From Escherichia coli (GTDB taxonomy: Bacteria > Pseudomonadota > Gammaproteobacteria > Enterobacterales > Enterobacteriaceae): a stretch of 64,000 nucleotides of DNA. This document shows, piece after piece, positions 1-64,000 of this stretch. Each line of letters begins with the position of its first letter. Position 1 is the first letter of the stretch. Position numbers and translations under genes: made by a program. Where the stretch lies: the NCBI RefSeq assembly GCF_965641715.1, contig NZ_OZ282453.1. One strand, given 5' to 3'. The notes beneath the pieces are model-generated. The model saw only the letters and a list, made by a program, of their open reading frames with translations. It was not told where the DNA came from and did not search any database.

Positions 1-203
1 GCTATATGGAAGCAGAAGCCGCCCGGCTGGGCCTCGGATTGGCCTATGTTCCTGTTGAACTGGTCGCGGATGATTTAGAACACGGTAAGCTTATCAGGGT
101 GTTGCAGCGTTACAGCCTGCGAATGGAGGGATTGTTTCTCTATTACCCTCATCGCAACGTCTCCCCCGCTCTGCGGATGGTCATTGATACATTGAAAATC
201 TGA
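1..203 (+). CDS. LysR-family regulator, C-terminal fragment (gene begins upstream of window)
   Basis: ORF 6..203 reads like the C-terminal effector-binding end of a LysR-type regulator; no start in window. Confidence 0.4.
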   Translation, partial: YMEAEAARLGLGLAYVPVELVADDLEHGKLIRVLQRYSLRMEGLFLYYPHRNVSPALRMVIDTLKI

Positions 204-903
204 ACGTTAACAACGACCGACTCTTCACTGTGCAATATTGTGTCAGGTAGTCACTCTGCGTTCAATTCCAGGGGCCGCTTTGAGCGAGAAAGAGCGGACT
301 TATCTGTACAAGGGGACTATCCAGCAATGGAGATCACCCAAAAGAAAAAACTACCTGGCTCCCTCAACAACCTTCATCCGGGAATTTAGCCTCAATCAAC
401 ATTTTTATATCTGTCAGGTTACTTCATTATGAAAACCGATCAATATCGTTGTTTTTGTTGCAATAGTAGAATACGCGTATTTATTCCTCCATTTCTATTA
501 ATAACGGCCATAAACTGTTCATTTCACTGATATTTAAAATATGCATCCTTTTCAAGCTGTTCAGCGGCGTAAGAAAACGTATTAAATATGAATTCGACGA
601 TTTAACCATTTCTGTCTGATTGGTAATCATCTGTGATTAATGCTGGTCTATTGATTACGCCAGCATTAACCGCTTAGGGATGTATTCTTCCTGTTGATAT
701 ACAGCCTCGAAAAAGAGAGAAAATAAAACTGTGTCCAATATTACTTTACTACTCCAGACCGAAGCATCGGTAGAATTAGCAGAACGACTGGTACAGAAGG
801 TGGGTATAGCGTCATTTGTCAGGTATTCCATTGCCTGACAAATGACAATTTTGAGTCAATAGACGTGCTTCTTGATCATGTCTTAAAAATTATACCATGA
901 GCC

Positions 904-1182
904 TTATGAAGCATTATTTTTACTGACTGGTGTTAACTTTGCTATCATATAAACTCTGTTCTTAAAAAACGCGCCCAGAATTTTATATGATTTCCCTTGT
1001 TTTTCTGCCTGTAAAGAAATTTCTTTTTCAGTGCTGTTAATGGTTGAACCGACGGCAGTAATCGTTTTGGCGACGCTACTGAATGATAATAAAGACAGTG
1101 CAACCACAACAATTAAAGAACAGATAGTATTCACGCTAATTCTCCTGACAATTGAGAGGATGAGTTTTATATATAAAGGCAT
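904..1182 (-). CDS. small secreted DUF1471-like (YhcN/BhsA-type) protein; true start probably internal
   Basis: hydrophobic N-terminal segment then short mature domain typical of small enterobacterial periplasmic stress proteins; AT-rich. Confidence 0.3.
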   Translation of the reverse strand: MPLYIKLILSIVRRISVNTICSLIVVVALSLLSFSSVAKTITAVGSTINSTEKEISLQAEKQGKSYKILGAFFKNRVYMIAKLTPVSKNNAS

Positions 1183-1347
1183 TAAACATGAGTCATGTTT
1201 ACTTCCTGTGAAAATAATCTTTCTGTAATTAAACCCTCATCTCCTTCGGGGTGAGCAATACATAATGCATCTTGCTATGAAAAACACAGGGATATATAAA
1301 TCTTCCTTCTGACCTATTTAATAAAACGTGAATGTAAAAATTATTCT

Positions 1348-2085
1348 TCAGTTTGCAGATGCAGTGGGTCTGATGGTAATTTCGGTTGTATCAACGCTTT
1401 CGGGAGATTCAATAATATGCCTTACCGCACGGGCAATATCCGCAGGTTGAAGTGCAACAGAACGGTAGGCGTCCATTGCCTTCATGGTTTCCACATGGGT
1501 AATGGTTGAAGCCAGTTCACTTTCGACAACGCCAGGATTTACGCAGGTCACACGGATTTTCGAGCTTTCCTGCCGTAAGCCATCAGAAATAGCCCGTACT
1601 GCAAATTTGGATGCACAATAGACTGCGCCTGTGGGCACAACAGAAAGGGCACCAATAGAACCAAGATTGATTATCTGACCGGAACCCTGTGCTTCCATCA
1701 CCGGAAGTACAGCGCCAATTCCCCACAGTACACCTTTGATATTCACGTCAATAGTGAGCTCCCATTCATCCTGTTTTCCTGCTGCAAGCGGTGAAAGCGG
1801 CATAACGCCCGCATTATTGATAAGAACATCAACTCGCCCCCAGCTATCCAGCGCTACTTGCACGAAATCTGCCATGGACTGTCGGTCTGTGACATCCAAC
1901 TCCCGAGCTTTAGCAATTCCTCCTGCGCGGCAAATTTCGGTTGCAATGGCTTCGATACGCTCAACTCTGCGTGCTCCCAGTAAAGTCTTTGCACCTGTCG
2001 TTCCCAGCTCTCTGGCAATACCTTCCCCAATACCACTTGATGCGCCGGTGATTAATATGACCTTATCCATTACGTTCTCCTTCAA
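1348..2085 (-). CDS. short-chain dehydrogenase/reductase (SDR) family oxidoreductase; likely start at MDKVILITG (2070)
   Basis: TGASSGIG Rossmann motif, NNAG, catalytic Y-x3-K (YCASK). Confidence 0.85.
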   Translation of the reverse strand: MKENVMDKVILITGASSGIGEGIARELGTTGAKTLLGARRVERIEAIATEICRAGGIAKARELDVTDRQSMADFVQVALDSWGRVDVLINNAGVMPLSPLAAGKQDEWELTIDVNIKGVLWGIGAVLPVMEAQGSGQIINLGSIGALSVVPTGAVYCASKFAVRAISDGLRQESSKIRVTCVNPGVVESELASTITHVETMKAMDAYRSVALQPADIARAVRHIIESPESVDTTEITIRPTASAN

Positions 2086-2168
2086 ATGTGTTCGGAGAGA
2101 GAATAGAACTTTATGATTGGTTCCAGTATCCTGCTTTCAATGTACTCAGTGGTTAGCGGCATTAAACA

Positions 2169-3068
2169 ATGAAAATCGATCTTAATCTTTTACCCATTTT
2201 TATCGCGGTAGCAGAAGAAAGTAATTTTAGTAAAGCCGCCGCACGACTGGGCGTTACCCGTTCAGCGGTCAGTCAGGGAATAAGACGCCTTGAAGATGCA
2301 TTCGGGACAATGCTTGTAATGCGGACCACGCGCTCAGTTAATTTGACGGAAGCGGGAGAACGGCTGCATAAATCGTTGTCATTACCTTTATCCGGTATTG
2401 AGACAGCGTTCGAAGAGATGGTTTCTGATCATGTACCACGTGGACTTCTCAGAATCGCAGTGACGTCAATAGCTGAAGAATTTCTTTCAGGTCCGCTAAT
2501 CGCTTCGTTTGCAGCAGCCAATCCAGCCGTTACGCTTGATATTGTTGTCACGGATGAGGAATTCGATATCGTGGCCGCAGGTTACGATGCTGGCGTAAGG
2601 CTCGGAGAGGTCATTGAAAAAGACATGATTGCTGTGCCCCTTACCGGCAGTCAGCGTGAAATGGTCGTTGCCTCTCCCTCCTATCTCGCAGCCAACAGCA
2701 CACCTGTTCATCCGCGTGAACTTGTGAATCATAAGTGTATCGGCTGGCGTCAGTCCCCGGAGGTTGCGCCTTATCGCTGGCCATTTGAAGAAAACGGGAG
2801 AGCTTTCGACCTTGCGATTGAACCGCAGATTACGACTAATGATCTGCGTCTGATGTTGAGGCTGGCTCTTGCCGGCGGAGGAATAACAATTGCCACTCAG
2901 GAAACTTTCAGGCCGTATATTGAAAGCGGTAAGCTTGTATCTCTGCTTGATGACTTTCTTCCACAATTTCCGGGCTTCTATCTGTATTTCCCACAGCGTC
3001 GCAATATTGCACCAAAGCTCCGCGCCCTGATTGACCACGTCAAGGAATGGCGGCAGCAATTGGCTTAA
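2169..3068 (+). CDS. LysR-type transcriptional regulator
   Basis: N-terminal HTH (FSKAAARLGVTRSAVSQGIRRLE) and LysR substrate-binding domain; divergent from the SDR gene. Confidence 0.85.
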   Translation: MKIDLNLLPIFIAVAEESNFSKAAARLGVTRSAVSQGIRRLEDAFGTMLVMRTTRSVNLTEAGERLHKSLSLPLSGIETAFEEMVSDHVPRGLLRIAVTSIAEEFLSGPLIASFAAANPAVTLDIVVTDEEFDIVAAGYDAGVRLGEVIEKDMIAVPLTGSQREMVVASPSYLAANSTPVHPRELVNHKCIGWRQSPEVAPYRWPFEENGRAFDLAIEPQITTNDLRLMLRLALAGGGITIATQETFRPYIESGKLVSLLDDFLPQFPGFYLYFPQRRNIAPKLRALIDHVKEWRQQLA

Positions 3069-3193
3069 ATGTCTGCACCTGCATTGCCTGATGTCAGAAC
3101 AGTATTTTGATTAATTGCCAGGGTTACAATGGCATAAATACGGCACAGGAGGAAACGTGGTGTATTTAAATATGGGGTAACTACTTGATTTAA

Positions 3194-3211
3194 ATGGTGC
3201 CGATAATAGGA
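3194..3211. repeat. attR of P4-like satellite: 18-bp direct repeat (atggtgccgataatagga) of the thrW 3' end
   Basis: identical 18-mer at 14821..14838 inside the tRNA-Thr 3' end. Confidence 0.6.
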
Positions 3212-3391
3212 ATAAAATAAAACAATAACATACTGAAAAATATACAAAAAAGAAACACACCGTTAAGTAATGCCCCCGAAAATGCCCCCATAATAGATGC
3301 CGCAGTAAGTCGACTTGTCCCAAGGACTGGTAAGTAATGTCAATAGCGGGAACAAAGAGACATTACTTACCGAGAATGGAATCCATTTAGG

Positions 3392-4621
3392 TTATGCTGG
3401 CCAATCCCACTGCTGATAGGCAGAGAATAGGCGCGTGAGCTCAGCAGGCGCAAGAATATCAACAATATTAGCTCTGTAGCTATGCGATTTACCTAATGGA
3501 ACATTTTCGAAATGATTAGCTTGATAAGGATTAAAATCGTGAAGCTCACCTAATGTTGAGATATCGGTATTAATAGTTTTAAGCCAAGAAACAAGAATTA
3601 CTTTTGCCCCTGTTCTCTGTATGTAAGCTCTTGCCGATTCAAAACTATAGCCTCGAGTTGTTATATCATCTATAAGAAGTACTGTTTTACCAGGGCCTAA
3701 AGGTGGTTTTTTATAGGTAGTTCTAGGATTTCTGTGTGGCTGAGAATTAAGACAAATTGTATTAAGTTGATTGCAATGGTCAATTGCAACTCCCTCATTT
3801 CTTGCTTTTTGAGATTTTTTGGAAGTCGTATGCCTTAAAATAAGATCTGGGATATACGTCTTGCGAAAACATTTTCCAAATATTGAAATCGCTTCATCCA
3901 TGATATTATTCCCATATCCTTGCTTATGCCCTGGATAAACACTAACATAATTAATCATCTTATGAATGCCACTAAAATAGAGACTGGATATTAAGGCACT
4001 CGTCCAAAATTCAGGATGGCCTAATCCATGTTTAGCAGCAGCACGAGCATCTTCAGAGTAAAGAGTATACTCTTCCTTCATGGTGCTGAAAGGAGCAAGT
4101 GCATAGAAATTAAAATCACCATCGTGAATTTCATGACACCAAAGATGCTCTCTTAAACAGAAGGTATCTATAAATCTAGCAATATCTTTAGGGGTTGAAA
4201 ACTCGAAACCATAATCTGTTTTGTCTGCCCACCATGTAGCTCTTAAAAAGAGCAACTCACCATTAACTGCTGTTTGCATGTCGTTTATCGAAGCACCAAT
4301 GTACAAAGTTTCTGTACTTTCCCAACCCATCAAATCAAGGACATATTTTGTAGCATCCGCAGTTGGCTTCCCTGGAATGCTCTTATCTTTCGCTCGACAA
4401 AGATATTTAAATTCTCCCCAATGCTTTTGTAACACATCCTCTAAAGGGGTTCTTTCATCTCCGACAACCCAACCCCTGTTAGTGAATACAACAAACTCGA
4501 TCTTTTTAGTTCTGAAATATCTAATTAATTTATCTACCTCTGCAAAGATTTCGCTATCGATCTTTCCCTTAGGCACAAGAATATCTTCAACACTAAGAAT
4601 CACACCCTTAATTTTGCTCAT
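3392..4621 (-). CDS. satellite cargo: protein with N-terminal Rossmann-like (possibly degenerate HAD-like) domain and C-terminal type I phosphoribosyltransferase domain; ShosT-like candidate
   Basis: PRTase signature VLLIDDITTRG near C-terminus; N-terminal YIGASINDMQTAVNG resembles HAD motif IV; AT-rich; 10-nt gap to upstream gene. Confidence 0.55.
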   Translation of the reverse strand: MSKIKGVILSVEDILVPKGKIDSEIFAEVDKLIRYFRTKKIEFVVFTNRGWVVGDERTPLEDVLQKHWGEFKYLCRAKDKSIPGKPTADATKYVLDLMGWESTETLYIGASINDMQTAVNGELLFLRATWWADKTDYGFEFSTPKDIARFIDTFCLREHLWCHEIHDGDFNFYALAPFSTMKEEYTLYSEDARAAAKHGLGHPEFWTSALISSLYFSGIHKMINYVSVYPGHKQGYGNNIMDEAISIFGKCFRKTYIPDLILRHTTSKKSQKARNEGVAIDHCNQLNTICLNSQPHRNPRTTYKKPPLGPGKTVLLIDDITTRGYSFESARAYIQRTGAKVILVSWLKTINTDISTLGELHDFNPYQANHFENVPLGKSHSYRANIVDILAPAELTRLFSAYQQWDWPA

Positions 4622-4631
4622 TTCATCTTCC

Positions 4632-5696
4632 TTAGAGATCTAAGCTCTGCTGTATCGGCTGTGCTTTTAAATCATGATTATTATTCAAAATATAATTACT
4701 CATCTCATTCAATTCAAAAGGCATTAAAAAAGATAAAGAATTTCTATTTTCTTCAGCAAACTTCAATTCTGGTCTACTTTCATACGTAGTAGGAAGATAT
4801 GGACTCGCTATCTTTTTTGCATACTTAAAAGCATAATCAACAGTATGTGATGTTCCACTTTTAATATTCCATTCGACTGGTATTAGTGAATCACATAAAG
4901 CAGCCTGGATTCTGTTACGCCTTACAAAATTTTCTGCGCTATATGTTTGTTCAGGTAGATACTCGGTAACGATAGCCCCACCATTAGAAACTATTGCTCG
5001 ATATAACTCTTTAGAACCTTTCGGATACTCGACAAAAATCCCATTACCCAATACCGCAATAGTTGGAATGCCATATCTCAGCGATTCATAATGACAACAT
5101 TGATCTATTCCTGTCGCCAAACCACTGACTGTTGAAACATCTTTAGAATATAGAGAAGAAACAATCAGTTTTACTAGAAAAATACCATCATCCGTTGGCT
5201 TTCGTGTCCCCACAATTGCAACAGATTTCTTATTAAGAAGTTCATAATTACCATGAACAAAAATCCAAAATGGCGGATCGCTTATGTTCTTTAATGATTG
5301 AGGAAATGTAGCCTGATCATAAAAGGTGAGCACAATACCATTTTTATTGAGTTCACGAGCTCTCTCCAGTCCCTTAGACCAAAGGTCTTGTTGAAATGTT
5401 TCCCAAGATATATTTTTAGGCAAGGAAACTCTTAGATATCCTGCCAAGGCATCAGCTGTATTATCTTTTAATATATTCTTAAATCCAATTTTGGATTGAT
5501 AGATTTTGCGAAGCGTCCAGTAACCAACCCCCTTTAGACAAGTTAAGGCAAGAAACGCAATAATTTCATTTTTCCAAAACTCTCTAACTTCAGTGTAATC
5601 TTTATATTCCATTTTACGTTTGCCTTTTAGATTACAACCCGTACTCAACACAAAAAATTTAGAAAATTGTTGCCAAAAGCATATTATAAATAGCAT
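4632..5696 (-). CDS. satellite cargo: DprA/Smf-like (SLOG-type Rossmann) protein; ShosA-like candidate; probable start at MEYKDY (5612)
   Basis: DprA core motifs VAIVGTRKPT, GLATGID, TIAVLGNGI, YPKGSKELYRAI, FVRRNRIQAAL; AT-rich. Confidence 0.55.
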   Translation of the reverse strand: MLFIICFWQQFSKFFVLSTGCNLKGKRKMEYKDYTEVREFWKNEIIAFLALTCLKGVGYWTLRKIYQSKIGFKNILKDNTADALAGYLRVSLPKNISWETFQQDLWSKGLERARELNKNGIVLTFYDQATFPQSLKNISDPPFWIFVHGNYELLNKKSVAIVGTRKPTDDGIFLVKLIVSSLYSKDVSTVSGLATGIDQCCHYESLRYGIPTIAVLGNGIFVEYPKGSKELYRAIVSNGGAIVTEYLPEQTYSAENFVRRNRIQAALCDSLIPVEWNIKSGTSHTVDYAFKYAKKIASPYLPTTYESRPELKFAEENRNSLSFLMPFELNEMSNYILNNNHDLKAQPIQQSLDL

Positions 5697-5980
5697 CTTA
5701 CCGCAGATTTGTGAAGCAACAACATCCCTAGGAGAAACCTTAACCTAGCGGGACAACTTACTGACCAATCCTCAGCTAGCTCATTGAATTGCCCCCATAT
5801 CGCACAGCCCCGCACGCCTGCCCGCTTCGCTTAACAGACTGGTTTTCATGCACCTCATAAATCGTCTCAGAAGCCACCAAACAAGGGCTTTCTCGTCAAA
5901 AATGGTGCATAAGACTCATGCGTTTTCATGCGCCATAGACATGCACTCATGCGCTCTCAGGCCAGCCAGGGAAAAGGTGT

Positions 5981-6005
5981 TAAAAATCCCGGTACTCGAC
6001 CGGGA
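5981..6005 (-). terminator. Rho-independent terminator downstream of delta/ogr-like gene
   Basis: stem tcccggtactcgaccggga followed by U-run on the minus-strand transcript. Confidence 0.5.
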
Positions 6006-6027
6006 TTACGTAGGCGTTTTTTTCTAA

Positions 6028-6309
6028 TCAGACAGGAATCTGCTGACGGCTTGACAGTTTTGACGCGGAGCCATAGCGATTGAGCGTTTGCTGTTGTTTT
6101 ACCGGGGTTTGTGATTTGTCTGGTTCCTGTTCATTGCGCCGGGGTTTCATGATTATCTTATCCACACTCTCCAGTGCCGTAAATGTGCAGGAACATTCCA
6201 GATTCTGGCACTGATACCACGAGCGTTTAACTGACGGAGCTTCATAGGCTGCTGTTCTGGCGTGTGCAACTGTACCGCATTCCGGACATTTAAGTGCCAT
6301 TAATATCAC
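6028..6309 (-). CDS. Ogr/Delta-family zinc-finger late transcription activator
   Basis: CPECG...HARTA...YQCQNLECSCTF matches the Ogr/Delta C4 zinc-finger pattern. Confidence 0.8.
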   Translation of the reverse strand: MILMALKCPECGTVAHARTAAYEAPSVKRSWYQCQNLECSCTFTALESVDKIIMKPRRNEQEPDKSQTPVKQQQTLNRYGSASKLSSRQQIPV

Positions 6310-6857
6310 TCCTGTATATCGTTAATGTCATTCAGGCGTTGCTGAAAACGCAGATGTTGTGCCGGGGTGTAAGAGCCCTGGCAATCACGAATCATACTGG
6401 GGTCAGGCATCAAACCGGATTCATCCAGGATCTCACGATAATCCCCGGCAATTTCAGGCGGTGTTATTGCCAGCTGGCGAACCAGAGCACTGCGTAATAT
6501 ACGGGACGCAACGTCAACCCCTCCGCGCCCCTTCAGGAACGGAGCCAGTGCAGATGTCAGGGCTGCCCCATTCGCCTGCATAAAATTGCTGAGAGCGGCT
6601 TCTGTGCAGGCCTCCATCAGTAAATGCTGCGAGTAAATGCATTCGCGCGCAGCACAGTTAATTTGCCATTTCAGCACATCCAGACGTTCCCGCAGGAATT
6701 CGAGCTGTCGGGCATAATCTGCTGGTTTTTCTGTGGCAGCGAGGAGAGATGTTATCTGTTGTTCAACGGCTTTTCGGCTCTCACTATGTCTGGCCCACAG
6801 AATACGGGCATTCCGAAAACTGGTAAGTACCTGGTCAGGTGTGCCTCGGGCCGTCAT
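6306..6857 (-). CDS. psu: Psu-like (polarity suppression / capsid decoration) protein
   Basis: 183 aa, recalled similarity to P4 Psu (KWQ.N.AA, FMQ.NGAAL.SALAP, FTPAQ); translationally coupled to sid and delta. Confidence 0.55.
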   Translation of the reverse strand: MTARGTPDQVLTSFRNARILWARHSESRKAVEQQITSLLAATEKPADYARQLEFLRERLDVLKWQINCAARECIYSQHLLMEACTEAALSNFMQANGAALTSALAPFLKGRGGVDVASRILRSALVRQLAITPPEIAGDYREILDESGLMPDPSMIRDCQGSYTPAQHLRFQQRLNDINDIQE

Positions 6858-7597
6858 ACTGCTTTCTCCTTCTCAGCAAGTTCCTGACGAACCTTTATTT
6901 TATGCATAGCTGCTGGAGAGAGTTGATTACTGAAATCCAGACGCGCCGCATAATCCGGGGCAACTCCCGCCAGTTTAAACACCGGGTCCTGTTCAGGCAT
7001 CGCATCGTTAGCCAGAGCCGGTCTGGTGATATGTTTATGAATAAAGTCTTTCAGCACTGTGTCCGGGTCATTAACTGAATTCACCACACCCACAACGGCA
7101 CTGGCTTCCCGGCCCATTGTGGATTTAAGCAGGCTCAGCGTCTGAATAAGCGCTTTTCCATGCGACTGCATAAAATCCTCCCAGATTTGTTTTGCGCGAA
7201 TATCCACAAGAATGTTATGCGCGTGGATATACTTTCCGGCTAATTCCGCAGCTTTCTGCGGCAAAAGTGCATTTTCGCTTTCCTGAGCCGCCAGCAGCTC
7301 ATCAAAATCCTCAAGCGTTTCTCGTCCCAGCGCAATTTCCGTGCGCAGTTTTTTCATTTCCTTTGAGACCACGCCCTGACTTTCACGAAACAGCGTGCGC
7401 CACTCCTCATTCAGTGTATTCGTCGTGGATTCCATTTCAGCGCGACGCTGGCGGATTGTCGCAATATTATCCGCTGCCGCTTTCTGCTGACGACGTGCTT
7501 CAAGCCATGCGTTTCTGGCTGTGTTCATGGTTTCCAGTGCCCGCTGCGTTACAGCCGGAAAAGTGGAAAGGTTGTTATTCACTGCGGTGTTGTTCAT
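6854..7597 (-). CDS. sid: Sid-like capsid size-determination (external scaffold) protein
   Basis: 247 aa helical protein first in the late operon upstream of psu/delta, size and position as P4 Sid. Confidence 0.5.
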   Translation of the reverse strand: MNNTAVNNNLSTFPAVTQRALETMNTARNAWLEARRQQKAAADNIATIRQRRAEMESTTNTLNEEWRTLFRESQGVVSKEMKKLRTEIALGRETLEDFDELLAAQESENALLPQKAAELAGKYIHAHNILVDIRAKQIWEDFMQSHGKALIQTLSLLKSTMGREASAVVGVVNSVNDPDTVLKDFIHKHITRPALANDAMPEQDPVFKLAGVAPDYAARLDFSNQLSPAAMHKIKVRQELAEKEKAV

Positions 7598-7631
7598 GAC
7601 TTCTCCTGTCGGGTTGGTTCGTTACGTCAAT

Positions 7632-7687
7632 TGTGTCGTGGCTGACACAAGCACACTATCGGTGCTCAGTGTGTGGTGGCTGGCACA
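7632..7687 (-). promoter_or_regulatory. Two TGT-N12-ACA dyads (Ogr/Delta-type activator sites) upstream of sid
   Basis: TGT(7632-7634)-N12-ACA(7647-7649) and TGT(7670-7672)-N12-ACA(7685-7687), 35-90 bp upstream of sid start. Confidence 0.45.
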
Positions 7688-7775
7688 ACGGGCGCTTGCG
7701 GTTATTCAGACGTGGCTATGAAAGCCAGCCAGATAAAAATGCCCACTGTTTCAGTCTGCTTTATGTCCCTGATGC

Positions 7776-7964
7776 GGTGGAACAGGTGAAACATGTGTTA
7801 CAGCTTTGTTTTATAAATCATTTATATACACTGCACCGGTGGAACATCGCGGGTAACAAGGTGGAACAGCGGATTGGCTGGCGTTACATCTGTTCCACCT
7901 CACTATTTCAGAAGGTGGAACAGGTTCAGCCCCTGTAAAATACGGTTGTTCCACCTGTTTCACC
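7776..7964. repeat. Iteron cluster: 6 perfect GGTGGAACA/TGTTCCACC 9-mers plus 2 variants in both orientations (crr/ori-like)
   Basis: copies at 7776, 7838, 7860, 7891(inv), 7914, 7947(inv); variants at 7785 and 7956; directly downstream of primase gene. Confidence 0.55.
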
Positions 7965-7998
7965 TGTTACCCTTAATAAATAAGACTCACGCAAAGCC

Positions 7999-10671
7999 TT
8001 AACCCGGCACCTCGCTGTTGAAGACATAGAGCCTGCGGGGATTCATCTCTGGCGGGCGAATGGTTGTCTGGAGTTTGCCATCAGTGGAGGGCAGCAGGTA
8101 TCCACGATCTGCGCACAGACGCGCCACCTTGCGCGGGTCAAATCCCCTGCAGATTTCTTTCCAGCCGGACGGCATGACATAAAACGTAGTGACAGCTTCC
8201 GTGCCCTGCGCGGTACTGCCTTTCTCCACCCTGCGCCAGCCCACCATATTGGCGGGGCGGTTGCGCTCGTCATACCAGTCTGCAAAGCGGCTGTACTGAT
8301 TCGCGGTAAAGAAACTGCGAACCTGCTCCAGTGCGGCGATATCTTCCTGATTGGCGGTGTGCCCGCGCTCTTTCAGCCATGCGTTCAGGCAGACGCGGGT
8401 TGCCCGCAATGCTTCACCCTCAGGCCAGCCGGTGATACCCTGACGGGTTGCCAGTTCACCTGCCATCGCCACCAGTGCAAAGCGGTTCACAGCCCGGCCC
8501 ACCTGATTGCCTGCATCTTTCGGAGTCAGGGCGGCAGCATATTCCTTCATCAGCGATTTTGCCTGTGCCGTTAGTCCGTTAAGATCAGCGGTCAGTGCTT
8601 TCAGCCACTCCCGGAACGGCGAACCGTAGTAGCAGGACGTGGCCCATTCAAGATGCTCTGCCAGAGCCTTGCCGCTGTCGAAGCCGTGCAGCTCCTCAAA
8701 AACGCCAAACTTCCCGGAATCGCTGGGGATCTGGATCATCCTGACTTCCATCCCGGCAAAAGTACGCTCACCGGCCTTTGCCGCATGTTCGGTCAGAGAT
8801 AACTCGCCAGTTGAAAAGAACAACAGGCGCCACTGCTTACGGGTACGCAGTTCACCGTCCGTACCGGCACGACCCTTGCCCTGACCGTTTGCCAGCATGT
8901 AGGCGATATTGCCTGCCTCGCGTCCGTCAACTTCCCGGATCTCATCAAGCATCATGGCGGCATCGTTGCGGCGGCTGGCACATCCCTCCAGCGCGTTGCC
9001 GGTGGCCCGCCATGTCTGCCAGTAGTCAGGCCCGCCGCAGACGGAGGTTGCCGCTTTCATGGTGGTGGTCTTACCGTCTGTCGATTCCCCTTTGAGGTGG
9101 TAGCCGCCGCCGTCCATACCAACCAGCCGTAACAGTGGTGCAGCAAAGGCCAGGCTGACAGCAAATGCCACGCGGGAGTTGCCGGTACAGTAGCGGGATA
9201 CGTTCTCCCGCCATTCCTCTGTTGTGCCCGACACGCGGAAATCACGCCCCTGCACGGAAGTGGTCTGGAGAATGACACCCTCTGCACCTTCACCGCTGAC
9301 CTCATCCTGCAGGACGTAAACCTGACCATGCCAGCCAGTACGGCTGACGCAGGTCACGCGACGTTCCGGTTTACACAGTGAGATATATTCCATCAGGCGT
9401 GCGCGTGCCTCACCGGTGGTGCTGATATAAGACAGCCCGTTAACAAGCAGTACCCGGCGCAGTTCCTCACCACTGCCGCTCAGCATTTCCATCGGCATCG
9501 CCCAGCGGCGACGCTCACCCCACGTATCTTCCCATTCCAGCAGTCGTCCGAAGTTACCGCCATCGGCATCGCAGGTGATTGCCGTCACGCGCAGCGGGCT
9601 GCATATTTTGACGTTCTGGATCTCCGTCTCACCGTTGCGCTGTACCTGCTTTTCATACCAGAGATATTCCTGGGTAAGACGGAACCCGTGCGGCAGTTGC
9701 GTGCGGCCTTCCCCGCACAGTACCAGACCGTTGCGAAAGGCTTCACGGGCACGGGTAATACCGTGCTCCCGATGAAAGTCATTCCAGTCAGCCTTAATCT
9801 CTCCTGGTGGCAGCGTCATCCAGCCGCCAACAGCTTTTGCCGCCCGTTCAGCAAAGGCTCTGCCGGGATTCTCCCCCCCGTCCTGAAAATCGTTATCACC
9901 GGCGATGATAATTTTTACCTCAGGCCAGCGTGCCCGCAGCGACTGCGCCACATTGGGCAGGTTGCCCGCAGATATGGCAGCCACTACGCATCCGGCAGTG
10001 AGCTGGCTTACCGTCAGCGCCGTAGCGTAACCTTCGGTAATCACCACCTGTACCGGTGGTTCAGACGGTAACGGGCTGAGCGACACAAACGCGCCTTTCA
10101 TCGTGCTGCCGGGCAGTATGCTTTTTTCACCCGTCGGGGCGATAAGCTGTGCACCGGTCACGGCTCCGGTGTTGGTCGTGAGTGGTAACAGCAGGGAACC
10201 AGCAGGAAAATCCTTACCGCTGATATGCTGCACGCTTCCGGTCAGAGAGGCCGGGTATCCGGCGAACCCTTTTCCTGCCAGATAGGCACTTTCTCCCGTG
10301 TGGCTCTCTTTCATCAGCGTCGCCACGGTAAGGCTCATGTCGCGTTTAGGGGCTTTTTGTCTGGCAGGCTTAACAGGCAGTTCCTGCACATCCGGCACAT
10401 TAAGCACCTGCGCCACCTGCTGCGCAGCCTTTCTGACGTTGTAGCCGGTTACGAGCTTAACCAGATCCAGACCGTCACCATTGCCACACTGGCTGCAGAT
10501 CCACGTCCCGCGCCCGTCAAGGTCATCGAGGCGAAAACGATCCTTGCCCCCACATTTCGGGCAGGGACCGTGCCTGCCGTTTTCAGGTACATCAATACGC
10601 AGCATATGCAGAATAACGGGCCATTTCCCCCGCGCGGCGGCTGAAATCTGCGTAACCGTCTGTATTGTCAT
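7999..10671 (-). CDS. P4 alpha-like primase/helicase (zinc finger + toprim + D5-type NTPase)
   Basis: N-terminal CPKCGG...CSQCG, Walker A GESTDGKTT, 890 aa. Confidence 0.8.
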   Translation of the reverse strand: MTIQTVTQISAAARGKWPVILHMLRIDVPENGRHGPCPKCGGKDRFRLDDLDGRGTWICSQCGNGDGLDLVKLVTGYNVRKAAQQVAQVLNVPDVQELPVKPARQKAPKRDMSLTVATLMKESHTGESAYLAGKGFAGYPASLTGSVQHISGKDFPAGSLLLPLTTNTGAVTGAQLIAPTGEKSILPGSTMKGAFVSLSPLPSEPPVQVVITEGYATALTVSQLTAGCVVAAISAGNLPNVAQSLRARWPEVKIIIAGDNDFQDGGENPGRAFAERAAKAVGGWMTLPPGEIKADWNDFHREHGITRAREAFRNGLVLCGEGRTQLPHGFRLTQEYLWYEKQVQRNGETEIQNVKICSPLRVTAITCDADGGNFGRLLEWEDTWGERRRWAMPMEMLSGSGEELRRVLLVNGLSYISTTGEARARLMEYISLCKPERRVTCVSRTGWHGQVYVLQDEVSGEGAEGVILQTTSVQGRDFRVSGTTEEWRENVSRYCTGNSRVAFAVSLAFAAPLLRLVGMDGGGYHLKGESTDGKTTTMKAATSVCGGPDYWQTWRATGNALEGCASRRNDAAMMLDEIREVDGREAGNIAYMLANGQGKGRAGTDGELRTRKQWRLLFFSTGELSLTEHAAKAGERTFAGMEVRMIQIPSDSGKFGVFEELHGFDSGKALAEHLEWATSCYYGSPFREWLKALTADLNGLTAQAKSLMKEYAAALTPKDAGNQVGRAVNRFALVAMAGELATRQGITGWPEGEALRATRVCLNAWLKERGHTANQEDIAALEQVRSFFTANQYSRFADWYDERNRPANMVGWRRVEKGSTAQGTEAVTTFYVMPSGWKEICRGFDPRKVARLCADRGYLLPSTDGKLQTTIRPPEMNPRRLYVFNSEVPG

Positions 10672-11051
10672 ACTTCCCCCTGATACAACGTCACACCAGT
10701 ACTGCAGAAGTCATCAAAGGTCGCCGGAAGCGTGCGGTACATCTCCGCCATTACTTCACAGCCGCGCGCGGTCAGTACCGGCGGCGCGGTCAGCAGTGAC
10801 GGCTCCAGCATGTCAGTCAGCAGTGCCAGCGCGGCAGCGGCGCCCTGTGCTTCGCCGTACTCGTTAATCAGTGCGCACTCGATATGCAGCGCAATGGCCA
10901 TTTCAATACGCTCCACCGTCAGGCTGTGCGGACCATACTGATCACTGCCAGTTTCGTTCAGCATTTTCTGCCGCCATGCTGAAGCAATAGCCCGCCGGTA
11001 AAGCGCGGTTGTCATTTCTGCCGGGAAAATGGAAACCTGCGGCTGGTTCAT
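10668..11051 (-). CDS. hypothetical satellite protein
   Basis: ORF translationally coupled (4-nt overlap) to primase gene. Confidence 0.4.
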   Translation of the reverse strand: MNQPQVSIFPAEMTTALYRRAIASAWRQKMLNETGSDQYGPHSLTVERIEMAIALHIECALINEYGEAQGAAAALALLTDMLEPSLLTAPPVLTARGCEVMAEMYRTLPATFDDFCSTGVTLYQGEV

Positions 11052-11332
11052 CTGGCACCTCCTTCAATCAGTGCACAGCTGTGCGCAATATCCGTCAAAT
11101 CTGCCCGCAGGTACTCCATCAGCGCGGCGACACCATGCGCACAGCCAGCGTCCAGTGCTCCGGCCTGAGACGGGTATTCAGAAAAGAGAAGCTGGAGCAT
11201 GTCGCAGGCATTTCTTGCGCGGGTCAGCTTTCCGAAACTGTCCTCTGACAACCCATAGGCAAAAGCACCGGTATTGTGTTTTTCAGGCAAAGTGTGGCCC
11301 TGAGCACCGTTGTGCCCGTTTGAAATATTCAT
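11048..11332 (-). CDS. hypothetical satellite protein
   Basis: ORF coupled by 4-nt overlap to downstream gene. Confidence 0.35.
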   Translation of the reverse strand: MNISNGHNGAQGHTLPEKHNTGAFAYGLSEDSFGKLTRARNACDMLQLLFSEYPSQAGALDAGCAHGVAALMEYLRADLTDIAHSCALIEGGAR

Positions 11333-11363
11333 CGTGGATTACTCCGTTTTCAGCGGTATTTTG

Positions 11364-11724
11364 TCAGAGAAACTTTGAATAGTGACCGTCGTCAGGCTCA
11401 GCAGAACGCCGTATGCTACGCTCCCGCCAGCGGATAAATAGCACAGACGGATGCAGTGTCAGCGGGCCGGAACCACTACCGCCTGCAGGAGCTGGTGCAG
11501 GCTTAAAGAGCGGTACATCAAACAGGCGCGTATACCGCTGTTCAAACCATGCCAGAGGGCAGGAAGAAAGCTGGTTGTCGCTGTCATGACGTATCAGCAC
11601 TTCACAGCTGAATTCAGGATTAACCAGCGCCACAGAGGGCGAGGCTTCAATTAATCGGATAATCGTGACCGTCCAGCCACGTTCATGCTGCCAGCGTTCG
11701 CCGGGGTGCGGATAATTACGCATG
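11364..11724 (-). CDS. hypothetical satellite protein (start MRNYPHPG at 11724)
   Basis: start ATG overlaps stop of upstream small ORF (ATGCGTAA). Confidence 0.35.
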
Positions 11725-11892
11725 TTCACCTCCGCAGGGAATGCGCCCGGCAAAGCTCAGTACATAATCCGGGGCAAGTCTTCGCCGCGCTGACCGCTCG
11801 TTATCTGCGGTGATCCTTAACATCACAGGACGGGCATTGCGTTGACTGCGGTTGATCGCCGCAAATAACCAGGTACACTTCTGTTTAGCCAT
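11716..11892 (-). CDS. small protein, possibly host cell division inhibitor Icd-like (58 aa)
   Basis: hand-translated MAKQKCTWLFAAINRSQRNARPVMLRITADNERSARRRLAPDYVLSFAGRIPCGGEHA; below the 60-aa cutoff of the ORF track. Confidence 0.35.
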   Translation of the reverse strand: MAKQKCTWLFAAINRSQRNARPVMLRITADNERSARRRLAPDYVLSFAGRIPCGGEHA

Positions 11893-11983
11893 CTTCGTTA
11901 CCTCTTATAACGGTTGGTTAAATGCCCGATTTGTGTTCCCGCACAATCGGGCATTGCTTTTACAAGCGAACTATACTTACAAT

Positions 11984-12027
11984 GGTAATTACCATGTAGT
12001 CATCATATTCCAGGGTAATTACCATGT
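11984..12027. promoter_or_regulatory. Tandem operator-like repeats GGTAATTACCATGT (each containing palindrome GGTAATTACC), 30 bp apart
   Basis: copies at 11984-11997 and 12014-12027; second overlaps the ATG of the small + strand ORF. Confidence 0.45.
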
Positions 12028-12197
12028 CAACACCACAAGAGAAACGTTCCCCACCATTCCAAATGCGTCTTACCGACGATTTTAGGTTGCAACTCGAAAA
12101 AGAAATGCGCAAAGATGGAGATAGCGCGTTGGCAACTTGGATTAAAAGAATTTTACGTAAAGAACTACAATCACGCGGGATTGACCCTAAAGGTTAA
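12024..12197 (+). CDS. small ribbon-helix-helix-like DNA-binding protein (57 aa)
   Basis: hand-translated MSTPQEKRSPPFQMRLTDDFRLQLEKEMRKDGDSALATWIKRILRKELQSRGIDPKG; strand-helix-helix pattern; only + strand gene in the satellite. Confidence 0.4.
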   Translation: MSTPQEKRSPPFQMRLTDDFRLQLEKEMRKDGDSALATWIKRILRKELQSRGIDPKG

Positions 12198-12229
12198 TCA
12201 GTTAAATATTACTAACTATCAATTAAGGC

Positions 12230-12520
12230 TTAGGGAGTAGGTGATAATCTATTCCCTTTATTAATTGCTCTTGCCTTATTTCTCATCCCCTCAAACTGTT
12301 GACCTGAGTTTTCTTCAAACCCATCTCGCCACTTATAATAATCAGCAGCGCGCCATCGGGACATCCGACCTATTTTTATAGGTTTTGGAAAGCGATTCAG
12401 AGAAATCAATCGATAAATCCATTTGTCACTTAATAAACAATCGGAAGTAATAAACTTCATATCGATCAGAGAATCCATTGAAGGTCGTTGCAAAGTAGTA
12501 TTATCATGTTTAGATAACAT
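12230..12520 (-). CDS. alpA: AlpA-family phage transcriptional regulator
   Basis: KFITSDCLLSDKWIYRLISLNRFPKPIKIGRMSRWRAADYYKWRDGF matches AlpA-type HTH proteins. Confidence 0.7.
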   Translation of the reverse strand: MLSKHDNTTLQRPSMDSLIDMKFITSDCLLSDKWIYRLISLNRFPKPIKIGRMSRWRAADYYKWRDGFEENSGQQFEGMRNKARAINKGNRLSPTP

Positions 12521-12645
12521 TCATCATTCTCCGTTTATCTAAGTCTATTGGCTTCAACACGGAAAATTAAAACATAGGTTATAAATGAGAAAAATGTGAC
12601 TAATGAAAAAAATCCAAAATCATTAGTCACAATAATTGTTAACAT

Positions 12646-13470
12646 TTAGTTAAACTTAATGTTTTTCATGCAACTACGTAGCAAGCTAACAACAGTATCA
12701 TAGCTCAAAGGTGGTTCTCCGGTCTTAGGCCAGAACTCACTGGCATGTTGAAAAAGATAATCAGCTATCGCTGCTGGACTCTCTCTTCTTAGCCTCATAT
12801 CACGATGATAGAGCGAAATAATAGCCATGAGTATTTCAGTTCGAGGAACAGCATGTTTTTGTTTTTGCGCCTCAGATTGTGATTTATATTTATTGGCGTT
12901 TTTTATCCGTTTTTGTTCGCATAAGACTATATCAATGAATTTTTGAATCTGTACCTTTGTAATCCACAAAACCTCAAAAAGATAATAATTTTCTTTTTCA
13001 TCATAATTTACATAAAGAATTACCTTACAATTTATATTAGGCGTACCCGCCAGTAGAAAATGAATAGGCCAGGAATCCGGTTGCCCCTCATGCTTAACTA
13101 ACAGATCTTTATATTCATAATCAACAGCCCATAAACCGGATATAAAGCATCGAATAAAACCATTTTTATCAATTAAATTATTTTCATCAGGGATTCTTAT
13201 AGAGCTTAAGTCTGACAACATAATATTGCCATTTCTATCTCGTGGTAAATATTTCAGATTAGATAAGAACTCATCCAGTTGACCATCAATCTTCAAACCA
13301 CATGAAACATCATACTCATCATCATGGAATTCCATGCATAGCTCTACATCTCGTTCTCTGGCAAACCAGAGTATATCCTTTTCACTACAACCAATTTTTT
13401 CTGAAGCTTCATCCAACTGGTAGTAATCTCTGAGCAGAGAATCAGTATTATTAATTTTTAAAATATTCAT
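12646..13470 (-). CDS. hypothetical AT-rich protein of unknown function, translationally coupled to integrase
   Basis: 274 aa; ATGA start/stop overlap with int; low GC relative to flanks; no motif recognised. Confidence 0.4.
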   Translation of the reverse strand: MNILKINNTDSLLRDYYQLDEASEKIGCSEKDILWFARERDVELCMEFHDDEYDVSCGLKIDGQLDEFLSNLKYLPRDRNGNIMLSDLSSIRIPDENNLIDKNGFIRCFISGLWAVDYEYKDLLVKHEGQPDSWPIHFLLAGTPNINCKVILYVNYDEKENYYLFEVLWITKVQIQKFIDIVLCEQKRIKNANKYKSQSEAQKQKHAVPRTEILMAIISLYHRDMRLRRESPAAIADYLFQHASEFWPKTGEPPLSYDTVVSLLRSCMKNIKFN

Positions 13471-14726
13471 TTATGAGTACCAATTAGCTCAGATAAATAA
13501 TTAGCATACCATTGCATCATTTCTCTTCTCCCTTCGAGATATTGGGCATGGTTATAAATTCCACGAATAGAGTTTTTGTCCGAATGAGCAAGCTGGGTTT
13601 CAATCCAAGCGCTGTTAAATCCTTTCTCATGTAGAATTGTACTCATCGTATGCCTGAAACCATGTCCCGTAACACGCCCTGCATATCCAATACGTTTAAA
13701 CACCTGATTGATGCTTGCTTCACTCATAAATTTGCTAGGATCGTTGCGTCCAGGGAACATCAGCGGGTAGTTCCCAGTTAGTTCTTTCAAACTTTTGAGA
13801 TGGGATAATGCTTGTTTTGGTAACGGGACAATATGGCTCCTACGCATTTTCATACGTTCTTTTGGGATCTCCCACACCGCATTATCAAAATCCACCTCTC
13901 GCCACTCACCTGCTCGTAGTTCTCCAGTTCGTAGACCTGTCAGGATAAGTAAATGCGCCCCCAACAATACAATTGGACTTCCTGAATAAGAATTAAGGGC
14001 ATTAAAGAACTCCGGTAGTTCGTTGGCTTTGAGGAATGGATAGTGGACTGCTTCATGTCCTTGCATCGCACTGGCAAGATCCGGTGCCGGATTGTAGATT
14101 GCCCTACCCGTTACGATGGCATAGCGAAAAACTTCACCGCATCGCTGACGGACTTTCTTCGCTTTCTCCATAGCGCCTCGAGCTTCTATCAACCTCAGAA
14201 CTTCAAGCAGTTCAAGGGGCTGAATATCAGCTATAGGTCTGTGCCCAATATGCGGAAAAATGTCTTTCTCAAATGCCTCAATGATGTCGGAAGCATAGCC
14301 CTCAGACCATTTGGATGATTTCATTTTGTGCCACTCTAACGCCACTTCTCTGAATGGGTTAAGTGTCTCAATCGCTGCGTTTAAAGCCTGCTTTTTGGCT
14401 TTTTTGACTTCGCCGGGATCTTCACCTGCTGCGAGTAGTTTCTTTGCGTCTTCTCGTTTTTGTCTGGCATCAGCAAGTGTGACTGTTGGATAAACACCAA
14501 AGGACAATCGTTTCTCTTTACCAGCAAAACGGTATTTCATACGCCAGTAACGCGAGCCATTAGGTTCGACCTGAAGGTATAGGCCACCTCCATCAAACAG
14601 CTTATAGCTCTTCTCTTTTCCTTTCGCAGCTTCAACCTTGCGGGCATTCAGCATCATTGGGGGCACATTTCCTAGACCGAACAGAACATGCCCCTGATTG
14701 TGCCCCCAACCGCGTGTTGATTTCAA
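13467..14726 (-). CDS. int: P4-type tyrosine integrase (probable start at MLNARKV, 14654)
   Basis: KEKSYKLFDGGGLYLQVEPNGSRYWRMKYRFAGKEK N-terminus and C-terminal HGFRHT...Y catalytic region; adjacent to tRNA-Thr. Confidence 0.9.
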   Translation of the reverse strand: MKSTRGWGHNQGHVLFGLGNVPPMMLNARKVEAAKGKEKSYKLFDGGGLYLQVEPNGSRYWRMKYRFAGKEKRLSFGVYPTVTLADARQKREDAKKLLAAGEDPGEVKKAKKQALNAAIETLNPFREVALEWHKMKSSKWSEGYASDIIEAFEKDIFPHIGHRPIADIQPLELLEVLRLIEARGAMEKAKKVRQRCGEVFRYAIVTGRAIYNPAPDLASAMQGHEAVHYPFLKANELPEFFNALNSYSGSPIVLLGAHLLILTGLRTGELRAGEWREVDFDNAVWEIPKERMKMRRSHIVPLPKQALSHLKSLKELTGNYPLMFPGRNDPSKFMSEASINQVFKRIGYAGRVTGHGFRHTMSTILHEKGFNSAWIETQLAHSDKNSIRGIYNHAQYLEGRREMMQWYANYLSELIGTHK

Positions 14727-14820
14727 GAGACAAGGGTTGACCTCAAACGTATGAAAACAACGTAATATATATGTTTTTAAATGATTTTGTTGATGTGGGT
14801 TGACTTGGGAAAACTAGGTG

Positions 14821-14838
14821 ATGGTGCCGATAATAGGA
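14821..14838. repeat. attL core: 18 bp at thrW 3' end, repeated at 3194..3211
   Basis: exact 18-mer match. Confidence 0.6.
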
Positions 14839-14897
14839 GTCGAACCTACGACCTTCGCATTACGAATGCGCTGCTCTACCAACTGAGCTATATCGGC
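14822..14897 (-). tRNA. thrW: tRNA-Thr (anticodon CGU)
   Basis: reverse complement reads GCCGATATAGCTCAGTTGGTAGAGCAGCGCATTCGTAATGCGAAGGTCGTAGGTTCGACTCCTATTATCGGCACCA. Confidence 0.9.
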
Positions 14898-15011
14898 CCT
14901 GAAAGGACATGTTCACGAACGTGAATCACGGTGGACAAGGGTAAAACTAACCGGGCGATGCGTCAATGGCCTTGTGAATCAAATGGCTACTTTTGCATCA
15001 CCCGGTTTTAT

Positions 15012-16265
15012 TTACGCACGAATGGTGTAATCACCAATGCCGATCCACTTGTAAGTGGTCAGTGCTTCCAGCCCCATTGGGCCACGCGCGTGGAGTTTTT
15101 GTGTGCTTACCGCCACTTCCGCACCCAGTCCAAACTGGCCGCCGTCGGTAAAACGCGTAGAGGCGTTAACGTAAACAGCGGACGAATCCACTTCGTTAAC
15201 AAAACGCTGGGCGTTGCGCATATCGCGGGTCAGGATCGCATCGGAGTGTTGTGTGCCGTGTTCACGAATATGGGCGATGGCATCGTCAAGATCGCTGACG
15301 ATTTTGACGTTCAAATCTAATGACAGAAACTCATCGTCATACTCTTCGGCTTTAACCGCCACCACCTTCGCGGGGCCTGCCTGCAACTGTGTCAGCGCAG
15401 CTGCATCTGCGTGTACTGTCACGCCGCTTTCCGCCATTTGTTTGCTTAATGCGGGCAGGAAGCTATCGGCGATGTTTTTATTCACCAGCAACGTTTCTAC
15501 CGTATTACATGTGCTCGGACGCTGAGTTTTCGCGTTGACGATCACTTTTAATGCTTCAGCGATCTCTGCACTTTCATCAACGTAAATATGGCATACGCCT
15601 ATACCACCTGTGATCACCGGGATCGTCGACTGTTCGCGGCACAGTTTATGCAAACCAGCCCCGCCGCGCGGGATCAGCATGTCGATGTATTTATCCATAC
15701 GCAGCATTTCACTGACCAGCGCACGGTCAGGATTATCAATCGCCTGCACGGCACCCGCCGGTAAGCCACAGGATTTCAGGGCGTCCTGAATCACCGCCAC
15801 CGTTGCAGCGTTAGTGCGACAGGTTTCTTTGCCACCGCGCAGGATCACCGCGTTACCTGTTTTCAGGCACAGCGAAGCGACATCAACCGTCACGTTCGGG
15901 CGCGCTTCATAAATCACGCCAATAACCCCCAGCGGTACGCGACGACGCTCAAGACGCAGGCCGCTGTCCAGTACGCCGCCATCGATTACCTGCCCCACCG
16001 GATCGGCGAGGTTGCACACCTGGCGCACATCATCGGCAATGCCTTTCAGCCGTGCGGGCGTCAGTGCCAGACGGTCAAGCATCGCTTCGCTAAGGCCATT
16101 GGCACGCGCGTCAGCAACATCCTGGGCGTTAGCGTTGAGGATGATTTCGCTTTGTGCTTCCAGTTCATCGGCGATTTTTTCCAGCACGCGATTTTTTTCG
16201 CGGCTGGAGAGTTGCGCTAATTTATACGAGGCTTGCTTCGCGGCAATGCCCATTTGTTCCAGCAT
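15012..16265 (-). CDS. proA: gamma-glutamyl phosphate reductase
   Basis: full-length match to ProA. Confidence 0.95.
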
Positions 16266-16276
16266 CGGCCAGCTCC

Positions 16277-17380
16277 TTAACGGGTAATCATGTCATCACG
16301 GTGAACGGCAACCGGGCCGTATTCATATCCCAGTATTGCATCAATTTCTTGCGAGTGGTGTCCGGCAATACGGCGTAATGCATCGCTGTTGTAACGACTG
16401 ACGCCGTGGGCGATATCGCGACCTTCGAGGTTACAAATGCGGATGACTTCACCACGCGAGAAATTGCCAGTCACGCTTTTAATGCCTTTCGGCAACAGGG
16501 AGCTGCCGCGTTCAAGAATGGCGGCAGTTGCCCCTTCATCTACCGTGATTTCACCCGCCGGCGGCGCACCGAAAATCCAGCGTTTACGGTTTTCAAGCGG
16601 AGTCGCCTGGGCATGGAACAGCGTACCGACGGAAATGCCTTCCATCACATCACCAATGACGCCCGGCTTGCTGCCCGCGGCAATAATGGTGTCGATACCC
16701 GCACGGCAAGCCACGTCCGCGGCCTGCAATTTGGTACTCATGCCGCCAGTTCCGAGGCCTGAAACGCTGTCACCGGCAATCGCGCGCAGTGCGTCATCAA
16801 TGCCGTAAACATCTTTAATCAGTTCTGCCTGCGGATTGCTGCGCGGGTCAGCGGTATACAAACCTTTTTGATCGGTCAGCAGCAACAGTTTATCGGCACC
16901 CGCCAGAATCGCCGCCAGCGCAGAAAGGTTGTCGTTATCGCCGACTTTAATCTCTGCCGTAGCGACAGCATCGTTCTCATTGATTACCGGAACGATATTG
17001 TTATCGAGCAACGCACGCAGGGTGTCGCGGGCGTTCAGGAAGCGTTCACGGTCTTCCATATCAGCACGAGTCAGCAGCATTTGCCCGACGTGAATGCCAT
17101 AAATCGAAAACAGCTGTTCCCACAGTTGAATCAGTCGACTCTGCCCTACCGCCGCCAGCAGTTGTTTCGAGGCGATAGTCGCTGGCAGTTCCGGGTAACC
17201 CAGGTGCTCACGTCCGGCGGCGATCGCGCCCGACGTCACAATAACAATCCGATGCCCGGCGGCATGTAACTGCGCGCACTGGCGAACAAGTTCAACGATA
17301 TGGGCACGGTTCAGACGGCGCGATCCGCCTGTTAGCACACTGGTGCCGAGTTTTACCACCAGCGTCTGGCTGTCACTCAT
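16277..17380 (-). CDS. proB: glutamate 5-kinase
   Basis: [19 protein letters not shown] start; ORF track extends upstream spuriously. Confidence 0.95.
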
Positions 17381-17568
17381 GATTCTCTGCCATTCAATTT
17401 TAGGAAAAATGATATCAAACGAACGTTTTAGCAGGACTGTCGTCGGTTGCCAACCATCTGCGAGCAAAGCATGGTGTTTTGTTGCGCGGGATCAGCAAGC
17501 CTAGCGGCAGTTGTTTACGCTTTTATTACAGATTTAATAAATTACCACATTTTAAGAATATTATTAAT

Positions 17569-17588
17569 CTGTAATATATCTTTAACAA
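17569..17588 (+). promoter_or_regulatory. Pho box (PhoB binding site) of phoE promoter
   Basis: ctgtaatatatctttaacaa ~80-100 bp upstream of phoE start. Confidence 0.5.
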
Positions 17589-17667
17589 TCTCAGGTTAAA
17601 AACTTTCCTGTTTTCAACGGGACTCTCCCGCTGAATATTCGCGCGTTAATTAAAATCAGGAATGAAA

Positions 17668-18723
17668 ATGAAAAAGAGCACTCTGGCATTAGTGGTGATG
17701 GGCATTGTGGCATCTGCATCCGTACAGGCCGCAGAAATATATAACAAAGACGGTAATAAACTGGATGTCTATGGCAAAGTTAAAGCCATGCATTATATGA
17801 GTGATAACGACAGTAAAGATGGCGACCAGAGTTATATCCGTTTTGGTTTTAAAGGCGAAACACAAATTAACGATCAACTGACTGGTTATGGTCGTTGGGA
17901 AGCAGAGTTTGCCGGTAATAAAGCAGAGAGTGATACTGCACAGCAAAAAACGCGTCTCGCTTTTGCCGGGTTGAAATATAAAGATTTGGGTTCTTTCGAC
18001 TATGGCCGTAACCTGGGCGCGTTGTATGACGTGGAAGCCTGGACCGATATGTTCCCGGAATTTGGTGGCGACTCCTCGGCGCAGACCGACAACTTTATGA
18101 CCAAACGCGCCAGCGGTCTGGCGACGTATCGGAACACCGACTTCTTCGGCGTTATCGATGGCCTGAACTTAACCCTGCAATATCAAGGGAAAAACGAAAA
18201 CCGCGACGTTAAAAAGCAAAACGGCGATGGCTTCGGCACGTCATTGACATATGACTTTGGCGGCAGCGATTTCGCCATTAGTGGGGCCTATACCAACTCA
18301 GATCGCACCAACGAGCAGAACCTGCAAAGCCGTGGCACAGGCAAGCGTGCAGAAGCATGGGCTACAGGTCTGAAATACGATGCCAATAATATTTATCTGG
18401 CAACTTTTTATTCTGAAACACGCAAAATGACGCCAATAACTGGCGGCTTTGCCAATAAGACACAGAACTTTGAAGCGGTCGCTCAATACCAGTTTGACTT
18501 TGGTCTGCGTCCATCGCTGGGTTATGTCTTATCGAAAGGGAAAGATATTGAAGGTATCGGTGATGAAGATATGGTCAATTATATCGATGTCGGGGCTACA
18601 TATTATTTCAACAAAAATATGTCAGCGTTTGTTGATTATAAAATCAACCAACTGGATAGCGATAACAAATTGAATATTAATAATGATGATATTGTCGCGG
18701 TTGGCATGACCTATCAGTTTTAA
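17668..18723 (+). CDS. phoE: phosphate-starvation outer membrane porin
   Basis: signal peptide [22 protein letters not shown]-terminal VGMTYQF. Confidence 0.95.
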
Positions 18724-18731
18724 TGATTATT

Positions 18732-18758
18732 GCCGGATGTGATGCATCCGGCATATTT
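18732..18758. terminator. hairpin terminator between convergent phoE and crl
   Basis: gccggatg..catccggc stem followed by T-rich tract. Confidence 0.5.
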
Positions 18759-18761
18759 CAC

Positions 18762-19220
<459 letters not shown>

Positions 19221-20465
19221 TTAACACAAACGTTTTTCGATCCATTCTGTGATTTCCTGAAGACCTTTGTCAAAATTCCGATACACCGGGTTAAATGGGA
19301 TCTCTAATAATTTACCGTCAGCAGATGATGAGGTGATTAAGCGTGAGTCCTCTTCCGGGCTGAACGGATCGTTCTTCCAGTAGCCTGATAACATTGGCGT
19401 TGGGCAGCGACGTCCCAGCAATCCTTGCACTTTTAATGAATAGCGATTCAGCTCCACGCGCAACGCTTCGTCGGAAGCATCATGCATCCCCAAACGACTG
19501 GCCAGAACGTCAAGATACATTTCCGGCACCTGTTGCTGGCACTTAAAATCACTCAACAGGGTATGAACTACCGGACCAAGACAGGCAACCGCTTTCAGAC
19601 GCGGCGATTCAAGGTATGCCAGACGCACGGCAACGTTAGCGCCGAAACGGAAACCAAAGGCCGCGACGCGAGTGTGATCCACCCACGGTACGTTAGGCAG
19701 TGCCTTTAAGACGTGCTGATGCAACAGGCTGGAGTCCTGGGTGAGCTTCCATTTTGAAGAAAAGCCCACCGACGGCATATCAATAGTCAGCATCGCAATG
19801 CCGCGCGGCGCAAAATAACGTTCATACAGGCTGTAATAGTCCGTCTGCATCGCATCCAGACCACCACACATTAATACCGTCGGGAACGGGCCATCGCCTT
19901 TCGGCATATGCAAAAAGCCGGTGATGGGCGCACCGCCAGGTACGGTAAACTCCATCTGCCGCATCGTGCCCGGTAGACGCTGAGCGGCCTCTTCATAGGC
20001 GCGGTTTGACAAAGCCTGCGCTTGCTCGGCCAGGTCATCTCCTTTCAGATGAGGATAGGCGGCAATGTTGTACAACGTAGCCGCATGCAGCCAGTGACGA
20101 CCACTGAGTTGCGGATCTTCTTCCGCACAGGCTTTTTGTTGCCACACCATCGCCTGGGTGGCCCACTCATAAATCCAGTTGCCGCCACGGTAGCCAATCA
20201 CCGTATCGTATAAATCATCGTCGGTACGTTCGGCATCGCTCATCACAATACGTGCCTGGACGTCGAGGATTTCGCGTGGGTCAATGCCGCGCCAGATCCA
20301 CATCAGACGGTTAATCATGCGATACCAGTGAGGGATGGTTTTACCATCAAGGGCCGACTGCACAGGCGGTTGTGCGCCGTGATTAAAGCGGCGGACTAGC
20401 GTCGAGGTTTCAGGATGTTTAAAGCGGGGTTTGAACAGGGTTTCGCTCAGGTTTGCCTGTGTCAT
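19221..20465 (-). CDS. frsA: esterase FrsA
   Basis: 414 aa alpha/beta hydrolase matching FrsA. Confidence 0.9.
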
Positions 20466-20556
20466 GGATGCAGCCTCCAGAATACTTACTGGAAACTATT
20501 GTAACCTGCCTGAAGTTAAAAAGAACAACGCCCGGCAATGCCAGGCGTTGAAAAGA

Positions 20557-21015
20557 TTAGCGACCGGAGATTGGCGGGACGAATACGACGCCCATATCCC
20601 ACGGCTGTTCGATCCAGGTATCTTGCGGGATATCAACAACATAATCATCAACCAGCGGACGACCAGCCGGTTTTGCAAAGATGGTGACAAAGTGCGCTTT
20701 TGGATACATTTCACGAATCGCAACCGCAGTACCACCGGTATCCACCAGGTCATCAATAACGATGAAGCCTTCGCCATCGCCTTCTGCGCGTTTCAGCACT
20801 TTAAGCTCGCGCTGGTTGTCGTGATCGTAGCTGGAAATACAAACGGTATCGACATGACGAATACCCAGTTCACGCGCCAGTAACGCACCCGGTACCAGAC
20901 CGCCACGGCTTACGGCAATAATGCCTTTCCATTGTTCAGAAGGCATCAGTCGGCTTGCGAGTTTACGTGCATGGATCTGCAACATGTCCCAGGTGACGAT
21001 GTATTTTTCGCTCAT
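20557..21015 (-). CDS. gpt: xanthine-guanine phosphoribosyltransferase
   Basis: 152 aa, [13 protein letters not shown]ase motif. Confidence 0.95.
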
Positions 21016-21275
21016 GTGAAGTGTCCCAGCCTGTTTATCTACGGCTTAAAAAGTGTTCGAGGGGAAAATAGGTTGCGCGAGATTATAGAGATCTGGCGCA
21101 CTAAAAACCAGTATTTCACATGAGTCCGCGTCTTTTTACGCACTGCCTCTCCCTGACGCGGGATAAAGTGGTATTCTCAAACATATCTCGCAAGCATGTC
21201 TTGTGTTGACAACATTTTCTGCTAACCCTGTGACCTGCAATACTGTTTTGCGGGTGATCGACAAGGAGACTTAAC

Positions 21276-22733
21276 GTGTCTGAACTGTCTCAATTATCTC
21301 CACAGCCGCTGTGGGATATTTTTGCCAAAATCTGTTCTATTCCTCACCCGTCCTATCATGAAGAGCAACTCGCTGAATACATTGTTGGTTGGGCAAAAGA
21401 GAAAGGTTTCCATGTCGAACGCGATCAGGTAGGTAATATCCTGATTCGTAAACCTGCTACAGCAGGTATGGAAAATCGTAAACCGGTCGTCTTGCAGGCC
21501 CACCTCGATATGGTGCCGCAGAAAAATAACGACACCGTGCATGACTTCACGAAAGATCCTATCCAGCCTTATATTGATGGCGAATGGGTTAAAGCGCGCG
21601 GCACCACGCTGGGTGCGGATAACGGCATTGGTATGGCCTCTGCACTGGCGGTTCTGGCTGACGAAAACGTGGTTCACGGTCCGCTGGAAGTGCTGCTGAC
21701 TATGACCGAAGAAGCCGGTATGGACGGTGCTTTTGGCTTACAGAGCAACTGGTTGCAGGCTGATATTCTGATTAACACCGACTCCGAAGAAGAAGGTGAA
21801 ATCTACATGGGTTGCGCGGGGGGTATCGACTTCACCTCCAACCTGCATTTAGATCGTGAAGCGGTTCCAGCTAGTTTTGAAACCTTCAAGTTAACCTTAA
21901 AAGGTCTGAAAGGCGGTCACTCCGGCGGTGAAATCCACGTTGGCCTCGGTAATGCCAACAAACTGCTGGTGCGCTTCCTGGCGGGTCATGCAGAAGAACT
22001 GGACCTGCGTCTTATCGATTTCAACGGCGGCACACTGCGTAACGCCATCCCGCGTGAAGCCTTTGCGACCATTGCTGTCGCAGCTGATAAAGTCGACGCC
22101 CTGAAATCTCTGGTGAATACCTATCAGGAGATCCTGAAAAACGAGCTGGCAGAGAAAGAGAAAAATCTGGCCTTGTTGCTGGACTCTGTAGCGAACGATA
22201 AAGCTGCCCTGATTGCGAAATCTCGCGATACCTTTATTCGTCTGCTGAACGCCACCCCGAACGGTGTGATCCGCAATTCCGACGTGGCAAAAGGTGTGGT
22301 CGAAACCTCCCTGAACGTCGGTGTGGTGACCATGACTGACAATAACGTAGAAATTCACTGCCTGATCCGTTCTCTGATCGACAGCGGTAAAGACTACGTG
22401 GTGAGCATGCTGGATTCGCTGGGTAAACTGGCTGGCGCGAAAACCGAAGCGAAAGGCGCATATCCTGGCTGGCAGCCGGACGCTAATTCTCCGGTGATGC
22501 ATCTGGTACGTGAAACCTATCAGCGTCTGTTCAACAAAACGCCGAACATCCAGATTATCCACGCGGGCCTGGAATGTGGTCTGTTCAAAAAACCGTATCC
22601 GGAAATGGACATGGTTTCTATCGGGCCAACAATCACCGGTCCACACTCTCCGGATGAGCAAGTTCACATCGAAAGCGTAGGTCATTACTGGACACTGCTG
22701 ACTGAACTGCTGAAAGAAATTCCGGCGAAGTAA
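21276..22733 (+). CDS. pepD: cytosol non-specific dipeptidase (Xaa-His dipeptidase)
   Basis: 485 aa M20 peptidase, GTG start. Confidence 0.95.
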   Translation: MSELSQLSPQPLWDIFAKICSIPHPSYHEEQLAEYIVGWAKEKGFHVERDQVGNILIRKPATAGMENRKPVVLQAHLDMVPQKNNDTVHDFTKDPIQPYIDGEWVKARGTTLGADNGIGMASALAVLADENVVHGPLEVLLTMTEEAGMDGAFGLQSNWLQADILINTDSEEEGEIYMGCAGGIDFTSNLHLDREAVPASFETFKLTLKGLKGGHSGGEIHVGLGNANKLLVRFLAGHAEELDLRLIDFNGGTLRNAIPREAFATIAVAADKVDALKSLVNTYQEILKNELAEKEKNLALLLDSVANDKAALIAKSRDTFIRLLNATPNGVIRNSDVAKGVVETSLNVGVVTMTDNNVEIHCLIRSLIDSGKDYVVSMLDSLGKLAGAKTEAKGAYPGWQPDANSPVMHLVRETYQRLFNKTPNIQIIHAGLECGLFKKPYPEMDMVSIGPTITGPHSPDEQVHIESVGHYWTLLTELLKEIPAK

Positions 22734-22745
22734 TTATTTGATTTG

Positions 22746-22781
22746 CTGCCGGATGGCGTTTAATCGCCTTCCGGCAGTTTC
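22746..22781. terminator. hairpin terminator downstream of pepD
   Basis: ctgccggatggcg..cgccttccggcag imperfect palindrome then TTTC. Confidence 0.45.
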
Positions 22782-22789
22782 ATCCTTCA

Positions 22790-23158
22790 TTATCCTTCGA
22801 TAAATGCCATCCCTGTAAACGTTCGTCGCGGGTTGCCACGTTCAATCTGGTGATGGAACATTCGCCGCTGCGATTTCAGCGCCGCGCTATTTTCCTGTTG
22901 CTGTTGCTCCAGCTTCCAGGCAATCAGCAATCGCGCCAGCCGTTTGTTAGCATGCTGGCTGCGTTCTGACTGAACCTTCACGCTAATCCCGGTTGCCAGA
23001 TGCGTGGCGCGTACCGCCGAGTCGGTTTTATTGACATGTTGACCGCCCGGCCCCGACGAACGCAGCGTGTCAGGATAACGCCCGGCTTCGGTTTCCAGCA
23101 CCGTTACCGCGACGTCTTGTCGGGTAAAAACGACCAACAGAGAAGAACGCTGCGCCAA
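22790..23158 (-). pseudogene. prfH: peptide chain release factor homolog RF-H, 5'-truncated fragment
   Basis: GGQ motif [11 protein letters not shown] present but protein only 122 aa; upstream rtcB-like fragment in another frame. Confidence 0.7.
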
Positions 23159-23324
23159 TCGGGTAGCCGCGTCCGGGGTGTAAATCTGGCATCCCCACTA
23201 CGCGCTGCATGTTGGGTAAATTTGCCGTGGTGTGTAATTGTTGGATCGCTAAACTCTCGATCCACAGGTCATCAGATGCGATGGTAAATACCGCATCGGA
23301 TAAGGGACGAATATATTTGCCCAT
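23140..23324 (-). pseudogene. ykfJ: RtcB-like ligase N-terminal fragment (ykfJ-type remnant)
   Basis: [57 protein letters not shown] then frame lost; boundaries approximate. Confidence 0.5.
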
Positions 23325-23641
23325 GTACCATTCCATTTATACTCGTCATACTTCAAGTTGCATGTACTGCGACTGCGTTCGTTCACCCCAGTCACTTACT
23401 TATGTAAGCTCCTGGGGATTCACTCGCTTGTCGCCTTCCTGCAACTCGAATTATTTAGAGTATATAAATATAAAAATCAGGAAATGGCAGACGAATCCAG
23501 GGCAAGAAAAAAAGAATTAATCCTGGAAAGGTCTGCAAAGAGTCATTGATAAAGGATTTGTCATGATTTACCTCCTTGCAGTTTGTGGAATAAGAAAACG
23601 CGCACATACCAGGCGGGCGTTATTTTCATTGCAAGCTGGAT

Positions 23642-24094
23642 TTAATGTTGCGGTTTATATCGCATATAAAAATTAGTAAACCAAGCTCCACGGCATTCAA
23701 CGCGCTGCTGCTTAACTGTCTGAAAACCATAACGTTCAAAAAAGGGTTTTGCGGTTATGCTGGCGTCCACCGTAAGTTCGGATTCAGACTTAATCAAAGG
23801 TTTTAACAAAGCGCTGGCAACCCCACGGCGGGTGTATTCAGGGTCAACAAATAACATATCGATATAATGTTCAATGCGGGAAATAAAACCAACCGGTTGT
23901 GCATTAATGACTGCAACCCGCACTTGTGATTTCGCGAGTTTCTCCTTCCAGCGAGATTCGTCAATCTGCGCCCAGGCGGCAATTTGTTGTGGTGAATAAT
24001 GCTGACTGGCGGTCATCATAACCGCTCTAATGAAAATAGCGCATAGTTGCTGAAAATCGCCAGGCTGATAGTTTCTTATTTGTATGTTATTCAT
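23642..24094 (-). CDS. yafP: GNAT-family acetyltransferase
   Basis: MNNIQIRNYQPGDFQQLCAIF start matches YafP; ORF track adds spurious upstream codons. Confidence 0.85.
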   Translation of the reverse strand: MNNIQIRNYQPGDFQQLCAIFIRAVMMTASQHYSPQQIAAWAQIDESRWKEKLAKSQVRVAVINAQPVGFISRIEHYIDMLFVDPEYTRRGVASALLKPLIKSESELTVDASITAKPFFERYGFQTVKQQRVECRGAWFTNFYMRYKPQH

Positions 24095-24125
24095 AATGTA
24101 AGTTTTGTTTTGAATACCCGCATCC

Positions 24126-24419
24126 TTATTCCTTAAAGTCATTGAAATCATCATCCGTCATATCATTAAGATATTGTTCAGCGCGGCGTGTAATTTCCTC
24201 TAATCTTGCAGCACTTGGACGGAAGCGCGCCTTTATGGGCTTTTTCTCCTCTTGTTCAGCAAGCATGTCCATTAACGCTTCGAATGCGCTGGCACTTAAG
24301 AGATATCCTGCGGGGCGATTATTAGAAAGAACCGCAACCGGTTGATCAATAAAGTATTTAGCTGGGTTTTTACGTAACTCAGTAATATTGACCGATTTTT
24401 CAGCGAGAATTCGATGCAT
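24126..24419 (-). CDS. yafN: antitoxin YafN (Phd/YefM family)
   Basis: 97 aa match to YafN. Confidence 0.9.
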   Translation of the reverse strand: MHRILAEKSVNITELRKNPAKYFIDQPVAVLSNNRPAGYLLSASAFEALMDMLAEQEEKKPIKARFRPSAARLEEITRRAEQYLNDMTDDDFNDFKE

Positions 24420-24470
24420 ACAGTGATCCCCTCATAATAATGCACACTAGAATAGACATAATAGTATACA

Positions 24471-25526
24471 TCATAATCCCAGCACCAGTTGTCTTTCCAT
24501 TTGAGGGTCAAGCAACGTCACATGCAGCCCCACCAGTCGCACACCGCGCCCACCGCGGCGTTCATCCCAGGTTTTACGCGCGGTGGCGATTAGATCAGCT
24601 TTATTCAGCCGCGGCCAGACGTGCTCCTGGGTGGTTTGCTGAAAATCGTCGAACTTTAATTTCACCCCCTGGCGAGCAATCAGTAAATCAGGTTTTACCT
24701 TTGCCAGACGGCGTTCAAGTTCCGGATACAGCCGCTCGATAATCGCTTCACATTCAGACCAGTGATGAATATCTTCCGCCATCGTGCGTTCCACGCCGAC
24801 GGATTTTCGTAACCGTTCGCTGTTAACATCGCGCTCGTCAATCCCCTGACTACGCTCCCACAAAATGCGGCCAAATTTGCCAAAGCGTTTAAGCAGAATC
24901 ACCAGATCACACTTTTGTACATCACCGCAGGTCCGCAGCCCCATCGCTTCCAGTTTTGCCGCCGAGACTTTGCCGACGCCGGGGATTTTTGCCAGCGGTA
25001 AGGTTTGCAGAAATGCCGGAACTTCTGCCGGAGTAATCACAAACTGGCCGTTGGGTTTATTCATGTCGGAGGCGATTTTGGCGAGAAACTTTACTGGTGC
25101 CACGCCCGCAGACGCCGTCAGTTGCAGCTCGCTGAAAATCGTCTGGCGGATTTCCTGGGCGATGAGGGTCGCAGAACCGTGGCAATGGACGCTGTCGGTG
25201 ACATCGAGATAAGCCTCATCCAGTGACAACGGCTCAATGCGCGAGGTGTAGCGCGAGAAGATTTCACGGATATGATTTGAGGCTTCTTTGTAGGCGTCAA
25301 AGCGCCCCGGAAGCAAGGTGAGATGTGGGCATAATTTGAGCGCCATCCCTGTCGGCATAGCGCTGCGTACGCCAAATTTACGCGCGGGATAATTGGCGGT
25401 GCTGATCACCCCCCGACGTTCGCGGCTGCCGCCAATAGCAATAGGGATATCGCGCAGGGCGGGATTGTCGCGCATCTCCACTGCGGCGAAAAAGCAGTCC
25501 ATATCCACATGAATGATTTTACGCAT
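24471..25526 (-). CDS. dinB: DNA polymerase IV
   Basis: 351 aa Y-family polymerase. Confidence 0.95.
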
Positions 25527-25540
25527 TACTCACCTCTCAA

Positions 25541-25560
25541 CACTGGTAAAGTATACAGTG
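25541..25560 (-). promoter_or_regulatory. LexA (SOS) box upstream of dinB
   Basis: minus-strand cactgtatactttaccagtg = CTG-N10-CAG, 15-34 nt upstream of dinB ATG. Confidence 0.7.
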
Positions 25561-25596
25561 ATTTCAGGGTTTGAGAAATGCGTAAAGATTCAGCAT

Positions 25597-26300
25597 TTAG
25601 CGCGTTCGCTGCGAAAGCACCTGCTGCTTATCCAGCTTTTGCACCAGCGGCTGCACCACTTTATCCCCATGCTGACCAAAGTATTGATACAGCGTATCGG
25701 ACGCACTTTTGGTCAGCACCATAATCTCAATACGCCGATTGCCCGCGCTTTGCGGATTTTTGGCATCCAGCAGCATCTGGTCAGCCATTGCGCTTACCTG
25801 CATCACTTTATCTTCCGGCATTCCGGCCTCTTCCAGCACCCGACGAGCCGAAAGCGCGCGATCGCCCGAAAGGTTCCAGTTGTTGTAGATATTGTTTTTG
25901 TAGGCCATCGCATCGGTATGCCCGGTAATAATAATTTTGTTATCGAGCGAGTCGAACACTGGCGCGAGCTCCACCAGCAGCGTTTTAAAGAACGGCATAA
26001 TCTGCGCGCTGCCGCGTTCAAACATATTGCGGTTCTGGTCGTCTTTAATCAGCACGCGTAATCCCTGCGGGACAATCTCCATCTCCAGATTCGCTTCCAT
26101 ATGCGCATCACGGGCAATGGTGTTGATACTGGTTGCCAACTCGCCAAGCTCGGTGGCGGATTTCTTCTTCAGCAGCGCCGTTTTCTCATTCACATCACGC
26201 GCTTTTTTCTCCGTCTCTTCCGGCACCGCCACGGTGGCAGGTTTTGGCGGATGAGACGGGCTGATTTTATTTAACGGCGACAGCCCACCACCGTTAAAAA
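25597..26300 (-). pseudogene. lafU: lateral flagellar motor protein LafU (MotB-like) 3' fragment
   Basis: OmpA-like C-terminus with NRRIEIMVL; 5' end replaced at junction ~26300-26330; upper boundary approximate. Confidence 0.6.
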
Positions 26301-26326
26301 TCGACTGCCCGTGCAGCGCGGCGATA

Positions 26327-28066
26327 ATGCTTTCACGCTCGGATTTACTGACGCTGTTGACAATCAACTTTATCGTCGTCACCAAAGGGGCCGAGCGTAT
26401 TTCCGAGGTTTCTGCCCGCTTTACCCTGGACGCGATGCCCGGCAAACAGATGGCGATTGACGCTGACCTTAACGCCGGGTTGATCAACCAGGCGCAGGCG
26501 CAAACCCGGCGTAAAGATGTCGCCAGCGAGGCCGATTTCTACGGCGCGATGGACGGGGCGTCGAAGTTTGTGCGCGGGGATGCCATCGCCGGGATGATGA
26601 TTCTGGCGATCAACCTGATCGGTGGTGTCTGTATCGGGATCTTCAAATACAACCTGAGCGCTGACGCTGCCTTCCAGCAATATGTGCTGATGACCATCGG
26701 CGACGGGCTGGTGGCGCAGATCCCTTCCCTGCTGCTCTCCACCGCGGCGGCGATTATCGTCACCCGCGTCAGCGACAACGGCGATATCGCCCATGACGTA
26801 CGCCACCAACTGCTGGCAAGCCCGTCGGTGCTCTACACCGCTACCGGAATTATGTTTGTGCTGGCGGTAGTGCCGGGGATGCCCCACCTGCCGTTTTTGC
26901 TGTTCAGCGCCCTGCTTGGCTTTACCGGCTGGCGGATGAGCAAACGCCCGCAGGCGGCGGAGGCGGAAGAGAAAAGCCTCGAAACGCTGACCCGTACCAT
27001 CACCGAAACCAGCGAGCAACAGGTCAGTTGGGAGACTATTCCGCTGATCGAGCCTATCAGTTTAAGCCTCGGCTACAAGCTGGTGGCGCTGGTGGACAAA
27101 GCCCAGGGCAACCCGCTCACCCAGCGTATTCGCGGCGTGCGACAGGTGATATCCGACGGCAACGGCGTGCTGCTGCCGGAGATCCGCATTCGGGAAAACT
27201 TCCGCCTTAAGCCCAGTCAGTACGCTATTTTCATCAACGGCATTAAGGCCGATGAAGCAGATATTCCGGCGGATAAACTGATGGCCCTGCCCTCCAGCGA
27301 AACCTACGGCGAGATAGACGGCGTGCTGGGGAACGACCCGGCGTACGGGATGCCGGTGACCTGGATCCAGCCCGCGCAGAAGGCGAAGGCACTAAATATG
27401 GGGTATCAGGTGATCGACAGCGCCAGCGTGATTGCCACCCATGTGAATAAGATTGTACGCAGCTATATTCCTGATTTGTTTAACTATGACGACATCACAC
27501 AGTTGCATAACCGTTTGTCGTCGATGGCACCGCGCCTGGCGGAGGATTTAAGCGCGGCGCTGAATTACAGCCAGTTGCTGAAAGTGTACCGCACACTACT
27601 GACCGAAGGCGTTTCCCTGCGCGACATCGTCACCATCGCCACCGTGCTGGTCGCCAGTAGCGCGGTGACCAAAGATCACATTCTGCTGGCGGCCGATGTG
27701 CGCCTGGCGCTGCGGCGCAGCATTACTCATCCGTTCGTTCGCAAACAGGAGCTGACGGTGTATACGCTGAATAATGAGCTGGAAAATCTGCTCACCAACG
27801 TAGTGAATCAGGCGCAACAGGGCGGCAAAGTGATGCTCGACAGCGTGCCGGTCGACCCGAATATGCTCAACCAGTTCCAGAGCACGATGCCGCAGGTGAA
27901 GGAGCAGATGAAAGCGGCGGGGAAAGATCCGGTGCTGCTGGTGCCGCCGCAGTTGCGTCCTTTGCTGGCGCGCTATGCAAGGTTGTTTGCGCCGGGGCTG
28001 CATGTGCTGTCGTATAACGAAGTGCCGGACGAGCTGGAGTTGAAGATTATGGGGGCCTTGAGTTGA
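26327..28066 (+). pseudogene. lfhA: lateral flagellar export protein LfhA (FlhA-like), promoterless 5'-truncated fragment
   Basis: begins inside the FlhA motif FTLDAMPGKQMAIDADLNAGLI..FYGAMDGASKFVRGDAIAG; lacks N-terminal TM segments. Confidence 0.65.
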
Positions 28067-28096
28067 TTGAGGAGGCTATATAAGGGCCAGGACCGT

Positions 28097-28185
28097 CCCC
28101 TCGCCCCTTTGGGGAGAGGGTTAGGGTGAGGGGAAAGTGCGCGCTGAGCCCCTCACCCCGGCCCTCTCCCCAAAGGGGCGAGGGA
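28097..28185. repeat. REP-type imperfect palindrome (two ~36-bp inverted arms)
   Basis: ccctcgcccctttggggagagggttagggtgagggg ... cccctcaccccggccctctccccaaaggggcgaggg. Confidence 0.6.
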
Positions 28186-28227
28186 GAAAATCGTGTACGA
28201 CTTTAGCTTTTTCGCGGTATTGCCGTC

Positions 28228-28977
28228 CTACAAAATCGTCTCTTCCGTCAAAATCCGCCGCGCGCCTAAAAAATGATCCTGCCAGAAAGGTTCAGCTAAC
28301 CGACTTACCCGAATGGTTTCCCCGGTGCGCGGTGACTCAATAAACTGACCGTCGCCCAGATACACCCCCATATGGTCGGCAATCTCGCGGCTGTGGATAT
28401 GGAAAAACAGCAAATCTCCCCGGCGCAGGTCGTTATTCGCCACAATCGTTGCCCGATGGTAGTGATACATCTCATTAGCCGTACGCGGGAGCTTCGCCTC
28501 GAGGATCTTGTTGTAGGCATAAAAAACCAACCCGCTACAGTCAAAGCCTTTATCAGGCCGCGTGCCGCCCCAGACGTAAGGCTTGCCAAGCTGCTGCTCC
28601 AGGCGGTGAATCGCCACTTCGGTGATGTTATGCAGATGGTCGCTGCTTAAAAAGTGGTTATTTTCCGCCAGCGCCTGCCAGCGTCTGTCACTCGCCTTGA
28701 GCGGCGCAGGAAACCATTCTGGATGCTGTTTTATCTGTTCGCGGTTGTGCTGGCGCAGCGCCCTTCTGCTTTCGGCATTGCCTTCCACAATATAGCTGGC
28801 CTGCTTTTTCAGATGGGTTTGGTACTGTTTTAATAAACGCGCACGGTTTTGCATCCGCTGGCGGGCGGCGTAGCTGAAAGAGATATGTGATGTGGTGGCG
28901 CAGGCAAATGAAGAAAACGGCAAGCAAAGCAACAGTAATCCCGACAACACAAAAGAGGGAATCGACGGCAAAGACAT
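28228..28977 (-). CDS. yafL: NlpC/P60-family lipoprotein endopeptidase
   Basis: lipoprotein signal and C-terminal NlpC/P60 region (YVWGG...DCSGLV...H). Confidence 0.85.
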   Translation of the reverse strand: MSLPSIPSFVLSGLLLLCLPFSSFACATTSHISFSYAARQRMQNRARLLKQYQTHLKKQASYIVEGNAESRRALRQHNREQIKQHPEWFPAPLKASDRRWQALAENNHFLSSDHLHNITEVAIHRLEQQLGKPYVWGGTRPDKGFDCSGLVFYAYNKILEAKLPRTANEMYHYHRATIVANNDLRRGDLLFFHIHSREIADHMGVYLGDGQFIESPRTGETIRVSRLAEPFWQDHFLGARRILTEETIL

Positions 28978-29154
28978 TCTCAATAATGGCTGGTCATGCA
29001 TTGATGTTGCAGTGTATCCTGGCCCGTACCTGAACAAACTTAATAAACCATTATTATAAAATTAATAAATATATTTCAGTTTATTATGTAAAAACATCCG
29101 TTTATTAAATTACTCATGGATTGTCGCTGTTGCTCATTTGAGCTACAATTCAAG

Positions 29155-29170
29155 CTGAATAAATATACAG
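29155..29170 (+). promoter_or_regulatory. LexA (SOS) box upstream of dinJ
   Basis: CTGaataaatataCAG, 17 nt upstream of dinJ ATG. Confidence 0.6.
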
Positions 29171-29186
29171 CACAGGAGATACCCCA

Positions 29187-29447
29187 ATGGCTGCTAACGC
29201 GTTTGTTCGCGCCCGAATCGATGAAGATCTGAAGAATCAGGCGGCGGACGTACTGGCCGGGATGGGGCTGACCATCTCTGACCTGGTTCGCATAACCCTC
29301 ACAAAGGTCGCGCGTGAAAAGGCATTGCCGTTTGATTTACGCGAGCCTAATCAATTAACCATTCAATCAATCAAAAACAGCGAAGCTGGCGTTGATGTTC
29401 ATAAGGCCAAAGACGCCGATGATTTATTTGATAAATTAGGAATTTAA
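29187..29447 (+). CDS. dinJ: antitoxin DinJ (RelB family)
   Basis: 86 aa match to DinJ. Confidence 0.9.
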   Translation: MAANAFVRARIDEDLKNQAADVLAGMGLTISDLVRITLTKVAREKALPFDLREPNQLTIQSIKNSEAGVDVHKAKDADDLFDKLGI

Positions 29448-29449
29448 AT

Positions 29450-29730
29450 ATGATTCAAAGGGATATTGAATACTCGGACAATTTTCAAAGGATGTAAAAC
29501 TTGCACAAAAGCGTCATAAGGATATGAATAAATTGAAATATCTTATGACGCTTCTTATCAATAATACTTTACCGCTTCCAGCTGTTTATAAAGACCACCC
29601 GCTGCAAGGTTCATGGAAAGGTTATCGCGATGCTCATGTCGAACCGGACTGGCTCCTGATTTACAAACTTACCGATAAACTTTTACGATTTGAGAGAACT
29701 GGAACTCACGCGGCGCTCTTTGGGTAAAGC
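29450..29730 (+). pseudogene. yafQ: toxin YafQ, frameshifted near the 5' end
   Basis: ATG at 29450 gives MIQRDIEYSDNFQRM then TAA; the YafQ body (MNKLKYLMTLL...) continues from 29524 in a different frame. Confidence 0.65.
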
Positions 29731-29882
29731 CCGCTTCCGATGAAATTTGTAAACCCTGCGCCGACAGGCTTGCGTAAAACTCTTTTGGTGATAATGTGAG
29801 CCTTCCAAATCCAGACTATTCCGATTTGGGATCCATTTTGCCGTCCTGGCGTGTGTAACCGTTTTATCAAGGAATAAGCAGT

Positions 29883-30623
29883 ATGCGTAAAATCGCATTA
29901 ATTCTTGCGATGTTGTTGATCCCGTGCGTTTCGTTTGCCGGTTTGCTGGGCAGCAGTAGCTCGACCACGCCAGTGAGCAAAGAGTATAAGCAGCAGTTGA
30001 TGGGATCCCCTGTCTACATCCAGATCTTCAAGGAAGAACGTACGCTCGATCTCTACGTCAAAATGGGCGAGCAATATCAACTGCTCGACAGCTATAAAAT
30101 CTGTAAATATTCCGGCGGCTTAGGGCCAAAACAGCGTCAGGGCGATTTCAAAAGCCCGGAAGGGTTTTATAGCGTCCAGCGTAATCAGTTAAAACCAGAC
30201 AGCCGTTACTACAAAGCGATTAATATTGGTTTCCCCAATGCCTATGACCGTGCGCATGGTTATGAAGGGAAATACCTGATGATCCACGGCGATTGTGTTT
30301 CCATCGGCTGCTACGCGATGACCAATCAGGGCATTGACGAGATTTTCCAGTTCGTTACTGGCGCACTGGTATTTGGTCAGCCGAGCGTGCAAGTGAGCAT
30401 TTACCCGTTCCGCATGACCGACGCTAATATGAAGCGCCACAAATATTCCAACTTTAAGGACTTCTGGGAGCAACTGAAGCCGGGTTACGACTACTTTGAG
30501 CAAACCCGTAAGCCACCGACCGTTTCTGTGGTCAATGGTCGTTACGTGGTCAGCAAGCCGTTAAGCCACGAAGTTGTGCAACCACAGCTGGCATCAAACT
30601 ACACGCTCCCCGAGGCAAAATAA
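29883..30623 (+). CDS. yafK: L,D-transpeptidase-like periplasmic protein
   Basis: signal peptide plus YkuD-like domain. Confidence 0.85.
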
Positions 30624-31361
30624 GCGCCATTCGCCTGGCATAATTTTTTGCCAGGTTTCATTGCCCGTCAGCGGCTGTGTCGCAATCACCGTGACCACAT
30701 CATTCGGTGTGGTCTGCGAGCTGAAGTCGATTTCCACATCCTGATCCAGCAACGTTGCCACGCCAAACGGCGCGCGGCGGGTGATCCAGTGTAAATTAGT
30801 CGAGCAATACGCCATTACATAGCGCCCGTCCGAAAGCAGCATGTTGAAAACGCCCTTCGCCCGCAGTTCATCCGCCAGTGAGGCGATATATTTAAACACT
30901 GCCGCCATGTTGCCCGGCGTGCGCGGGTAACGCTGCGTTAATTTATGCAGCAGCCAGCAAAAGGCTTTTTCGCTGTCGGTTTCACCGACCGGGCGGAAGT
31001 TGCCGGTTTCCAGTGATTTGTAGCCCGTCAGTTGCCCGTTATGGGCATAAGTCCAGTTACGCCCCCATAACTCGCGGGTAAACGGGTGAGTATTTTCCAG
31101 CGCCACCTCGCCCCGATTAGCCTGGCGAATATGAGCCACCACCGAACAAGATTTTATCGGGTAGTCCTGGACCAGTTTGGCGATAGGTGAGTTAAAGCTG
31201 GGTTGCGGATCTTTAAATGTGCGACAGCCTTTACCTTCGTAAAAGGTAATGCCCCAGCCATCTTTATGTGGCCCGGTTCCACCACCACGCTGCACCAGAC
31301 CGGTGAAACTAAAGCAGATATCGGTAGGGACGTTGGCGCTCATCCCGAGCAATTCGCACAT
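30594..31361 (-). CDS. yafJ: class II glutamine amidotransferase
   Basis: [12 protein letters not shown] start with N-terminal catalytic Cys. Confidence 0.85.
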
Positions 31362-31384
31362 GGGTAACCTCCACAACAGCGGGA

Positions 31385-31565
31385 GCGCATGGCCCCCGGC
31401 GAAGATTGATTTAAGAATTTTCAGGTCGGATGCGGCGTGAACGCATTATTCGGCCTACGGTTCGCGTACAGATTTGTAGGCATGATAAGACGCGTCAGCG
31501 TCGCATCAGGCATCAGCGCACAAATGCCGGATGCGGCGTAAACGTCTTATCCGGCCTACGCCAGA
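31385..31565. repeat. REP/BIME cluster (about 3 REP units in alternating orientation)
   Basis: gccggatgcggcgtgaacgc..., gtaggcatgataagacgcgtcagcgtcgcatcaggcat, gccggatgcggcgtaaacgtcttatccggcctacg. Confidence 0.8.
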
Positions 31566-31566
31566 C

Positions 31567-32145
31567 TTACTTAACCATCTCTTTTTCAATCAACTGGATC
31601 AGGATATGGATCACTTTAATGTGAATCTCCTGAATGCGGTCGGCATAACCAAAGTGCGGTACGCGAATTTCGATATCCGCCGTGCCAGCCATTTTGCCGC
31701 CGTCTTTACCGGTCAGGGTGATCACTTTCATTCCCTTCTCACGCGCCGCTGCGATCGCTTTGATCACGTTTGCAGAGTTACCGGAGGTGGAGATCCCCAG
31801 CAGTACATCGCCTTCGCGACCTACCGCTTCAACGTAACGGGAGAAAATATCATTGAAACCGAAATCGTTACCGACGCATGAAATATGACTAACGTCAGAA
31901 ATAGCAATCGCCGGGTAGCCCGGACGGTTTTCACGGTAGCGACCGGTCAACTCTTCGGCAAAGTGCATAGCGTCGCAATGGGAACCGCCGTTGCCGCAGG
32001 AAAGCACTTTGCCACCGGCTTTAAAGCTGTCTGCTAACAGGACCGCCGCGCGCTGAATGGCGTGAATATTGGCGTCATCTTTTAAAAAGTTAGCCAGCGT
32101 TTCCGCCGCTTCGTTCAGTTCGTTACGAATAAGATCCTGGTACAT
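31567..32145 (-). CDS. gmhA: phosphoheptose isomerase
   Basis: [20 protein letters not shown] start, SIS domain. Confidence 0.95.
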
Positions 32146-32384
32146 GAGGATATCCTTCAGCATAAATGTAATAGACAAAATGCAGTGTACCGGATACCGC
32201 CAAAAGCGAGAAGTACGGGCAGGTGCTATGACCAGGACTTTTTGACCTGAAGTGCGGATAAAAACAGCAACAATGTGAGCTTTGTTGTAATTATATTGTA
32301 AACACATTGCTAAATGTTTTTACATCCACTACAACCATATCATCACAAGTGGTCAGACCTCCTACAAGTAAGGGGCTTTTCGTT

Positions 32385-34829
32385 ATGATGATTTTGAGTA
32401 TTCTCGCTACGGTTGTCCTGCTCGGCGCGTTGTTCTATCACCGCGTGAGCTTATTTATCAGCAGTCTGATTTTGCTCGCCTGGACAGCCGCCCTCGGCGT
32501 TGCTGGTCTGTGGTCGGCGTGGGTACTGGTGCCTCTGGCCATTATCCTCGTGCCATTTAACTTTGCGCCTATGCGTAAGTCGATGATTTCCGCGCCGGTA
32601 TTTCGCGGTTTCCGTAAGGTGATGCCGCCGATGTCGCGCACTGAGAAAGAAGCGATTGATGCGGGCACCACCTGGTGGGAGGGCGACTTGTTCCAGGGCA
32701 AGCCGGACTGGAAAAAGCTGCATAACTATCCGCAGCCGCGCCTGACGGCTGAAGAGCAAGCGTTTCTCGACGGCCCGGTAGAAGAAGCCTGCCGGATGGC
32801 GAATGATTTCCAGATCACCCATGAACTGGCGGATCTGCCGCCGGAGTTGTGGGCGTACCTTAAAGAGCATCGCTTCTTCGCGATGATTATCAAAAAAGAG
32901 TACGGCGGACTGGAGTTCTCAGCTTATGCCCAGTCTCGCGTGCTGCAAAAACTCTCCGGCGTGAGCGGGATCCTGGCGATTACCGTCGGCGTGCCGAACT
33001 CATTAGGCCCGGGCGAGCTGCTGCAACATTACGGCACTGACGAGCAGAAAGATCACTATCTGCCGCGTCTGGCGCGTGGTCAGGAAATCCCTTGCTTTGC
33101 ACTAACCAGCCCGGAAGCGGGTTCCGATGCGGGCGCGATTCCGGACACCGGGATTGTCTGCATGGGCGAATGGCAGGGCCAGCAGGTGCTGGGGATGCGT
33201 CTGACCTGGAACAAACGCTACATTACGCTGGCACCGATTGCGACCGTGCTGGGTCTGGCGTTTAAACTCTCCGACCCGGAAAAATTACTCGGCGGTGCAG
33301 AAGATTTAGGCATTACCTGTGCGCTGATCCCGACCACCACGCCGGGCGTGGAAATTGGTCGTCGCCACTTCCCGCTGAACGTACCGTTCCAGAACGGACC
33401 GACGCGCGGTAAAGATGTCTTCGTGCCGATCGATTACATCATCGGCGGGCCGAAAATGGCCGGGCAAGGCTGGCGGATGCTGGTGGAGTGCCTCTCGGTA
33501 GGCCGCGGCATCACACTGCCTTCCAACTCAACCGGCGGCGTGAAATCGGTAGCGCTGGCAACCGGCGCGTATGCTCACATTCGCCGTCAGTTCAAAATCT
33601 CTATCGGTAAGATGGAAGGGATTGAAGAGCCGCTGGCGCGTATTGCCGGGAACGCTTATGTAATGGATGCTGCGGCATCGCTGATTACCTACGGCATAAT
33701 GCTCGGCGAAAAACCTGCCGTGCTGTCGGCTATCGTTAAGTATCACTGTACCCACCGCGGGCAGCAGTCGATTATTGATGCGATGGATATTACCGGCGGT
33801 AAAGGCATTATGCTCGGGCAAAGCAACTTCCTGGCGCGAGCTTACCAGGGCGCACCGATTGCCATCACCGTTGAAGGGGCCAACATTTTGACCCGCAGCA
33901 TGATGATCTTCGGGCAGGGAGCGATTCGTTGCCATCCGTATGTGCTGGAAGAGATGGAAGCGGCGAAGAACAATGACGTCAACGCGTTCGATAAACTGTT
34001 GTTCAAACATATCGGTCACGTCGGTAGCAACAAAGTTCGCAGCTTCTGGCTGGGCCTGACGCGCGGTTTAACCAGCAGCACGCCAACCGGCGATGCCACT
34101 AAACGCTACTATCAGCACCTGAACCGCCTGAGCGCCAACCTCGCCCTGCTTTCTGATGTCTCGATGGCAGTGCTGGGCGGCAGCCTGAAACGTCGTGAGC
34201 GTATCTCGGCACGTCTGGGGGATATTTTAAGCCAGCTCTACCTCGCCTCCGCCGTTCTGAAACGTTATGACGACGAAGGCCGTAATGAAGCCGACCTGCC
34301 GCTGGTGCACTGGGGCGTACAGGATGCGCTGTATCAGGCAGAACAGGCGATGGACGATTTACTGCAAAACTTCCCGAACCGCGTGGTTGCCGGGCTGCTG
34401 AATGTGGTGATCTTCCCGACCGGACGTCATTATCTGGCACCGTCTGACAAGCTGGATCATAAGGTGGCGAAGATTTTACAAGTGCCGAACGCCACTCGCT
34501 CACGTATTGGTCGGGGTCAGTACCTGACGCCGAGCGAGCATAATCCGGTTGGTTTACTGGAAGAGGCGTTGGTGGATGTGATTGCCGCCGACCCGATTCA
34601 TCAGCGGATCTGTAAAGAGCTGGGTAAAAATCTGCCATTTACCCGTCTGGATGAACTGGCGCACAACGCGCTGGCGAAGGGGCTGATTGATAAAGATGAA
34701 GCCGCTATTCTGGTGAAAGCGGAAGAAAGCCGTCTGCGCAGTATTAACGTTGATGACTTTGATCCGGAAGAGCTGGCGACGAAGCCGGTAAAGTTGCCGG
34801 AGAAAGTGCGGAAAGTTGAAGCCGCGTAA
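32385..34829 (+). CDS. fadE: acyl-CoA dehydrogenase FadE
   Basis: [14 protein letters not shown] start; 814 aa. Confidence 0.95.
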
Positions 34830-34838
34830 TTGAATAAC

Positions 34839-34862
34839 GGAGCCGAAAGGCTCCGTTTCTTT
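34839..34862. terminator. bidirectional hairpin terminator between fadE and ivy
   Basis: ggagccgaaaggctcc followed by gtttcttt. Confidence 0.6.
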
Positions 34863-34871
34863 ATCCGCTAA

Positions 34872-35345
34872 TTATTTAAAATTAAAGCCATCCGGATGGT
34901 TTTCCAGGCTGCCGGTCAACGCCGCGAACAGCACCGTTTTACCATCAATCGAAAGCGCATCGTTCACATTCAGCCAGGTGAGTTTCTCTTGCGACGTTTT
35001 CTCATCAATAGTCGAGAACAGCCCCGTCATCTGATTAGATTTCTCGGACCACATCACAGCGATACGTTGCGAGCCACAGTCATGCGGTTTGCACGCGCTC
35101 ATCACCTGATACGTCTCATCTCCCAACGTTACGGTTTGTGCGGGAGTATAAGTACCGCCTTTCATCACCCATGCAGGTAGCTTATGCCCTTGCACCATCT
35201 GATTAAACGCAGCTTTGGTGGTTTCGCCCTTTGCCAGGCTGCTAATGGTTAAATCATCCTGCGCCATTGCACTGGTGGCGATGACCAGAGCGGCGACTGT
35301 CGTTATTGCCTTAAACATCATTCCTCCCGAGCTTATCCTGCCCAT
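34872..35345 (-). CDS. ivy: inhibitor of vertebrate lysozyme
   Basis: 157 aa with signal peptide and CKPHDCG loop. Confidence 0.9.
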   Translation of the reverse strand: MGRISSGGMMFKAITTVAALVIATSAMAQDDLTISSLAKGETTKAAFNQMVQGHKLPAWVMKGGTYTPAQTVTLGDETYQVMSACKPHDCGSQRIAVMWSEKSNQMTGLFSTIDEKTSQEKLTWLNVNDALSIDGKTVLFAALTGSLENHPDGFNFK

Positions 35346-35498
35346 GTTATTAACCTCCTAAAGCCTGGCGATAACACGATAATTTGCAAATCAGATATTT
35401 CCAATATCAGCATTTGTTATCAATTTATTCTGCGCTAAGGCAACTGCCTGATAAGGTGTTAAAGTTATAAAACCCTTCGCATAAAGGAGTTGTACACC

Positions 35499-36269
35499 GT
35501 GCCTGGTTTGAAGATTACGCTTTTGCAGCAACCACTGGTGTGGATGGATGGTCCTGCCAACCTGCGCCATTTTGATCGTCAACTGGAAGGTATTACCGGG
35601 CGCGATGTGATCGTTCTACCGGAGATGTTTACCAGCGGCTTTGCCATGGAAGCGGCAGCTTCGTCGCTAGCGCAAGATGACGTAGTGAACTGGATGACAG
35701 CTAAAGCGCAGCAGTGCAATGCGCTGATTGCAGGCAGTGTTGCATTACAAACGGAGTCTGGTTCTGTTAACCGCTTTTTGCTGGTTGAGCCGGGCGGCAC
35801 GGTACATTTTTATGATAAGCGTCATCTGTTCCGCATGGCAGATGAGCATCTACATTATAAACCGGGCAATGCGCGAGTGATTGTGGAATGGCGCGGCTGG
35901 CGTATTTTGCCGCTGGTGTGCTACGACTTACGTTTTCCTGTGTGGTCGCGCAATCTCAACGATTATGACCTCGCCCTGTACGTCGCCAACTGGCCTGCTC
36001 CGCGCTCTCTGCACTGGCAGGCATTGCTGACGGCCCGCGCGATTGAGAATCAGGCGTATGTGGCGGGATGCAATCGCGTCGGCAGCGATGGCAACGGCTG
36101 CCATTATCGCGGTGACAGCCGGGTGATTAATCCACAAGGCGAGATTATCGCTACTGCCGACGCGCATCAGGCAACGCGCATTGATGCGGAGCTGTCGATG
36201 GTGGCATTGCGGGAATATAGAGAAAAGTTTCCGGCATGGCGGGATGCGGATGAGTTTAGGTTGTGGTGA
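35499..36269 (+). CDS. yafV: nitrilase-superfamily omega-amidase
   Basis: GTG start [19 protein letters not shown]. Confidence 0.85.
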
Positions 36270-36289
36270 GTGGGTGTTGTGTTTAGGGC

Positions 36290-36480
36290 AGGGGAGAGTC
36301 GGGGAAGACTACGAAAGCCCGCTCTCCTGCGACCACTTTTATCATAGGAGTGTGGAAGTGCTTTACCATCAATCGCGATGACGTCTTTGTCATTTGATGA
36401 ATGGCAGTCACGCATCCAGTTAATAAAGCACTCGTGAAATTATACTGAACGGATACAAGACATAACTCTAATTATGGTGT
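36290..36480 (-). mobile_element. ISAs1-family (H-repeat) transposase fragment, copy B
   Basis: minus-strand [28 protein letters not shown]; homologous to 38230-38430. Confidence 0.6.
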
Positions 36481-36539
36481 CGTGAACAGGATTACCATTT
36501 TCAAAATTACAATATTATTTGCAGTAATTATGTTATTAA

Positions 36540-37052
36540 TCATTGTGATATTTCCATCTCTGTGATTAATACCGGATAAGCATTTAATTGCAGAGTTTGC
36601 ACGAAATTATCGCAGATAACTGGCAATAACAATAACCCATCAGCCCGCTGCTGTAATACCTCCATTCGTTCTACTGATTCAACATTAACAACCAAACCAA
36701 GGGCATTTAGCGATTTAAGGATCTCCAGATGTTCACTCATCCAGCGCAGAGAAAAAGGATCATCACCAATTATAAAAACAGGCCCCCAGCCGGTTAATAA
36801 CTGGCGTTTCATTACGGAACCAGGATGAAGTCGAGTACATATTACAGGAAATACCCCCTGTTGCGATGGTTCCGATGATGTGGATAATTCAGAAATATTT
36901 TCCATTGTTAGTGAAGAATTAACATGCATTAATAATGGTGAAACAACCTCACTTTCCTTGCTAGTAATGGCTGCACTAATCTGAAAGGAAAATAACAATA
37001 TTATTACGTATAAACTCATTTTTAACATAACACATTCAATCCGTTTATTCAT
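36540..37052 (-). CDS. hypothetical secreted protein (signal peptide), unknown function
   Basis: hydrophobic N-terminus LYVIILLFSFQISAA; AT-rich; between ISAs1 fragments. Confidence 0.4.
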   Translation of the reverse strand: MNKRIECVMLKMSLYVIILLFSFQISAAITSKESEVVSPLLMHVNSSLTMENISELSTSSEPSQQGVFPVICTRLHPGSVMKRQLLTGWGPVFIIGDDPFSLRWMSEHLEILKSLNALGLVVNVESVERMEVLQQRADGLLLLPVICDNFVQTLQLNAYPVLITEMEISQ

Positions 37053-37118
37053 GTTATAGAATAATGATGCTATAAATCATCATTAATGTTCAATTATTTA
37101 ATCACACAATTTAAAAAA

Positions 37119-37622
37119 TCATTGACCAATGTGAATTGGCAATGTACCACTCAAGTTAAAATCACTGAATATTTTATCAATTTCTCTTGCAGTTTCTATA
37201 TATTTAACCTCTTTCGTACTTGCATTATAAATAGCCCAAGCCTCGGGATGGGATGTTCCACCAAACCTTACAAAAAAACTTGATTTCATATTATTATATA
37301 AATTAACATCAGGAAAAGGATCTTCTCCAAAATTAGTAGTATTGAATAATGAAAGTTCGTATCGCTTAGAAAATTCTGTTGGTAGGATAGCTTCACTGCC
37401 ATCAATAGCATTCATCCAGAGTTTGTTACCATTATATTCCAACAATAATCTCTGTTTTGCATGTGTCTTATCTCGTTCTTTAACGACAGCGAATACCTTT
37501 TTAACAACTTGCTGTGCGGATGGTCCTATTGTATTACCAAAAGCTGGCAACCCGATTTTGCCATAAACACTCTCCTGAATGAAATAAATATCCGTTTTAT
37601 CGGCCTCGACAATATCTACCAT
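37119..37622 (-). CDS. hypothetical protein, unknown function (possible orphan immunity protein)
   Basis: AT-rich 167-aa ORF between ISAs1 fragments. Confidence 0.35.
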   Translation of the reverse strand: MVDIVEADKTDIYFIQESVYGKIGLPAFGNTIGPSAQQVVKKVFAVVKERDKTHAKQRLLLEYNGNKLWMNAIDGSEAILPTEFSKRYELSLFNTTNFGEDPFPDVNLYNNMKSSFFVRFGGTSHPEAWAIYNASTKEVKYIETAREIDKIFSDFNLSGTLPIHIGQ

Positions 37623-37850
37623 TTATCCCTCCAAACAAGACCTGACTCCAGGACAAGAGCATAGTGTGTAGTAAACACTTCATGCTCTTGCCCTGACCAT
37701 TGAAATAACAACTTTCGTTTGTTTACTGTACGCTGTCTAAATAGCTGCGTGGAATAAAGTTGCACTTTTTATCATCCCTTGCAGAACAAGATTACGAAAG
37801 CCCGCCCCCGCAAGGACTGACGCGAGGTAGTCTCTGTCCGCAGCTGCTTT

Positions 37851-38430
37851 TCACATCTTACATCTTGCCCCTGCCTTGATTATCTTATCTTTCGTTAAAA
37901 TATTAATAGCGATCTTCCGTATCCCTGAAAATAATTCTGCTGCATTTCCTCTTCTTATTTTGAAGTCGTCTTTATTCATTACCACGTCCAGATGCCAGTG
38001 CAATTTATTCTCCACTTGCCAGTGATTTCGGTTCGCTGTGGCGAACTTCTCTGCGGTTAAATCAGCAGAAATGCTATAATATCTGACCGTCATTTCGGGA
38101 TTTTTCTTTTGTTCTGCTATTATTGAGCGAAATGAGACTGCCATGCATAATTTCTTCAGCCCTTTCCATTCAAACGTAAAATCAATAAATTCATCAGAGA
38201 CATGCAAACAATATGAAGACGGGTTTTAATGACATAAATTGCTCCCTTGTGACGACTTTTATCATAAGAGTGCCGGAGCGTTTTTCCATCAATTGTAATG
38301 ACGTCTTTATCATCTGAAGAATGACAGTCACGCATCCAGTTAATAAAGCACTCATGAAATTTTTCAGGACTGATACAGGATACAACTCTGGCAATGATAT
38401 CGTGAACAGGAATACCATTTTCAAAATCAC
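37851..38430 (-). mobile_element. ISAs1-family (H-repeat) transposase remnant, copy A (internally deleted/frameshifted)
   Basis: C-terminal part intact (ORF 37851..38207); N-terminal part ([23 protein letters not shown]) in another frame at 38230-38430. Confidence 0.7.
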
Positions 38431-38772
38431 CATATCACTTCAAAAAATCGGGATGTGTTTCCCCAAATCCTCTATATCTTCCCAGCATTATGCACCAGAA
38501 ATAACGGCGCAAATAGTTAACAGATAGAATATCTGGCAATTTATGTTCCACTTTCCAGGCTTGCCTGTAATCGGGGATAATAGAAATATGTTCCATCAAT
38601 TTTTTAAGTTCCATTTTGCCCCCCTTAATTATGCAATGAGTATTTGATCATGTATAAGCAATGAAAAACAGCTTTAGGTAATAAGGAACACCTCAATTAT
38701 TGAACATAAAATGCGAATTATTTAGTACAAAAAAAGCAGCATTACGTGATTTTTCCCTGGGAGTACAGTGTG

Positions 38773-38824
38773 AAGTTTCCGGCATGGCGGGATGCGGATG
38801 GGTTTGAACTGGGGTGATTAGGCA
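38773..38824. repeat. Imperfect duplicate of the yafV 3' end (matches 36225..36276)
   Basis: 28-bp exact core aagtttccggcatggcgggatgcggatg plus diverged flank. Confidence 0.6.
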
Positions 38825-38871
38825 CTACATGTCTACATTTTCCCGGTCACCACCCCCTCAATCTTATGAAC

Positions 38872-40965
38872 TTAACCTCGGCTCACCGTTTTCGATTCCA
38901 TCCAATAAATGACCCGGTTGGATGTGGGCTGATCGCCAACAACTTTGCCATCTGCAGAGATTAGCTTCAGCTCTTTATTAGCCTCATCACCGAAGTAAAT
39001 CATGCGGTAGCGAAAATAACCGCCCCAGGGTTCGCGTCCACCCAGCGAACTTTGCATAAACCAGGCGCGGGAGTCGTGAACCTGGTCATCATAGAGAGCC
39101 AGTAATTCAGCGCAGGGCTGAGTACGCGTTCCCGTTCCCAGTGAATCAATAAAAAATTGTGGATAGAGTCCGTCTCCCATAGCCTTAATTTGCTGATATT
39201 CTTTTGCTTCATCATCGCCATTAATCAGATACACCGGATATTTAGGAATGACATCCACAAGAATCTGAATGGCTTTCTCCATGACGCTGCCGTTAATATC
39301 GCGCGTCCATCCTTTATAATCGCTCTGAAATTCTCGGGCTGCCTCTCGCAACTGATACTGAGCATTGGTTGGGTCAAGGATAGGAATGCCCTGATTACTT
39401 TCATCAAGTGTGCCATTCCCTTTCTGCTTGTTCGCCCGCTCTTTTTCAATATTTTCCATTTGTTCTTTACGCGCTTTAGCCTCTTTATCAAGTCCATCTT
39501 TATCCAGCTGTGGCGCCTTAATATAAAAAGGTTGCACAAGAAGGCTGTTATTCGCATAGCGACCGATACGCCAGGCGGTGATCCAGCCGATCTGATCGCT
39601 AATTGCGCTTTCAAGAACCTGGGCAAGTTGATAGGAGTGATAATCTTCCCTCGTATCAATCATTTCTTCTGTACCCTGCAAGGTGGTGTTCAGCAGCGTT
39701 TGTCGCCAGATGTTGAAGCGTTTTGTTAATGAATTAGCAATCGTAAATTCCTTTACGCTAGAAGGACTCATAATTCGCAGAGGCGACACACCTTTTATTA
39801 ATGGAGTAACAAATTTAGAATAAACAGCAAGTGGTGCTCCTGAATCAAATGCAGCAAGATACATATCATGCAGTGCTATCTGAGAAAGAATTTCGCCTGA
39901 GTCACCACAGGACTTCCCCTGATCGCGAACGGGATAGCCACCACCGACATCAGAGTGCATCCCCGGATAGATAATTTCCTCTGCATTTAAAGGATAATTT
40001 CCGTCTGGACGACGGATTGAATCCAGCGGAAAGCACAGCCGCTGCTCATGCGCGGCAACGAAGTGGCGGCAGCATTTAATCAGGCCGGGAAACTGCCTCT
40101 CATCAGGGAGTTGCTGAGTACTATCGGCCCATCCCATATGACCGGCAGCGCCCGGTAAAACATGCGCCGCCCCCACAGAAGCTACGGTATCCAGCAGCCC
40201 CAAAAACTCAATACTGACAGCTAACCCGGCCAGCATCACCTGTTGCTCCTGCGGGCAAGCTAACTGAGTCAACCAGTTAACAAAAGTTCGTGCTTCCGCT
40301 GCGCCACGGGAAAATCCGTAGATAAACAGCTTTACGTTTAGCAGGCGCGGACTGGCTTGCTCTAACAGTCCCTGTAATTTTTCCAGGTAGGGGTTAATCA
40401 CATTGCGACGATTCACTTCACCAGTCATAGGCCAGGGAGCGCGCATAAGAGGAATGTGCTCTTTTGCCACATTATCATCCAGTCGCTTATGGGAAGGGTC
40501 AATGGAATAGCTCAGGGCATCCACGAGGCGTAATAATGCCCAATTAATTCGATCTTCACCACCAGTAGCGAACTCCAGCCCGCTGTTGCTGTAATCCATT
40601 TCACCTATCTTGGGAAATGGTGTGCCTACACCCGGTATATAGTAGTTAAAATATCCCTGTTCTTCTGCGTTCTGATAGGTCGTATGAAACAGTTTGGCAA
40701 TATTGATTGGGTGTCCAGGAGTGTCATTATATTCATTATTATTTGTACCATCAAAAAACAGACTAATATGCAGACTTTGATTACACGTAAAGCCAATTCT
40801 AAATCCAGCCTGTTTACTACAGTTGGTTTTGTGCTCTTCTGTTTTATTGATTTGTTTTAGGTAGTTCGCGTTTACCTGCGCTTCAGATAATATTAATCGC
40901 CCATTTTCAGGAAACGCTGGGGGGGCATAACACGGAAAAGCCAGACCACTTATTTCGCTGGACAT
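38872..40965 (-). CDS. tle1: T6SS phospholipase effector, Tle1 family
   Basis: 697 aa; lipase motif GFSRGA (GxSxG); sits after adaptor gene in vgrG island. Confidence 0.7.
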   Translation of the reverse strand: MSSEISGLAFPCYAPPAFPENGRLILSEAQVNANYLKQINKTEEHKTNCSKQAGFRIGFTCNQSLHISLFFDGTNNNEYNDTPGHPINIAKLFHTTYQNAEEQGYFNYYIPGVGTPFPKIGEMDYSNSGLEFATGGEDRINWALLRLVDALSYSIDPSHKRLDDNVAKEHIPLMRAPWPMTGEVNRRNVINPYLEKLQGLLEQASPRLLNVKLFIYGFSRGAAEARTFVNWLTQLACPQEQQVMLAGLAVSIEFLGLLDTVASVGAAHVLPGAAGHMGWADSTQQLPDERQFPGLIKCCRHFVAAHEQRLCFPLDSIRRPDGNYPLNAEEIIYPGMHSDVGGGYPVRDQGKSCGDSGEILSQIALHDMYLAAFDSGAPLAVYSKFVTPLIKGVSPLRIMSPSSVKEFTIANSLTKRFNIWRQTLLNTTLQGTEEMIDTREDYHSYQLAQVLESAISDQIGWITAWRIGRYANNSLLVQPFYIKAPQLDKDGLDKEAKARKEQMENIEKERANKQKGNGTLDESNQGIPILDPTNAQYQLREAAREFQSDYKGWTRDINGSVMEKAIQILVDVIPKYPVYLINGDDEAKEYQQIKAMGDGLYPQFFIDSLGTGTRTQPCAELLALYDDQVHDSRAWFMQSSLGGREPWGGYFRYRMIYFGDEANKELKLISADGKVVGDQPTSNRVIYWMESKTVSRG

Positions 40966-41504
40966 GTTGCTGGTTCCTTCATCTCGCGGGGTTCTTTGAT
41001 GGGATAATTCGGTGTGCCATACTTCTGGCAGACGGTTGTCACTTTAATCTGATTACACGTTAGAAAATGAACGGTCAGGCCACAAAGCTCAGCATCGTAT
41101 TCCGGGATATCAACAATTGCGGTATGTTGAATGTAACTTTCTTTTAGTTTTTTCTCCCAGGCCTGATATTTATCCCAATCCTTATAGAGTGGTGGCGGAG
41201 GTACTGTATTTGGGGTAATTTCCCATTCAACCTGGGCTTTTAATCCAGAATGCCACTTATCTGGCAGCATAACGCAACAATATCCTCCACCGTCTCCGAA
41301 TGGACCAATATTTGGTCCGCCGTAACCATTGATGTGTATATAATTTATATCCTTATCCGTATGATTTATCCCATTAATATCCACAGCAGTGTAATCACCG
41401 CTATTTTTTGCCATTGAACAGCCTGATACTGCAAATAAAATCATTAGAGAATAACATTTGAAAATCGTTCTCATACTGATACTTTTCCTTATTTTGCTGG
41501 ACAT
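40950..41504 (-). CDS. lipoprotein, candidate Tle1 immunity protein
   Basis: lipobox LFAVSGC; overlaps tle1 start by 16 nt. Confidence 0.4.
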   Translation of the reverse strand: MSSKIRKSISMRTIFKCYSLMILFAVSGCSMAKNSGDYTAVDINGINHTDKDINYIHINGYGGPNIGPFGDGGGYCCVMLPDKWHSGLKAQVEWEITPNTVPPPPLYKDWDKYQAWEKKLKESYIQHTAIVDIPEYDAELCGLTVHFLTCNQIKVTTVCQKYGTPNYPIKEPREMKEPATCPAK

Positions 41505-41817
41505 GTTGCTGGTTCTTTTACTTTGAGAGATTTTAATTGATGGGTATTGTTTCTACGACAATAAAGTTTTGACAAAGAAGCAAATAAAATGCATATCTTT
41601 CGATTGTCACACATTGGAATATCGACAGAGCATTGATGATATTACGCAAAATATATTGCAGCCAAGTGAACTGACATTACGATCGAACACAAATGCAACA
41701 TGATGGATACTACCATTACATGTCGAGCTTGATTTTCCGTTTATTTCACGATTATCTCTTGATATTAACAGCTACGGACTTTTAAACAGATAAATCTCCC
41801 CGTACATCACCACAATA

Positions 41818-42588
41818 TTATCCTTCGAAGTCCCGCAAAGCTCCGAAATATTTCGCGTCATTGGCTCTGAAAGCAATATCAAGACAGTGGGCAAAATAGC
41901 TTTCCTGACTGAGTTCACTGACTGCTTTCTCCTTCATCAGGACTTCAGCGTCGCAGATACAGCCCATCAATCCCACCTGTACATCATCCACCCGATTCAT
42001 CTCCGGGTTGTCAGTAAGCCTGCGTTCTGGTGAAAAACTTCCTGATTTCCAGTTAATCTCACCATCACGGTCTAACCAGCTCCAGAACAACGCAATATCA
42101 GTAAATGTCGCCTGCTGCTCGTTAGTCAAAACATGTGTGAACAGTAAAGGGAACACCCGATTATCATAGTAACGCAGCAATCCGGTCTGTTCTTCCCACT
42201 GAACCTGTGACAATACCTGAAGATGCCGCCCCAGCAGGTCGAATGTAAGAGGGGATATCAACAAAGTAAGACGCGGCGTATCAGCAAATGACGCCATCAG
42301 TTGTGCCAGAAATTTGCGATGGCTACTGAGCGCAAAGTACAGGCGTAACACTACAGGGGAATACTCCATCGTCTCAGCTTCAGGCGTTCCTTCAAACAGG
42401 GCATACCAGTGAATGGCTGGCCACAGATGAAGTATCTCATTTTGCAAAGGTTGGTCGGTTCCAGCCTGGTCAACAAGCACATCTATGTAATCCAAACCAG
42501 CGGCAGAACAGAATGATTCAGCCTGCTTCAGCCAGATAATATATTTGTCTTGATCGGTAGCGCGTGGCGATACTGTTATCATCGTCAT
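41818..42588 (-). CDS. T6SS effector adaptor/chaperone (DUF4123-like)
   Basis: 256 aa; positioned between vgrG remnant and effector. Confidence 0.45.
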   Translation of the reverse strand: MTMITVSPRATDQDKYIIWLKQAESFCSAAGLDYIDVLVDQAGTDQPLQNEILHLWPAIHWYALFEGTPEAETMEYSPVVLRLYFALSSHRKFLAQLMASFADTPRLTLLISPLTFDLLGRHLQVLSQVQWEEQTGLLRYYDNRVFPLLFTHVLTNEQQATFTDIALFWSWLDRDGEINWKSGSFSPERRLTDNPEMNRVDDVQVGLMGCICDAEVLMKEKAVSELSQESYFAHCLDIAFRANDAKYFGALRDFEG

Positions 42589-42594
42589 TCTCCC

Positions 42595-43010
42595 TTATCC
42601 ACGAGGCGCAAAAGCGGCGGCGGCTTCCTGCGCCCTTTTCAGGCACTCCTTACACACCGATTTTTCTGGCGCTTCCTCACCCTCATCGTTGTTATCATTC
42701 TGATCGGACGATGCATTACTATCATTTTGCTCAGCCGCTAAACTTTTATCATCTGCCAGCGCTTTCAGAACCGCCGGTTGCAGCGTCGGCACCGGCGTTC
42801 CCGGACTACCGCCGCTATTGAGATTGATTTTCGGCCCGACGATGTCCACGCCCCCTGAATGGATGACCACAAACGAACCGCCCACCTTCAGGCTTATCCG
42901 GCTGCTGCTCTCCAGCACCACATCGCCCTCCACCTTTAACCACGCCACCGCAGTCAATGGCATCACCGGTTCTGGCGGTAGGTTTATCGTCGATAAAGGC
43001 GGAAGAGGTG
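42595..43010 (-). pseudogene. Chimeric PAAR 3' fragment fused to vgrG 3' fragment (recombination scar)
   Basis: PAAR motif SSAFIDDKPTARTGDAIDCGGVV in one frame, then vgrG C-terminus VLESSSRISLKVGGSFVVIHSGGVDIVGPKINLN in another; junction ~42940. Confidence 0.65.
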
Positions 43011-43082
43011 TTTCCGGCTCTTAAGAAATATTTACGCACATGCACCAGCATTACAGAAAATAAAACCTGCGATACATTTTAA

Positions 43083-43859
43083 TCAATAAGGTTGCTTTAC
43101 CAAGCTTCCATCGATATTGATGGAAAATTCATTAGACCTAATATGAACAGAATGTTGCTCATCATCTTTATCTAATATTTGATTAACAAAAAAAAACGTA
43201 TTTTTATCAAATTCATAATTATCACATCCCTCTCCACTAAATGATATAGCTCTAAAATCATATTCATTACATGAGTATCTTTTCATCAAAATAGAGAGGA
43301 ATGTTTCATTAATTGATTTTAATACAAACCATTTTCTCCTAACAAGTTTGTAGTTTAATGTTTTTATATGATAATTATTTAAACTGGGGAGAAATGAATG
43401 CATATCATTCAATTTTACATCAAAAGATATTTTTTTACCTGCCGTAATTTCCACCCATCGGCTCAAATTCAAATCAAGCTCAAAGGGACAAAAGCCTCCT
43501 AGATAGTCTAAGCTAATATTTCCTGATGTAATCAAGAATTCGTCATCACACAAAGCATCAAATACATCTCCATTTCCTTTTTGGAAGTTCTTTGGATAAT
43601 ATATTCTGGGGAGAAAATACGATTTAGTACTACTGTTATAAAAAGTTATAGTAGCTAAAATATTTTCAGCATGTGGCTTAACCACCAATTTAACAACAAC
43701 ATCATTTGTTAATTCATTACTTATATTTTCCTCTGGCGCTAAATTATGGCTAAGATAAATAATTGGTTTCCCATTGTCACTTCTTCGTTCAAAACCGAAT
43801 CTGTATTTTTTTACAAAAAGATTCTCATTATCTATTGCAATTGCAATAGATAATGGCAA
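43083..43859 (-). CDS. hypothetical protein, candidate immunity for upstream HExxH effector
   Basis: AT-rich 258-aa ORF directly downstream of putative effector; no signal peptide seen. Confidence 0.35.
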   Translation of the reverse strand: MPLSIAIAIDNENLFVKKYRFGFERRSDNGKPIIYLSHNLAPEENISNELTNDVVVKLVVKPHAENILATITFYNSSTKSYFLPRIYYPKNFQKGNGDVFDALCDDEFLITSGNISLDYLGGFCPFELDLNLSRWVEITAGKKISFDVKLNDMHSFLPSLNNYHIKTLNYKLVRRKWFVLKSINETFLSILMKRYSCNEYDFRAISFSGEGCDNYEFDKNTFFFVNQILDKDDEQHSVHIRSNEFSINIDGSLVKQPY

Positions 43860-43924
43860 AAAACAAAGAAAAAAAAACCATCAGTACAACATAATTTAGA
43901 TTATAGAAAGCCAACCTCTTCATC

Positions 43925-44728
43925 TTATTTCCCCGTCAACTCATCAAAACATTTTTCTATCTCTTTTATTTTATCCTCTACTTTTTTTGCTAACATATTC
44001 TCATCTTGAGCTTCAATATCTTCATCATTTAATTTTATATAAAAATATCTTTCAACATTATATGCATTCTCAAATAACTGATCTTTACGCAATGTAACCA
44101 GATCATTAGCCACTGAAACATGTTTCTCATAGCTAACTTCATCCTTATTACTTGTTGCGAACTTATTAATACCCGTATAATCCTGAGTCCACATACCACC
44201 TTTTTGATTGTCACCCCAATACCAAAATATATGGGACATTTCATGGCAAAGTGTACTTACATGAGAGTCTCTACCTGTAACCGACTGTTTTATACCATGT
44301 CTGTATTCAAAATGCGCTCCGATATTTACAATGTAAGGAGGATCAAGATGTGGACTAATAAAAGCAGCAAATTCATTGCAGTTCGTATAATCTTTATAGC
44401 TTTCGATCGTCAAACCATTTGCAATCGTCATTATTCGTCTGATGCCATCCATTATGAATAGTCTCGCTTGCATTCGTTTCCCAGTATCTTCCCCAACTTT
44501 TCTGATTTTTATAATGTCCTCGCCTTTAAGGCCAAAAACTTTAATAAAATCTCGTTGTTGTTCCCCCTCCCATGACATAATATCATCTGCTCTTTTCAAT
44601 AAAACCATTTTCTGTGCTTTACAAGCCTTACTCATCATTATTTTAAATTTATTTGTAATTTTTTGCGGTACTACACATACTTGCGACTCGGGTTGTGAAG
44701 TCCCACTAGTATTATTATTCCCTGCCAT
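43925..44728 (-). CDS. putative zincin-like (HExxH) metallopeptidase toxin, T6SS effector candidate
   Basis: HEMSH motif (LCHEMSHIFWYWG); start MAGNNNTSG overlaps vgrG stop; AT-rich; ORF track extension to 45103 is spurious. Confidence 0.45.
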   Translation of the reverse strand: MAGNNNTSGTSQPESQVCVVPQKITNKFKIMMSKACKAQKMVLLKRADDIMSWEGEQQRDFIKVFGLKGEDIIKIRKVGEDTGKRMQARLFIMDGIRRIMTIANGLTIESYKDYTNCNEFAAFISPHLDPPYIVNIGAHFEYRHGIKQSVTGRDSHVSTLCHEMSHIFWYWGDNQKGGMWTQDYTGINKFATSNKDEVSYEKHVSVANDLVTLRKDQLFENAYNVERYFYIKLNDEDIEAQDENMLAKKVEDKIKEIEKCFDELTGK

Positions 44729-47114
44729 AATGCCCCTCCGGCTCAATATAAAAAGCATCCGAAAATAACAATTGGACTTTAATTTCCTGTGCTGTATCTG
44801 TATAAAATATTTCTGTATATCCCTCTCTGTCTGTTTCACCACGCGTCTGTGTGCCATCCTCAAAAAAGGCAATATACTGCGTCTCTGAATACGGTATCCC
44901 GTCATCGTCCGTAAAATGGAACTGGAGGGTATATTTTTCAGGATCATCTTCATCGTCACCGCCATCACCTCCTCCGTCACTCCCTGCGGGATTGCCACTA
45001 TCCTCTCCGGAGTCATCACTGCCATCATCACTGCTCTCATCCTCCGGAGCCTCCAGCACCGCCGGCTGCATCGTCCCCACCGGTGTCCCCGCACTGCCCC
45101 CACCGTTCAGGTTTATCTTCGGCCCGGCAATATCCACTCCGCCCGGCTGAATGACGATAAACGAGCCACCCACCTTCAGGCTTATCCGGCTGCTGCTCTC
45201 CAGCACGATATCCCCGTCCACTTTTATCCCCAGCGCGCCACTCACCTTCTCCGCCAGGTCCCCCTTCACCTCCAGGCTGTGCTTCCCCTCCACCAGGCTG
45301 ATGTGGTTACCCGTCGTCTTATGCTCCTGCTTCCCTTTCACCGTCACCCTACGGTCATTTCTGACGTACAGACCGTCATCGTGACTCACGCTCACCGTCC
45401 GGTCATTTGTCACCTTCAGCGTCTGGTCGTTACGTACCGTTATGCTCCGGTCGTTCGCCACCGTGATACTCTGGTCGTGGCCTCCTTCTTTTCTGGTCCC
45501 GACCTCAACCGTCTGCCCCTTCACCACCGTTATCTTCTGGTCGTTACCAATGGTCTCCGTATGGTCATGTTTCACATCCGTTGTCCGGTCGTTGAGCACC
45601 TCCGTATCCATGTTCTTCTGCGCATGGATATACACCTGCTCATTACTGGTGGCGTCCTCAAAGCGCAACTCGTTAAATCCGCTTCCTTTATAGGTCTTCG
45701 ACCGTATCGTCATCTGCGTCTTCGTCCCCGGCAGGCTCCCCGGCGAACGGTTGTCCTCATGGTACGTCCGGCCCATGACCAGCGGCTGGTCCGGGTCTCC
45801 GTTCAGGAAGTCAACAATCACCTCCTGACCCACCCGCGGTATCGCCAGGTTACCAAACCCCGGCCCCGCCCACGCCTGTGATACCCGCACCCAGCATGAA
45901 CTCGCCTCCGTCATCCCGTGATAACGGTCCCAGTGGAACTTCACCCGTACCCGGCCATGTTCGTCGCAGAATATCTCCTCACCCTTCGGCCCGGTGACAA
46001 TGGCGCTCTGCGGCCCGTCCACCTTCGGTTTGCTTTGCAGCCGTGGACGCCACGTCCGGTCCGCCGGTATCACCTCTAACTGATTTCCCAGCGTGGTTCC
46101 TCTCCCCTGGCTGCCGTGCAGCGCCTGCGGCTGGCTTCCTGACAGTATGCTCTGTACCACCTGCCATTCACGGTTCAGCATCTTCTGCGGATGCCCCGTC
46201 AGCGTAAACCGCGTTCCCGGCCACAGCCTCGGCGAATTACTCTGCCCTGTGGCCTTTTCCGCATCACTGCGCAGGCTCTCCATCTGGTACAGCGTGAAAT
46301 CCTTGCCGTGCTGCTCATCCTTGAACCTTCCCGGATAATCAAATATCTCGTACTGCGCCAGCTGTCCGTTCAGGTTCTCACCCTGCTGCTCATACATCCC
46401 CGGCCAGTCCGGCACCTTAAACGTGTAATCCTGGCTCTGCACCGACGACGGGCGGACATGCGCCTCATAACGGAACATACTGAGACACTCCGTCTCCGCT
46501 CCTGCCGATGTGTCCGGGTTAAACGGAAGCTCTCCCGCCTGTGACAGCCCCGCCACATCGTCGCACAGCGTCAGCTTCTGCTCCGGACTGTCCGCCGCAA
46601 ACCGCTCAAAGAAGAAAATTCCTTCTTCCGCCCACAGCCGAGCCAGAAACGCCAGGTCGCTCTCCCCGTACTGGACACAGAACTCCCGCGCCGGATGGTC
46701 TTCATAAAACAGCGGAGTCCACTCCGTGACGCCGTTCTCGTTCAGTAACGTGGCCGATATCGTCCGGATATCCTGCTGCTGAAAAATACGAAAGTTCTGC
46801 CGCAGCCCGCACCGCCATAACGGCGGCTCAATACGCAGGTGATAACGCATCTGCCAGCCGTTGTTCTCCTGCATGCCAAAGCCCGCCACCACGCCGGTGA
46901 CATAACGCTGCGCCACCGCGCCCTGCCAGATGGCCAGCGTCGCCTTCTTCTCCAGCAGCATCTCCGCCGTCTGCATAAAAGAGTCGCTGGCAACATCCAC
47001 ACTCATCACAAACGGATAAGACTGGTTCTGGATTAACCTGAAATTCACCACTGCAAAGGTGTCCGGCTCCTGGCCGTCAATCTCCAGCGTAAAGCGCAGA
47101 CCGTTTAAGGACAT
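44715..47114 (-). CDS. vgrG: T6SS spike protein VgrG with acidic linker and C-terminal extension domain
   Basis: 799 aa; repeated octapeptide region; Asp/Gly-rich linker then ~70-aa C-terminal domain. Confidence 0.9.
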   Translation of the reverse strand: MSLNGLRFTLEIDGQEPDTFAVVNFRLIQNQSYPFVMSVDVASDSFMQTAEMLLEKKATLAIWQGAVAQRYVTGVVAGFGMQENNGWQMRYHLRIEPPLWRCGLRQNFRIFQQQDIRTISATLLNENGVTEWTPLFYEDHPAREFCVQYGESDLAFLARLWAEEGIFFFERFAADSPEQKLTLCDDVAGLSQAGELPFNPDTSAGAETECLSMFRYEAHVRPSSVQSQDYTFKVPDWPGMYEQQGENLNGQLAQYEIFDYPGRFKDEQHGKDFTLYQMESLRSDAEKATGQSNSPRLWPGTRFTLTGHPQKMLNREWQVVQSILSGSQPQALHGSQGRGTTLGNQLEVIPADRTWRPRLQSKPKVDGPQSAIVTGPKGEEIFCDEHGRVRVKFHWDRYHGMTEASSCWVRVSQAWAGPGFGNLAIPRVGQEVIVDFLNGDPDQPLVMGRTYHEDNRSPGSLPGTKTQMTIRSKTYKGSGFNELRFEDATSNEQVYIHAQKNMDTEVLNDRTTDVKHDHTETIGNDQKITVVKGQTVEVGTRKEGGHDQSITVANDRSITVRNDQTLKVTNDRTVSVSHDDGLYVRNDRRVTVKGKQEHKTTGNHISLVEGKHSLEVKGDLAEKVSGALGIKVDGDIVLESSSRISLKVGGSFIVIQPGGVDIAGPKINLNGGGSAGTPVGTMQPAVLEAPEDESSDDGSDDSGEDSGNPAGSDGGGDGGDDEDDPEKYTLQFHFTDDDGIPYSETQYIAFFEDGTQTRGETDREGYTEIFYTDTAQEIKVQLLFSDAFYIEPEGHYGRE
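45650..47114. repeat. ~1.5 kb direct repeat, vgrG 5' region copy 1
   Basis: near-identical to 51535..52995 (1 mismatch in the ~130 bp compared by eye); boundaries approximate. Confidence 0.7.
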
Positions 47115-47132
47115 AAATACCTCTCAGACATA

Positions 47133-47417
47133 TCAGCCTATATTTACCGTACCGCCACCAATGACCACACCACCACAGTCGATGGCATCACCGGTTCTGG
47201 CGGCGGGCAGGCCGTCAATAAAGACGGTTGAAGAACCTCTGGCGATTTTACGGGGATGAGGTGGATGCTTCGGTTTAGCATGCGGCGTCAGCGGATCTCC
47301 CTGGCGAGCAGCAGGTAATCCATCAATAAATACCGTGGATGAAGCCGCAATGATGACTGTCTCACGGTAGCCATCATGCTGAGTACCTTTGTCGTTTAAT
47401 CTGGCAGCTAAAGGCAT
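47133..47417 (-). CDS. PAAR-domain protein
   Basis: two PAAR motifs (STVFIDGLPAARQGD / STVFIDGLPAARTGDAIDCGG). Confidence 0.8.
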   Translation of the reverse strand: MPLAARLNDKGTQHDGYRETVIIAASSTVFIDGLPAARQGDPLTPHAKPKHPPHPRKIARGSSTVFIDGLPAARTGDAIDCGGVVIGGGTVNIG

Positions 47418-47527
47418 AATTCCTCCTGTTCAGAATATCAGCGACAAAAAATTTAAAAAACGGTAAGGTGCTTAACTCAGCAATAATCACCTTACCGGAC
47501 ATCCTGATTTGTAGCCCAACAGGTTAA

Positions 47528-48538
47528 TCAAGTAACAGGGATAAACTGACCATCAATCAGCGAAAATACCGGAGCGTAATACCCCATACGCTCTTCACCA
47601 CTTTCATCTGTAAAACGGTAAGTCAGTGGGGAATACGTTGGCATTGATTTATTATATAATTGCACCATACGCCCATTATTCATAACCCGGACGGCATAAT
47701 CGTTCCACCTGATAGGCAGTATTTTGGCTTTTCCACCCTCAAGGTTATCTTTCGGAAAGTGGGAGAGTAATATGTCATCCTCAGAGTCACCGGTTGTGGC
47801 TGACCATGCCTTCAGCGCCTCTGTGTTATATAACTTAAGACGTGCTCTGTCCCCGCTGTTAATAATTGTTGCCATTTCGGTATAGGTGGCTTTTAACTTC
47901 CGTAGCTGCTCGTCGCTTCCGGTATAGGGGGTTGCCCGCGTCCAGGCCCATTCAGGAAGCCCCGTCACCGTGACTTTTTGTGTAAACTGATACACCTTCA
48001 TCCCTTTCGGAAAATAGGTTTCATCAAAATAATCTGGATCTATAAATCCTGGCTCCGCCTGCTCTGCCAGGATCTCTTTCCTGATAACGGGATGCACGCT
48101 GTCTGACCGGGCTTCAGGTATGCCCTGCTGGTTGATGGTCACTTTTATCGAAGAAAGCAGGGTTTCTTCCTGTTTAATAAAACGAACCAAATCCAGGCTG
48201 CACCCTGCTTTTTGGAAAAAACGCCCCCGTTCTTCCGTACTGGCAGGCTTGTCAGAAAACCATCCTAACGCCCCGATTTCCAGACTGATTTCATTTTCTC
48301 CATTCGCCATCAGCATCATGGCATTGGTGCTGGATATGGCCCCGGTGGAATCACCATTCTCTCGCCATGCGTTCATTCGGTTACTGAAGCCGAGGACACC
48401 GTTGGTTTTGATGGCACAATATGATTCCTCAATATTAAACTTACTGCGGATTTTTTGTGGATTTTCACCCGAGTACAATCCTGCTCCCATAATACCTCCT
48501 GACAGTAAAATAACCGATATTAAATGTTTTACCTTCAT
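47528..48538 (-). CDS. secreted protein of unknown function, candidate periplasmic immunity protein
   Basis: N-terminal signal peptide; follows putative effector. Confidence 0.4.
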   Translation of the reverse strand: MKVKHLISVILLSGGIMGAGLYSGENPQKIRSKFNIEESYCAIKTNGVLGFSNRMNAWRENGDSTGAISSTNAMMLMANGENEISLEIGALGWFSDKPASTEERGRFFQKAGCSLDLVRFIKQEETLLSSIKVTINQQGIPEARSDSVHPVIRKEILAEQAEPGFIDPDYFDETYFPKGMKVYQFTQKVTVTGLPEWAWTRATPYTGSDEQLRKLKATYTEMATIINSGDRARLKLYNTEALKAWSATTGDSEDDILLSHFPKDNLEGGKAKILPIRWNDYAVRVMNNGRMVQLYNKSMPTYSPLTYRFTDESGEERMGYYAPVFSLIDGQFIPVT

Positions 48539-48604
48539 AATTATTTTCTCTTAAAAGGAAAAGACTCTCATTATATTGAGTGATTTTAATTGCTGTAATA
48601 TCAC

Positions 48605-50176
48605 TTAATAATCCATGCCTATTGTCCACGTTGTCACTGGCTTCGGCGGTATTACTTTTTTCTCTACCGTGCGTTCTTTACCGTATAAATTAACCCGCAA
48701 TGGTGAATCTTTTATCTCCATAGGATCACATAACTGCCACTCAACGGTATCTTTCTTCTCGGGTTTCTCACTCTTTTCTTTCCCCTTTCCCTTCCCTTTA
48801 CTTTCACCATAAGATACATCCGCCTTAAATTCGAACTTTCCTTTAATGCCGTCATGAAATAATGCCAGGTCCAGTCCGTCATCATGTGAATCGAATCCAA
48901 AGCCAGCTTTCGCCTCTATAGAAGCGGTCGCTTCTGCGGTCAGTTGTACAACAAAAACATTCGCCTCAAACGTCGCACTCACCACACCTTTTAAACCGAG
49001 CTTGATGTTACTTTCCTTTACATTAAACTCCCATTTTTTATCCTTTTCAGCGTATACTGCGCCAAGATCAAGATTAATCTCCGCTGAAATCTCGATATAG
49101 CATTCAACACTGGCTCCGTTTTTACGGAGATATTCACGACATCTGTTGACCAATGACTCGACTTTACAGTATGCACATATAAATGAAATAATATCGAATC
49201 TGAACGACGCTTCAAAAAATGGGGCACCAAACAAACCATAAAAATGACAGGGGCCATCCTGGATATCGGTATATTGATAGGCATACGATATACCCAGTTT
49301 AACGGGTTCTATTTTTGCACTGAACAATGCATATTTGCGCGTACCATTATTATTGTCAGGATCTGGCGCAAAATATTTATTGACATTCTTGACCAGAGAG
49401 TCAATTCTTCCTATCTGTTCCAGTTGCTTTGTTTGTCGAAGTTTTTTTATCTCTTTTTCATATTCACTTGTGTGTTCAACATTAGCTATTTTTACGCCAA
49501 AATCGACAGTCAGGGAAGTCTTGTTTATCCACTCAAACTCAGCAGTGGTATTTGTCCAGCCGCTACGGAGTTTATTTTTATCCCTGGGCTTGGTGTTCTC
49601 CATTGCGTCCCTGGCTTTTATTCTTTCGTCACGCCGCTCTTTTACTGTTCGCGTCTGTTTTGATGACGAAATCTCATAGCTGAACCCTGTAGTAAACCTA
49701 ATTTCCATTGTAGGATAAACATCAATTTCAACATAATTGCCACATTCGTAACAACTGTCAATTCTGACTGAATAATGGGCAGGTTCATAATGATTCTTAA
49801 GTGGAGAGGATATTGCCCCCAAATAATCCCATGGTACGCGAAATGTACCCATAGCAATTATTTCACCTTCAGACAAGTTATCATCCAAAGTGACCTTATT
49901 AGGTATTCCGAAAGGTTGCAGTATCTTATGATTATTTTCTGATTCTTCCTCTAACCATGCCTCATGTGTTCCACTTTTATCGCACTGGTAGGTAATGGTA
50001 ATTATACCATCACATCCGGAACCATCATCCAGTAGCTTAAAACGCGCCACTCCTTCTTTTGACCAGAAATGTTTCTCGCCGGCCTCTGGAAAATCACTAA
50101 TAACATCAAAAATACATGGATCAGGTATGCCGCATTCCACACAGGGCTTTCCGGCTGTCGAAGATGGAGATGTCAT
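48605..50176 (-). CDS. large protein of unknown function, candidate T6SS effector
   Basis: 523 aa, follows DUF4123-like adaptor; Cys-rich N-terminus (CVECG..DPC), Lys/Gly-rich C-terminal tract; AT-rich. Confidence 0.4.
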   Translation of the reverse strand: MTSPSSTAGKPCVECGIPDPCIFDVISDFPEAGEKHFWSKEGVARFKLLDDGSGCDGIITITYQCDKSGTHEAWLEEESENNHKILQPFGIPNKVTLDDNLSEGEIIAMGTFRVPWDYLGAISSPLKNHYEPAHYSVRIDSCYECGNYVEIDVYPTMEIRFTTGFSYEISSSKQTRTVKERRDERIKARDAMENTKPRDKNKLRSGWTNTTAEFEWINKTSLTVDFGVKIANVEHTSEYEKEIKKLRQTKQLEQIGRIDSLVKNVNKYFAPDPDNNNGTRKYALFSAKIEPVKLGISYAYQYTDIQDGPCHFYGLFGAPFFEASFRFDIISFICAYCKVESLVNRCREYLRKNGASVECYIEISAEINLDLGAVYAEKDKKWEFNVKESNIKLGLKGVVSATFEANVFVVQLTAEATASIEAKAGFGFDSHDDGLDLALFHDGIKGKFEFKADVSYGESKGKGKGKEKSEKPEKKDTVEWQLCDPMEIKDSPLRVNLYGKERTVEKKVIPPKPVTTWTIGMDY

Positions 50177-50197
50177 ATAATCTATCCGTTTGTCTTT

Positions 50198-51040
50198 TTA
50201 TTGCGGGATAAATCCCAGTTCCTGTTGTGCAAGTTCATGTACCCGAATATGTCCCGGGTATGACTGATTGCTGAGTTGTTCATACCAGTCATCCGGAATA
50301 TATCTGAGATCGATTATATTTTTTTTCAGTAATATAAGCGTCATTGTTCTGACGGAACGATCATCTGCTATATTTAATGACTGGCAAAAAGAGAAATAAT
50401 CTTCTGCCAGAATTCGGGATGATTCAGCTTTTGATAAATCATCCCATCCGTCTTTATCTACATTTTCTTCGATAAATGCAGATAATATATCAAGATAATT
50501 ATCCCGTGCCTTTCGTTCCAGTTGGCTATATTGTCTGTAACTCAGCGTCAGTTGTGATGGCCGTTCTGCCCTTATATTCATAGTTTCTGCGGGACGGACG
50601 GAAGAAAAATTATCCTCACGACATTCTTCACCATAGCGGGTACTTAGCTGTCTGACGGGGCTGATAAAAGAAAGAAGCTGGCGGGGGGTCAGAACTTCCG
50701 CTAATACCCATATATTCCGGGGATCATAAAATCGCATGAGAACAGGTTTCTCCTGTTCGGGGATCATAACCCACAGATAACGTCTGAAGTGTTGCTGTAG
50801 CTCACGTATGGATGACTCAGAAGTAAGATATATTCCCCACGGCGACGCCTTATCACTCAGCCATGCTTCAACTTCCGGAACAACCTCCACGAGATAAGGG
50901 GCCAGCGCGACCAGATCCGGTTGTATGGGTTCTGCATACAGACAACAGTGCGGGGGATTCACCTCGTTCAGAAAATCCAGCAATCCTTCCTCCACAGCGC
51001 CATCCACAATGGCGTACTGCACGGGTGCCGTTTCCATCAC
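50198..51040 (-). CDS. T6SS effector adaptor/chaperone (DUF4123-like)
   Basis: N-terminal YAIVDGA; overlaps vgrG2 stop. Confidence 0.5.
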   Translation of the reverse strand: MMETAPVQYAIVDGAVEEGLLDFLNEVNPPHCCLYAEPIQPDLVALAPYLVEVVPEVEAWLSDKASPWGIYLTSESSIRELQQHFRRYLWVMIPEQEKPVLMRFYDPRNIWVLAEVLTPRQLLSFISPVRQLSTRYGEECREDNFSSVRPAETMNIRAERPSQLTLSYRQYSQLERKARDNYLDILSAFIEENVDKDGWDDLSKAESSRILAEDYFSFCQSLNIADDRSVRTMTLILLKKNIIDLRYIPDDWYEQLSNQSYPGHIRVHELAQQELGFIPQ

Positions 51041-52995
51041 TTATCCTCCTTCGGACAATGCGACACGAACATCGAACCACTTCCGGCTGCGGCTTTCAGG
51101 ATCACCGGGCGCATCGGCAGGATCACATCCCCCGGACTGCCCCCGCCGTTAAGATTGATTTTCGCGCCCTTAATATCCACGCCGCCGGAATGGATCACCA
51201 CAAATGAACCGCCCACCCGCAGACTGATTTTGCTGTCGCTCTGTAAAACAATATCGCCCTGTACGCTGATACCCAGCGCGCCGCTTATTTTCTGTGCCAG
51301 ATCGCCTTTCACCTCCAGTCCCTGATTGCCCTCTGTCAGGCTGACGTGGTCTTTGGTGGTTTTATGGTCCTGTTTACCTTCAACCGTCACTTTCCGGTCA
51401 TTTGCCACCACCAGGGATTCATCATGCCCGATGCTGACCGTCCGGTCATAGTTGACCCGCTTATCCTTGCTGTTCAGCACAACGACCTGCATATTTTTCT
51501 GTGCGTGCAGATAAATTTCTTCCTTGTCCGTGGCGTCCTCAAACCGCAGTTCGTTAAATCCGCTTCCTTTATAGGTCTTTGACCGTATCGTCATCTGCGT
51601 CTTCGTCCCCGGCAGACTCCCCGGCGAACGGTTGTCCTCATGGTATGTCCGGCCCATGATTATCGGCTGGTCCGGGTCTCCGTTCAGGAAGTCAACAATC
51701 ACCTCCTGACCCACCCGCGGTATCGCCAGGTTACCGAACCCCGGCCCCGCCCACGCCTGCGATACCCGCACCCAGCATGAACTCGCCTCCGTCATCCCGT
51801 GATAACGGTCCCAGTGGAACTTCACCCGTACCCGGCCATGTTCGTCGCAGAATATCTCCTCACCCTTCGGCCCGGTCACAATGGCACTCTGCGGCCCGTC
51901 CACCTTCGGTTTGCTTTGCAGCCGTGGACGCCACGTCCGGTCTGCCGGTATCACCTCTAACTGATTTCCCAGCGTGGTTCCCCTCCCCTGGCTGCCGTGC
52001 AGCGCCTGCGGCTGGCTTCCTGACAGTATGCTCTGTACCACCTGCCATTCACGGTTCAGCATCTTCTGCGGATGCCCCGTCAGCGTAAACCGCGTTCCCG
52101 GCCACAGCCTCGGCGAATTACTCTGCCCTGTGGCCTTTTCCGCATCACTGCGCAGGCTCTCCATCTGGTACAGCGTGAAATCCTTGCCGTGCTGCTCATC
52201 CTTGAACCTTCCCGGATAATCAAATATCTCATACTGCGCCAGCTGTCCGTTCAGGTTCTCACCCTGCTGCTCATACATCCCCGGCCAGTCCGGCACCTTA
52301 AACGTGTAATCCTGGCTCTGCACCGACGACGGGCGGACATACGCCTCATAACGGAACATACTGACACACTCTGTCTCCGCTCCTGCCGATGTGTCCGGGT
52401 TAAACGGAAGCTCTCCCGCCTGTGACAGCCCCGCCACATCGTCGCACAGCGTCAGCTTCTGCTCCGGACTGTCCGCCGCAAACCGCTCAAAGAAGAAAAT
52501 TCCCTCCTCCGCCCACAGCCGCGCCAGAAACGCCAGGTCCGACTCCCCGTACTGCACACAGAACTCCCGCGCCGGATGGTCCTCATAAAACAGCGGCGTC
52601 CACTCCGTGACGCCGTTCTCGTTCAGTAACGTGGCCGATATCGTCCGGATATCCTGCTGCTGGAAGATACGGAAGTTCTGCCGCAGCCCGCACCGCCATA
52701 ACGGCGGCTCAATACGCAGGTGATAACGCATCTGCCAGCCATTGTTCTCCTGCATACCAAAACCCGCCACCACGCCGGTGACATAACGCTGCGCCACCGC
52801 GCCCTGCCAGATGGTCAGCGTCGCCTTCTTCTCCAGCAGCATCTCCGCCGTCTGCATAAAAGAGTCGCTGGCAACATCCACACTCATCACAAACGGATAT
52901 GACTGGTTCTGGATTAACCTGAAATTCACCACTGCAAAGGTGTCCGGCTCCTGGCCGTCAATCTCCAGCGTAAAGCGCAGACCGTTTAAGGACAT
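51037..52995 (-). CDS. vgrG: T6SS spike protein VgrG (short form, no C-terminal extension)
   Basis: 652 aa; N-terminal region near-identical to the 799-aa vgrG. Confidence 0.9.
   Translation of the reverse strand: MSLNGLRFTLEIDGQEPDTFAVVNFRLIQNQSYPFVMSVDVASDSFMQTAEMLLEKKATLTIWQGAVAQRYVTGVVAGFGMQENNGWQMRYHLRIEPPLWRCGLRQNFRIFQQQDIRTISATLLNENGVTEWTPLFYEDHPAREFCVQYGESDLAFLARLWAEEGIFFFERFAADSPEQKLTLCDDVAGLSQAGELPFNPDTSAGAETECVSMFRYEAYVRPSSVQSQDYTFKVPDWPGMYEQQGENLNGQLAQYEIFDYPGRFKDEQHGKDFTLYQMESLRSDAEKATGQSNSPRLWPGTRFTLTGHPQKMLNREWQVVQSILSGSQPQALHGSQGRGTTLGNQLEVIPADRTWRPRLQSKPKVDGPQSAIVTGPKGEEIFCDEHGRVRVKFHWDRYHGMTEASSCWVRVSQAWAGPGFGNLAIPRVGQEVIVDFLNGDPDQPIIMGRTYHEDNRSPGSLPGTKTQMTIRSKTYKGSGFNELRFEDATDKEEIYLHAQKNMQVVVLNSKDKRVNYDRTVSIGHDESLVVANDRKVTVEGKQDHKTTKDHVSLTEGNQGLEVKGDLAQKISGALGISVQGDIVLQSDSKISLRVGGSFVVIHSGGVDIKGAKINLNGGGSPGDVILPMRPVILKAAAGSGSMFVSHCPKEDK
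51535..52995. repeat. ~1.5 kb direct repeat, vgrG 5' region copy 2
   Basis: near-identical to 45650..47114. Confidence 0.7.
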
Positions 52996-53169
52996 AATGA
53001 CCTCCCTGATTTATTCACGGACCAAATGATTCTCACCATGCAGCAAAGGGTGCCAGTGCAGCGTTACACTCATCTTTACATTTTCAGGTACGCTACCGCC
53101 CGGGTTTCCGGCATCCGCCATCTCCCTCATGAAAGCGTAACTCCTTACTGACACTCATTTTTTACACGT

Positions 53170-53204
53170 ACAAAAACAACATCCTGCACGAAGGCAGGAT
53201 GTTG
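53170..53204 (-). terminator. Rho-independent terminator downstream of hcp
   Basis: stem caacatcctgc/gcaggatgttg followed by UUUUUG on minus-strand transcript. Confidence 0.6.
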
Positions 53205-53215
53205 TTGACTCAGAT

Positions 53216-53734
53216 TTATGCTTCCAGCGGTGCACGCCAGTCATCGGCACCAGAAGTACCGGATTTGATGTGCTCCCACTCAACCTTACGGTATGCCAGT
53301 GATACTGCGAGCAATTGCGTAAACTCACGCTGTGCAGGGTCCTGGCAGTGCGGCATGTGCAGGTTCATGTCCACAATCGTCGCGTCAGTAAGACGTGTGG
53401 TGAAGTAGTGCTCCTGCTTGCCTTCAACTGAAGTACGCCACCAGTGCAGCTCCACTTTCGGCAGCATTTCACCGGAGGCCAGCGCGTTGTACAGCAGCGG
53501 AACGGCTTTGTTCAGCGCCACGGTGAAAATGAACGGTTTGTGCGCGCGCTGCCCGGAAGGTTGACCAGACTGTGGATCGGTTGGAACAGTAACGTTATGC
53601 AGAAACTCCTGCACCAGCATTTCATCTTCGTGTCCCTGCACGTAGATATTGCCGACAGAATCTGCGGTGAAAGCACCGGCAGTGATGTTCCCCTGGGTCT
53701 GACCTGTAATTGAAATGTAACATGGGGTTGGCAT
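53216..53734 (-). CDS. hcp: T6SS tube protein Hcp (TssD)
   Basis: 172 aa MPTPCYISITGQTQGNITAG; good RBS. Confidence 0.9.
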   Translation of the reverse strand: MPTPCYISITGQTQGNITAGAFTADSVGNIYVQGHEDEMLVQEFLHNVTVPTDPQSGQPSGQRAHKPFIFTVALNKAVPLLYNALASGEMLPKVELHWWRTSVEGKQEHYFTTRLTDATIVDMNLHMPHCQDPAQREFTQLLAVSLAYRKVEWEHIKSGTSGADDWRAPLEA

Positions 53735-54437
53735 TTATGAACTCCTTGTGAAATTATCAACTGCTGTTTTACGAACAACCCGTCGTTAATCCCCGACGGG
53801 TTAGAGTGTGATGCGGCTCACATCAGGAACCACACCCTTTTCTTTATTCGAGTTACAGGCACACGTAATTAGCACCTACTGAAAAACTCTTTTATGGTGT
53901 TTAAATATATTTTTAGTCAATTTCAGAACACGGTCACATAAGCTAAAAATATATCAACTTCAACAGCAGAATTATCCATAACGTATCTTCCCCCCCCATA
54001 AAAATCCACAGCCGCGTCAAAAACAAATTATTACGACACTTACTCCGCCATCGTTCCAGCACGCAATTAAGACATTCCTTAAAGGAATTTCTTATGATGT
54101 ATTGCCAGCAATTAATTAATTGATAAAACCATACATAAAACTTATTAATCAATTTAATAAATGCATATAAATCAATATATTATGGTATTTTATTAACCGT
54201 AAAATCATATTCATCAAGTCTATAAATACCAAAATTTATTTCACTATAATATATTAGCAAGGAAGAATACATCTCTTTCTAAAATATAAATAGTTCTTTT
54301 AATATTTTATTTCATGAGTAGAATACTGATCACAACAGAAGGAAGGTTACATTATCTAACTGCCACTGAAACGGTATCTTCGGTATTTTTATGCAGTACG
54401 AAAATGCTGTGCTCATGGCCTGAACGGGAACATTTTT

Positions 54438-54941
54438 ATGAGCAAAATGAACAACAATGGCGGCAGTGTCGCGCCGAAAGAAAGAATCAGCGTTCGGTAT
54501 ACACCAAAAGTTGATGGGGTGGCTGCTGATATCGAATTGCCGCTGAATTTATTGATCACCGGCAATCTGAAAGGGAAACCAGATAACACGCCGTTGGACG
54601 AGCGAACTGCCATTGCTATCAACCGCTATAACCTCAACGCAGTCATTTCAGAAGCTGACATTGAACGGGAGTTTGTTGTTCCGGCTGAACTCAGTGACGC
54701 TCCCAATGAGCAAATGTACGTCAACCTGAAAGTCAAATCTATGGATGACCTTTCTCCGGACCATATTGCCAGCCAGGTACCAGAAATAAAACGTCTTCTC
54801 GAATTGCGTGAAGCTCTGGTCGCACTTAAGTCTCCACTAGGCAATATTCCGGCCTTCCGCGCACAACTTCAGGCGCTACTGGAAAACGAAGACAGCCGCG
54901 AGCAGCTGATCCATGAACTGGGTATCGCCGTTCAGAAATAA
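54438..54941 (+). CDS. tssB: T6SS sheath small subunit TssB
   Basis: 167 aa, first gene of structural operon. Confidence 0.85.
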   Translation: MSKMNNNGGSVAPKERISVRYTPKVDGVAADIELPLNLLITGNLKGKPDNTPLDERTAIAINRYNLNAVISEADIEREFVVPAELSDAPNEQMYVNLKVKSMDDLSPDHIASQVPEIKRLLELREALVALKSPLGNIPAFRAQLQALLENEDSREQLIHELGIAVQK

Positions 54942-54963
54942 TTTTCACAGAAGGATTTTCAGT

Positions 54964-56448
54964 ATGTCAGTAAAGGAAGATATTGCTCCCGTCAGCGCGT
55001 CGCAAACCGCCGCGCCCCCATCTCTGCTTGATGAAATCATGGCGCAAACCCGCGTCCAGCCTAAATCAGAAAGCTACGATATCACCCGCCAGGGCGTGAG
55101 CGCCTTTATTGCCGCCATGTTACAGGGCGACAGTAGCGCTGAACCTATCAATATCCTGGCCGTTGACGCCATGATTGCTGATATTGATGCCCGAACCAGC
55201 AGGCAGATGGATGCCATTATTCATGCCCCGGAGTTTCAGGAACTGGAATCCCTGCTGCGCTCGCTGAAGCTGCTGGTTGAACGCGCGGATACACGGGAAA
55301 ACATCAAGGTCCATTTCCTGAATGTCACTCAGGAAGAACTGCTGGATGATTTCGAATTTGCACCTGAAATCACGCAGTCTGCATATTACAAGCATGTATA
55401 TTCAAGCGGTTACGGACAATTTGGCGGTGAGCCAGTGGCGGCGGTAATCGGCAACTTTGCCTTTAAGAACACCACGCCGGATATGAAGTTGCTGAAATAT
55501 ATCAGCCAGGTCAGTGCGATGGCGCACAGCCCGTTCCTCTCATCAGTATCATCCGAATTTTTCGGTCTGGACTCATGGACAGAGTTACCGGGGATTAAAG
55601 AACCAGGAGCCATCTTTGAAGGCCCGGCCTATTCCCGCTGGCGTGCCTTGCGTGAATCAGAAGATTCACGCTACCTGGGGCTGACCGCCCCCCGGTTCCT
55701 GCTGCGTCACCCTTACTCGCCGGATGAGAACCCAGCCAGGACCTTCCGTTACCATGAAGACGTCAGCCAGAGTCACGAGTCTTATTTGTGGGGGAACACC
55801 TCGTTTTTACTAGCTGCGAACCTGGCTGAAAGTTTTGCTAAATATCGCTGGTGTCCCAATATCATTGGCCCTTCCAGCGGCGGCGCAGTCAAAGACCTCC
55901 CGGTGCATCTGTATGAATCCATGGGGCAAATGCAGGCAAAAATTCCGACTGAAGTGTTGATCACTGACCGGAGAGAGTATGAGCTGGCGGAAGAAGGCTT
56001 TATCACACTGACCATGCGTAAAGGGTCTGATAATGCGTGCTTTTTCTCGGCCAACTCGGTGCAGAAACCCAAAACATTCCCCAAAACCCCCGAAGGCAAG
56101 GCTGCGGAGACCAACTATAAACTCGGCACCCAGCTACCATACTTATTTGTTATCAGTAGGTTAGCGCATTACATCAAGGTAATTCAGCGCGAACAGCTTG
56201 GCTCATGGAAAGAACGCAGTGACCTGGAGCGCGAGCTGAACACCTGGATTCGCCAGTATGTGGCCGACCAGGAGAATCCGCCTGCCGAAGTCCGCAGCCA
56301 CCGGCCATTACGTCAGGCGAAGATCGAGGTACTTGATGTGGATGGTGAGCCAGGCTGGTACCAGGTCGCGATTTCTGTCAGACCGCATTTTAAATACATG
56401 GGTGCCAGTTTCGACCTGAGCTTGGTCGGACGACTGGATAAGGAATAA
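54964..56448 (+). CDS. tssC: T6SS sheath large subunit TssC
   Basis: 494 aa from MSVKEDIAPV. Confidence 0.9.
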   Translation: MSVKEDIAPVSASQTAAPPSLLDEIMAQTRVQPKSESYDITRQGVSAFIAAMLQGDSSAEPINILAVDAMIADIDARTSRQMDAIIHAPEFQELESLLRSLKLLVERADTRENIKVHFLNVTQEELLDDFEFAPEITQSAYYKHVYSSGYGQFGGEPVAAVIGNFAFKNTTPDMKLLKYISQVSAMAHSPFLSSVSSEFFGLDSWTELPGIKEPGAIFEGPAYSRWRALRESEDSRYLGLTAPRFLLRHPYSPDENPARTFRYHEDVSQSHESYLWGNTSFLLAANLAESFAKYRWCPNIIGPSSGGAVKDLPVHLYESMGQMQAKIPTEVLITDRREYELAEEGFITLTMRKGSDNACFFSANSVQKPKTFPKTPEGKAAETNYKLGTQLPYLFVISRLAHYIKVIQREQLGSWKERSDLERELNTWIRQYVADQENPPAEVRSHRPLRQAKIEVLDVDGEPGWYQVAISVRPHFKYMGASFDLSLVGRLDKE

Positions 56449-56452
56449 TCAG

Positions 56453-56878
56453 ATGCAAAGACGGGATTCAGGGCCAACCAGCAGTCTTTTTGAACGTATC
56501 CGTGAGGCGGCCAACCCACCTTCATACCAGAATCCAAAAGAAGCACTGATACGTTCCATCAGACGTAACCTGCGACAGGTCCTGAATACCCGCTCCGGCA
56601 GTTGTTATGGCTCACCAGAGCTGGGGATTACTGATTTAAATGATGAATCGCTGGCCTCCAGCGATTTCAGACGAGAAATCCGTAAGTCCATTAGCCAGTG
56701 CATTTTACATTACGAACCTCGTATTACCGATGTTGTTGTTACGGCTGCGGCACCGGATGAATACGCCCCTGTGGAACTACGTTTTCATATTGTGGCTACG
56801 GTCGATGTCAGCGAAACCAGGGGAGTGTTTGAATTTGACATTTTGCTGGACAATCATCAACGCTATTGTGTGGAGTGA
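56453..56878 (+). CDS. tssE: T6SS baseplate protein TssE (gp25-like)
   Basis: 141 aa, position after tssC. Confidence 0.8.
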   Translation: MQRRDSGPTSSLFERIREAANPPSYQNPKEALIRSIRRNLRQVLNTRSGSCYGSPELGITDLNDESLASSDFRREIRKSISQCILHYEPRITDVVVTAAAPDEYAPVELRFHIVATVDVSETRGVFEFDILLDNHQRYCVE

Positions 56879-58725
56879 TCTCTGTGGCTTTTGAAGAACG
56901 TTACTACCGCGAAGAGCTGGATTATCTTCGCCAGCTTGGCAAACTGCTGGCGCAGGAAAAACCACATCTGGCCCACTTTCTGGCCGAGAAAGAGGGTGAT
57001 CCGGACGTGGAGCGTCTGATGGAAGCCTTTGCCTTTATGTCCGGTAGCCTGCGTCAGAAACTTGAGGACGAATTCCCCGAATTCACCCATGGGCTAATCC
57101 GTATGCTGTGGGCAAACTATTTACGCCCAGTTCCGGCCATGACGGTTATTGCCTATGAACCCAAAACCGATCAGTTAAAAGTCCCTGTTCAAGTCTGCCG
57201 TAATGAACTGATCAGAAGCCGCTCAGAAAAGTCCGCCCTGGCTGCTCAGAAGGTGCTGTCTGACAATCATGATAAAATCGTTTCTTCCGTAGCCTGTCAT
57301 TTCACGCTGGCGCGCGATATCTGGCTGCAACCACTGCGCATTCTCGACACCCGCAACGCCAGCAGCCTGAAAGAAGGCATCATAGATATCAGTTTTACCG
57401 CAGATAACAATGTCTCCCCCGCCATGCTTGACCTGAACAAAATAACGTTCTGGCTGGGTAATGAAGACGATTATACCCGACACCAGCTTTATCTGTGGTT
57501 TTGCGAATGCCTGATGGATGCGGAACTGATTGCCGGAGAGTACCGCCTGCCGCTGCCGGATCTGTGGCTGGAGGCCGCCGGGTTTGAAAACCAGGACGCC
57601 CTGCTGCCGTGGCCGAAAAATGTCCACAGCGGCTATCGGGTACTCCAGGAATATTTCTGCTATCCCGAAGCCTTCTTCTTTTTTCATCTGCGCGATGTTG
57701 CGCCGCTACCAGACGATTTCCCGGTCAGCGCGTTTACGCTGCGCCTGCACTTTAACCGCCCGTTACCTGCCGACATCAAGCTGCGTCAGGACTCAATGCG
57801 TCTGCACTGTACGCCAGCCATTAACCTGTTTACGCATTATGCGGAACCCGTCAGGCCTGATGGACGGATAGCGGAATACCCGCTGCGCGCCAGCCACCGG
57901 CATCCCGACGCTTATGACATTTTTCAGATAAGCACAGTCACCAGCAAAGTCAAAGTTTCAGGTACTGAATCCAACCCTGGCAGCCAGGCGCGTGTCTGGC
58001 CCGAATTTGAAAGTTTCCAGCACCAGATGGAGTACAGCCGCCAGCGGGAAGTCGTCTACTGGCATCACCGGACTAAAACATCCCTGTTTCACCGCGGGCT
58101 TGAACATAGTATCGCCTTTGTCCATGCGGACGGCAGCATTCCGGACAGCTCACGGTTTAATGATGATGTGATCACCACGTCATTAATCTGTACCAACCGT
58201 ATGATCCCTGCTCGGCTGCATATCGGCGATATCTGCGTGGCCGTCAACAAAAACCCGGCGGTGGCCTCATTTCATAATGTCACACGCCCAACGCAGCCGC
58301 TCTGGCCAGTCACGGACGGCGACATGCACTGGTCGCTGATTTCCGCGATGAACCTGAACTACCTCTCCCTGCTGGACAGGGAGACACTGATCCAGATCCT
58401 GCGGACCTTCGACCTGCCAGGCGCTCACCATCCGCAGCGGGCCAGACTGTCGCGCCAGAAACTGGATGCCATAGAAAAACTCGAAACCAAACCTGTTGAC
58501 AGGTTGTTTAAAGGCGTGCCGGTTCGCGGGCTGGCGACCACGCTGTGGATACGTCCCGATCCATTTATCTGCGAAGGTGAAATTTATCTTCTTGGTACAG
58601 TGCTCTCGCACTTTTTTGCTCTCTACGCCAGCATCAATTCGTACCACTGTCTGAAAATTATCAACACGGAAAGTCAGGAGGCCTGGGAATGGCAGGAGAA
58701 AATGGGTCAGCACGCCCTTATATAG
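56866..58725 (+). CDS. tssF: T6SS baseplate protein TssF
   Basis: 619 aa; start may be an internal GTG. Confidence 0.8.
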   Translation: MCGVISVAFEERYYREELDYLRQLGKLLAQEKPHLAHFLAEKEGDPDVERLMEAFAFMSGSLRQKLEDEFPEFTHGLIRMLWANYLRPVPAMTVIAYEPKTDQLKVPVQVCRNELIRSRSEKSALAAQKVLSDNHDKIVSSVACHFTLARDIWLQPLRILDTRNASSLKEGIIDISFTADNNVSPAMLDLNKITFWLGNEDDYTRHQLYLWFCECLMDAELIAGEYRLPLPDLWLEAAGFENQDALLPWPKNVHSGYRVLQEYFCYPEAFFFFHLRDVAPLPDDFPVSAFTLRLHFNRPLPADIKLRQDSMRLHCTPAINLFTHYAEPVRPDGRIAEYPLRASHRHPDAYDIFQISTVTSKVKVSGTESNPGSQARVWPEFESFQHQMEYSRQREVVYWHHRTKTSLFHRGLEHSIAFVHADGSIPDSSRFNDDVITTSLICTNRMIPARLHIGDICVAVNKNPAVASFHNVTRPTQPLWPVTDGDMHWSLISAMNLNYLSLLDRETLIQILRTFDLPGAHHPQRARLSRQKLDAIEKLETKPVDRLFKGVPVRGLATTLWIRPDPFICEGEIYLLGTVLSHFFALYASINSYHCLKIINTESQEAWEWQEKMGQHALI

Positions 58726-59738
58726 CGGTAAAACCGCCGTTATCGGCGGATGTGCGCAACTGCAATTTCTATGTGCTGATGGAGGCGCTGTACCGTCGGT
58801 ATGGCGCTCCGGGCCAGGATATTTCCCTGCGTACCGAGCCAGCCCAAGAGATCGTGCGTTTCAGCTCTGACGCCAATATCGGTTTTCCGGGTACGGACCT
58901 GAGTGTGCTTTCCCGTAGCCAGAACGGACAGTATGTACTGCAAACCCGTTTCCTGGGCTTTTCCGGCAGCCAGTCGCCGCTACCGGGCTATTATCTGGAT
59001 CAGATGGCGCAGGAGTCCGCACAGAACGAAGACGGCCTGAAAGAATTTCTCGATCTGTTCAGCCACCGCTGGACGCAGTTTGCCTACCATGCCTGGCGCA
59101 AATACCGCTACTACATCTGCTTTCGTAACGGCGGTAATGACACCTTTTCACAGCGCATGTACGCACTGGTCGGACTGGGTAATCAGAGCGTGCGTGACAG
59201 GCTTGCCATTAACCACAGCAAAATGCTGGCCTACGCCGGAATTCTGGCGACACCTGGCCGCGCGCCGGAGGTTATCTGTAATCTGGTGTCGCACTGTTTC
59301 GATTTGCCGGATGTCACCATTGAACGCTGGCAACTGCGTAAAGTCGCCATTGATCCGGCACACCAGAACCGGCTGGGTGTACGTAATCCGAAAGGAAAAA
59401 CGGCTGGACATATTCCGGGACGCTCCATACTCGGCGTTAATTTTACCCTCGGCGCACGGGTACCGGATCGCAGCGGAAAATTCCTGTTGCAGATTGGCGG
59501 CCTGTCGCGGGAGCGTTATCTCTCATTTTTACCCGATGGCGAAAATCACCTGCCTCTGACCATGTTCCTTTCCTTTATTCTGCGCGACCAGTTTGCCTGG
59601 GATTTACGGCTGTGCCTGGCACCACAGCAGGCTAAAGGGATGCGCCTTGGCGATCCGGCCAGCTCCCGCCTCGGCAGAACCAGCTTTATTGGTCAGCCGA
59701 AAGTACCGCCCGCCATCACCATCCGAATCAGGGAATAA
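58689..59738 (+). CDS. tssG: T6SS baseplate protein TssG
   Basis: 349 aa, overlaps tssF end. Confidence 0.8.
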   Translation: MAGENGSARPYIAVKPPLSADVRNCNFYVLMEALYRRYGAPGQDISLRTEPAQEIVRFSSDANIGFPGTDLSVLSRSQNGQYVLQTRFLGFSGSQSPLPGYYLDQMAQESAQNEDGLKEFLDLFSHRWTQFAYHAWRKYRYYICFRNGGNDTFSQRMYALVGLGNQSVRDRLAINHSKMLAYAGILATPGRAPEVICNLVSHCFDLPDVTIERWQLRKVAIDPAHQNRLGVRNPKGKTAGHIPGRSILGVNFTLGARVPDRSGKFLLQIGGLSRERYLSFLPDGENHLPLTMFLSFILRDQFAWDLRLCLAPQQAKGMRLGDPASSRLGRTSFIGQPKVPPAITIRIRE

Positions 59739-59742
59739 TTCT

Positions 59743-61035
59743 ATGGAACCACTTATGGCTGAGGAAAAACAGCAATCCCGCCAGGCCTCACTGACTTTAC
59801 AGGTGATGAATGGCAACGAACTGGAAAGCGGACGCGCCGCAAAATGCCTGTTCAGCGAAAACGGCGGTGATATTGGTCATACGCCGGAATGTCACTGGCA
59901 GGTACAGGATCGGGCGGGAAGCATTGCTGCGCGTGCCTGTACCGTTATCCGGCACGACGGAGCCTATTGCCTGCGGTGCCTGACGCCGGGACTGATGATT
60001 AATCTGGCCCCGGTTTCTTCCGATGCGCTCATCCGCCTGCGCCAAGGGGATGAGATCCAGCTCGGTGCACTGGCGTTGAAAGCGTTTCTGCATGACGGCG
60101 CGGCTGTCACCTACGACGAGCGGATGGCAACCCCGGAAACGATTGTGATGAACCGCGACAGTCTGGCGGACACCCTGCTGACCACCGAGGGACAACCGTC
60201 CTATCCGGGAATGCCGTTCCAGCATCAGCTTGCCCCCACGGTGGCGCACGGTTTTTCCAGCGATCCGCTCCAGGCACTCCAGACGGAAAGCCTGATGGTG
60301 GCAGATGATCCGATCGCACCACGCGTTTCCCGGCCCGTCGCCCCCGCCTCCGAACTGACAGGTGCAAACGGGATCAATACGCCGTTTATGGATCTGCCGC
60401 CCGGCAATGCCCGTTATGAGGACGACGATGAATTTTCTGCCATGGCGCAGTACCACCTGGCCGTGACCCCGCTGCTGCGCGGTATGGAGTGCCCGCTGAC
60501 GCTGCACGATTCTCAGGATGCGGATGAGTTTCTCGAAGAGGCCGGACGGGCGTTGCAGTCTGCCATTAAGGGATTGCTGAGCCTGCAACAACAACAGAAC
60601 AGCCTGTCGGATAAACATCTGCGTCCACTGGAAGACAACCCGCTTCGCCTTGATATGGACTACGCCACTGCGCTGAACGTCATGTTCGCTGAGGGTAAAA
60701 GTCCGGTACATCTCGCAGCACCCGCGGCCATCGGCGAAAGCCTGCGCAACATCCGGCATCATGAAGAGGCTAACCGGGCGGCGATTGTGGAAGCGTTGCG
60801 TGTCATGCTGGAGGCCTTCTCGCCGGGCAACCTGATGCGCCGCTTTGCGCAATACCGCCGCAGCCATGAACTGCGCCAGAAAATGGACGACGCCTGGGCA
60901 TGGCAGATGTACAGCAACTATTACGATGAGCTGGCCTCCAGCCGACAGCAAGGATTTGAAATGCTGTTCAATGAAGTTTATGCCCAGGTCTATGACCGGG
61001 TGCTGCGAGAAAAACAGCGGGAGCCGGAAGCATGA
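59743..61035 (+). CDS. tagH: FHA-domain T6SS-associated protein (TagH/Fha)
   Basis: start MEPLMAEEK; FHA-like N-terminal region; ORF track adds upstream codons. Confidence 0.7.
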   Translation: MEPLMAEEKQQSRQASLTLQVMNGNELESGRAAKCLFSENGGDIGHTPECHWQVQDRAGSIAARACTVIRHDGAYCLRCLTPGLMINLAPVSSDALIRLRQGDEIQLGALALKAFLHDGAAVTYDERMATPETIVMNRDSLADTLLTTEGQPSYPGMPFQHQLAPTVAHGFSSDPLQALQTESLMVADDPIAPRVSRPVAPASELTGANGINTPFMDLPPGNARYEDDDEFSAMAQYHLAVTPLLRGMECPLTLHDSQDADEFLEEAGRALQSAIKGLLSLQQQQNSLSDKHLRPLEDNPLRLDMDYATALNVMFAEGKSPVHLAAPAAIGESLRNIRHHEEANRAAIVEALRVMLEAFSPGNLMRRFAQYRRSHELRQKMDDAWAWQMYSNYYDELASSRQQGFEMLFNEVYAQVYDRVLREKQREPEA

Positions 61036-61556
61036 ACGGCAAAGCGTTTCTGGCCTGCGTTCTGATGAGCGTCGTATTAACTGGCTGTGAAACAGCGAAA
61101 AAAATCAGCCAGGTGATCCGCAATCCGGATATTCAGGTCGGAAAGCTGATGGATCAGTCAACCGAGCTAACCGTCACGCTGCTGACCGAGCCGGACAGCA
61201 ACCTGACGGCGGACGGCGAAGCTGCGCCGGTGGATGTCCAACTGGTTTACCTGAGCGACGACTCCAAATTCCAGGCCGCCGACTACGACCAGGTTGCCAC
61301 CACCGCGCTGCCCGACGTGCTGGGGAAAAACTATATCGATCATCAGGACTTCAACCTGTTGCCGGACACCGTAAAAACACTGCCGCCGATCAAGCTGGAT
61401 GAGAAAACCAGTTATATCGGTGTCATTGCCTATTTTTCAGACGACCAGGCCACAGAATGGAAACAAATTGAGCCGGTAGAAAGTATCGGCCACCACTATC
61501 GCCTGCTGGTGCACATCCGCGCCAGTGCGATTGAGATGAAAAAAGAGGAAAACTGA
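61032..61556 (+). CDS. tssJ: T6SS outer-membrane lipoprotein TssJ
   Basis: lipobox VLTGC. Confidence 0.8.
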   Translation: MNGKAFLACVLMSVVLTGCETAKKISQVIRNPDIQVGKLMDQSTELTVTLLTEPDSNLTADGEAAPVDVQLVYLSDDSKFQAADYDQVATTALPDVLGKNYIDHQDFNLLPDTVKTLPPIKLDEKTSYIGVIAYFSDDQATEWKQIEPVESIGHHYRLLVHIRASAIEMKKEEN

Positions 61557-61558
61557 CG

Positions 61559-62905
61559 ATGGCAACAATGAAAAACAAGGTGATCTGGCAGGAAGGGCTG
61601 TTTGCCCTGCCGCAGCATTTTCAGCAACAGCAGCGTCACTGCGAGTACCTGCTGACCCGTCGTCTGGATGCACTGGGTGATTTTTTCTGGGGCTTTACGG
61701 AACTCTCCATCAATACCGAACTGCTTGCTCAGGGCAAAATTATGATTGACCGTGCGGCGGGCTGCATGCCTGACGGCACCGTATTCAGTATTCCCGACCA
61801 GGATCTGCTGCCGGAACCTTTCCAGCCGGGAACCCTTTCATCGAAAGAGAGCCACAGTATTTATCTGGCGCTGCCGGTGATAAGCGACGTGATCAATGAA
61901 ATCCAGGGGTTGCACAGCGCCGGTCAGGGTACGGAGCGTTACCGCCTCACCCATACCCGCGTCCGTGATTTTCACACTGACGAAGGCGACGAACAGCCAG
62001 TCGGTCTGGGACAGTTGATCCCCAGGATAGTCAGCGGCGCAGATGATCTCAGCGCGATGGTGACTCTCCCCCTGTGCCGTATCCTCAATAAAAATGCCAC
62101 CGGCGCGCTGGTGCTGGACAACACCTTTATTCCCACCATTCAGGCCGTCCGTGTCAGCGGGTTGCTCGGGGCATTCTCCGGCGAGGTGCAGGGACTGCTT
62201 GCCACCCGCGCCGCTGACCTGGCCGGGCGCATTGGTTCGCCTGAACAGAGCGGGATCGCCGATGTAGCCGAATTTATGATGTTGCAGATGCTTAACCGCC
62301 ATCAAATGCAGTTCACGCATCGTTCCCAACTGCACACGCTGCATCCGGAAGCCTTCTACCGGGATCTGGTGGGGCTGCTGGGAGAACTGATGACCTTTAC
62401 CGAAGGTAATCGCCTGCCCTGCACCGTGGAGCCATATAATCACAGGGATCTTACCGCGACCTTCACCAGAACCGTGATCCCGGAACTGCGGCGCGCGCTC
62501 AATACCGTACTGGTGCCGCGTGCGCAGAATCTGCCGCTGTTCTTTTCAGAGGGGACCTGGATCGCCACCATCAACGATCCCACACTGTTGCAGTCCTGCA
62601 AGCTGGTACTGGCAGTGCGCGCCAGGATGCCCTACGACCAGGTACAACGCCAGTTCATCCAGCAGTCGAAAGTGGCCGCTACCGACAAAATCCGCAGCGT
62701 GGTCAGCGTGCAGGTGCCGGGTATTCCGCTGCACACGCTTACCGCTGCGCCGCGTCAGTTGCCCTGGCATGAAGGTTATGTTTACTTCGAACTGGAAAAA
62801 GGCACCCCAGCCTGGCAGGACGTGATAAAAGCGGGCGCGCTGGCGCTGCATATCTCCGGCACCTTCCCCGATCTGAACCTTCAGCTCTGGGCGATAAGGG
62901 GATAA
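61559..62905 (+). CDS. tssK: T6SS baseplate protein TssK
   Basis: 448 aa, N-terminus VIWQEGLFALPQHFQQQ. Confidence 0.85.
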   Translation: MATMKNKVIWQEGLFALPQHFQQQQRHCEYLLTRRLDALGDFFWGFTELSINTELLAQGKIMIDRAAGCMPDGTVFSIPDQDLLPEPFQPGTLSSKESHSIYLALPVISDVINEIQGLHSAGQGTERYRLTHTRVRDFHTDEGDEQPVGLGQLIPRIVSGADDLSAMVTLPLCRILNKNATGALVLDNTFIPTIQAVRVSGLLGAFSGEVQGLLATRAADLAGRIGSPEQSGIADVAEFMMLQMLNRHQMQFTHRSQLHTLHPEAFYRDLVGLLGELMTFTEGNRLPCTVEPYNHRDLTATFTRTVIPELRRALNTVLVPRAQNLPLFFSEGTWIATINDPTLLQSCKLVLAVRARMPYDQVQRQFIQQSKVAATDKIRSVVSVQVPGIPLHTLTAAPRQLPWHEGYVYFELEKGTPAWQDVIKAGALALHISGTFPDLNLQLWAIRG

Positions 62906-62909
62906 GTGA

Positions 62910-63683
62910 ATGAGCGATATCAGCGATATGGGTGAACCGTCGGTTTTTCCCATGGAGCCGGAGAGCGGAACATCAGGACGTCAGTACCGTCTCGCCCTTC
63001 GCGGCAACAGCCTGAACCCAATGATTGACGCCGCCACGCCGTTGCTCGGCATGGTGATGCGTCTGTCCACCATGAACAGCCAGGCCATGCCAGAACATCT
63101 GTTTGCCCAGGTGGTAACCGATGTCCAGGCCGTAGAACAACTACTCCAGGAACAGGGATACGAACCGGGCGTCATTGTTTCGTTCCGCTACATTCTCTGC
63201 ACGTTTATTGACGAAGCGGCGCTGGGCAACGGCTGGTCCAACAAAAACGAATGGATCAAACAGTCGCTGCTGGTTCATTTTCATAACGAAGCCTGGGGCG
63301 GCGAGAAAGTGTTTATCCTGCTCGAACGCCTTATCCGGGAGCCGATACGTTACCAGGATCTGCTGGAATTTTTATACCTTTGTTTTTCGCTCGGCTTTCG
63401 CGGGCGCTACAAGGTTGCCATTCAGCAACAGGATGAATTTGAGCGGATCTACCAGCGCCTGCACCATGCCCTGCACAAACTGCGCGGCGATGCGCCATTT
63501 CCGCTGCTTCACCAGAAGAACAACATACAGGGTGGGCGTTATCAGTTAATCCGGCGGCTGACCATCAGGCATGTAATGTGCGGAGGTCTTGTTGTGCTGG
63601 CCGTATTTTATCTGTTTTATCTGCTGCGTCTGGACAGCCAGACACAGGATATTCTGCATCAGCTCAATAAATTACTCCGATAA
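62910..63683 (+). CDS. tssL: T6SS membrane protein TssL (DotU family)
   Basis: 257 aa with C-terminal TM segment. Confidence 0.8.
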   Translation: MSDISDMGEPSVFPMEPESGTSGRQYRLALRGNSLNPMIDAATPLLGMVMRLSTMNSQAMPEHLFAQVVTDVQAVEQLLQEQGYEPGVIVSFRYILCTFIDEAALGNGWSNKNEWIKQSLLVHFHNEAWGGEKVFILLERLIREPIRYQDLLEFLYLCFSLGFRGRYKVAIQQQDEFERIYQRLHHALHKLRGDAPFPLLHQKNNIQGGRYQLIRRLTIRHVMCGGLVVLAVFYLFYLLRLDSQTQDILHQLNKLLR

Positions 63684-63692
63684 GGACATCTT

Positions 63693-64000
63693 ATGATCCA
63701 GATTGATTTAGCCACGCTGGTAAAGCGGCTTAACCCCTTTGCAAAACAGGCGCTGGAAATGGCTGCCTCGGAGTGTATGAGCCAGCAGGCCAGTGAGATC
63801 ACCGTTGCCCATGTGCTGTTACAGATGCTGGCAATCCCGCGCAACGACGTAAGGGTGATTGCCGAACGCACAGGCATCAGTGCGGAGGATTTACGCCAGG
63901 CGCTGACCGTGGAGAGTTATCCCGGCGGACGTTCCGCCGATGGCTATCCCAGCTTCTCCCCGATGCTGGTCGAATGGCTCAAGGAGTCATGGCTGCTGGC
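63693..64000 (+). CDS. clpV: T6SS ATPase ClpV (TssH), N-terminal fragment; continues past window
   Basis: hand-translated MIQIDLATLVKRLNPFAKQALEMAASECMSQQASEITVAHVLLQML (Clp N-domain). Confidence 0.7.
   Translation, partial: MIQIDLATLVKRLNPFAKQALEMAASECMSQQASEITVAHVLLQMLAIPRNDVRVIAERTGISAEDLRQALTVESYPGGRSADGYPSFSPMLVEWLKESWLL

What the first reader, a model, noticed from the sequence alone, without database searches (positions are those of the whole stretch)
53735..54437. Very AT-rich ~700 bp divergent control region between hcp and tssB
The structural operon (tssB onward) and the hcp-vgrG array diverge from this interval, which is far more AT-rich than the flanking genes, the typical look of an H-NS-silenced horizontally acquired promoter region. 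I did not identify a convincing Fur or other named operator.
Basis: inference. Interest (0 to 1): 0.3.

Follow-up and report, generated by a model that had tools for sequence, protein, structure and literature searches.

The report
T6SS-2 hcp–tssB divergent control region
This AT-rich 703-bp gap is the already-studied two-way promoter region of the E. coli type VI secretion system 2, silenced by H-NS in close relatives, so the finding is real but ordinary.

Summary
Positions 53735-54437 are exactly the gap between hcp (minus strand) and tssB (plus strand). The gap has 32.9% GC against 49.2% for the window and 54-56% for its flanks, and it holds the window's lowest 200-bp GC (17%).

The window is an E. 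coli chromosome. The cluster is the aspV-linked T6SS-2 of APEC, NMEC and UTI89, and published primers for the APEC hcp2B promoter map inside the region. Published work on that orthologue shows three things: deleting hns raises expression of both operons, iron and Fur have no effect, and CpxR-P binds the hcp2B promoter. The sister EHEC and Shigella sonnei regions are described as H-NS-repressed bidirectional promoters.

The region has three parts. About 115 bp next to hcp and about 150 bp next to tssB are conserved in sequence. The roughly 430-bp centre keeps only its AT-richness, across at least 14 genera.

Two details look new. One is a covariation-supported RNA hairpin in the hcp leader that shows a GGA, with the ribosome-binding site in a CsrA-like context; CsrA binding is untested. 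The other is a perfect CRP core palindrome. No Fur box or sigma-54 promoter was found.

The parts
53735..54437 (.). Whole hcp-tssB intergenic control region (703 bp, 32.9% GC)
   Evidence: ORF map, composition, RefSeq annotation of a 99.9%-identical genome.
53216..53734 (-). hcp, called hcp2B in APEC; first gene of the leftward hcp-vgrG-effector array
   Evidence: The protein WP_001142963.1 is identical in all window-type alleles examined.
54438..54941 (+). tssB (vipA2); first gene of the rightward structural operon tssBCEFG-tagH-tssJKL-tssH-vasI-tssA-tssM-vasL-hcp
53721..53944 (-). Equivalent of the published APEC Phcp2B fragment, which was active in a lacZ fusion and shifted by CpxR-P
   Evidence: The primers of PMC6534853 map here with 0-2 mismatches. 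This is a published experiment on an allele about 92% identical, not on this strain.
53921..53944 (-). Zone holding the published CpxR box, which is absent from the non-shifting control probe. The window allele reads GTGAC where APEC and UTI89 read GTAAT
   Evidence: The control probe maps to 53721-53920 and the full-length primer matches with 2 mismatches. Allele alignment.
53777..53802 (-). Conserved RNA hairpin in the hcp leader. In hcp sense it reads AACCCGUCG-GGGAUUAA-CGACGGGUU, with GGA at 53790-53792 in the loop
   Evidence: MFE fold. Pair counts over 11 sequences from 7 genera: 93.3% of cells paired against 33-54% for slid controls, 6 of 9 pairs changed on both sides, and 0 of 500 shuffles reached the covariation score. 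G.U pairs make it valid only in the hcp-sense RNA.
53742..53751 (-). hcp ribosome-binding site in the context CACAAGGAG. AAGGAG is invariant and the ACAAGGAG context is kept in 9 of 11 sequences. Its GGA lies 47 nt downstream of the loop GGA
   Evidence: Alignment A4. The resemblance to the CsrA SELEX consensus is my own knowledge; binding is inferred, not shown.
53807..53822 (.). Perfect CRP core palindrome TGTGA-N6-TCACA
   Evidence: It is the only match with 1 or fewer mismatches in the 64-kb window. It is kept as AGTGA-N6-TCACA in Pseudocitrobacter and lost in the O157 type. Function is untested.
53986..54285 (.). Variable, extremely AT-rich core; candidate H-NS nucleation and spreading platform
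   Evidence: 28% GC here, falling to 20% at 54071-54310. Identity to UTI89 is 86% here against 96-99% in the ends. Identity to O157, Pseudocitrobacter and E. albertii is 47-55%, while their GC stays at 25-28%. The H-NS role is inferred from published genetics.
54263..54324 (+). tssB-proximal conserved promoter-like blocks: AGAATACnnCTCT (54263-54275), ATAAAnAGTnCTTyT (54286-54300) and a -10-like TAGAAT (54319-54324). A lone GATC follows at 54328-54331
   Evidence: Cross-genus alignments. The zone where a -35 would sit does not resemble TTGACA. The transcription start is not known.
54362..54419 (+). Conserved stem-loop in the tssB leader: outer GCCA/UGGC, inner ACGGYAU/AUGCYGU, ending in the highly conserved block TCATGGCC
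   Evidence: RNAalifold on 8 sequences gives 14 pairs, 3 of them with changes on both sides, and a covariation term of only -0.05. Support is weak.
53990..53997 (.). C8 homopolymer whose length varies among otherwise near-identical alleles (C5 to C8)

Best explanation
This is the bidirectional control region of the E. coli T6SS-2 cluster inserted at aspV, the type found in APEC, NMEC RS218 and UTI89. It drives the hcp2B-vgrG-effector array leftwards and the tssB (vipA2) structural operon rightwards. It has three parts. Next to each gene lies a sequence-conserved module holding a promoter and a structured 5' leader. Between them lies a spacer of roughly 430 bp that keeps its extreme AT content and its length but not its sequence. 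The most likely mechanism is that H-NS nucleates on the AT-rich spacer, spreads or bridges over both promoter modules, and keeps both operons silent in rich medium. Expression then needs counter-silencing signals; CpxR-P at the hcp promoter and host serum have been shown in APEC. Post-transcriptional control through the conserved leaders probably adds a further layer. What is shown here: the composition, the three-part conservation, the leader hairpin and the orthology to the published fragments. What comes from published experiments on orthologues: hns dependence, Fur independence and CpxR binding. What is inferred: that H-NS binds the central spacer of this allele, where the promoters sit, and what the leaders do.
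For: The composition and coordinates are confirmed. Gene order and annotation identify a T6SS-2 cluster beside thrW, proA and proB, that is, at the aspV locus. The APEC Phcp2B primers map to 53721-53944. Deleting hns raises clpV2, hcp2A and hcp2B, while iron and Fur have no effect (PMC5874247). CpxR-P binds Phcp2B (PMC6534853). The sister EHEC region is H-NS-repressed and behaves as a bidirectional promoter (PMC13141884 and PMC5363993), and the same layout is described in S. sonnei. Both ends are conserved while the centre keeps only its composition. A long AT-rich hcp-tssB gap of 594-1180 bp, with GC 15-20 points below the adjacent genes, recurs in Pseudocitrobacter, Citrobacter, Superficieibacter, E. 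albertii, Yokenella, Atlantibacter, Rahnella, Xenorhabdus, Photorhabdus, Morganella, Limnobaculum and Pragia. Aggregatibacter has a 558-bp AT-rich gap, about 11 points below its genes. Near-matches to the H-NS motif TCGATAAATT are about five times denser here than in the window as a whole, 5 of 86 hits in 1.1% of the sequence.
Against: I have no direct H-NS binding data for this allele or, from papers I could read, for any orthologue; the published evidence is qPCR in hns mutants. Motif enrichment is what any AT-rich DNA would give, and no exact high-affinity site is present. Predicted curvature is unremarkable overall. In EHEC, deleting hns alone gives little protein, so H-NS is not the only brake. 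The published CpxR box is altered in this allele. Promoter positions are not mapped: the sigma-70 scan finds no more sites than shuffles do (6 against 4.0 +/- 2.5).
Confidence: 0.75

Rival explanations
1. The AT-rich centre is a passive spacer kept by mutation bias or by a need to space the promoters. Control is exerted mainly by specific factors at the conserved ends (CRP, CpxR, an unknown activator of the tssB promoter) and by post-transcriptional regulators acting on the leaders. Under this reading, the H-NS effects seen in mutants are indirect.
For: Only the ends are conserved in sequence. A perfect CRP core lies at 53807-53822. CpxR-P binding has been published. The -10 and upstream blocks of tssB are conserved. 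The hcp leader hairpin shows covariation. Deleting hns in EHEC gives mRNA but little protein. hns mutants are pleiotropic.
Against: Extreme AT content and length are retained across many genera even though the sequence turns over, which argues for selection on composition. hns deletion affects both divergent operons in two related clusters. H-NS silencing of AT-rich T6SS promoters is established in Salmonella SPI-6 (Brunet 2015, cited).
Confidence: 0.15
2. An iron and methylation switch like the EAEC sci1 (T6SS-1) promoter, in which Fur boxes overlap Dam GATC sites at the tssB promoter.
For: One GATC (54328-54331) lies just downstream of the -10-like TAGAAT.
Against: No Fur box with 3 or fewer mismatches occurs in the window. 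The best match in the gap has 7 of 19 mismatches, and 280 of 300 shuffles do as well. There is only one GATC and it is not conserved in the O157 type or Pseudocitrobacter. Iron and Fur do not regulate this cluster in APEC.
Confidence: 0.02
3. A sigma-54 (VasH-type) promoter drives hcp, as in the Vibrio cholerae cluster that shares this gene order.
For: The gene order tssBCEFG-tagH-tssJKL-clpV-vasI-tssA-tssM-vasL matches the V. cholerae large cluster (the comparison is my own knowledge).
Against: The best match to TGGCAC-N5-TTGCW has 4 of 11 mismatches, worse than the median shuffle. No vasH-like activator gene lies between tssH and vasI.
Confidence: 0.02
4. The gap hides an unannotated gene, either a small protein or a small RNA.
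For: Two ORFs of 66 and 69 aa lie in or overlap the gap. Promoter-like hexamers occur in the core.
Against: The 69-aa ORF is broken in other window-type alleles. The 66-aa ORF is absent from the O157 type and Pseudocitrobacter, has no ribosome-binding site and overlaps tssB out of frame. There is no Rfam match with E below 0.5. The only terminator-like site found in the scan lies in the tssB coding sequence, not in the gap. The core is not conserved in sequence.
Confidence: 0.05

Closest known systems
APEC T6SS2 hcp2B / vipA2 divergent promoter region (Ma et al. 2018, PMC5874247; Yi et al. 2019, PMC6534853)
   Same: This is the orthologous locus. The published primers map to 53721-53944. The UTI89-type allele is about 92% identical over the whole gap. 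It has the same flanking hcp (identical protein) and tssB.
   Different: The window carries a different allele, with 86% identity in the core. It differs at two bases inside the 24-bp zone that holds the CpxR box (GTGAC instead of GTAAT). It has a C8 tract rather than C5, and a different effector module downstream of vgrG (DUF4123 rather than DUF2169).
EHEC EDL933 't6sP' hcp3-tssB bidirectional promoter and the S. sonnei T6SS regulatory region (PMC13141884, PMC5363993, PMC10924462)
   Same: The same aspV-linked T6SS-2 layout. The gap is nearly the same length (696 against 703 bp) and GC (33%). The ends are homologous, including the hcp leader hairpin, the tssB -10 and the leader block TCATGGCC. 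A homologous terminator hairpin follows hcp.
   Different: It is a sister lineage: TssB is 55% identical and tssC 71% at the nucleotide level. The core cannot be aligned (47% identity). The CRP core and the 15-bp palindrome are absent, and there is a 12-nt insertion before the tssB ribosome-binding site.
H-NS silencing of the Salmonella SPI-6 T6SS (Brunet et al. 2015, cited)
   Same: An AT-rich T6SS promoter region silenced by H-NS in an enterobacterium. This is the same proposed mode of action.
   Different: It is a different T6SS subtype with a different gene order and no sequence homology. I did not examine SPI-6 here.
EAEC sci1 (T6SS-1) Fur/Dam epigenetic switch (Brunet et al. 2011, cited)
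   Same: A promoter immediately upstream of tssB in an E. coli T6SS cluster.
   Different: There are no Fur boxes and no paired GATC sites. Fur independence has been shown for the orthologue.
CsrA/RsmA-controlled T6SS leaders (P. aeruginosa RsmA; Y. pseudotuberculosis T6SS4, PMC12503267)
   Same: The hcp leader offers a GGA in a hairpin loop and a second GGA in the ribosome-binding site, 47 nt apart. This is the classic two-site layout for a CsrA dimer (my own knowledge). CsrA is reported to repress hcp3 and tssC in EHEC (Wang et al. 2017, as cited).
   Different: No binding or translational data exist for this leader. One of 10 distinct sequences (Citrobacter sp. wls619) lacks the loop GGA.

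Membership tests
E. coli T6SS-2 bidirectional (hcp-tssB) promoter region | Lies between a divergently oriented hcp and tssB at the head of a T6SS-2 cluster (tssBCEFG-tagH-tssJKL-clpV-vasI-tssA-tssM-vasL) in the aspV region | tested here: met
   ORFs, RefSeq annotation of a 99.9%-identical genome, and thrW with a proA/proB-side context in the window.
E. coli T6SS-2 bidirectional (hcp-tssB) promoter region | Sequence homology to the experimentally used APEC Phcp2B fragment and to EHEC t6sP | tested here: met
   APEC primers match with 0-2 mismatches. The ends align to O157 at 65-67% identity and the core does not align.
H-NS-silenced (xenogeneic-silencing) regulatory region | AT content far above that of the surrounding genome | tested here: met
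   32.9% GC against 49.2%. The window's minimum of 17% GC lies here.
H-NS-silenced (xenogeneic-silencing) regulatory region | De-repression of the flanking genes when hns is deleted | not testable with these tools
   Published for the APEC orthologue and the EHEC sister cluster, but not for this strain.
H-NS-silenced (xenogeneic-silencing) regulatory region | Physical H-NS occupancy, or a high-affinity nucleation site | tested here: inconclusive
   There are five matches with 2 mismatches to TCGATAAATT and none exact. The roughly fivefold enrichment over the window is expected from composition alone. No ChIP or footprint data were accessible.
Fur/Dam switch (EAEC sci1 type) | Fur boxes overlapping GATC sites at the promoter | tested here: not met
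   plus published Fur independence.
Sigma-54/VasH-dependent hcp promoter | A -24/-12 element (TGGCAC-N5-TTGCW) and a cluster-encoded enhancer-binding protein | tested here: not met
   The best match has 4 of 11 mismatches and all 300 shuffles do as well. No vasH is present.
CsrA-repressed mRNA leader | At least two GGA motifs 10-63 nt apart, one in a hairpin loop and one overlapping the ribosome-binding site | tested here: met
   The hairpin is supported by covariation. The loop GGA is present in 9 of 10 distinct sequences. AAGGAG is invariant and the ACAAGGAG context is kept in 9 of 11 sequences. The spacing is 47 nt.
CsrA-repressed mRNA leader | CsrA binding and CsrA-dependent translation or stability | not testable with these tools
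   The only support is a second-hand report that CsrA represses hcp3 in EHEC.
CRP-regulated promoter | A TGTGA-N6-TCACA site at a standard distance (-41.5, -61.5 and so on) from a mapped start site | tested here: inconclusive
   The core is perfect and unique in the window. No start site is mapped, the site is not conserved in the O157 type, and the full 22-mer score is not above chance.
CpxR-activated promoter | A GTAAA-N4-8-GTAAA box in the zone shown to be needed for the CpxR-P shift | tested here: inconclusive
   The zone maps to 53921-53944. The window allele differs from APEC at two bases. The best CpxR consensus match anywhere in the gap is no better than chance.

The most novel reading that the evidence does not exclude
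The conserved hairpin in the hcp leader (53777-53802, hcp sense) is a high-affinity CsrA site that works together with the CsrA-like ribosome-binding site (CACAAGGAG). Tube-protein synthesis would then be gated after transcription by the Csr system, independently of H-NS. This would explain why relieving H-NS in EHEC raises hcp mRNA but gives little Hcp protein. The conserved tssB leader stem-loop may be a second element of the same kind.
Probability: 0.3. Interest if true: 0.45.

Novelty: already known. Interest (0 to 1): 0.2.

Why it matters
T6SS-2 is the most common type VI system in E. coli, yet it is silent in the laboratory and its activating signal is still unknown. That is the main obstacle to studying it in EHEC, Shigella and ExPEC. 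The region itself is known. The useful contribution here is a map of what is conserved: two short end modules, and a centre that keeps only its composition. That map, plus a covariation-supported leader hairpin, points experiments at specific bases rather than at the whole 700 bp. It also suggests that post-transcriptional control should be tested alongside H-NS.

Tried and rejected
- **Rfam:** a scan of 53000-55200 at E up to 1 gave only chance-level microRNA and thermometer hits.
- **Promoter and terminator scan:** promoter-like sites were no more frequent than in shuffles, and there was no terminator in the gap.
- **Regulator and sigma-factor consensus scans:** I scanned for Fur, CpxR, RcsB, PhoP, FNR, ArcA, OmpR, Lrp, SlyA, NarL, OxyR, Fis, sigma-54, sigma-E, sigma-28 and sigma-S against block shuffles. 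None beat chance. A perfect IHF consensus at 54170-54182 was matched by 40 of 300 shuffles. All consensus sequences were recalled from memory.
- **Small ORFs in the gap:** rejected as genes.
- **hcp leader model:** a covariance model of the hcp leader found no hairpin in Rahnella, Xenorhabdus, Photorhabdus, Morganella and others. The hairpin is therefore limited to the Escherichia, Citrobacter, Yokenella and Atlantibacter group.
- **Candidate sigma-70 hcp promoter:** TTGACT (53915-53920), an 18-nt spacer, then CATAAA. I considered it but do not assert it, because the -10 lacks the final T and the block is poorly conserved across genera.
- **CRP placement:** a class II CRP promoter facing tssB (-10 TTTATT at 53843-53848) fits the spacing by inspection of the sequence, but nothing else supports it.
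- **Papers not held:** Kim et al. 2022 (start sites of the EHEC divergent promoter) and Journet and Cascales 2016 could not be read.

Full report
**Observation.**
The interval 53735-54437 is exactly the gap between a minus-strand hcp ORF (53216-53734) and a plus-strand tssB ORF (54438-54941). It is 703 bp long with 32.9% GC. The window as a whole is 49.2% GC, hcp-vgrG is 56.3% and the structural genes to the right are 54.6%. Only 2.1% of 703-bp windows in the 64 kb are as AT-rich, and the lowest 200-bp GC of the whole window (17%, starting at 54110) lies here.

The AT-richness is uneven. The first 116 bp next to hcp are 45% GC. A 240-bp core (54071-54310) is 20% GC, and the 127 bp next to tssB are 39% GC. 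A wedge-model curvature profile, with parameters recalled from memory, shows nothing exceptional for the region as a whole. It has one local peak above the 99th percentile near 53912.

**Identity of the locus.**
The window is an E. coli chromosome. A 1-kb query centred on the gap matches 552 of 5,426 complete E. coli genomes at 90% identity or more. All matches are chromosomal and nearly all are single-copy (557 places in 552 genomes).

In a 99.9%-identical genome the flanks are annotated in two directions. Leftwards the order is Hcp, VgrG, DUF4123 and effector genes. Rightwards it is tssB-tssC-tssE-tssF-tssG-tagH-tssJ-tssK-tssL-tssH-vasI-tssA-tssM-vasL-hcp. The window also carries thrW (tRNA-Thr CGT) at 14822-14897. 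ORFs of the sizes and order expected for proA, proB and phoE follow it, which places the island at the aspV locus.

UTI89 carries the same gap at 91.7% identity near position 263 kb. This is the cluster that the APEC and NMEC literature calls T6SS2.

A sister lineage of the same layout is present in about 2,290 further genomes, including O157:H7. Its tssC is 71% identical at the nucleotide level and its TssB 55% identical. It has a 696-bp gap with the same GC content.

**What is already published on this region.**
The primers used by Yi et al. 2019 for the APEC hcp2B promoter (lacZ fusion and EMSA) map to window 53721-53944 with 0-2 mismatches. Their control probe, which CpxR-P no longer shifts, maps to 53721-53920. 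The CpxR box therefore lies in 53921-53944.

Ma et al. 2018 showed in APEC XM that deleting hns raises clpV2, hcp2A and hcp2B. Iron limitation and Fur had no effect, and 50% duck serum induced both divergent units.

For the sister cluster, Wan et al. 2017 showed strong de-repression in an EHEC hns mutant. Vazquez-Lopez et al. 2026 treat the hcp3-tssB gap as a bidirectional promoter, 't6sP'. They found that deleting hns raises mRNA but gives little protein, and that no single medium activates either promoter. Leung et al. 2024 found the same low activity for the S. sonnei version.

The literature on the orthologue agrees with all three.

**Anatomy from comparison.**
Within E. coli window-type alleles, identity to UTI89 is 99% at 53735-53850, 96% at 53851-53985, 86% at 53986-54285 and 97% at 54286-54437. 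Hcp is identical in protein throughout.

Against the O157 type, Pseudocitrobacter and E. albertii, only the two ends remain alignable, at 56-73% identity. The centre falls to 45-55%, yet its GC content stays at 25-31%.

I scanned one genome per species with a TssB profile and then located hcp by tblastn. The arrangement of divergent hcp, a long AT-rich gap, then tssB recurs widely. The gaps are 594-1180 bp with GC 0.24-0.37, against 0.41-0.52 in the adjacent genes. This was seen in Pseudocitrobacter, Citrobacter, Superficieibacter, E. albertii, Yokenella, Atlantibacter, Rahnella, Xenorhabdus, Photorhabdus, Morganella, Limnobaculum and Pragia. Aggregatibacter has a 558-bp gap with GC 0.25 against 0.36 in its genes.

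So the composition and length of the centre are maintained while its sequence turns over. That is what a composition-reading silencer such as H-NS would select for. It also shows that the AT-richness is an old, built-in feature of this T6SS subtype rather than only a trace of recent import.

**The hcp-proximal module.**
In hcp sense the leader holds a 9-bp-stem hairpin, AACCCGUCG-GGGAUUAA-CGACGGGUU (window 53777-53802). Across 11 sequences from 7 genera, 93.3% of pair cells are standard pairs, against 33-54% when the partner is slid by 1-3 columns. Six of nine pairs show changes on both sides, and no shuffle out of 500 reaches the observed covariation score.

Fifteen of 89 cells are G.U pairs, which would be mismatches on the other strand. 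The helix is therefore an RNA feature of the hcp transcript, not a DNA palindrome.

The loop shows GGA, mostly as GGAU, in 9 of 10 distinct sequences. The ribosome-binding site AAGGAG is invariant and sits in the context ACAAGGAG in 9 of 11 sequences, 47 nt downstream. To my knowledge this matches the two-site layout that CsrA dimers bind. Vazquez-Lopez et al. cite a report that CsrA represses hcp3 and tssC in EHEC. CsrA control of this leader is therefore plausible but untested. A covariance model of the leader does not find the hairpin in the more distant genera.

Just upstream lies a perfect CRP core, TGTGA-N6-TCACA, at 53807-53822. It is the only match with 1 or fewer mismatches in the window. 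It is kept in Pseudocitrobacter but lost in the O157 type. Its role and orientation cannot be set without a mapped start site.

In the window allele, the 24-bp zone holding the published CpxR box differs from APEC at two bases.

**The tssB-proximal module.**
Eleven sequences share three elements: a -10-like GTA(A/G)AAT (TAGAAT at 54319-54324), a block ATAAAnAGTnCTTyT where a -35 would sit, which does not resemble TTGACA, and a block AGAATACnnCTCT about 55 bp upstream of the -10. This pattern suggests an activator-dependent promoter, but no known consensus fits.

The leader downstream folds into a conserved stem-loop at 54362-54419, with an outer GCCA/UGGC helix and an inner ACGGYAU/AUGCYGU helix. 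Covariation support is only modest. It ends in the highly conserved block TCATGGCC.

**Alternatives examined.**
- **Fur:** no Fur box occurs. There is none with 3 or fewer mismatches in the window, and the best in the gap has 7 of 19 mismatches.
- **Dam:** there is only one GATC in the gap.
- **Sigma-54:** no sigma-54 element is present and the cluster has no vasH.
- **Known RNA families:** there is no Rfam family match.
- **Hidden genes:** the two small ORFs in or overlapping the gap are not conserved outside near-identical alleles.
- **H-NS motif:** near-matches are about fivefold enriched, but that follows from composition.

**Verdict.**
The finding is real and correctly interpreted, but it describes a region already characterised in close relatives. 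The novelty rating is 'already known' and interest is low.

Three things here go beyond the literature I could read:
- the three-part conservation map;
- the covariation-supported hcp leader hairpin with CsrA-like features;
- the perfect CRP core.

These are leads, not results.

Noticed in passing
window 53990-53997: A C8 homopolymer is the only insertion or deletion site among alleles that are at least 99% identical. It is C8 in the window and ET350, C7 in ES5 and FDAARGOS_944, C6 in A16 and GN04592, and C5 in UTI89 and 21AR0173. It could be a hypermutable tract or homopolymer assembly noise. No promoter hexamers obviously flank it.
   Followed up: partly
window about 53170-53207 (minus strand), in the hcp-vgrG spacer 52996-53215: A hairpin with a 13-14-bp stem followed by a T-run sits right after the hcp stop codon. 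O157 shows compensatory changes in the stem. It is the homologue of the terminator and mRNA-stabilising 'region I' of the EHEC h3R element (PMC13141884). The tool's terminator scan missed it.
   Followed up: partly
L005 (E. coli SCU-176) 4001-4855, equivalent to window about 53876: An IS1 element is inserted inside this gap, 142 bp from hcp. The cluster is rearranged and vgrG is truncated. This is an example of natural inactivation of the control region.
   Followed up: no
window 54074-54088: A perfect 15-bp palindrome, ATTCCTT-A-AAGGAAT, lies at the edge of the AT-rich core. It is kept in all window-type alleles. Only the left arm remains in the O157 type, and it is absent in Pseudocitrobacter. 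No known operator was matched.
   Followed up: partly
window 53921-53944: Within the zone that holds the published CpxR box, this allele reads GTGAC where APEC and UTI89 read GTAAT. CpxR responsiveness may therefore differ between lineages.
   Followed up: partly
window 36865-37471 and 43016-44186: Other stretches with GC below 30% lie in the effector and immunity part of the island, downstream of the vgrG genes. They are also likely H-NS targets but were not examined.
   Followed up: no
window 54391-54423: A 10-codon upstream ORF (ATG CAG TAC GAA AAT GCT GTG CTC ATG GCC TGA) overlaps the conserved tssB leader block. In the O157 type the frame stays open from a TTG, but most changes alter the amino acid. 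This reading comes from inspecting the alignment. It is probably not a leader peptide.
   Followed up: partly
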